A DNA stretch of 40,125 bases, taken from positions 64,001 to 104,125 of the IMG/VR virus record IMGVR_UViG_3300027734_000050. One strand, written 5' to 3'. The notes below the pieces were generated by a model that saw only the letters and a list, made by a program, of their open reading frames with translations, ran no database searches and was not told the origin of the DNA. The stretch is from a virus. Lineage: Duplodnaviria; Heunggongvirae; Uroviricota; Caudoviricetes. Of the stretch, positions 1 to 40,125 are shown one piece after another. The position numbers and the translations under genes were made by a program. Each line of letters opens with the position of its first letter. Within the stretch, counting starts at the first letter, position 1.

Positions 1-96
1 AGAGTCTGTGGCCCCTGTGCTCCAGATGTTGTTAACTTGGCCGGCAAAGGTATTATAGTCTGTTGCTTCAATCAATCCGCCTGATGAATATGTCAT
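1..96 (-). CDS. 5' part of a tail-fibre/virion structural protein, paralog of 114..1118 (runs off the window)
   Basis: Translated by hand: ATG at 96 gives MTYSSGGLIEATDYNTFAGQVNNIWSTGATDS, open to the window edge. It aligns with MTYAANSLIQSSDYNTFATSLGNIWSTGSGD of the upstream gene. An AAGGA SD-like motif precedes it. Confidence 0.85.
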   Translation of the reverse strand, partial: MTYSSGGLIEATDYNTFAGQVNNIWSTGATDS

Positions 97-113
97 ATCT
101 CAGTTTCCTTCTA

Positions 114-1118
114 TTATAACGGAACAACAGTCACCGAAGCAGCAATACTAGGTGTACCCCAGCTGGCACTCAACCCTTGTGCTGTGGATGGTGGAATATA
201 GGTACACAATGTGGTCGGTGCGGTAGCACCACCAATTGAGGTGGCACCCACCGACGGTGCCGATCCGCCCGAAATGTTAGTAGTTGTGCCGGCTGCTGAT
301 ACTGCTTGTTGACTCCAAGTGGTCGACAAGGTCAGGACTGTGGAAGAGGTTGCAGCTTGGACGATAATGTAGTTGGTTGTATATGGCGAAGTGGTATCAA
401 AAAGCGTGAAAATACCAGTGCCAGGTACGGTGCCTCCAAGACCATACCACCCGGTGGTTGTGGTCAATGCAGTCTGATTTCCACCTGTGCCACCGATACG
501 AGTGGTTCCAGTATAGCTTACTCCGGCAACGGTCTGTGCTGCGCTGTTGACATAACCGGCAAGGTAAATTGATCCGCACCAGCCTGCTAGCTGATTCCAG
601 TCGGGATCAAGATCGGTACCTGTGCTTGTCTTGCCAAATTGCAATCGAACACGGCCACCTGCATTAAAGAAGTATCTGGCTTGATCGGCACTAGGAAATG
701 TCACGGTATGCACCCAACGAATCTGCCAGGCGCCCTGGGCTCCGTTACTGGCGCCGGAGGTTGCACTTGTAGTACCACTAGCGTATCCAACTTCAGTGCC
801 TGCACTGGCGGCATTACCACGATTGGTAGTACAGTTGGTAATATCAGTGGCCACGTTGGCTAAAATACTGACAATATTTCCAGCAACAGGAGCAGTTCTT
901 GATGTTATGGCGGTATTAGTTTGGGCGCCCGATGTAGAAAGATTGTTAACTAGTGTAGCCCAGTTGGTAGCCGTGACAATGCCACCGGTACTTACAGCAC
1001 TGATTGCTGATTGGCCCCATCCTTGATCTCCGGATCCGGTACTCCAGATGTTTCCAAGACTTGTAGCAAAAGTATTGTAATCACTTGATTGGATTAAACT
1101 GTTGGCTGCATAAGTCAT
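114..1118 (-). CDS. Ser/Thr/Gly/Ala-rich virion structural (short fibre-like) protein
   Basis: 334-aa ORF with an AGGA SD-like motif, located in the tail operon. Its MTY..xLI..xDYN.F N-terminus is shared with the next gene. Confidence 0.7.
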   Translation of the reverse strand: MTYAANSLIQSSDYNTFATSLGNIWSTGSGDQGWGQSAISAVSTGGIVTATNWATLVNNLSTSGAQTNTAITSRTAPVAGNIVSILANVATDITNCTTNRGNAASAGTEVGYASGTTSATSGASNGAQGAWQIRWVHTVTFPSADQARYFFNAGGRVRLQFGKTSTGTDLDPDWNQLAGWCGSIYLAGYVNSAAQTVAGVSYTGTTRIGGTGGNQTALTTTTGWYGLGGTVPGTGIFTLFDTTSPYTTNYIIVQAATSSTVLTLSTTWSQQAVSAAGTTTNISGGSAPSVGATSIGGATAPTTLCTYIPPSTAQGLSASWGTPSIAASVTVVPL

Positions 1119-1130
1119 ATTTATTTCCTA

Positions 1131-2366
1131 TTATTTTATTGTAACTATGGCTTCAACAGTACCCACGTCTGTAGTTGACTTGCTGCTTAATGCTCGGCCG
1201 ATCACGTTAAACGAAGTTGCTTCTCCGGGCTGTGCTGCACGAGCCATACCATCACCTGCAGAGATCAATCGATCACCTTTGTTAACAACACCAGTAACTT
1301 TAACAGGAACACGACCTGTCATGGCCACTGGAGGATGTGTGTCATTGTCACCTGCGCCGCCATTCATTGTGAAAGCTGGGCGTGTGGAAATAACACCAAA
1401 TACAGAATCGCTGGCGTCATGTTGCACTCGAGTAATCTCTGCTGATCCACCTAATTCAACCACAGTACCTGGTTCGTAGATCTCATCTGCTGCAAATCGT
1501 TCTGCCACGTCCGCATACAATGCTGTGGTGGCCTGAGCGTACACAGTATTGAAATAACTTGATTGAGATCCAATGTTACCTATAGCGTTGCCTGCACCAT
1601 TCACAATAGCGGTAGCACCGGCGGCTGTGTTGATAGTCAGGGTACCTGTGATAGTTTGATTGCCTGTGTTTTGCACATATCCTGAGGCTACTACTCCACC
1701 AAGATATAATGAATTGTTTGCTGTGCCTTGCAGCAATTGTGGAACTCCACCAATGTTTCCTGACATGGTAAGTCCAGGCTGTACTTGTTTGCTACTGCCC
1801 CAACCGCCGCCTGCTGGCGCAACGGCAGGCGTGTATGCAGAATCTTTACTAAAGATACCAACAACTGCGTCTGCTACATACATTTCTACAGCAACATGGC
1901 TAACTGCACTGATATCTGTGATAGTAGTAACAATCGCACCACTCACACCTGTGTTACCGGTGTATGCTGGTCCTACCAAGATCCAACCAGTTGGTCGTCC
2001 GGCTGCTATTCCGCCATAAACATTGAGTTGAGCGTTTGTGGTATCGTACCAAAGATCACCCAATACATTTGAAACGGTTGGGTAAGTGCTACTTGCAGTG
2101 GCACCCGAAATCACTTTGAATGCGGTACCAGTGTATACCTTCATGGTGTCTGTGGTCTGATCCCACCAAAGTTGCCCAGTGAGTGGTGCACCAGGTGCTG
2201 TGGTGTTGGAACCATTTTCTAACAACCGGATGATATCATCGTTGATAAACTGGCCGTAACCGGCATAGTTTTTACCCACCAAGGTCATGCTTGAACTGGT
2301 GTTTATGGTACCATCTGGAATAGTTGCGAAAATCGAACCATCAGTGAGAGTGATTGTATATGACAT
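1131..2366 (-). CDS. Tail fibre/spike protein with C-terminal intramolecular chaperone (Peptidase G2-like autocleavage domain)
   Basis: N-terminal anchor ...GKNYAGYG...ENG...P..GQLWWD; C-terminal YADVAERF...GTVV...GVIST.PA...PVAMTGRVPVKV.G.V.KGD.L...G.A...IGRAL pattern typical of phage fibre chaperone domains; GGAG SD. Confidence 0.75.
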   Translation of the reverse strand: MSYTITLTDGSIFATIPDGTINTSSSMTLVGKNYAGYGQFINDDIIRLLENGSNTTAPGAPLTGQLWWDQTTDTMKVYTGTAFKVISGATASSTYPTVSNVLGDLWYDTTNAQLNVYGGIAAGRPTGWILVGPAYTGNTGVSGAIVTTITDISAVSHVAVEMYVADAVVGIFSKDSAYTPAVAPAGGGWGSSKQVQPGLTMSGNIGGVPQLLQGTANNSLYLGGVVASGYVQNTGNQTITGTLTINTAAGATAIVNGAGNAIGNIGSQSSYFNTVYAQATTALYADVAERFAADEIYEPGTVVELGGSAEITRVQHDASDSVFGVISTRPAFTMNGGAGDNDTHPPVAMTGRVPVKVTGVVNKGDRLISAGDGMARAAQPGEATSFNVIGRALSSKSTTDVGTVEAIVTIK

Positions 2367-2390
2367 GTTTGTTTCTCCGAATCTTATAGG

Positions 2391-2398
2391 TATTTATT
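2391..2398 (-). promoter_or_regulatory. Putative gp55-dependent late promoter (AATAAATA)
   Basis: The TAAATA core of the T4 late promoter TATAAATA lies in the intergenic gap upstream of the fibre gene. A second copy, CATAAATA, is at 2416-2423. Confidence 0.6.
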
Positions 2399-2418
2399 AC
2401 CTGTTAATCTACACATAT

Positions 2419-3030
2419 TTATGTTGTACTTAGGTTAGTTAAGGTCTGTATACGCACCGTATAGTCGATCTGTATCTGGCGATTTAGTGCTTTTTGCACA
2501 GGATGAAAGATCACATGGGTCAACAATCGTAAATTGGTTGTATCTCCATTTACGGCCTTTAGCCCTAGTTCATCAAACACATATTCACCATTGTAATTGG
2601 TACTGTTATCAAAGGCCTGTTGTCCCGGTGGTTCACCGTAATCTAACAAACAACTCACAAGAATATCTGTGTACACTTGCCCGGATGTATGCAATACTTC
2701 CATGTAATTGTTGATTATATCAGTATCTGCTGCTGAATTATCATCAACTACTTTGATATAAGTTTGATTGTAAAGATCAGCGTTGGCGCCAGTGGTATTT
2801 GGAGGCAAATAGGTGATCACACCTGTGGGATCCACAGCACTACCACCGTTTCCAAAGGCCATGGCATAAATCCATCCACCACCTTGTGCGAGAGTTCTAT
2901 TACTGAGTGTAGTAGCCAATGCCACACTCATATTTTCGTAATGAATCGCATTCTTTTTATCTACAAATATTTCTCCGCTAACTGGATCAAAGATCTTTAC
3001 AAATCCTTGTATTTGAACTGGTATCATCAT
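2419..3030 (-). CDS. Baseplate/tail-collar fibre-attachment-like protein
   Basis: 203 aa; the YVFDELGL...LLTHVIFHPVQKALNRQIQIDYTVRI C-terminus resembles tail-collar fibre-type beta domains; it sits between the wedge and fibre genes. Confidence 0.55.
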   Translation of the reverse strand: MMIPVQIQGFVKIFDPVSGEIFVDKKNAIHYENMSVALATTLSNRTLAQGGGWIYAMAFGNGGSAVDPTGVITYLPPNTTGANADLYNQTYIKVVDDNSAADTDIINNYMEVLHTSGQVYTDILVSCLLDYGEPPGQQAFDNSTNYNGEYVFDELGLKAVNGDTTNLRLLTHVIFHPVQKALNRQIQIDYTVRIQTLTNLSTT

Positions 3031-3173
3031 GCTCGTGTCTCCACAAATACTTGTTTGGTTTTGGGATCCGAAATCTTTAAAAAGCTCGAAACTGCAATAG
3101 TGCCACGCTCATCGGGTTTTGCGACTGGCTGTGGTTTTGCTGGCTGTGGTTTAATCTGCTGGTTTTGCTGCAT
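3027..3173 (-). CDS. 48-aa micro-protein not in the ORF track, homologous to the N-terminal hairpin of the downstream gene
   Basis: MQQNQQIKPQPAKPQPVAKPDERGTIAVSSFLKISDPKTKQVFVETRA*. It fills the 3031-3185 gap, its stop overlaps the next start (ATGA), and GGTAAATA precedes it. Confidence 0.8.
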   Translation of the reverse strand: MQQNQQIKPQPAKPQPVAKPDERGTIAVSSFLKISDPKTKQVFVETRA

Positions 3174-3177
3174 GATT

Positions 3178-3185
3178 TATTTACC
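3178..3185 (-). promoter_or_regulatory. Putative late promoter GGTAAATA
   Basis: The same octamer occurs upstream of three structural genes (3178, 21058, 30956). Confidence 0.6.
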
Positions 3186-6100
3186 TTAGTTTTGTCCTCT
3201 GAAGAACCTTGCGGCGTCAGTTTGAGTCACTTGCAATGCTTGCCCATCTGAAGGATTGCCGTTGGCTGGTTGATACCATCCAAACCCTTGTCGTACTCGT
3301 ATTGAAATTTCGTATCCGTCAGTGGGTGCTGTGGCGAATGTGATTGTAGCAGGGTCAACAGAATCTATAGTATAACCTGTATACACACGTATTCCGGCCA
3401 CATACACCAGGATGGCTTGCTCGGCAAAACTCAAACTCAACTCACTCAAATTGATATTTGGTGCAGTGAATGTTGTAGTAGCACCATCTGCTAGTGTGTT
3501 TGTATACACTATACGATCTTGATAGATCGTAGGTGCCAAATTGCCTTGTCCAAGATTGTACACGATACTGTCCACAGCATGGTCAGACGCTGCTGTACCT
3601 GCTGTACCACGCATCAAACTGCTGACAGTATTGTTATCAATATCAAGTTCACGATACATGATACGCTCACCATTGATGGTGATGATACCCCAGATATTGG
3701 TCTCCAGGTCAGGCTGTGTTAATGCACCAGCATCCAAGACATAGATTATATCCTGATCTTTACGCAATGGTTCTACCAACATAGTTGTAGTTTGTGGAGT
3801 CATACGGTACGTTGCCTGTACTCCGCGCATGTCTTGGAATATACGGAATTCCATGGCCTCGGGCACAACAGAATCAGTAAACAACTGCGCCACTACTACA
3901 TCAGTCACGCCGATTGCCGGCCCATGCAATACAAGTTCTTGTCCAACAACTAGATAGTCATCGCCGTAGAAAATACGATCTCCATTCTTTGTGACCCACA
4001 TCCTAGTTGGGTCAAGTACAACTCTACCCAATTGGAAGTCGTTAACAATGACCTGTATACCCTCAGTGTAGTCAAAACTTCCAGAATCACCAGTCACAGT
4101 TCCTTGGTCAAATGGTAATGAATCAAAAGGTTCTGTTATTACAGCACCCTCGGTTACAGGGCCTTGCCATAACAAGGTCACTATACTTTGTTGTGCAGTG
4201 TCATTCCACGAAGTCACAGAGACGATATCACCGTACTGTGGATAGAACCCACCAATGGTACGGAATACCAGTGTATAATCGTTGATACTACTGCTGTCAT
4301 CATATACCACATAGTCGGCTTTGGTAGTCACTGCAATCAAAATTTCTGAACCTGTTGCCGGTGGAATATTGAAATCTACATACCTAACATTATTACCGCT
4401 GGTGTAAGAGTCTAGAGAATAATTGAGACCCAATGCCTGCAATTGATTATCTACATAAACCAATACCTCCTGATCAGTAATCAATGCTACACTATATCCT
4501 CCACGGTTGGGCAATGCATATCCTGAACTTCCGTCGGAAATGTAGAATGCACCTTCGGGTGGTCTTGCACGAATACCATTTACTTCTACTACTATATTAG
4601 GAATGTTGGTACCCGACATAGTATTGTCAAGTCGATAATCTAATCTACCATCACTGACAAAATACTGAGTCTGAGGAGTCGACCATGAATCGGATTGACT
4701 GCCGTCAGTTTCACCAATAGCAGTGACATTTATCTCATCAGTTGATGTGTATGTGGTTGCAAAAGTTATATCTGTGGTGTTGTTTACACCTGCCACATAG
4801 GTATAATTGTTTATCAATTCACCATTTACAAAGATTACCATTTCAAAAATTTGATTTTCCTTTACAGGAATGTTCAAGCGATTGCCAACATCTGCACCAT
4901 TGTAACTGTTTTTATAAAGTTGATTACCACCACCTATGCCAAATATACTGAGTACCAATATATCACCATTGGCCGCCGGAGGTGCGCTTACGCTAGGAAT
5001 GATAGCAACAGTGTTGTTGACCCAATCCACGGCGTATGCCAAATCCTGGGTGAGATCACGTCGTTGTGTTTGGTTGGTCACACGTATCTGTACAGGATTG
5101 GGCACAATCCCATTGAAACTCTGTGCATATGCCGTGGTGCTATCGTATACCCATTTGACAATTTTCCAAGCAAATCCATGCCCGTTGAGATCCCAATCCC
5201 CACCAGGTTGTGTATACACACGGAAGTCCATGGTATCAAACTCTGAACCAGGTACCAATTCTTCAGGTGCGTGGCTTTCGTAAGGTCCAACAAATTCACC
5301 ACCCACCACATTGACGTCGGTGGGGCGGATTCCTAGATAGATGTTTGAAAAACTACTTTCGTAAATAGCATCCAAGATTCGCGGATCGTATGTAGGAAGA
5401 CCTTCTGGACCATAAGAAATATTATCCCAGGGGTTTACGTCCCAGTTACCCACATCAAAACCAGTATTTTGACTGAATGTAGGCGCTGACACTTGTACAC
5501 CCGGGTAAGTCACACCATCAATCAACAAACCTAAATTCAATCCTGGTTCGTTGGCAGTGGGCACATATAATCCCATGGTACGGTCAACTCCACTCAATGT
5601 GGCAGCATTGACCAAATTCCATTGGGCCGGATCAAAAGTAGCAGATTCTACGCCAGTTGAGTCACCACTGTCTGCTTGCCAAACTCTGTTATCATACCGA
5701 ACTTGTGTACCGTTATCATAATTTACATTTGGTTCCCAATCAACAATGGTAGATACATACTGGAACCTGTCATATTTCATTGTAATGTTGAAACTGCGTA
5801 CCAAGTTATAGTATTGTGTATTGCCGTATGTAGACGAACTTGGGTCTTGATTTTCTCCCACACCTGGTCCGGACATTCGAGCAACTAACTGTCCGCCAGT
5901 GCCATTGCCACCACTTAATACGATCAAAGCAGTAGTGATGTATCCCACGCCTGGGTTGATCACGGTAACTCCGGTCAATTTTCCTAGACTGTTTATGTTA
6001 ACTGTGAGTTCAGCAGGTGTAACACAATCGCCAATGACCGTGGCCACAGGCGGAACTGTGTAACCCGAACCACTGTCGGCCACAGCGGCACCTACCACAG

Positions 6101-9100
6101 CAAGAGTATAGTTTTGGTACCAGAAATTCCACGGCTGCGTTGTCCATATCAAACTGTCAGCAGCAGCATCACTGATATCGCTGGAAGTTCCAGTGCCTGT
6201 TGCTGTGCTCACAGTGTAAGGAGTCAATACTGGACTCACAAATTGATTAGGTACCACATCAGTGTCATAATATGCAGGTACATCAAAGTCCGTAATTGAT
6301 CCTTGGTAGTCATCCAATCCATTGTAAATCAAATTGAATTCACGTACCTGTACATGATAGGGTTTTACTTCTTGAATGTAGTCTAATACAAAATCTTGAT
6401 TATCACGTCGATATGTTTGGAAAGCCAACAATTCACGTATGTTATGATCGACATCAATCAAAGAAGTTTTAGTCAACCATTCTGGTGATTCAAATTCTGT
6501 GAGAGCAAAATTAAACATCAACATCAATGCACGATTGCGTTCGATCAACAATTCATCAATCAATAATTCCTGATTGATGGCCTGGATAATTTTACGGGTT
6601 TCGATCACAGGCTCTTGATCAAAATACTGTGAATCAAAAACTTGTGCATCCCATCCATATCTGGCCAATTGATAGTCCCACAGGGTGGCAGAAAGTTCTA
6701 TAGTGCCCGATTGAAGGCCCACACGCTCCCAGGTGCTAGTCGCCGCACGTAGATATATCTCCCATTTGCCTTGTGCATTGGAGGTTACACGTACACTAGA
6801 ACCCACGGGTGCTTGATACACACTTAATTTGCTGAGGTCGCTGTATACAGCCACTGTGGTAATAACTTGTTGGCTAGAATTATATCCTGGGAGATACCAA
6901 TCAATGTATGACCAATACCTACGTGTGTCGTAGTTTTGAACTCGGACTAATTCTAATGTAGCAAATGTTTTTGGTGCTGTGACTTGATAGATAGTCCAAA
7001 GACCATTTTCCCCTGAATCACTGACCACAAGATATCTGTATCCCACTGACACGAATGCAAGATTTTGATAACTGAGTTCTTCAAGATTGGCCACTCGTTT
7101 ATCCCACGCACCGCTGCCTTCTGGTGGCTCGGGTTCTCTGCTGTTTAATAAAACAAAACTGCGAATTTCGCTGATAGGTAACTGTGCTAGAACTGAATTG
7201 GCTCTTCCAAAATAGTTTTTCAATGCAAGGAATCTATCCACAAACATACTTTGACGTGGGCTAAACAATACCCCATATCGATTGGCTGCACTGACATTTA
7301 GATCAGGTACCAATGCTCCGAGAGAATTTACTCCGCATAAACTATCCTGGAATTTGAGATACAGGTTGTCAGGAAGGAACCCATCGGCACGATCTTGAGG
7401 AATTAAACTGTACTGTACGTGAACGTTATTCTCAGTTAGTTCTCGATCAAACTCAATACTGAGTATGGTATCCTGTGCCGAAATATAATTTGCAGCATTG
7501 TAAATTCCAGTTGCACCTGCGCTTAAAAATGCCACATAGGTAATACCCGATGCTACAGGATCGGCAATGTATCTTGCGATACCAAGAGCACTGAGCGTTT
7601 TACCGGCCTGGGTATCTATAGTAGGAATGTTACGAACCCAAAAATAGTATTTTGTAACAATAAAACCATTGACATCTACACCCGATACTACATTGTAACT
7701 GGTTGCGTTTCTAGGTATTCCTGGTCCGGTATAGCCGGCCGGAGGAACTGTACTGCTGATCCATTGATATATGTCAACATTTGCACCAGGGAATATCTGC
7801 CCCCAACGGCGTGCCGCATAAGTGATGTTGTCTTGGTTGGGGTCAATGAATCGTACTCTGTTGGTATCCCACCAAATTTCTCCAAGGTGGGCTGCTGCCC
7901 ATGTTTGACCATAGTTGTTTATAGGACCCACATTGTATGCAGCAGGGTCTACAGCACTAGTGTAGTTGATGTTTTCAGCGGCAGCACCTAGTATTTTTCC
8001 TTGCAATGGATCAATAAAATCAAAATATTGAGTTTTAGCACCAGTTGTGGCACTGTAAGTATACACAGAATTTATTAGGCTCACATTGACTACCGGCACT
8101 TGTTCACGTATCACGGTCCATGCTGGGGTCAAAGTAGGATTGTTGAACACAGCCACACGGCCATAATTCAAGTCGCTTAATGTACTGTCACCTAGATCAT
8201 TGCCCGGACTTCCTACCAGCAATACTCCATTGATGTAACTTATTGATGTACCAAACTGATCTAATTCTTGCACACGTTGATCATATATCTGTTGACCAAA
8301 CACAAACTTGCCTGGATCACTGAGTGAATCCGATGAACTTCTCAAATAATCATATGTATAAACCACACCGCTCTGATACAATGGCCCATTAAATGTGGTT
8401 GTACGGCCATCAAAGTATGTATCGCCTTGGTCGAATGTGTTGGGTCGATATAGATTGCCACGTGGTACACCCACGGACAATGTAGTGGCTGCGGTGTCAA
8501 TGTTCACTGCTGATCCAAATCCAACATTAACTGCCGGAGCGGGACTGGTCACTGTTTGTGTGTATGCAAAAGTATTGAAGCCAAGACTTTGGAATATATT
8601 TCCTATCAATCCGGGTAGCACAGTGAGTCTGTTGCCTGCGACAGCGGCCAATGCATTTTTAACACTCACAGTCAATAATCCATAGGTTGCGGTGCCCGGA
8701 AGTCCAGTACTGGCTATCACATTGGCGATACCTGATGCATTGATGTTGTTGACCAAATTAGTCACCCAGGTGCTGGTTTCCCAATAAGATGTATCAGTTA
8801 TGGCTACACCAGTAGGCACACTGCGTATAGATCGATACAGACCCGAGTTATATTGTACCACGGTATTGGCTGTCCAGGTCAAGGCGCTGTTCCATGTGGA
8901 CGGATTGCTGAGAATCACTTCTTGATCGTTGATCCGTATGCTTTGTCCAGGAATCAATTGTGGGTTAGGATTTATGCTGGTGGTGATTCCGTATACTCGG
9001 CTTTGATTTAAATTGCGTTGTACTGACCCTGCTCCTTCCAACACAGAACTATCTTGTGGTGCTCCGGTATACAAACTGCAACTATATCTACAGATATCCA

Positions 9101-12100
9101 CCGCTGAACCAAACTTTGCGGACTGGCTTGGAGCATTGGCTGTTACAATCTGCAATAGATTGAATGTGTTTACCTGGACCTGCAACACATCTCCCACAGC
9201 CAATGGCACATTTACCGTGACCGTTGTTCCACTCACTGTGAATTGTTGTACCACATTGTTAACCAAGAAAGTATTGTTCAATACCACTATGGTAGGATCT
9301 ACTAACACAGCGCCATCCACTGTGTAAGATGTTTGGGTAGGATCGGTAATTATAAAATTCTGTACAGAACGGTCATACACATAAACAGAACCCGAATCAT
9401 TGATGTTTTGATAATCATCATTGGGGGTCCCGATCATGACCTGACGCCCATCTATGGTACATGACACACTGGTTCCAAACCCGGCATCATCACTCAATCT
9501 AGCAGTGATAGTGGTAGATGCTGTGGTCTGTGCTGGGATTACTTGATATGTGCCTGTTCCACCTGTGGCCGAAATCAAACTTGTGATTCGTGTTCCTGCT
9601 GCCACTCCGGTGCCACTGAGCATCATGCCTACATACAGAGAAGATGATCCAGTAGGCACCGAAGTTACTGTCATGGTGCTGCCCGAGATAGAGGCTGCAA
9701 ACGGTAAGGTAAATTCTAAAGTATTAGCAAAAGTATAATAACTGCCGGTGTTTACAGCAATGGTTGCGGCTGCTGCGGGTGCAGTGAAAAATATCAACTG
9801 TCTACCAACGGTGCTATAGTCAGGATTGAATTCATAGTCAATGTTGGGTCGTTGTGTCACTCCGTTTAAGATCACTATAAAACTATAGATACTCACAGCG
9901 GTGTACAAGTATTCATCCAACTCAAATATTCTAGTAAATCCATCACCGATAAAACTGGTACTAGTTCTACGAGTGATGTTTAAGATCAAATCTTTAGGAG
10001 GAGGTGTATTTAGAACAACATTATTAGCAGTTAAGTTATAATCAACTCCGCTGAACAATTCTTGATTGTTTAACACCACACTGAGTTGATCTGGATATGC
10101 AGAATCTATAGTGATAGAATCAGAGTAATTGTAAATGTATGTATCACCATCAGTTACATATTTTACCGACTGAACTGGCAGTTCTACCAACCCATATGCA
10201 TACACTTTATTGATGCCCGGTGCACCTATGTACATCCAATGTTCATCCTGGCTCACAGCCACGCTGTATCCAAATTTTGCCAGATACACTAACTCTATAG
10301 GGTTTGGCGCCGTGAGCAACGATCTGATTGAAAAATCAACTGTGCCCGGTTGACGATATACCACTGCCGCATATCCCCGACTGTTGTAACTGTCCGGTGC
10401 TCCTACCACTTGCCAAGTTTGATTGCCGATGCTGACTGCATGACCAAACCCCACTGTATCGGTCGCAGATAGTTCAATAATTGCATTTTGTTCAAATGGT
10501 ACTATATACGATTTTATGTAAGTGTATATGGCACCATTGCCTGAATCATATCCTGGGCTGCCTACTATGGCGTATGCATTATCTGTAGATTGTGCTATGC
10601 TTTGTCCAAAAAAACTATCAGTAACTGGATCGCGTGCTTTGATTTCGTCTTTACTGGTAAAGACTTCTTGTTTTTCTAAAACTTCCCACAGGCCAAGTCC
10701 ATTGTTATCAACCCAGGCTTTGTTGCCCGGTATCAAACTATTGGCATAAGGCAAGTTGATTACATCGCTGGCCTGGCTCACTCTTTGAGTTTGTAAAACA
10801 AAACCAATGCCATTGCCTGTCTCAGTAATCTGGCTTTGGTTAGTAAAACTGAACACTGCTACCAACTGTGTGATACTGGGTATTCTCAATATCTTATAAG
10901 TCCCATCTACTATAGATGAGAAGAATCTAATTACAAATGTGAGATCCGCAGTGGTGGCATTTACTACAGAAAGACCATGTGGTTGAGTAAATGTAAACAC
11001 ACTGGTACCGTCGAGATTCGTGGTCACAGAAATCAAATAGCCGGGCAATTTGCTGATTCTATAAACGCCCCAATCATAATTATTGATCTTGGCTGCCCAA
11101 ACAGAAGATCCTAGATTGATCTCATTGAGAGTGGCATTTAAATTTACAGGAATACTTAGATCAAAAACTGTGATATCAACATCATCAAAGTTTACATAAC
11201 CTGCACTAGGCAATGCAGAGTTGGCTATCGGAACGATCTCTGTGGTCAGTATGTTTGGGCTTGTTATCTTGTAACTGCTTTTCCATAAATTGTTTACCAA
11301 GACTGTTTGATTGGCTTCGCTGCTTTCACCGCTGGCAATCACTTGTATAGTACTGGGATTAGAGTTCAACAATGCTTCATTCAATTGCAATTCATAAAAA
11401 CTTCTATTGGCATTGGCACCATAGATGCCGCGTTGGATCGCCCAATTTTCGTAAATTTGGTATTGTGTTGGACCGCGTCCGAGATCAGCAAGAGAAAATA
11501 TGTCAACTGCACGTAGTGTACCTTTGGTACCTAAAAATTGTTGATACAACTGTACTTGACTGGTACTATCTAATTCTAGATTTACCATGTATTGTCTGGG
11601 TTTCCATCCAATCAATCCATAGGCAAATAGGTCCTGACTGAGTTCAAGATTGGCGGTATACACATTATAACTGTTGGCCAACTGATTGCTCTTGTTAGCG
11701 GCATTGGGCAGCAGACCTTGCTGGATCTTTGTATAGTTAGATACTGTCCATTGTGTGATGTCAAATTCAGCCGAAGGTTGAACTATATCCAATGCACTGT
11801 AGTAAGTATTTTTCCATAGAACAATCTCACCTCTTGTGTATTTTTTCAACGGATTCCAGGACTCGATATTGTTTTGATTTAATATGAACCCTGGTGCATT
11901 AAGTTGGCCATTCCATTGTGCTGTATTCCATCCCACCAACCTCACACGACTTTGTCTTGCGGCAGTGACAGGATTGTAAATCAGATCGTTGAATATAGTA
12001 ACATTATCCAGTACGACCATATTTTCATAACTGGTAAATTTTATATTGAGAAAATTGATAGTCTCTGATGTCAGACTGGTAACACTAAAAGTATTGTCTA

Positions 12101-15100
12101 ATCTTTCAACCACAAGATCTCGTGCATTGAATTGTCTACCATCCGCATTGAGCACCATGTTTTCCACAGTTTGTGCAGCAATGCTGTCTACTATGGCACC
12201 GGGGCGGGTTACAATAAACTTATTGGCACCTGGATTCAAATTGATGATTGATCCTGTTTCCCAACCTTGATTGCTCCAATACAGGAATTCGTTGACCATC
12301 TGATTCCAGTCTAGCACATATCCGTTTTCAATGGTATTAAATGTTAACCCTTGATTTTGTAACAATGCACCATAACTCAGCAAAAAGTCAGCCATCAAAG
12401 TGCGGTTAATGAATACATATCCATATGGTATTTGCACCACATTATTGGTATATTCCACAGGCACACGTATGGTGCTACCGCCCGAAGAGATAGTGGCCAA
12501 TGCTCCACTTATACGGCTTTGCAATATATTGAAATATGGTTGTGACATGTTATAACCATAGACCGCCCACCCGGCCCCGGTGCTTTGTACAATCACACTG
12601 GAATATGTAAGTTGATCAAACGGCACATTTTTGTAAAACAACAAATTATAACTATTGTCGGGTATCAACAAACTGGAATTTAAACTACTTGGACTAGATT
12701 TTTCTGAGTAAATTTGTAACAGATTCTTTCCAGTAAAGGAAGCCATCCTATAACACAATCTCACATCAAGATTTTTAAGATCGGCAGTGAGAGCATCAGT
12801 GGAGTTAATACCACTTTGTCGATTGAAATCCACAATCCAATCAATATAACTGGCTTTGCTAGTACCGTTGCCATATATTTCGACTCCGTTAGCATCCAGT
12901 CTATAACGCTGGTTGTATAGATATTGATTGTAATCTGTGTCAAACTTGTACAAATCTCTATCAGCGAACAATGAGAAGAATTCAGCCGGGCGTGTCAGAG
13001 ACAACAATCGCATGATGGCAAACGGATACGCACTTGAGGTACGCCAAGCATTTTCTACTGGACCGTCATCACCGGCGATCCAACTGCGCTGAAAATCATT
13101 GCTGTTGAAATTACCAACCACGGTTTCCATGGGGCTCAGCAATGTACCTTCACTGCCTGCAGGTATCACATTTAACAGTCCTGAACGAATATATTCAGGA
13201 CGTACATAAGGTGCCACAGGATCTCTAACTAAGCCGGCTGCAAGGTCTCCCCACAACACCAAGTTACCTGATGTGTACGGCGCAGGACCATACTGATTTT
13301 CCCACCATACCGGACGCTCGCTGAATCCCAACATCTCCCATGGTCTTGTGTTGGGATAGATAGTGTCGTAAAAGTAGTTATAGATGCCGCGCCATGCACC
13401 TACCACCAGGGGTTGATTGTCCGTGAGTTTGTTTGATGCTGTGCTATAGTTCCAAGTGAACTGGTTATTCGATATGTAATCTTGTGTCTTGTAATCTAAC
13501 TTGTTCCATCCTACCCAGGTCAGGAAGTCCTGATTAAGAATTTCTTGCACCTCGGCAAGAGAATAATCTGTGGTACGGAATTGCCCCGGAATAACTTCTG
13601 CTGCGGTAAGTGGAATAGGATTACCGTCTAATTTCAAATTGTTATAAATTCTTGTTTCAAATTCCAACAACACCGCATCACGGAAATCGTTGAACGCTCT
13701 GGTAATTGATCCGTCATGCCCGCGTATTACAAAAATAGGGTCTACATAAGTGGTATCTAAAAATATTTCCGGAATATACGCCGGATACAATCCTAATTTG
13801 GTAGGAGTGTTAGGCACGTAGTTGCCATAGGTTGCTTCATACTCTTGAATAGTAACAACATCGCCCACCTCAAGCGGTATTAAAATCTCAATGGTAGGTG
13901 CGTTGGCACTGACCAAATAATCAATTCCTCTTGTGAGAAGTCTGCCCGGTAGCGCAAGCCGGCCGGTGTTAGCATCATTGCTGTTGCGATATAGATATAC
14001 CAACAATGCTTGATAATTTGCCGATGTGTAATTGTATATCTGTGTGAGATCAAATACCTGTTCGGTGATTGGAGTCACTGTGGTCTGAAGTTGTGTGTAT
14101 ACTGTGCCAATAGGCAACATGTCTGACCAATAGAATGGATTTGAACTTATACGACCAGTGTTGATTTCAGAAAATACTGCATTGAGTATGTCCGGTACAG
14201 TCATATTCACATAGTCGCCTTGACCTGCTGTGTTTAAAAACTGTGCTTTGAACTTTTCGTATTCTCTCGAATTGTATGCCAATGAAGCAAAAATATCATA
14301 TTCGGGCTTGCGAAGGAAGTATCCGGCCAGAGTCATTGGAGAACTCTGTTGCAGTATGTTCAATCCATAAGGAACAATATTACCAAGATCTCTTGAGTTA
14401 TTAGCACCGTTTATTGCACCAGTCAAGTTGATCAGATTTTGTGCAATGGTACTATAGTGTGTTCGTATTGTGCCCAATGTGAAGTTCTGGCTGTTTCCAT
14501 TCAATGGATTGTTTTCCAAATTGATAGGAACTTGATAGAATCCTACCACACTGACTTGATCGCTGAGTGCCAGTACTTCTACTATATCACCGTAAACTAA
14601 TTTTGTACCAGGATTCAATCGTATCACTGTGGTATTGTCAGTTGTGGTAACAGTATAGGCACCTGGATCTTGGAATAAACTACTGTAGTCCTGAGAAATG
14701 CTAGTGGCGTACAATTTAACACTAGGAATGGTTACAGTGGGCAATACTGCTATGTCTAAAATAAATGGTGTTGTGACTACTAATTCTTTGGATAGCACAG
14801 TTTGTGAAATATTCACAGAATATGTTCCAACACCTCCGGTGGCGTTGAGTAATCCTGTGATCTGAGTTCCAACAGCAACACCGGTGCCAGTTATGCCTTG
14901 ACCTATCAGCAATGACGATCCATTGGCAGGTGCCACGGTCACTGTGAGTGTAGTACCCGATATCGATCCTGTGATGGCTTCGGGAGTGTAGGTAAAATTA
15001 AACTGTTGATAGATCTGACTCTTGACAGCGGCTTTTTGCCAACCTATTTCCTTTTGATAGATGGTTCTATTTTCATACTGACGAACATAACCTATGCTGA

Positions 15101-17558
15101 TATTGTCAGTGTATTGAATATTGTCCATAACATAGGTGAATGTATCTTTGTAAAGATTGTTATCAAATACAATATCACCTATGTTGTTCAAACTCAGATA
15201 TTGCAACGGAAATCCCAGCACAGTGTCTGCCACAGTGCCCGGACCAATGGCATAACTGAACAGTGGGCTTCCGCCAACTATGGTTCCAAGATTGTTTTTA
15301 GTTATTGAAAATGTTGAACTTGGATAGATCGCACGGTTTCCCAAACTATACCCATTCAAGTCATACACATCAAACATGGGGTTTTGATTTATTTGGGTTT
15401 TTTGTTGTGCCTGGATCCATTGCACACCATCATAGTAAAATGTTGAGCCTTGTACATAATTGTTTGTATTGCTTAAAGCAACCACGCATTGGTCAATCAA
15501 TGCCTCTGCATCTGATGCCGGCACAAGATCAATCACCGGTTCAGCATACAATGTGCTGTCGGGTAATGGACCAGTGGCTGGATTGATAAAGTTTACCACG
15601 TAAATTTTATCTCTCACTTGAGGATCAGTGTCTTTGGCAAAGATTATTCTATTACCTTGTTGTACCAAATATCCATCTGCATAGTATTGTGTGGCTCCAT
15701 TGACATTGGAGAATGCATCTGTCTGAGTGAGATCTACAACATTTACCGGGGCCTTGGATTCAGTACCCATGTTGTATAATTTCGTACCGCCTCGAAATTC
15801 TAAAATAGGGCGCTTGGCACGAAAATTATTATCTAAAACTGCGGTTGTGTTGTTGTATGCTGCGGCTGCATTTATCACCTCAACATGAAACCAACGATTT
15901 GATCTGGTCCAGGCATTGAGATCAGGACTATCTAATGCTATGGTAATGTAATCTGGATCCAAGGGCTCATTCAATGTGCCATCCCAGTTGGCGGAATCCC
16001 ATGGAACAAAATCCCATGGAGTGCTGGCAGTTCGAACAATTTCCGGAGTCACATAGTCGGTTACCGGTAATAATTGTATTGCTGTGCCTACTCCTGCCAC
16101 ATAATAAGTTTGACCTTGGTAACTGGAAGGTACTACTGTGCCTTGGAATGTAATTTTAAGATTGTTGGTAAACACAACTCCATTGGGAGAGATATATGTT
16201 GTTTTGCCAAGGATCTCGGTATCTACATTGATAGATTGAGTTTGTGTGGGTTCAATCAGTCTGATCTGTCCAAAAATTTCTGGGTTGGTTCCGTCTTGAT
16301 ACCACAGTAGATCTTTTACAGCAGTCAGCAAAGGTATCTGTTCAAAATACCCTTCGGCATTGCGATACCATTGTGTAGTGGACCATTCAGTGCCAAACAA
16401 GACAGTAAACTTAGTAAACTCTACACAAGGAGTAACCGATGACAGTTTGAGAATTGGCTCACCGCTTGTGGTGTATTCATATTGTATCAACCAAACACTA
16501 TATCTGGTATTGACATCTACAATAGGTGTGGTTTGATCGTATGGTAGATAATCGTAACTACCTGGCTGTCCATTGTTGCTGGCTGCCTGTGCTAATGGGT
16601 CAAATTGTGTAGTGATCAACCAGCCGCCATCTTGAGGATCAGCGATAGTGTTGGTGAACACTATGGTACGATTCTGCAGATTAGTGATGCCATCAATACC
16701 AGTGGGATATTGTTCCAAGAATGTAGATAAGAACACATTGTTGACTTGATCAAACTTCAATGTAGTAGTAAGTAGATCCACTTGTCCGGCGGTAGGCAGG
16801 CTAGGTATGAGTTCTAGATCATAGTAGAATTGCTGTGCATTTTTGTATGGAACATCAAAGGTCACTGTGCCTTGATCTTCACCGTTATTAGTAACACCCA
16901 GCACAGTCCTTGAACTGATGTTAGGAGCATAAGGCAACACGCCATTTACTCCCGGTTCGGCTTGTATCCAGAATTGATTAGGAACTTGATTAACTGCGAA
17001 TTCGTAGTTGCCACCACGAACCAAAGTGATTGTGGGATTTTTTCCAGCAAGACCCGAGAACTCATAATAGTTGTCTGCTCTAGTTACATCAAATGTATCA
17101 GTGGTGGGAATAACTGTAGCACTTACATCTACCGACGGTGGTCCGCCAGGTAGCCAATAGTATTGAGAATAATTGCTAAATTTATCAAAATTTATAAAAG
17201 GATCCCAGGTATAGTAATCACTGGTATACAATCGTGCAGCATTGTCAGTGAACGCGCCCTGGCGTGCCAATGCATCCGACATGCCAGGATATGTTATAGC
17301 GTCAGAGATAGTGTTGGCATCTGGTACCAAACTGATCACGCCCGGTTCAAGTTGATAATTGGCTCTATTGGTGGTAGGCTCAATCACATAGTAATCATTG
17401 GGATTGACCCCGGGTCCTACATGACGTCCAACAAACCCTTGCGTCTTTTTAAATTCAGGGTCCTGGGTCAATTGATCCAGTGTAGCCGCTAAGAACTGTT
17501 TGTTAGTGCTGGTTTGGAAAATTGGTGGTAGAAAATCTACTGTTCTAGTAGTGGCCAT
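3186..17558 (-). CDS. Giant (4790 aa) multidomain baseplate wedge/fibre protein
   Basis: 14.4-kb uninterrupted ORF whose start overlaps the gp6-like stop (TAATG). It contains FG-GAP-like repeats, CBM5/12-like modules and many repeated beta-sandwich modules. Confidence 0.85.
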
Positions 17559-20500
17559 TAGATTACTCCACTGCCTGGTGCAGTTCTTATGTTAGTTGAT
17601 GTCAACGCAGTGATCACCTCTACTGAATTTACTCCAGCAGCATTGACAAAGATTTCATTGGGTGCTGATCTTATTTCATACAGATCGCCAAAATATCGTT
17701 GTGGGTCTATAGGAACCAATACTACACTGCTTACAATGCCTCCCATGTTCCTGTGTATATACGCTGCCAGTTCTGAGAAGTAGAATGTGTCTCCAAAATT
17801 CCATATAGCAATATCAAAATATTGATTGAGATTAGCCACTACTAGAGTTTTGATTTCACTCACGCTGGCTGTGGAATTTGCAGCACGGATCACTTTGATA
17901 GTGGCACGTAAATTTTCAGCAGCCTTGGGTCCAAACAGTGGTTTGAATGTGACTGAATTTAACACTATGTTGTCAGATATCATTTTGTAAGATTGAAGCC
18001 CTTGATATGCTGTGCTGAGTTGATTGATCGTGGGCATAGCAGGTTCGGGTACGGTACCAGTGGAATCTTTGATCCAATTTTGATATGCTGTATAATAAGC
18101 ATTGGTAACCACATAGAGATCAATGATGTTGCTGGTGCCTGGATCAATGCGATCTGTAAGTGGTGCGTTGTGTCGGTATTGGAAATACAAACTTGAACGG
18201 CCCACTCGGGCCAACCACTCTACACTGACGTCTACAAATACTTGAACTCCATTGGGATCCAAGGCAAGTTGATAAAATGCACCAATCTGTCCTGTTAGCG
18301 GGCCAGTGTAAATCTCTTGACTGTATGCATAGAATACTTGCCCAATCACATACTCACTCTTGACTAATTCAATGTCATTCAATGTGGCATAACTGCTGTT
18401 TACACGGGCGGGTTCTACCAACAGATATCGTTGTAGATTGTCAAAGTCAACGGTCTTTTCAAAGAACACATATTTTGTATTTGAATTCACTGTTGGTGCT
18501 ACGATTTCAGCAAAGAAATCAGGATCATCTGTGACCCCATCATTATTGCGATCTTCATAACTCACTATCACTTGATAGTCGTCAACCAATCCGTCAACTT
18601 GCACAGGTTGATCAATGATTTTGAGATATACGTCTCCGGGTAGCGGACTGTTTGAATCTGGCAGACTGTTTGTTCTCAACACATTGATATAGTCACTGAC
18701 TATATTTCCCAGTCGGGGATCATAGATGCGGTTGCCGGTTTCAAAGAAAAATCTAGTTTGTAATACTGATCCAAAATTGTATACCAAGGCCCTGCTGCTC
18801 ACGGTATATTTTGTTCCATCTGTAACAGCCTGTATCAGCCAACTAGCATCAGAGTTGATCCCGTTGGTATTACCGGCTAGTCCTGGTATTGTTTGACTCC
18901 ATGGTGCATCAACATCTAAATTGGTAGATGTGATCAGATACCAAGTATAAGGAGTTCCAGTAACAGTGCCAATGCTGTCGTATCCCAATCCAAAGTTCCT
19001 GTATAAAGTTATTTGATTGACAATTTCTTGTTGAAGTGCGGTAGAAAAAGTTGTGACCAGTATAGGAATCACTTGTTCAGGAATTGCACCAGTGGGCACA
19101 AACACATTTAATGTCACAGGTCCTGTACCGTTGGCAAAGTTTCCTACCCCTTGGTTGGTACCATCTTGATAGACGCTTTGCGGAGACGCCCAGAAATAAT
19201 ATTTTTCTGTGGCCAATGTGGGTACTCCTAATTTGAGTTGATTATTTGTGTCAAAGAAATATCCCGCAGGTGCAGCAAATTTTATCAAACTACCCACTGT
19301 GATAAATTTGGTATCGCTGCTGGAATAACTGCTGATCACCGCTGGATACCCTAGTGAATTTACAAAATATCCAGTGGTCTCATTGGCCAGTCTGGTGCTT
19401 TGACGCCAGGACAATTGCAACGGAATTAGATTGGGTCTAGGAAAGTTTTCGCGATAAAATTGTGTGAACGCTGTAGTAGCAACCAACGGTTGAAGTTGAT
19501 TGGTTACTAAATTGGCAATATCATTGTTGTTGACCCAGGTAAAAAAGAATGAAGGTTCCTGGTTGTCTTCCCAGATAGCACCGTCGCTGGCGAATATGTT
19601 TGTTGAACTATATTTGCCGGTGTTATCCACCAGATCAAGATATCTGCTGGTGCCGATGCTGGCACGATTCAATGCATAACTTTTAATGATTGAATTGTAT
19701 TGTGTGAATGGAAAGTTTGTGTAATCTTCTCCATTGACCATGCGATTCTGTGTGTAGTATCTAGCCGGAGCACGTTGTTTGATCTCATCCAGAGTTTCTC
19801 TGGCCTGTGCATTGCTCACAGGAGTAGTGATACCGCAGGTAAATGTGATAGTTTGTAACTGGCCCGATCTGCTGATATAACTGATGGGGATGATTACACT
19901 TTGCATCTCTTCAGGGTTGATGATGTATGTGAGACCATTGCTGGCACGCACATATGCACGGAAAAATCCCACTGGAATAGATGAAAATACTCCATCACCA
20001 AACGTCATGGTAATTTGATCGTTGGCTCTACTTAAAGTAGAATACAATTTACGTTGGTCGGGAGCTAATTGCTCTTGTGCCGCAGCATATACTGATTGTA
20101 CATAGGTCCATTCACTGGCTATGGTACCAACATTGTCCAATTGGAACAGCCAACGATCTTCATTGTTCACACCCTCAATGTTGATATTCACTGTGCGGTT
20201 AGGTATGAGTTCACTCAAGTTAAAATCTTGATTTTGTAACACACCTTGTTTGAAGTAAAAGAAAAATCCTGTGTTAGCACTGGAATATCCCAATTGATCA
20301 TTACGGAACAAAATATTGAACAAGCCATTGGGTTGCGGTGCTGGTTCATATATGAATGGTGCAGTAGATGGAGTTCCCACTGATGTGGAATTTACTGCTT
20401 CAAATGGCATGGTCACGCCATCAACTGTGGCGGTGTATGGTACCACAGGCAAGAACCCGGGCACAAGATTTATGGCATATTCATTGGTATCCACACCCAA

Positions 20501-21037
20501 TATAGTAGTGCGATTACCTGGATGCCCCATACGTTGACTGTCTATCAATGCAGCATTGAGTATGGCTGTGAATTGTTCTGACCAGTTAAAATTGGTAGGA
20601 TCATTCCAATTGATCGTGGCGTTGGCTAAATTTATACCGTTGAAGTCTGTGACATTTTCGGTAGTCTGAACAGAAAATACTTTGAGATATCCACTGGCCG
20701 CTGTATTGCGCTTGGCAGTATAACTTACTAAATTGGCCAGTTTTACTACACTGTCTCTACGTTCTGCGGTGTCAATATAGTTTTCTCTGGTGTTTAGATC
20801 ATTACGAAAACTCAGTGCCTGACCCATGAATGCTACCACATCTAATAAAGCAATAAATTCTGATGACTCAATGTAGTCATTGAATGTTTCAGGATAGTAT
20901 TGTCGCAGATAGTCTACAAAACTTTTACGCAGTGTTTCAAAGTCGTAACTTTGGAAGTCTGCTTCTCTATAAGTTTGGTAGATGCGTTTCCAGTCTTCTA
21001 CTCCGAATATTACTGTTTGTCTAGTAGTGGTTGCCAT
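17558..21037 (-). CDS. gp6: Baseplate wedge subunit, T4 gp6-like (extended, 1159 aa)
   Basis: [18 protein letters not shown]...[19 protein letters not shown]...[22 protein letters not shown]; later FGDGVF and [24 protein letters not shown] are gp6 hallmarks. Confidence 0.9.
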
Positions 21038-21057
21038 GATCGTCCATTGTTATCTGT

Positions 21058-21065
21058 TATTTACC
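21058..21065 (-). promoter_or_regulatory. Putative late promoter GGTAAATA upstream of gp6
   Basis: Intergenic, 20 nt before the gp6 ATG, followed by a GGA SD-like motif. Confidence 0.6.
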
Positions 21066-21085
21066 AATGATATAAACGGCTAGTT

Positions 21086-21460
21086 TTATACAAAACTGGC
21101 TCGTCTTTGTTGTTGGTCAAAGAACACACTCAACAGTTGGGCGTCTGTGTTAGGTACAAATTGTATTTGAATTTCGATCAGCACGCCATTTTCTTGAGGA
21201 TATACGTTAGCATCAGTGATGTTGAGCCTAGGATCTCCACCGCCCACACGTTGTATCTCGGCCAATATAGCAGCCATGGTAGTTTGATCTTGATTTTCAA
21301 ACAAAATACTCCACAAAGTAGTACCGTAGGTTGGTCGCCCAGGTAACTGCCCTTGGAATATGTTTAAGGCGTTTAGTAAATCGCGTTTGATCAATTCAGT
21401 ATCAGTGAGTGTGAACTTTTTGTACTGATTTTGTGTGTTAAATCCAATGAATGTGGCCAT
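21086..21460 (-). CDS. gp25: Baseplate wedge/sheath initiator, gp25-like
   Basis: 124 aa; LIKRDLLNAL....GQLPGRPTYGTTLWSILFE...DPRL pattern of the gp25 family; adjacent to gp6. Confidence 0.9.
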   Translation of the reverse strand: MATFIGFNTQNQYKKFTLTDTELIKRDLLNALNIFQGQLPGRPTYGTTLWSILFENQDQTTMAAILAEIQRVGGGDPRLNITDANVYPQENGVLIEIQIQFVPNTDAQLLSVFFDQQQRRASFV

Positions 21461-21465
21461 AACAA

Positions 21466-21473
21466 TATTTAGT
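21466..21473 (-). promoter_or_regulatory. Putative late promoter ACTAAATA
   Basis: TAAATA core 5 nt upstream of the gp25 ATG, in an 18-nt intergenic gap. Confidence 0.5.
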
Positions 21474-21478
21474 CAAAG

Positions 21479-23512
21479 TTATGCTGTGGTTCCGCCGCCA
21501 TTGCTTTCACCGCCGCCAAATCCTCCTGGATCACTGTCGCCGCCGGCAACTTGACCTCCAGTATCACCACCAGTGTCACCTCCAGTGTCTCCGGCATCTG
21601 CCGAAGCTTCGCCTGTGCCGTTGTCCGCTTCGGCTGCTGATTCACTAGCATCCGCTGCGGCAACAGCCAATGATGCCTCAGTTGATGTAGTTTCGGCTGC
21701 GGCTGCTTCGGCTGCGGCTGCTTCGGCAGCAGTAACTTCACCTGCGGCTATTGCTGCTTCAACTGCTCTTATGTCTACTTTTGCTTGTGTCGCAATTGCA
21801 GCAGAAGTTGCAGCAGCATCGGCCTGTGCTGCTAAGGCTGAATTTATAGTAGGGGTCAATGAGGAGTTTAACGCACTGACCGCTATCGTGCCAAGTGGGC
21901 CAAACGCAGATGCAGCAAAACTCAATGCCTTGAGAGCGGTACTAAAACCTTTTGGATCCGCTGCTGCTGCTGATTTAAGACTGTTGATTGCACTGGTCAC
22001 TGCGGAACCAACTGGTCCGGGTACAGATGCAGATTGTGTGGCAGCGGTAATTGCACTTGTTGTGGCAGTTGTTGTTAATGAAGAAATCAATGAACTTGGA
22101 TTACCAGTAAGGATACTGCCAACCAGGGCTTTTTGTGTTGCGGTGTTATTGAAAGAACTGGCAAATTTATCCGAGGCAGCAGAAATAGATGAACCTATAC
22201 TTGTGATGCTGCCAGGAACACCATCATTTTTTGTTCCTGTAACAGCACCAGCAGCACCACTGAACATGGCTGCTTTGTCTGCAGATGTGATTCCACTGCC
22301 CAATGTTGGACTGTTGTCACTGACTGAAATCGGGTTTCCGCCGCTGAGTACCGGGGCCCCGCTGGAATTTCTCAATATTCCACCATTGGTAGAAATTGTA
22401 GGGGTATCGGAGGCACCATTGATTGCTGCCACAATTTGTGCTCCACTAAGTCCTGATGTAGTTAGAGTAGTTACCGCCGACTGTATCGCATCAGTAGCAG
22501 CAGCAGGGTTTGATGCACTGGTGCCTGCTGATGGAAAGTTTGGTGTTGGTATCTTAGGATTTCCAATGATGGCCTTCATGGCTTGATTTACATTGACTCG
22601 ATTCACAGTGTTAACATAACCCTTGGCGACCACTGTGCCTGATGATAACGCACCACCACCGCTGATACTTTTATTGACTGTACCAAATGTTCCACCAAAA
22701 TTGGATGATGCGACCAATCCAGTAATTCCAGCAACTGTTATCGCTGAGGCATTGTTGCTTAACCATTGTTTTGTATTGCTCACTCCATATACTGTGGCTG
22801 CATTTACCAATGGGCCCACAGTGGTTGATGATTCAGTTCCATTGATAGTACCACTTTGTTTTAATTGATTAAATGTGTTAGCCATCAACCCTTGTTGAGT
22901 CGACGTTTGTAAATTAGCATCAGACAATATAGCGTTGATATCTGTAGCACCTTGCTGCCCGGTCCAAGATGTTGGGCTACTGAGTATGCTGACTGAATTT
23001 TCAGGATCTTGACGAACTTGATCAGCAATACCCGGTTTTATCAATCCTGCGGCTTGCAATTGTTCAGCAGTAAGTCCATAGGTTCCTAATCCTTTGCTGT
23101 TGGTAATCACATTGGCCGATTGATCCACACTGGCTGCTACTGTTGCAACTAACCCTTGTACTTGTGCCGATGACACAGTACCGATGGTTTGAGCACTGGT
23201 ATCGGTATTAACAAAATCACTGGTAGTGATAGCGATAGGCGGTACTGTACCTGGCGGCACAGGAAGAATAAGATAATTTCCTGCTTGCTGTGCCACTGTT
23301 ACTGCCTGGGCACCTATCTGTGCAGGAGCAGTAGCCAGCCCATCGATAGATTGTGTTACAGCATTCAGCAACCCGCCTACTGGAATTCCTGTGAGACCGC
23401 CCGTATTAAATTGTTTGTCAAACTCTGCCTTTGCTTGATCGTAGGTAGTACCTGGAGGTCCTTGCAACTCATAGGCTTCTCCGGCAGGGGTGGTAAATCT
23501 CCAGATGCTCAT
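21479..23512 (-). CDS. Baseplate-associated Ala/Gly/Ser/Thr-rich protein with a probable degenerate lysozyme-like domain
   Basis: Coupled to gp5 (ATGA overlap). GLGTYGLTAEQLQAAGLIKPG...WTGQQG...ILSDANLQ resembles the lysozyme-like G.YQF...L...G...WTG..G motif. The C-terminal half is low complexity. Confidence 0.6.
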   Translation of the reverse strand: MSIWRFTTPAGEAYELQGPPGTTYDQAKAEFDKQFNTGGLTGIPVGGLLNAVTQSIDGLATAPAQIGAQAVTVAQQAGNYLILPVPPGTVPPIAITTSDFVNTDTSAQTIGTVSSAQVQGLVATVAASVDQSANVITNSKGLGTYGLTAEQLQAAGLIKPGIADQVRQDPENSVSILSSPTSWTGQQGATDINAILSDANLQTSTQQGLMANTFNQLKQSGTINGTESSTTVGPLVNAATVYGVSNTKQWLSNNASAITVAGITGLVASSNFGGTFGTVNKSISGGGALSSGTVVAKGYVNTVNRVNVNQAMKAIIGNPKIPTPNFPSAGTSASNPAAATDAIQSAVTTLTTSGLSGAQIVAAINGASDTPTISTNGGILRNSSGAPVLSGGNPISVSDNSPTLGSGITSADKAAMFSGAAGAVTGTKNDGVPGSITSIGSSISAASDKFASSFNNTATQKALVGSILTGNPSSLISSLTTTATTSAITAATQSASVPGPVGSAVTSAINSLKSAAAADPKGFSTALKALSFAASAFGPLGTIAVSALNSSLTPTINSALAAQADAAATSAAIATQAKVDIRAVEAAIAAGEVTAAEAAAAEAAAAETTSTEASLAVAAADASESAAEADNGTGEASADAGDTGGDTGGDTGGQVAGGDSDPGGFGGGESNGGGTTA
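21558..21593. repeat. 12-bp coding tandem repeat x3 (GDTG peptide)
   Basis: ccagtatcacca/ccagtgtcacct/ccagtgtctccg. Confidence 0.85.
21692..21727. repeat. 15-bp coding tandem repeat x2.4 (AAAAE peptide)
   Basis: ttcggctgcggctgc twice exactly, plus ttcggc. Confidence 0.9.
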
Positions 23513-25017
23513 GCTGTTTTAATTATGCTCCAATCAACGGCCACTGGTACTGCTGCCGGTGGTGGTGTGGGTGTTCCATCAGTGAAATTAGTTACTATCG
23601 GAACACCCTTGTTATGATAAGGATACGGCTCATGCGTGGGTGCGCGAGTTACTATACTGACCAGTGCATTTTCTTCAACTTGCCACCCGGTGCTGTTGTT
23701 GAATGTGGTATCTGGCATTAAAGTAGTAGGATATAGTCGAGGAGGTCTTACTGGTGTTCCGCCACCACCGTTGAGATCTATTTTGCCAGCATTCAATTTC
23801 AATGCGCCGCCACCATTCCATGACCCTGATTTGCTTTGTAAAGTCAATGATCCATCACTGAGCACACCTATTTGTTTTTGACTGTAAACTGTTATTGCGC
23901 TTTCACTGGCTATTTGTAAATTTGTTACCGCACCAATGTTTGTGGCAGCATTTGATTTCATATTGATGTTACGCCCGGCAAACATATTGATATCTTTGTC
24001 AGCATGTAAGTTGATAGTTCCTTCAGTTCTTACATTCACTGAATTGGTTGAATATACATCTACAGTTCCTTCGGCACCCATTTCAATCCAAGTTTGTCCA
24101 TTAGCATGACCGATATAGATAAAGTTATCACTGTCATTCATCATGATTTGATGACCTTTGGATGTGCGTAATCTAAACAATGCGTTTTTGTTTTCTAGAT
24201 CGCCGTCATCCATAACCAAGGTATGCCCGCCGACTCGTCCAATCACTTTGACGTCGTTGGGACTTAAACTGCCCGAACTAAGTTGCTTTCTTATGGTATT
24301 AGGATTTAGTCCTTTTTGGTAGATCGGCAGTCCAGGAGTGGAGATACCATATACTGTGCTAGGACTTTCGCGTTGTGCATTAGAAATGATCGGTCCGCGC
24401 TCTGGATCGTTTGCAAGACCTTGTTGGAAAAATATAGAAGCCTGATAACTGTGTATTGGTTTGGGTTGATCAAAAAATCTAGTATTTTCGTCTAACTGTT
24501 TGTTTTCTGAGTTGATCTCTGTGACCGGTAGTTGTGTAGACTTGAGAAAATAATTGCCTTGTGAAACATTCTGAGACACAGATTGACTTTGTGGAGCAGC
24601 ACCAATGGCCGGTAACATGTGATTCAAGTTATCATTGATCACGCAACCCAAATAATATCCTTGGCTAGGGTCGCCTTCGACAAAGAAGCACAACACTTGA
24701 GTACCAATGTCCGGCGTGGTAAACCACATGCCATAACTTTGTTGATTGCCGGGATAATCGCCATAGCCTGCACTGGTTCCGGTTTTTTCTGTGGCACCAT
24801 AAAACGGTGGCAGATATCTAACCCAACGCAGTCCATTCTGCTGATTTTCTGGGCCGGATGCAAATTGTTCTATATAAACTTGCACACGCCCGACTCTGGT
24901 GGGATCCACAGTGTTTGTTATGGTTCCAATGAATGGACCCATCTCAACAGGAGTACCACCACGATCAAATTTGTAGGTACTGGAACGTCCAGAGAGTTGC
25001 GGATTATTTTGTGCCAT
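23509..25017 (-). CDS. gp5: Baseplate central spike, gp5/VgrG-like (OB fold + beta-helix, no lysozyme domain)
   Basis: DPTRVGRVQV...WVRYLPPFYG...PDIGTQVLCFFVEGDPSQGYYLG (gp5 OB fold); GHTLVMDDG...RTSKGHQIMMND...IEMGAEG beta-helix repeats; AAGGA SD. Confidence 0.88.
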   Translation of the reverse strand: MAQNNPQLSGRSSTYKFDRGGTPVEMGPFIGTITNTVDPTRVGRVQVYIEQFASGPENQQNGLRWVRYLPPFYGATEKTGTSAGYGDYPGNQQSYGMWFTTPDIGTQVLCFFVEGDPSQGYYLGCVINDNLNHMLPAIGAAPQSQSVSQNVSQGNYFLKSTQLPVTEINSENKQLDENTRFFDQPKPIHSYQASIFFQQGLANDPERGPIISNAQRESPSTVYGISTPGLPIYQKGLNPNTIRKQLSSGSLSPNDVKVIGRVGGHTLVMDDGDLENKNALFRLRTSKGHQIMMNDSDNFIYIGHANGQTWIEMGAEGTVDVYSTNSVNVRTEGTINLHADKDINMFAGRNINMKSNAATNIGAVTNLQIASESAITVYSQKQIGVLSDGSLTLQSKSGSWNGGGALKLNAGKIDLNGGGGTPVRPPRLYPTTLMPDTTFNNSTGWQVEENALVSIVTRAPTHEPYPYHNKGVPIVTNFTDGTPTPPPAAVPVAVDWSIIKTA

Positions 25018-25037
25018 TGACTATAGTTCCTTGTTGT

Positions 25038-26837
25038 TTATGCTTGGTCATATTGATCATCTTGTACTATGCCTTGCTCAGGTAATGGATCTGTCACAGG
25101 TGGTTCTTCGCTGGTATAGGAAGCATAGTCCACACCTCCTAGACCATTTTCTCCAGGTTTCCCAGACAGGGTAGGTGGTGCTTCGAATCCGCCAAACTCG
25201 TCGGTTTGTCCCACTGCTGCTACTATTGATGCCGGAGGTACCGGTGTTAGAGGTTTTGGTCCAGAGATAGAAGTGATAGAAGATTCTAGCCAATTACCTG
25301 CAGATTTTGCATAACCGTTTACTGTGTCCGTTAATTGTTGTTCATATGGACGAAGGAAATTTGTAGCAGCAGTTGATATAGCAGAGGTAGCAGCTTCTTT
25401 AAGTTTGGCGATGCCGGCCTGCAATGGAGTTGAAGAATTTACCAAACTGGAAATTAAATTGTTATCTGATACCCTTGATGCTCCGCCGGCCACGGCACCG
25501 GCTACAGCGCCGGCTACACTATTGACCAGGGTTGTTGCAACAGCAGGATCGGTATTTCTTCCTGCATCAGATGTACCAGCAGTGGTAGTGGTAGTGGTGG
25601 CAACAGTGGCAGTGACCGGAGTCGTTCTACTGCTGTCATCTTGTAACCATTTACCTTTTAGTTCCTGCGTGAATTTTCCACCTTTAAAAGTGCTACGACA
25701 ACTGATTGCTACATATGCAACTGCTTCTTGTGCGGTGCCCGCTGTCTGAACAAAATTGCTACGAGGATTATTTGCACCTGGATCCATGAGACCAGTTTCA
25801 AGATTATAATCTACTGGGCGATTCCACGCAAATTTAAAATATGGTATACTGGCGGTGATATTGATACTGCCATCAGGATTAAATGGTCCAGTAAAAAATT
25901 TGCCCGCGGTAAGTGGTACTATTGAAGGAAGCCACGCCGGATCTCCAATGATGTTTAAACTTATTGTGGCATAATCATTGGTATACAAAATATCAGCGGC
26001 ATTGGCACCAGGTTCAAAAGTTTTGCCAGTTCCTCCTTGCCTGGTTTGATTACTGGCCGGTTGATAGGCTTTTTTCCACAAATAGTCCGGATTGGTTTGA
26101 GATCGAATCAGCGCATTATTTCCAGAAGTGATAGCCTGGTTCCATAGATTATTAAAACTTTGTTCGTACTGTAACACCTGTGTGTTTTGCCCTGTGAACC
26201 AGTAGTTATAAACTTTGTGTACTCCTCTAAATACACCGCTAGTGAAATATTCACTTTGTATTGGCATTTGATAAGGAGTTACTGTGTAAATTATCCTATA
26301 TGCAAAATCATTTCTTGCTGGATCATATTTTATCGGAATTGCGTTACCCACTATGTTATACCAAGCAAATACTTGTCCTGGTTTTCCCTGTGGGTCCCAG
26401 GAATTTGTTTTGGTATTCCAAGTTACATTTTGTTGATCACCAATGTATCTACTGCTACGCATGACTTGATCAATGAATTGTACTATTTGTTGACCTGCTG
26501 TAGTACCACGTGTTCTAACTTGCAATGGCGCACTTTGTTTTTCAGGCAACTTTGAGTTGGCCGCATTTGATGGTGCAGCACCAGTAAATTCTTTTTCCTT
26601 AGGACCTGCTGGTATCATACTGGCATTTTCTAACAACGGATCAGCAAAATAAATTTCGTAAACATCAGGAATAAATCCTTGCTTTGCGGCTTGGTCAGCA
26701 TAATAAGCATTGATAGCAGCACACAGTCCTGTACCAGTTTGAGTAGTTGCTGGTGTAGGAGCTGCGGACGCATTGGCCGGTGCTCCTTGTCGTGCAAATC
26801 TGCTATCACTTCCGTCGGCTGCTGTTATAGTCGCCAT
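25038..26837 (-). CDS. Baseplate hub-like protein, C-terminal part (gp27/late-control-D-like)
   Basis: Likely start is the ATG at 26837, 1 nt after the upstream TAA (599 aa). The KVYNYWFTGQNTQVLQY and ISLNIIGDPAWL...Y.....C.STFKGGKFTQELKG motifs match hub beta-barrels; it lies immediately before gp5. Confidence 0.65.
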   Translation of the reverse strand: MATITAADGSDSRFARQGAPANASAAPTPATTQTGTGLCAAINAYYADQAAKQGFIPDVYEIYFADPLLENASMIPAGPKEKEFTGAAPSNAANSKLPEKQSAPLQVRTRGTTAGQQIVQFIDQVMRSSRYIGDQQNVTWNTKTNSWDPQGKPGQVFAWYNIVGNAIPIKYDPARNDFAYRIIYTVTPYQMPIQSEYFTSGVFRGVHKVYNYWFTGQNTQVLQYEQSFNNLWNQAITSGNNALIRSQTNPDYLWKKAYQPASNQTRQGGTGKTFEPGANAADILYTNDYATISLNIIGDPAWLPSIVPLTAGKFFTGPFNPDGSINITASIPYFKFAWNRPVDYNLETGLMDPGANNPRSNFVQTAGTAQEAVAYVAISCRSTFKGGKFTQELKGKWLQDDSSRTTPVTATVATTTTTTAGTSDAGRNTDPAVATTLVNSVAGAVAGAVAGGASRVSDNNLISSLVNSSTPLQAGIAKLKEAATSAISTAATNFLRPYEQQLTDTVNGYAKSAGNWLESSITSISGPKPLTPVPPASIVAAVGQTDEFGGFEAPPTLSGKPGENGLGGVDYASYTSEEPPVTDPLPEQGIVQDDQYDQA

Positions 26838-26838
26838 G

Positions 26839-28320
26839 TTATGCCTGATCCCATCCGTTGCTTGCAATGCTGTTCAATAATGCAGGATTACTAGTAGGCG
26901 ATGAAGTTTGTATAGCAACACCGTTTCTAGTTTGGTCACCGGCGGCATTACTGGCTTTTGGTTGTGTTATACTGCCAACTAATATTTCTTTTACTGTTGA
27001 TCCGTTAAAGGTAAAATTTTGTGGTATACTTCCTTTAATTGAACTGTTATTATAAACTTGTTGTATTGACGCACCTTCGATATTGTATTCAACCAATCTA
27101 TTAGCAACTTTGAAATCGATCTTGTTAATCGTAAAAGGTACAAATTTTTCCACCACGGCGGACCGATCTGTGACTCCTGATCTCTGTGCTATGGGCAAAA
27201 CAAGATTGCCGTCAGTGTCGTATCCATAAAATCTTATGACCATACAGTATTGCGCGGCTTTATAATTTGCAGGCGTGGTTGGACTAGTAACATTCGTGGC
27301 GTTGTACACATCAGTGACTGCACTGTAAAGATTTGATAGCAATGATATACCATTGGGTTCTGTAACTGTAAAAGTAAGTTTGCTAGTGTTTGATGCTGCT
27401 CTTGATCCTGGACCTGTATAGAAAGTATCATATACAAAGTTATCAAGATAGTAGTCTAGATAAAAATAAGGATTGCGTCCTACTCCCACAGTTCCACCAT
27501 CCTGTGTGGGTACTGCATTCTGCACAGGTGCTCCACCGGTTTGGGCCAAAAGATAGTAACCAGTTAAATTACGATTGGGCAATAAAATAAGACTAGTGTA
27601 TGTTTTAGGATCCAGTAGATACCAACTGAGACTGTAGGTATAACTGGCGTATTGATCTAATATATTATCTTGTGGTATGATAGCGGCATTAGCACCACCA
27701 TACAATTCACTCAATCGATTTTGTGTAGAATTGGTAATGGGTTGAGCAGCGTCGTCGGCGCCAGCACCTACTCCTATCTGTGTACCGCTGTTAGAAACCC
27801 TGGGTGCTCCGGCATTTGCTCTAGAAGTAAAAGGTAAAGCACCCGAGGCAGGTGGAGATGGTATGGCTTGACTGACGGTTATTGGTACTGTTTTAGCATT
27901 GGTCCCTGAAGTCACTGCTCCACTTTGTTCACTAGGGATAACATTGGCATTGGTTGCCGAGTCGGTGATCTTGACTACTATCCTGCCTTGTGGGGTTTGC
28001 ACAGTTTGTACTGGTGGTGATGGTGCTCCTGGGCTGGCTGAATCATCACGGGCTACTTGTGCCTGTGCTGCTAATGTACCTGCACTGTCAGTCTTGCGTT
28101 GGTCCTGAAGTTGTAACTGATTTAGGAGTCGGACCAGGTCAGACTGCGAGGCTTGATATCTTGCTAACTCGGCTCGTAGAGCAGCCAATCTTGGTGCTTT
28201 TTCAGCAGCAGTGTATAAACTTGAATTTTCTGTAGATGCAATTTGCCTTAGAGTAATAGCAATGAGTGCATTAATGTCTGCTAAGGCTGCCTCGACTCCT
28301 TGTACTGTGTCTACTGCCAT
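26839..28320 (-). CDS. Baseplate hub-like protein, N-terminal part
   Basis: N-terminal helical segment and low-complexity linker, then NILDQYASYTYSLSWY...DYYLDN...LTFTVTEPNGISLL..L...YCMVIRFYGYD...Y.IEG; position between gp53-like and gp5-like genes. Confidence 0.6.
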   Translation of the reverse strand: MAVDTVQGVEAALADINALIAITLRQIASTENSSLYTAAEKAPRLAALRAELARYQASQSDLVRLLNQLQLQDQRKTDSAGTLAAQAQVARDDSASPGAPSPPVQTVQTPQGRIVVKITDSATNANVIPSEQSGAVTSGTNAKTVPITVSQAIPSPPASGALPFTSRANAGAPRVSNSGTQIGVGAGADDAAQPITNSTQNRLSELYGGANAAIIPQDNILDQYASYTYSLSWYLLDPKTYTSLILLPNRNLTGYYLLAQTGGAPVQNAVPTQDGGTVGVGRNPYFYLDYYLDNFVYDTFYTGPGSRAASNTSKLTFTVTEPNGISLLSNLYSAVTDVYNATNVTSPTTPANYKAAQYCMVIRFYGYDTDGNLVLPIAQRSGVTDRSAVVEKFVPFTINKIDFKVANRLVEYNIEGASIQQVYNNSSIKGSIPQNFTFNGSTVKEILVGSITQPKASNAAGDQTRNGVAIQTSSPTSNPALLNSIASNGWDQA

Positions 28321-28322
28321 GA

Positions 28323-28622
28323 TCAGAATCCTAGCACGCTACGTAGAGTGGTTATTTTGGGCAAATAGATACGCACCCCTGCCGCAAAATCCAAAGGTGG
28401 TGCGGTGAGAGTATTGGGATTACGCTGATAGAATACCCACCACAGATTGCTGTTGTTGTACAAGTCCAATGCCAACAAATCTGGTCTGAATTGATAAACC
28501 TGATTTATTTCCATGAGTTGATCGTCGCTTTGTTTAGGAATTGGACGATTGGTCATCACATCCAGGAAAAACTGACTGTATCCTGTAGAAAAATATGCAC
28601 TTGTAGAATCATATGTGGACAT
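28323..28622 (-). CDS. Baseplate wedge protein, gp53/LysM(tail X)-like
   Basis: 99 aa; YQFRPDLLALDLYNNSNLWWVF..RNP.....P.DF..G..IYLP pattern. Confidence 0.8.
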   Translation of the reverse strand: MSTYDSTSAYFSTGYSQFFLDVMTNRPIPKQSDDQLMEINQVYQFRPDLLALDLYNNSNLWWVFYQRNPNTLTAPPLDFAAGVRIYLPKITTLRSVLGF

Positions 28623-30616
28623 TACCAGAATCCTCCTCTAATTAAATCACCATTAGCAAATCCTTTCAAACTGAATTGCTGGCTGACTTGAGTACGTGAT
28701 TGCATTGGTAACAGTCTCAATGAAAGATCGACACTGGTCGGAACATAAGTGGGATTATTTTGTCCTAATGTGGGTGGTGATGGACGAGTGACCACGGCGC
28801 CCGGGCTTATGCCTTGGCTAGAAAACAGATTAGATATGCGTTGTACTGCACCCGATATAGGATCAGTAGGAGCAGTTTGACGATCTCTACGGCTTAACAA
28901 ATTGGTTCCATTCACATTCACACTACGAGCACGTATATAATCTACACCATCGGGCATGGTGTATGCGAAACTACTTACCACGCAAGGATGTCGATTGAAT
29001 TGGAATTCGCCAAATCCGGTAAGGAATACCAAGGGTGGCGGTGCTCCGCGTTGAGCATCTTGTCCATAGAACATGCGGGTAACAGATCTAAAGAAATGTA
29101 TCACTGCCAATAGATATGCTGCTTCGTTGGTGTCTTGTGCTGTGAATTTGGCATCGATGCCGATTTCCCCTACATTGCTGTTTTGGTAGAAATAGTTCAT
29201 GTAGTTTGAATGGGTAAGGTCCGTGGGCGAATACTTGGCATTGTAGGAGGTTGTAATCTTAGGGGTATACGGAAATATAACACCACCGGTGTTTTTCAAT
29301 GGCGCCAATATGCCATTTGGTGTTGCATTGTATAGATAATCTGCACCCGGTGCCAGGCTAAGTCTCAAACGCCAATCACCGTTGCTGGCTTGTTTGGTTT
29401 GTGCGGCCAACACTTCTCCGCGTTGTGCTAACAGTTTTCCTGAATAGGCCGCGGCAGCTTCATTAGCAGCGGCTGCCTGTTGAGGATCTAATATTTGATT
29501 AGGAGCAAATGCTGCTGCCGCTGCTGCTGCCGCATTGGCACCCAAGCCAGTTGCTGTGTTAGACAATACTGCTGCGGCGCTGCCCACTGCGTTTGCTGCT
29601 GCATTGCTCAATGCTGCTGCGGCTGCTTGCCCTGCATCAGAGGCAGCCACGGCTGCTGCGCTACCCACTGCTGCTAGGCTAACTGTTGGAGTTGCTGATT
29701 GGCCAGCGGCTGCACTGTCAACTGCTGCCGCAGTTTCGGTTCCAGGACCGCCTCCACCTGCGAAAGTGGCTCCTGTTGCTCCATCACCGCCACCACCTCC
29801 GCCGCCGGCTGCGGCTGAGACCGGAGTAGCACCAAAGACAGACGCTGCATTATTGCTTGCTTTGTCAACTAAGTTGTTGGCTACCTTGGCAAGAGGTGCA
29901 GGCAATGCGCCGGCCACGTATGATTTTACGGCACCTGTTGCTGCACCAATTGCTTGACCTATCAGTTGATTTTTTACTTCACCAGCTTTGGATATGAGTT
30001 GCTTTTGAAGATCGGGTATTTGGGCTTTGAGTGCGGCGGTAGCACTATCTATTGCACCGGCCGCTGAGGTTTTGATTTGATCCGCAAACAATGCAGATCT
30101 TCCTGTGATCTGATCTACCAAGCCGGGTTGCGAAACTGGAAATCCAGTTTCAGCAAATCTCTCCAGCCGTGCAGTCTCAGCAGCACTTTCATAAGGATTA
30201 AATTCGGGTTCAAAATTAGATGGTCCTACATCCTCTATACGTAGACCGCCTGCTGTGGGGTCAATGTTACCATCAACTGAGGCCCCGGCATCAATATTAG
30301 ACAGCTCGAAGCGGGTATCGTAGTCAGGCGCAAACCCATCAACACTACCACCATCAAACAAGGCGGATTGAGTATCTGAACCATAAAATGGTTGATCATA
30401 ATCAACATTATACCACCCTTCTGGACCAAGATCGCCGCCAGCACCGGGTATAGCAGAACCTAAAAACCCATCAGGGCCTTGGGCGAAATCAAAAGCATTG
30501 GCGTCTGTGATACCGGCTTCGGCGGCAGCCGAAAACGAATCAAGCCCTGTGAGTTCGGCTGCATTAAATGCGGTTGCGGATTCACCTATGTCAAATGCGT
30601 TAAAATCAAATGGCAT
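28622..30616 (-). CDS. Tail-tube initiator (gp48/gp54-like) with ~410-aa low-complexity N-terminal extension
   Basis: C-terminal GVIFPYTPKI...THSNY..YFYQNS....I.I.A.FT.Q...EA.YLLA.IHFFRSVTRMFYG...GAPPP.V.L.GFG..QF...PCVV.SF...PD.VDYI; strong GGAGGT SD at the long start. Confidence 0.7.
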   Translation of the reverse strand: MPFDFNAFDIGESATAFNAAELTGLDSFSAAAEAGITDANAFDFAQGPDGFLGSAIPGAGGDLGPEGWYNVDYDQPFYGSDTQSALFDGGSVDGFAPDYDTRFELSNIDAGASVDGNIDPTAGGLRIEDVGPSNFEPEFNPYESAAETARLERFAETGFPVSQPGLVDQITGRSALFADQIKTSAAGAIDSATAALKAQIPDLQKQLISKAGEVKNQLIGQAIGAATGAVKSYVAGALPAPLAKVANNLVDKASNNAASVFGATPVSAAAGGGGGGGDGATGATFAGGGGPGTETAAAVDSAAAGQSATPTVSLAAVGSAAAVAASDAGQAAAAALSNAAANAVGSAAAVLSNTATGLGANAAAAAAAAFAPNQILDPQQAAAANEAAAAYSGKLLAQRGEVLAAQTKQASNGDWRLRLSLAPGADYLYNATPNGILAPLKNTGGVIFPYTPKITTSYNAKYSPTDLTHSNYMNYFYQNSNVGEIGIDAKFTAQDTNEAAYLLAVIHFFRSVTRMFYGQDAQRGAPPPLVFLTGFGEFQFNRHPCVVSSFAYTMPDGVDYIRARSVNVNGTNLLSRRDRQTAPTDPISGAVQRISNLFSSQGISPGAVVTRPSPPTLGQNNPTYVPTSVDLSLRLLPMQSRTQVSQQFSLKGFANGDLIRGGFW

Positions 30617-30950
30617 GTGCTACCTCCGCTTGGCCGATTGATTCCGGAAAGTCAGTCCCGGTGCCACGTAGATTGTGTAAACAACACAGCACTACATCGT
30701 CTGTGAGCGCCATGAATTTGTGTCGGCTGCCTGCAGGGATAGTGATTATTGCAGGAGCATGAAATTCTGTGGGTTCGGTATCGTCTTGCCAAACACGCAC
30801 TGATCCATTGGATACTAAAGTGATGTGGTCGTGAACGTGAACATGTTGACTGATCACTGTGCGGGCTTTTTTTACCGAGTAGGCGCGAACCCAGATGTCA
30901 TCCACCTCGGCAAACTCAATATAATCTAATTTTAATTTTGTAGAGTCCAT
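30606..30950 (-). CDS. Cupin-fold protein
   Basis: HVHVHDHITLVSNGSVRVW (cupin motif 1) and IITIPAGSRHKFMAL (motif 2). Confidence 0.8.
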   Translation of the reverse strand: MDSTKLKLDYIEFAEVDDIWVRAYSVKKARTVISQHVHVHDHITLVSNGSVRVWQDDTEPTEFHAPAIITIPAGSRHKFMALTDDVVLCCLHNLRGTGTDFPESIGQAEVAHAI

Positions 30951-30955
30951 GTGTT

Positions 30956-30963
30956 TATTTACC
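30956..30963 (-). promoter_or_regulatory. Putative late promoter GGTAAATA heading the baseplate operon
   Basis: 5 nt upstream of the cupin ATG in the divergent intergenic region. Confidence 0.6.
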
Positions 30964-30992
30964 CAAAAAATAATCTGCCCAGTTTATAACCA

Positions 30993-31020
30993 TTGACAAA
31001 CCCGCAATCTGTGTTATAAT
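30993..31020 (+). promoter_or_regulatory. Sigma70-type promoter for gp55 (TTGACA-16-TATAAT with extended -10 TG)
   Basis: Perfect -35 at 30993-30998, TGn at 31012-31014, perfect -10 at 31015-31020. An overlapping AATAAATA lies at 31018-31025. Confidence 0.85.
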
Positions 31021-31046
31021 AAATACTACTTTAAGGATACTGCCTG

Positions 31047-31946
31047 ATGGCCACCATCGCAAGAGCAACACCAAAAACCAATTATCTCAACAACAGAGAT
31101 ATTCTCAAAGAAATACACCTAAGCAAGAAAAACTATTGTTCCTACATCAATCCTGATCTAGACCACCAATACGACATCATCTTGCCCAGCGTAAGCAAAA
31201 TCAACCAAAAAACCACAGCAGAGGCACGCCGAAATCGTGCAGATCGCATCAAGCGTGAAACTGGTGAGATTGTAGATCCTAAAAAAATCCCCAACACAGA
31301 CATTGTGTTTCGAATCATGACCTGGGAACACATACCCATGGCACCCAAAAAGATCACCAAAGCCGCTGCCAAAAAGCGCAAATTAGAAGATCTGCTTGAA
31401 CTGGATGATACAGTAGAGGATGATCCATTGGCAGGATTGATTGACGAACCCATCCTAGATCCCACACACATGCGGGTGAACTTTCCTCCGTTCTTCCACT
31501 ATCGTGTGGATGAAAACAAAGAACCCGTCCTGGTTGGCAAGAGCCATTGGCGTGGTGATCTTGAAACCGGAGAGTTTAGCAAAGATCACGGCGAGATGAC
31601 CCGCACCTTGGCAAAAATGTTTATGAAACTGTGTGAACGCTATGCCACAAGATCCAACTGGCGTGGATACACCTATAATGAAGAGATGCGTGGGCAGGCA
31701 TTACTACAGTTAAGCCAGATTGGGTTGCAGTTTGATGAATCCAAATCACAGAATCCGTTTGCGTATTACACCGCTGCTATCACCAACTCATTCACTCGTA
31801 TCTTAAACATCGAGAAGAAGATGCAGAACATCCGAGATGACATCCTGGAGATGAACGGACTCAATCCTAGTTGGACTAGACAGAATTCCGGCAAACATTC
31901 AATGGAAGCCATGTCCGGACCGGTTGTAAGCACATTGGATGAGTAG
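31047..31946 (+). CDS. gp55: Late transcription sigma factor, T4 gp55-like
   Basis: NYLNNRDIL N-terminus and LCERYATRSNWRGYTYNEEM...LQFDESKSQNPFAYYTAAITNSFTRILNIEKK match T4 gp55 motifs; the 55-47-46 order is conserved. Confidence 0.9.
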   Translation: MATIARATPKTNYLNNRDILKEIHLSKKNYCSYINPDLDHQYDIILPSVSKINQKTTAEARRNRADRIKRETGEIVDPKKIPNTDIVFRIMTWEHIPMAPKKITKAAAKKRKLEDLLELDDTVEDDPLAGLIDEPILDPTHMRVNFPPFFHYRVDENKEPVLVGKSHWRGDLETGEFSKDHGEMTRTLAKMFMKLCERYATRSNWRGYTYNEEMRGQALLQLSQIGLQFDESKSQNPFAYYTAAITNSFTRILNIEKKMQNIRDDILEMNGLNPSWTRQNSGKHSMEAMSGPVVSTLDE

Positions 31947-31952
31947 TATAAT
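31924..31952 (+). promoter_or_regulatory. Sigma70-type promoter for gp47 embedded in the gp55 3' end
   Basis: TTGTAA(31924-29)-17 bp-TATAAT(31947-52); the gp47 ATG is at 31959. Confidence 0.7.
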
Positions 31953-31958
31953 CAAAGG

Positions 31959-32975
31959 ATGACTAATCTATTCCGTAAAGCCGCGATCTTCACTGACATC
32001 CACTTTGGCTTAAAGTCAAACAGTGTCACTCACAATGAGGACTGCCTAAACTTTGTAAAGTGGGCCACTGCCAAAGCCCGAGAGGAAGGTTGTGAAACCT
32101 GCATGTTCTTGGGCGACTGGCACAACAACCGAGCCAGTCTCAACATCGTCACACTGAACTACAGCCTTAGGGCACTGGAGCACATGAATGCCAACTTTGA
32201 TCGAGTATATTTTATTCCCGGAAATCACGATCTATATTATAGGGACAAGCGTGATATTCAAAGTGTTGAATGGGCACGCCACCTCCCCAATGTTGAAATT
32301 TGTAACGATTGGTTTTCCAGTGGTGATGTGGTTATTGCTCCTTGGCTGGTTGGTGACGATCATAAGCGTATCTCTCGGCTGAAGGGCAAGTACATGTTCG
32401 GGCATTTTGAACTGCCCGGCTACTTGATGAACGCCATGGTAGAGATGCCGGATCACGGCGAAGTACGCAGAGAAGACTTCAACAACTTTGAACATGTGTT
32501 TACCGGGCACTTCCACAAACGCCAGACCAAGAAAAATATCACTTATATCGGCAATGCATTTCCACACAACTATGCTGATGCCGGTGACGATGCTCGCGGG
32601 CTTACTGTGTTAGAGTGGGGCCGAGATCCTGTGTATCATGCCTGGCCCGACCAACCCAGATATCGTGTGTTGGGACTGGCCAACATCATCGACAATGCTG
32701 CCTCATTGCTTGCTCCCAGGATGCATGTTCGTGTAAACTTGGACATTGAGATTTCATACGAAGAAGCCAACTTCATCAAGGAAACATACATCCGAGACTA
32801 CAGTCTCAGAGAGATGGCCCTGATACCCAACAAGAACTCGTCAGTGGACACCGACATGGCACCTGGTGAGATTAAGTTTGAATCGGTAGATCAGATCGTG
32901 ACAGATCAGATCACCAACATTGAATCTGAATTCTATGACAACCGACTGCTGCTAAAAATCTATCAGAATCTATGA
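31959..32975 (+). CDS. gp47: Recombination endonuclease subunit, gp47 (Mre11/SbcD-like)
   Basis: Metallophosphoesterase motifs DIHFG, GDWHN, GNHD, GHFE, GHFH. Confidence 0.95.
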   Translation: MTNLFRKAAIFTDIHFGLKSNSVTHNEDCLNFVKWATAKAREEGCETCMFLGDWHNNRASLNIVTLNYSLRALEHMNANFDRVYFIPGNHDLYYRDKRDIQSVEWARHLPNVEICNDWFSSGDVVIAPWLVGDDHKRISRLKGKYMFGHFELPGYLMNAMVEMPDHGEVRREDFNNFEHVFTGHFHKRQTKKNITYIGNAFPHNYADAGDDARGLTVLEWGRDPVYHAWPDQPRYRVLGLANIIDNAASLLAPRMHVRVNLDIEISYEEANFIKETYIRDYSLREMALIPNKNSSVDTDMAPGEIKFESVDQIVTDQITNIESEFYDNRLLLKIYQNL

Positions 32976-33445
32976 GTTGGAGATCTGTTCAGTTAGGAGA
33001 GACTACTTGTGATCAAGACAATATAATTTTAAAATTGTTCGATGGCCAGCCGGTAAAGTATGTAGGGCACGATTTGGCGTTCTCAAACGTCTTGAATCAA
33101 GACGACCATGCTGAAAATTTAGTATTGATAATAAACCAATCAATGTGGTGTTCTGAATTGATCTCAACATGTAAAACTCAACTAACAGATACAATAAAAA
33201 CTTTTTACATTGGGATCAATCGGTACTGTATCAAAGGCAACGACACTGTGATTGATGTAAACCTATCAAAAGACAAAGGTAAAGATTTAATCAACTTCGT
33301 TGATATTCAGATTCGATTATCTGGATATTCAATCAAGCAGTCAGGATATTTTGATCAAGACCTGGGTAGATATTTTAACTTTGTCCAACCTCTCACGTGG
33401 CTTTATGGAAACAAAACAACAAACCAAAGTAACCAAACAGAATAA
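32972..33445 (+). CDS. Hypothetical protein between gp47 and gp46
   Basis: 157-aa ORF with an ATGA overlap with gp47; AT-rich; no recognised motif. Confidence 0.7.
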   Translation: MSWRSVQLGETTCDQDNIILKLFDGQPVKYVGHDLAFSNVLNQDDHAENLVLIINQSMWCSELISTCKTQLTDTIKTFYIGINRYCIKGNDTVIDVNLSKDKGKDLINFVDIQIRLSGYSIKQSGYFDQDLGRYFNFVQPLTWLYGNKTTNQSNQTE

Positions 33446-33974
33446 AAGTGATTTTTTTCTTGCCATGTACCACCACCAAAATTCAACCAAGAATCAATTG
33501 GTCAATTTAGATTCTCTAAAAGAAACCCAAGTTATTCTTGTTGATTGCTGCGGGTGGCATTATAAAAAATTGTTTACGCAGAAATCCATCGTTGGGTTAG
33601 AAACAATCAAAACAGTCAAACAGTTTGAGTTAGATAAAACATACTTTGACCGTTTGATTGACAACCAACAAGATCAGTTTATTGGTTGGCCATCTGTGTG
33701 TGTCGATGACTGCGCTGTGGTATTTGATCGATCTCCTTTGTTAAAGTATCGGACGTTGGATCAGTTGTCTGAAATTATTACGGATGTCACTGACAAATAC
33801 ATGCCCAACACCGTAATACTAGAGCAGTCACTGACATTCATAGATGACGACAGATTAGTTGATCGATTTTACAATTTTGCAAAATTTAAGATCCATGGAT
33901 ACATTGTAAAAAAAATTACCTACGATACTGATCTGATGCATGTCTCTATTAGGTTTCAAAAGAAATTTAATTAA
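33405..33974 (+). CDS. Hypothetical protein, possibly degenerate SAM-methyltransferase-like fold
   Basis: Start reassigned to the ATG at 33405 (189 aa). VILVDCCGWHY followed by IVGLE resembles class I MTase motifs I/II; weak. Confidence 0.5.
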   Translation: METKQQTKVTKQNKSDFFLAMYHHQNSTKNQLVNLDSLKETQVILVDCCGWHYKKLFTQKSIVGLETIKTVKQFELDKTYFDRLIDNQQDQFIGWPSVCVDDCAVVFDRSPLLKYRTLDQLSEIITDVTDKYMPNTVILEQSLTFIDDDRLVDRFYNFAKFKIHGYIVKKITYDTDLMHVSIRFQKKFN

Positions 33975-33976
33975 TC

Positions 33977-34855
33977 ATGACTGTCATGATTGCAATCGAT
34001 TTTGTGCCAGGAACTCACGGACATTTCCTTGAAAAAACACTCAACAAATTTTTCAATGTTACTCCTGACATGCCCGATACATTTACACCAACAGGAACAA
34101 GCCATAATAAAACACTCGATTATAACAACAACAGATTGTTTCATGCTGAACATTGGTCCGAACTTTATGCAGATAAACTAACAAGTATCAAAAAAATAAT
34201 ATCTATTAGATTTGATCCAATGGATTTGTTGCTAGTATCATCAGTGAGTCTATTACGTGCAGGTGACGTAAACATCGACAATGACAATCTTGAAACTGAT
34301 ACTGTTAGTAAATTAAACAGTTTCTATCAATCAACTTTAGAACAAATTTATACCGCATATCCATTTTTAGATCGAACACAGTCATCTATTCCTCGATATG
34401 TACTTAGAGAGTTTTTTAAATTTGGTTTTAAAAATACCAGCATGAATGGGTACTGGCTCAAACAACAGTTGATGGTATACCCTGCCCAGTGTGAAGTTTT
34501 TCATTTTAATTTTTCCTCTTTCTACAATATTGACAATCTTGTGCTGAGCATCAAATCTATAGAAAAATTTGTAGAGAGAGAATTTGATTTCTCTTCAGAA
34601 TTTTACCAATATCACAAAAACTTTTTAAATTTCATACCTTATCAATCTCACAAAAAACAATGCGATCTCATAGTTGAATCGGTTAGATCCGGTATCGAAA
34701 TGCATATTCCAAAACTAACTATGTTTCAGGAAAGTTATATCAATGGGTGTTTAGAAAACATCTACCACAAGGAAATGCCTTTTCATCAAGATCAGTACTT
34801 TACTTCTACTAAAGATATGCTATACTATATAACTAATCGTGCTCCGAATTTATGA
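33977..34855 (+). CDS. P-loop/sulfotransferase-like hypothetical protein
   Basis: N-terminal beta-strand + PGTHGHFLEKTL (PSB-loop-like). It shares N- and C-terminal patterns with 38951..39913; ATGA overlap with gp46. Confidence 0.5.
   Translation: MTVMIAIDFVPGTHGHFLEKTLNKFFNVTPDMPDTFTPTGTSHNKTLDYNNNRLFHAEHWSELYADKLTSIKKIISIRFDPMDLLLVSSVSLLRAGDVNIDNDNLETDTVSKLNSFYQSTLEQIYTAYPFLDRTQSSIPRYVLREFFKFGFKNTSMNGYWLKQQLMVYPAQCEVFHFNFSSFYNIDNLVLSIKSIEKFVEREFDFSSEFYQYHKNFLNFIPYQSHKKQCDLIVESVRSGIEMHIPKLTMFQESYINGCLENIYHKEMPFHQDQYFTSTKDMLYYITNRAPNL
34799..34826 (+). promoter_or_regulatory. Putative sigma70-type promoter for gp46 inside the upstream gene's 3' end
   Basis: TTTACT(34799-804)-16 bp-TATACT(34821-26) with extended TG at 34818-19. 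Confidence 0.5.
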
Positions 34856-36615
34856 TTCAAATTAAAAAGTTAACTGTTAAAAATTTCATGAGTGTGGGCA
34901 ATACCACGCAGGCCATCGACTTTGATCGTTCAGACCTTACACTGGTACTGGGCGAAAACCTAGACATGGGCGGTGACGGTTCTCGCAACGGCACAGGTAA
35001 GACTACTATCATCAATGCGCTAAGTTATGCCCTGTATGGCCAAGCACTATCGAACATACGCAAAGACAATCTTGTGAACAAGACCAATGCTAAACACATG
35101 CTTGTGAGCCTGGATTTTGGTGTTGGCGGGCAGAACTATAGAATCGAACGTGGTCGTAAACCTAATGTGCTCAAGTTCTATGTGAACGACGAACATCAAG
35201 CAGCACAGGACGAGGCACAAGGCGATTCAAGAGAAACACAAGAAGCCATCGAACGTGTGTTGGGTATGAGCCACGACATGTTCCAACACATTGTTGCCTT
35301 GAACACTTACACACCACCGTTCTTGAGTCTCAAAGCCAACGAACAACGAACCATTATCGAACAGTTATTAGGTATCACGTTGTTGAGCGAGCGAGCCGAT
35401 CGTATCAAGGAACTCAACAGAGAAACCAAGGATTCCATCCAAGCAGAGGAACTGCGTATCCGTGCTGTGCAAGAAGCCAACAAGCGCATCGAAGAACAGA
35501 TCGCCAGCTTAGAAAAACGCAGAACCTTGTGGCTACGCAAACAAACAGAAGATACAGAAGCACTAGCACAAGGTATTGCTGATCTTGAACACATCGACAT
35601 TGGCGCAGAGGTCCAGGCACACAGAGATCTCGACACATACAATGCAGGCAAGAAAGCCATAGACGAAGCCAATCGTTGGATCCGACAGGTCGATGCCGAC
35701 GATACAAAGCTGCTAAAACAAAAAGCCCAGATTGAAAAGGATCTCAATCAGATCGCCAGCCACAAATGTTTTGCTTGCGGCACAGACATACACGACAACA
35801 GCCTTGACTCTGTGAAAGCACAGCGTGAGAAGACCTTGCAAGAACTTGCATTGCAACTGTTGACCAACGATACACAACGATTAGAACATCAAAGTCGATT
35901 GCTAGAACTGGGTGCATTGGGCACAGCACCCAAAGTGTTCTACGACAGTCTGGAACAGGCATTGAATCACAAGAATACTGTGGATACCTTGAACAAGGAT
36001 CTTGTGTCCAGGTCTTCCGAATCAGATCCCTACAGCGAACAGATCACGGAAATGCAGAATCAAGCATTGCAGGCAGTTTCTTATGACACTCTAAACGAAT
36101 TCACTAGAGTACAAGAACATCAGGAGTTTTTGCTCAAACTGCTTACCAGCAAAGATTCATTTGTGCGTAAGAAGATCATCGACCAGAACTTGAGTTATCT
36201 CAACAGCAGACTCACACACTATCTTGATCGTATTGGATTGCCGCATACTGTGAAGTTCCAGAACGATCTCACAGTGAGCATCGAAGAACTAGGCCGTGAA
36301 CTGGACTTTGACAACTTATCACGTGGTGAACGCAATCGATTGATCTTGAGTATGAGTTGGGCGTTCCGCGATGTGTGGGAAAGTCTGTATCAACCCATCA
36401 ATATCTTGTTCATCGACGAGATGATTGATTCTGGATTGGACACACAAGGTGTAGAGAATGCGTTGGCTTTGCTGAAGAAGATGAGCCGAGAACGACATAA
36501 AAGCATTTGGTTGGTCAGTCACAGAGACGAGTTAACCAGCAGAGTAGAGAACATTCTCAAGGTAGTGAAAGAGAATGGCTTCACTTCATATTCAACGGAT
36601 ATAGAACTTGCGTAG
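34852..36615 (+). CDS. gp46: Recombination ATPase, gp46 (Rad50/SbcC-like)
   Basis: Walker A NGTGKTT, coiled coils, zinc hook CFAC, signature LSRGE, Walker B LFIDE, GLD D-loop, VSH switch. Confidence 0.95.
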   Translation: MIQIKKLTVKNFMSVGNTTQAIDFDRSDLTLVLGENLDMGGDGSRNGTGKTTIINALSYALYGQALSNIRKDNLVNKTNAKHMLVSLDFGVGGQNYRIERGRKPNVLKFYVNDEHQAAQDEAQGDSRETQEAIERVLGMSHDMFQHIVALNTYTPPFLSLKANEQRTIIEQLLGITLLSERADRIKELNRETKDSIQAEELRIRAVQEANKRIEEQIASLEKRRTLWLRKQTEDTEALAQGIADLEHIDIGAEVQAHRDLDTYNAGKKAIDEANRWIRQVDADDTKLLKQKAQIEKDLNQIASHKCFACGTDIHDNSLDSVKAQREKTLQELALQLLTNDTQRLEHQSRLLELGALGTAPKVFYDSLEQALNHKNTVDTLNKDLVSRSSESDPYSEQITEMQNQALQAVSYDTLNEFTRVQEHQEFLLKLLTSKDSFVRKKIIDQNLSYLNSRLTHYLDRIGLPHTVKFQNDLTVSIEELGRELDFDNLSRGERNRLILSMSWAFRDVWESLYQPINILFIDEMIDSGLDTQGVENALALLKKMSRERHKSIWLVSHRDELTSRVENILKVVKENGFTSYSTDIELA

Positions 36616-37474
36616 AATCAAAGTCTTACATTTAGAGTCCACAGATGTGTGTCAGGCCGCATGTCCGTTGTGTGCTAGAGAAACTGATCCTTCGTTTAAT
36701 AAGAAACAGCAACACCATCTCACGATCGCACACATACAGAAACATTTCAGCGATCGTGTGATATCAAATCTCGACAAAGTATTCATGTGCGGGGTATATG
36801 GTGATCCGGCTGCCGCAAAACACACATTGGATATCTATCGCTGGTTCCGACAACTCAATCCCAACATCACACTAGGTATGAACACCAATGGTGCTATACA
36901 GAACACATTTTGGTGGCACGAGTTAGGTCACATGTTTAACCAGCAACTGGATTATGTTGTATTCAGTATTGATGGGTTGGAAGATACCAATGCCACTTAC
37001 CGACGTGGTGTTGATTGGTCAAAACTCATGGCCAATGCAGATGCTTATATCTCTGCTGGTGGATCTGCACATTGGGATATGTTGGTATATCGGCACAATC
37101 AACATCAAGTAGACGAATGCGAACAACTAGCAAGAGACATGGGGTTCAAGTGGTTTCGGGCCAAGATCTCTAGTCGAGAATTATTGAATTCAAATCTACA
37201 AACACCATTGGGATGGCACATACCTGTGTACGAACAAGGACCAATACGATGTCATGTACTTGAAGAAAAAAGTGCTTATATAGATGCACAAGGGCAGATA
37301 AGTCCTTGCTGTTGGCTAGGCAGAGATCGATCAAATGCCATCACGGATATCAAACAAGTGCAGCCAACCTGGAAGTCAGACAGTCCCAATCTTATCTGTC
37401 AGACCACTTGCAGCACTAAAGATTCAAAAAATAAATTCAATAGTCAATGGCAAAGAGAGGTGCAACTATGTTAG
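36608..37474 (+). CDS. Radical SAM protein with SPASM/twitch-type C-terminal Fe-S domain
   Basis: CQAACPLC (CxxxCxxC); FMCGVYGDP; TNG; FSIDG; C-terminal C...YIDAQGQISPCCW...CQTTC. The TTG start overlaps the gp46 stop. Confidence 0.9.
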   Translation: MRRIKVLHLESTDVCQAACPLCARETDPSFNKKQQHHLTIAHIQKHFSDRVISNLDKVFMCGVYGDPAAAKHTLDIYRWFRQLNPNITLGMNTNGAIQNTFWWHELGHMFNQQLDYVVFSIDGLEDTNATYRRGVDWSKLMANADAYISAGGSAHWDMLVYRHNQHQVDECEQLARDMGFKWFRAKISSRELLNSNLQTPLGWHIPVYEQGPIRCHVLEEKSAYIDAQGQISPCCWLGRDRSNAITDIKQVQPTWKSDSPNLICQTTCSTKDSKNKFNSQWQREVQLC

Positions 37475-38475
37475 CTGCCTGGCATTTTCATATTGAAGTA
37501 TCTAGCAAATGTACCTTGGCATGCCCTCGTTGCGCTCGGCAAGAAGTACCCAATGGGTTGATCAATACTGAACTAGATCTAGAATTCTTCAAACGCAATT
37601 TCACTTCGGAGTTTGTGTTAAAAAATGTAGAGAAGATCACATTCTGCGGCGATGATGGTGATCCCATCTATGCACATGATCTGATTGATATCATACAGTA
37701 TATTAAAAGTATCAAACCTGTAGAGATTGTAATTGTTACCAATGGTAGTCATAAAAAGATCCCATGGTGGATACAACTAGGAAAAACCCTAGACAAAAAC
37801 GATAGTGTGCATTTTAGCATTGATGGCTATGATAATGTAAGCAACAATCAATATCGAGTCAATAGTGACTATGATAGCATCATTGCCGGATTGCAGGCTC
37901 TACGGTCCACAAGTCATTGTCAAATAGTTTGGGCTGCTATTGCATTCAAGTTCAATGAACATAGATTAGACTTTATGCGAGAGTCAGCCAAGGAACTAGG
38001 GGTTGACCGGTTCCAACTCACACTCAGCACTAAGTTTGGTAGTGTATATCCTTCTTACGGAGCATTGGATACATTACAACCCAGTGATCGTTTTGTAAGC
38101 AGTACACATAGATTTGAACGTGTGATCACCAATCTCTCTGACCGATCAGAAACACCAATTAGTTTAACAAATATCAAACTGTTTCAAGAAACATTATCAA
38201 TCAACGGAGTGACTCCGTTGTGTAAAATAGGCAACAAGGGTTTATACATTGATGCCCGTGGCAGATTATTCCCCTGCTGCTGGGTAGCAAATCGGTATTC
38301 TCACAATCAATCATGGCAACAACAGGCAGAAAAATTCAATCTACATAATCACACATTAGAACACGTATTATCAGATACTTTTTGGACAACAGAATTAGAA
38401 ACTTATCGTTGGCAGGAATGCCAAACCAAGTGTGCCAGTTCTGTTGTTGATGAAAAATACGCAACTTCATGGTAA
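37468..38475 (+). CDS. Second radical SAM/SPASM protein, paralog of the preceding gene
   Basis: CTLACPRC; FCGDDGDP; TNG; FSIDG; C...YIDARGRLFPCCW...CQTKC. Start reassigned to the ATG at 37468 with a GAGG SD. Confidence 0.9.
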   Translation: MLAAWHFHIEVSSKCTLACPRCARQEVPNGLINTELDLEFFKRNFTSEFVLKNVEKITFCGDDGDPIYAHDLIDIIQYIKSIKPVEIVIVTNGSHKKIPWWIQLGKTLDKNDSVHFSIDGYDNVSNNQYRVNSDYDSIIAGLQALRSTSHCQIVWAAIAFKFNEHRLDFMRESAKELGVDRFQLTLSTKFGSVYPSYGALDTLQPSDRFVSSTHRFERVITNLSDRSETPISLTNIKLFQETLSINGVTPLCKIGNKGLYIDARGRLFPCCWVANRYSHNQSWQQQAEKFNLHNHTLEHVLSDTFWTTELETYRWQECQTKCASSVVDEKYATSW

Positions 38476-38513
38476 AAGGCATAACTATGTGACCTAAGTA
38501 ATAAAACCGCAAC

Positions 38514-38942
38514 ATGACATGGCTATATCAAAACACCCCAGTAGAGACATTGCCCGACTCATGTGTGGGGTTTGTTTACTTGATCACAAATAATCTCACT
38601 GGACGCAAATACATAGGCAAAAAACTGGCAAAGTTCTCAAAAACCACTTACAGAACAGTCAAACAAAAAAACGGCATCAAAAAGAAAAAACGGATACGAA
38701 GCAAGATTGATTCAGATTGGCAACAATATTATGGATCCAGCGTGGAACTATCCGCAGACATCGAAAAACTAGGCACCGACAATTTCACCAGAGAAATACT
38801 CTACTACTGTGCAAGCAAGAGTGAATGCTCATACATTGAGGCACGCGAGCAGTTCAGTAGACAGGTATTGGAATCGCAAGATTATTACAATGGCCATATA
38901 CAGGTAAGGGTACATGGCCGTCAAATACTAAACAAGATATAG
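38514..38942 (+). CDS. Small GIY-YIG family endonuclease with a Lys/Arg-rich insertion
   Basis: GFVYLITNNLTGRKYIGKK; YYGSS; SYIEAREQ (conserved Glu); YYNGHI (conserved Asn). Confidence 0.85.
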   Translation: MTWLYQNTPVETLPDSCVGFVYLITNNLTGRKYIGKKLAKFSKTTYRTVKQKNGIKKKKRIRSKIDSDWQQYYGSSVELSADIEKLGTDNFTREILYYCASKSECSYIEAREQFSRQVLESQDYYNGHIQVRVHGRQILNKI

Positions 38943-38950
38943 TCCGATAG

Positions 38951-39913
38951 ATGATAGCAATTTTTACAGATCCGGCCATTGGTGGGACTTTTTTAGAATG
39001 GTCTATCTATTATTTGGCAGGACACAGTCATTACTATTCAATCCACAAAAAAACTCAAATACCAGTAACCAACACACCACTCACAAACATCAATGCACAT
39101 AATTTTCTTCCAAATGTAATAGCAGATAGAAAAAACGCCAATCTGATCATTCCAGACGTGATCAAGCAATCAGACCGCATTCAAACAATTTATTTTAATT
39201 ATTTTGCTGAATCAGCACCATACATTGAACAGTTATTACCAGTCGTATCAAAATCTATAATACTCACCATGTCTCCTGAACAGGCACTGTATCGTTGTCA
39301 TTTTAAAACAAGATTTGGGTCGGACCCAACTCCTTCGTTGTCTGACAGTGATATCATGCTGACCAATGATCAAGATAGATTTGATGACTATGTTAATTTC
39401 TTTTTCAAACAGTCAAAAAACATATGGGATCAACAAACGCTCACCAATACCTGGGACACTAGAGAATTTTTAGCACTGAATTTCCGACCATTTGACACTT
39501 TAAAAATAACAGAAGAAATAAATCTAGATGTTGATCACTATCATGTCAATGCTATGGAACTATGGGATAGGTTTGATGATAGAGTCAGTGATTTGTTTAG
39601 ATATTTGGATTTAGACATCAATGAAAAAAATTTAGAAAACTGGATCAAGATATACCAACAGTGGAAAACAGTACACAAAGATAGAATATTTTTTATATGG
39701 TATTTTGACATCATCATTGACTACGTGGTCAAAGGATACAATCTTGATCTAACAAGATTCAACTTGGACATCTGTCAGGAAGCTGCAATACAACATGCAT
39801 TGATCTATAGGCACAATCTCAATCTCAAAACTTGGCAATTAGAAAAATTTACAAACACACGGCAACTACACGAATTATTAGAGCCAAACATACATCCCCT
39901 GTCACAATATTAA
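38951..39913 (+). CDS. P-loop/sulfotransferase-like hypothetical protein (homolog of 33977..34855)
   Basis: MIAIFTDPAIGGTFLEWSI N-terminus; IIDYVVKG..L.....LDICQEAAIQHAL C-terminal helix pattern; AT-rich. Confidence 0.5.
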   Translation: MIAIFTDPAIGGTFLEWSIYYLAGHSHYYSIHKKTQIPVTNTPLTNINAHNFLPNVIADRKNANLIIPDVIKQSDRIQTIYFNYFAESAPYIEQLLPVVSKSIILTMSPEQALYRCHFKTRFGSDPTPSLSDSDIMLTNDQDRFDDYVNFFFKQSKNIWDQQTLTNTWDTREFLALNFRPFDTLKITEEINLDVDHYHVNAMELWDRFDDRVSDLFRYLDLDINEKNLENWIKIYQQWKTVHKDRIFFIWYFDIIIDYVVKGYNLDLTRFNLDICQEAAIQHALIYRHNLNLKTWQLEKFTNTRQLHELLEPNIHPLSQY

Positions 39914-39924
39914 ATTTATCACGA

Positions 39925-40125
39925 CTCTGTGTTGAGTGACATGACTCAACCCCATTGAGGAACGGTGCGATACCCGGTCTGGACTTGGGCGTCAAAGGCA
40001 ATTGCTAACTTAAGGCAACAAATGGTTGGGGCTCTGTGAAACAGATACAACCCCTGCTTATAGGACTTGGATCTTGATCGGGTTACTAGGGTTCCGTTGA
40101 TATGTGAAGCTTGAGTAGGGGGTAC
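39925..40125 (+). ncRNA. Candidate large structured non-coding RNA (truncated by window end; strand inferred)
   Basis: No ORF; GC-richer than the preceding gene. Helices found by hand: GTTGAGT/ACTCAAC (39931-37/39944-50), CCCGG/TTGGG (39973-77/39985-89), TTGCT/GGCAA (40002-06/40014-18), TCTGT/ACAGA (40033-37/40041-45), CCCCTGCTTA/TGAGTAGGGG (40051-60/40112-21). G-U wobbles in three of these favour the + strand. Confidence 0.6.

Follow-up and report, generated by a model that had tools for sequence, protein, structure and literature searches.

The region from 39923 to 40125 almost certainly belongs to a real structured RNA gene. Taken together, the data are probably best read as the 5' half of a gene that encodes a stable, pseudoknotted and trans-acting non-coding RNA (ncRNA) of about 390 nt, which is carried by freshwater T4-like phages. 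The initial annotation, made from the letters alone, had proposed the 5' portion of a large phage ncRNA, either new or divergent. This was borne out by about 190 nt of further conserved sequence in the homologues, by covariation, by the non-coding nature of the element and by its near-confinement to phage contigs. In the form found here the RNA is uncatalogued, i.e. absent from Rfam.

All positions refer to the window, by which we mean the whole analyzed stretch of DNA. With 40,125 bases it forms the terminal part of an IMG/VR virus record of 104,125 bases, and its end is the end of the contig. Markers of T4-like phages are present in the window, namely a gp6-like baseplate wedge protein, a gp5-like hub-lysozyme and gp46/gp47-like SbcCD proteins. 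The features discussed below are compiled in Table 1; numbers preceded by L designate the compared loci.

Table 1. Features in and around the RNA element, with window coordinates
Feature	Position	Strand	Remarks
GIY-YIG nuclease gene, SegE-type, 142 aa	38514-38942	+	Pfam PF19835, E = 1.2e-32
320-aa gene	38951-39913	+	inserted between nuclease gene and RNA
Structured RNA gene, 5' half	39923-40125	+	~203 of ~390 nt; cut by contig end
Closing helix H0	GAC 39923-39925 / GUC 39991-39993	+	encloses P1, H2 and H3; predicted 5' fold boundary
Hairpin P1	39931-39950	+	7 bp, loop GACAUG
Helix H2	CCCA 39951-39954 / UGGG 39986-39989	+	encloses H3
Hairpin H3	39959-39980	+	3+3 bp, A-G mismatch 39962/39977, loop UGCGAUAC
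Hairpin H4	40002-40018	+	UUGCU/GGCAA, invariant loop AACUUAA
Hairpin H5	40028-40054	+	GGGG/CCCC plus UGUG/UACA
Hairpin H6	40061-40088	+	10-bp stem, four G-U pairs, bulged A40085
Near-invariant stretch ACUAGGGUUCCGUUGAUAUGUGAAGC	40085-40111	+	invariant alignment columns
5' strands of two helices	40112-40125	+	partners past contig end; covariation
Other contigs ending within the RNA gene			L003, L004, L006, L008, L010, L029, L049, L083, L085, L100, L117, L124, L130, L131

Extent of the RNA element

The window element aligned to positions 2-206 of a 392-position profile that was built from full copies (blastn, nhmmer). In all full-length copies the conserved block extended approximately 190 nt further, resulting in a total of about 390 nt (e.g. 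L047:296-686). Since these copies continue beyond the aligned part, the window holds the 5' half of a longer element. We infer the 3' half of this phage's RNA, including the boxes described below, from its relatives L049 and L035, which are 98-99% identical. The G+C content rises past the end of the 320-aa ORF at 39913, and that of the element lies above that of its flanks.

The initial annotation had recognized no tRNA, tmRNA or terminator pattern, and this held throughout. ARAGORN reported no tRNA or tmRNA gene in the window or in 15 related loci, and no terminator-like site was present in 39925-40125. The consensus of an intrinsic terminator was not found at the ends of the RNA, the U tract of its 3' stem-loop being weak, and the spacer that separates the RNA from the preceding stop codon lacked a sigma-70 promoter consensus. 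Out of 4227 Rfam families, among them GOLLD and ROOL, none reached its gathering score in the window and six loci. At E values up to 10 only noise and nothing relevant was returned for window 39700-40125 and for the full copy L047:270-720.

Predicted fold of the 5' half

A first structure pass by RNAalifold on 25 sequences yielded 37 pairs with compensatory changes. The helices in Table 1 were defined from an all-against-all covariation matrix of a 114-sequence alignment and were counted on a fresh alignment of 111 distinct sequences. There, the nine helices with their 43 pairs were paired in 95.1% of 4,706 cells, and 29 of the 43 pairs showed double changes, i.e. changes on both sides. In total, 446 double-change cells were observed as compared to 98 ± 12 after shuffling, and none of 500 shuffles reached the observed number. 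When the partners were slid by 1-3 columns as a control, pairing fell to 31-45%. The covariation among related phages that the initial annotation had suggested looking for is hence present, and the comparison shows a predicted fold of nine covarying helices in the window, two pseudoknots and two helices that would extend into the missing 3' half.

All five local hairpins that had been noticed in 39925-40125 keep their pairing by compensatory changes among the 111 homologues. The 10-bp stem described at the same time is present as well (40061-40070 / 40078-40088, hairpin H6), but it contains the four G-U pairs and the bulged A listed in Table 1 instead of two G-U pairs. Read from the opposite strand, such conserved G-U pairs would become A-C, so the + strand represents the RNA sense.

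The closing helix H0 was paired in 99.7% of the cells and all of its three pairs change on both sides (GC:97, CG:12). Helix H2 was paired throughout (100%), with double changes in three of its four pairs. For hairpin P1 only 77% pairing was counted, a figure that is due to 28 rows aligned one register off; six of its seven pairs carry double changes, with UA, CG, GC and AU at several pairs. H3 (98% paired) changes from CG to UA or AU at 39963/39976 and from GC to UA at 39964/39975, while H4 (94%) shows double changes in four of five pairs and H6 was paired in 99% of the cells. The top covarying pair of the whole matrix, 40028/40054, is found in H5 (UA:56, GC:40, CG:10, AU:3).

Two pseudoknots are predicted to reach past the window end. 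The H6 loop (40071-40077) covaries with a stretch located about 95 nt downstream (L047 539-546), 51 sequences showing double changes. Here, the pair 447/544 of L047 reads UA:57, CG:48 and UG:6, and four pair types occur at 450/540. In the second pseudoknot, the partner of GUUGA (40096-40100) is UCAAC, the loop of the following hairpin, shortly beyond the window end; this pairing covaries between the forms GUUGA/UCAAC, GUUGU/ACAAC and GUUGG/CUAAC. Additionally, the last nucleotides of the contig provide the 5' strands of two helices. UGAG (40112-40115) pairs with CUCA at L047 532-535, where the pair 486/535 reads UA:58 and AU:54, and GGGGGU (40118-40123) pairs with GCCUCC at L047 509-514 (492/514 reading GC:86 and AU:28).

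None of the long-range options of the initial annotation was recovered. Pairing of CCATT with AATGG showed 0 compensatory changes and was no better than shuffles. The same was true for the putative pseudoknot of AACGG with CCGTT, the CCGUU region taking part instead in the second pseudoknot with another partner. Both options for GGTTG with CAACC, which had suggested alternative folds, suffer from uncompensated changes in up to 64% of the sequences; the actual helix of this region joins GGGG (40028-40031) to CCCC (40051-40054) in a different register. We also discarded two long-range helices returned by RNAalifold, GUCA/UGAC and GAGU/ACUC. These join invariant columns, and the matrix favours GAC/GUC (H0) and UGAG/CUCA.

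It had been expected that a genuine RNA would fold better than shuffled controls. This did not hold for the truncated piece of 201 nt, whose minimum free energy of -57.4 kcal/mol equals the shuffle mean of -57.42 (z = 0.00; minus strand z = +0.16), but the full RNA was moderately more stable than its shuffles (z = -2.5). The predicted structure is evident from the comparison of homologues and not from the folding energy of the piece.

Besides the common fold, an expansion site was noticed in the 5' domain. Some copies (L043, L065, L072, L079, L106 and L151; alignment columns 69-87) contain an additional hairpin of about 19 nt that separates H3 from the 3' strand of H2, e.g. GAUAGAAGAGGCGCAAGCCUAC.

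Homologues, sister form and twin boxes

An exact match to a 35-mer of the stretch was found in 8 other viral contigs, and an invariant 16-mer from 40085-40111 is present in at least 120. Full copies of the RNA occur in at least 120 IMG/VR phage contigs, and the nhmmer profile detected 164 copies among the 202 loci that were fetched. Compared with homologous loci, window 39921-40125 showed 87-99% nucleotide identity as opposed to 70-78% for the adjacent gene; L049 was 99.4% identical to the window over 176 nt. The adjacent 320-aa protein shares 30-48% identity among the loci through which the homologues were found. Part of the high sequence identity of the RNA could stem from a recent spread with a mobile nuclease gene, beyond constraint alone.

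At least 15 independent contigs break inside the RNA gene, i.e. the present one and at least 14 more (Table 1). It is likely that assemblies of mixed related phages collapse on this near-identical stretch; the near-identity of rRNA genes breaks metagenome assemblies likewise.

The RNA is essentially confined to phage contigs, and its carriers are uncultured freshwater T4-like phages. No blastn match to the window tail, to a full copy or to the sister form described below was obtained among GenBank phages. Among prokaryotes (one genome per species, approximately 185,000 species), a search by exact motifs, which returned mostly chance matches, revealed the RNA in three MAG contigs only. Two of them belong to the Haliscomenobacter sp. 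MAG EUL_031 (contigs of 148 kb and 183 kb); each holds one full copy (L181:472-872 and L187:4015-4405), and in L187 the nuclease gene lies upstream of it. The third is a 1.7-kb contig of the Flavobacteriales MAG EUL_069 (L204). These MAG contigs are probably binned phage DNA. For the two large contigs, which look like phage genomes, the binning with a Bacteroidota MAG is a weak hint at the host at best.

Among DNA runs, X1-X4 contain 88-93% of the window tail, and six metatranscriptome runs contain part of the stretch. Four runs from four studies were compared with L047:1-1200, and all of them had contigs over the RNA (296-604). Several of these contigs run upstream and contain the last codons of the nuclease gene, its stop codon, a spacer of 7-12 nt and then the RNA. 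The RNA-library data consist of assembled contigs, which carry neither strand, depth nor transcript ends and may include carried-over DNA; uncovered parts of L047 therefore have no evidential weight. Because no promoter-like site was found in between and the contigs bridge nuclease stop and RNA, the RNA appears to be co-transcribed with its upstream gene.

Six loci (L011, L015, L020, L023, L034 and L036) carry a sister form. There, the Rfam family RF01718 (Polynucleobacter-1) was matched with 90-120 bits. The gathering threshold of this family is 37 bits, a score that the window element did not reach; neither in window 39700-40125 nor in L047:270-720 was RF01718 matched at E values up to 10. 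In the sister loci, only positions of about 175-392 of our profile were matched, immediately following the RF01718 match; these RNAs are hence two forms of one larger RNA. The forms have a 3' domain of approximately 220 nt in common, whereas the 5' domain is that of the window in one of them and RF01718 with a linker in the other. The window holds mainly the form-specific 5' domain, since the sister form has RF01718 at this place and only the 3' domain is shared. Similarity between the forms begins at about 40085, so that about 40 nt at the start of the shared part (40085-40125) lie in the window. The sister form also seems to have an equivalent of H6 and its pseudoknot loop.

The RNAs that bear RF01718 continue for about 290 nt past this part with a 3' domain homologous to that of the present RNA. 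Both forms have the CCGUUG / NCAAC pseudoknot, the GGUACCGG..CCGCCUC hairpin, the twin boxes, a GAGC..GCGAA hairpin and the terminal stem-loop in common. They also occupy the same locus, beside homologues of the 320-aa gene on contigs of T4-like phages, and share with Polynucleobacter-1 the freshwater habitat. However, the layout of the 5' domains is different. In Polynucleobacter-1 three hairpins are followed by a closed two-hairpin stem (about 141 nt), whereas the window element begins with a closing helix around two nested hairpins and continues with three more hairpins. Of the roughly 430 nt of the sister RNA, the RF01718 model spans just the initial 141 nt and does not enter the shared 3' domain. 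In the sister RNAs L036:4951-5385, L011:3542-3960 and L034:1423-990 (minus strand), about 290 nt are conserved and unmodelled; they comprise the pseudoknots, the twin boxes and the terminal stem-loop.

Polynucleobacter-1 is listed in one table row as 'Burkholderiales, fresh water/estuary' and as possibly cis-regulatory (Weinberg et al. 2010, Genome Biol 11:R31, PMC2864571). Within the searchable literature, this row is the only mention of the motif. Polynucleobacter-1 and the RNA of the window are both orphans as to function.

The 3' domain, which in this phage would lie past the contig end, contains two modules of the type AUGAC-N6-YCU-[box]. The N6 parts pair with each other, so the two boxes of 7 nt (RGAURAW), which lie about 50-60 nt apart, would sit in a pseudo-symmetric junction. 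Seven different words occur in the boxes. Nevertheless, both boxes of an RNA were identical in 108 of 109 distinct full-length RNAs, L049 included. On a quick tree from which the box columns were left out, at least 23 changes of the word were counted, an approximate figure. Neither the RNA nor the 520 nt preceding it contained a covarying partner of the boxes. In 0.9 Mb of flanks, neither the cognate word nor its complement was enriched, and no residue of the nuclease tracked the box word beyond shared ancestry (best normalised MI 0.4-0.5).

Two readings of motifs in the 3' domain were rejected. As C/D boxes the twin boxes do not qualify, given that their words deviate from RUGAUGA and that the GA dinucleotides are lost in variants. 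A hammerhead-like reading of UGAUGAGC..GCGAAAUC in the 3' hairpin fails on variants with CUGAGC..GCGAAAG, which form a plain stem with a GA/GAA internal loop.

Gene neighbourhood, possible functions and related systems

The RNA is placed just after a small GIY-YIG gene and convergent with baseplate-hub genes. A nuclease gene was found upstream and on the same strand as the RNA in 109 of 114 distinct loci; five loci had room upstream and no nuclease gene there. The gap between both was below 100 nt in 81 of the 114 loci, usually 7-16 nt, and an insertion separated them in 16. The 320-aa gene is located directly upstream of the RNA in 12 loci, i.e. in this window and in 11 others, with the nuclease gene further up where checked. 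In the window the nuclease gene lies about 1 kb upstream of the RNA. The 320-aa gene, which has no Pfam or PHROG match, behaves as a movable cassette. In the loci compared (L007, L038, L044, L094 and others) it was found in the gap between nuclease gene and RNA or downstream of the RNA in opposite orientation.

On its downstream side, the RNA faces two convergent genes, one of 96 aa and one for the baseplate hub. The 142-aa nuclease is covered end to end by the 123-position model of the catalytic domain, with no extra domain. Across the loci its median amino acid identity was 79% as compared to 51% for the hub protein; that of the RNA was 85%. For a free-standing homing nuclease, conservation so far above that of the hub protein is unusual. 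In T4-like phages such nucleases typically reside next to highly conserved genes, e.g. segB of T4 in the tRNA cluster. A homing-type nuclease gene that lodged beside a highly conserved target gene and spreads together with it fits this context; a functional partnership of nuclease and RNA would be compatible with it too.

Two further observations concern the window. Two adjacent, overlapping radical-SAM genes with weak matches to Pfam PF04055 (36608-37474 and 37447-38475, both +) lie directly upstream of the nuclease gene and follow the gp46/gp47-like SbcCD genes. Beside the baseplate wedge gene, a single ORF of 4,790 aa (3186-17558, minus strand) is very large for the structural region of a phage.

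Several other explanations of the element have to be weighed. That it represents the 3' end of a minus-strand protein gene (frame 39946-40125), an outcome which the initial annotation had regarded as contradicting an RNA, can hardly be maintained. There is indeed a frame of 59 codons on the minus strand that is open to the window end and runs off it, the single long frame of an element without any conserved open frame. However, the full copy in L047 has no ORF of at least 50 aa over 374-683 on either strand, homologues differ by indels of 1-3 nt in loops, and substitutions are compensatory in the stems and not periodic by three. We regard it as very improbable, too, that the element acts at the DNA level without RNA function, be it as a replication origin, packaging or recombination site or as a co-converted homing target. 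In its favour, the element lies at a module boundary beside a homing-type nuclease gene, nuclease gene and element form an island of high identity, and the RNA-library support comes from contigs only. Yet the compensatory changes in 29 of 43 pairs and the strand-specific G-U pairs point to selection on the folded + strand, and the pseudoknots covary across the forms. Furthermore, no iteron-like repeat is evident in the sequence or the alignments, and the G+C content exceeds that of the flanks.

Two further alternatives accept a folded RNA. A cis-acting 3' untranslated element of the upstream mRNA, serving as stabiliser or terminator at the convergent junction or regulating nuclease expression, would agree with a start 7-16 nt past a stop codon without a promoter-like site in between and with the covarying stem-loop that faces the convergent genes at the end. 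Polynucleobacter-1 has been marked as possibly cis-regulatory in the table mentioned above (PMC2864571). We nevertheless consider this explanation improbable. About 390 nt with two pseudoknots and long invariant single strands exceed the needs of a terminator or stabiliser, and the upstream gene varies, being the nuclease gene, the 320-aa gene or, in L047, another ORF. The concerted change of the twin boxes would have no role in such an element, and the 520 nt upstream contain no complementary covarying site. Alternatively, the RNA could guide or scaffold the 142-aa enzyme, which consists of the catalytic domain only, and supply the target recognition with the boxes as recognition words. The steady upstream position of the gene on the same strand, usually at 7-16 nt distance, its protein without any extra domain, the unusual conservation of this enzyme relative to the hub protein in the same loci and the RNA-library contigs that bridge gene and RNA are all in line with such a partnership. 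Still, it seems unlikely to us, as no residue tracks the box word beyond ancestry, the flanks show no excess of cognate words or complements, five loci with upstream room are without the nuclease gene, and the 320-aa gene is directly upstream of the RNA here and in 11 other loci. Adjacency as well as conservation are explained by the habit of homing nucleases to settle by conserved genes.

The preferred reading is a stable ncRNA that acts in trans. For this RNA the following mode of action may be proposed. The RNA would end at the covarying 3' stem-loop. The 5' domain in the window would be a clade-specific scaffold, which the Polynucleobacter-1 motif replaces in the sister clade, and it would dock by the two pseudoknots onto the shared 3' domain as the putative working part. 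This domain would display the two single-stranded 7-nt boxes in the pseudo-symmetric junction. Because the boxes stay identical while the word drifts, one single trans-acting reader would most likely read both of them, either a nucleic acid that is bound twice or a partner of two-fold symmetry. The reader of the boxes presumably acts in trans. That the RNA itself works in trans through the twin boxes we hold to be quite possible, if short of probable. A long shot is the idea that the boxes are programmable recognition words of a new RNA-directed phage system, the word being shown twice to bind two copies of a nucleic-acid target or both of its strands. The words would then have been re-set at least 23 times in evolution as targets change, and the adjacent nuclease might be an RNA-guided GIY-YIG enzyme.

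With these data the orphan Rfam motif Polynucleobacter-1 becomes the exchangeable front domain of a phage RNA that is three times larger. The RNA is abundant in T4-like phages of lakes (at least 120 contigs) and strongly constrained, and the joint change of the boxes with kept identity is a clear and testable sign of a trans-acting reader. If this reader were identified, a new phage-host interaction or a new RNA-directed activity might come to light. As regards annotation, the conserved RNA gene would explain the break point of this contig and of at least 14 others. Large structured RNAs of unknown function are, to our knowledge, rare, and those that were solved tended to reveal new biochemistry.

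Among known systems, the RNA resembles T4 species 1 and species 2 (rnaC and rnaD), stable small RNAs which are encoded beside the homing nuclease gene segB within the tRNA cluster. Like these, it is an orphan ncRNA that adjoins a GIY-YIG Seg-type gene in a T4-type genome. In contrast to rnaC and rnaD it is much larger and no tRNA genes were found near it, neither in the window nor in 15 loci. With GOLLD and ROOL it has in common that it is a phage-borne, highly structured and large ncRNA of orphan function, known mainly from metagenomes. However, neither the window nor six full loci matched the Rfam model of either, and with about 390 nt the RNA is shorter than GOLLD and ROOL, which have a length of roughly 600-800 nt. 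Unlike for GOLLD and ROOL, the host phages are freshwater T4-like phages, and we know of no description of twin boxes for either of these two RNAs.
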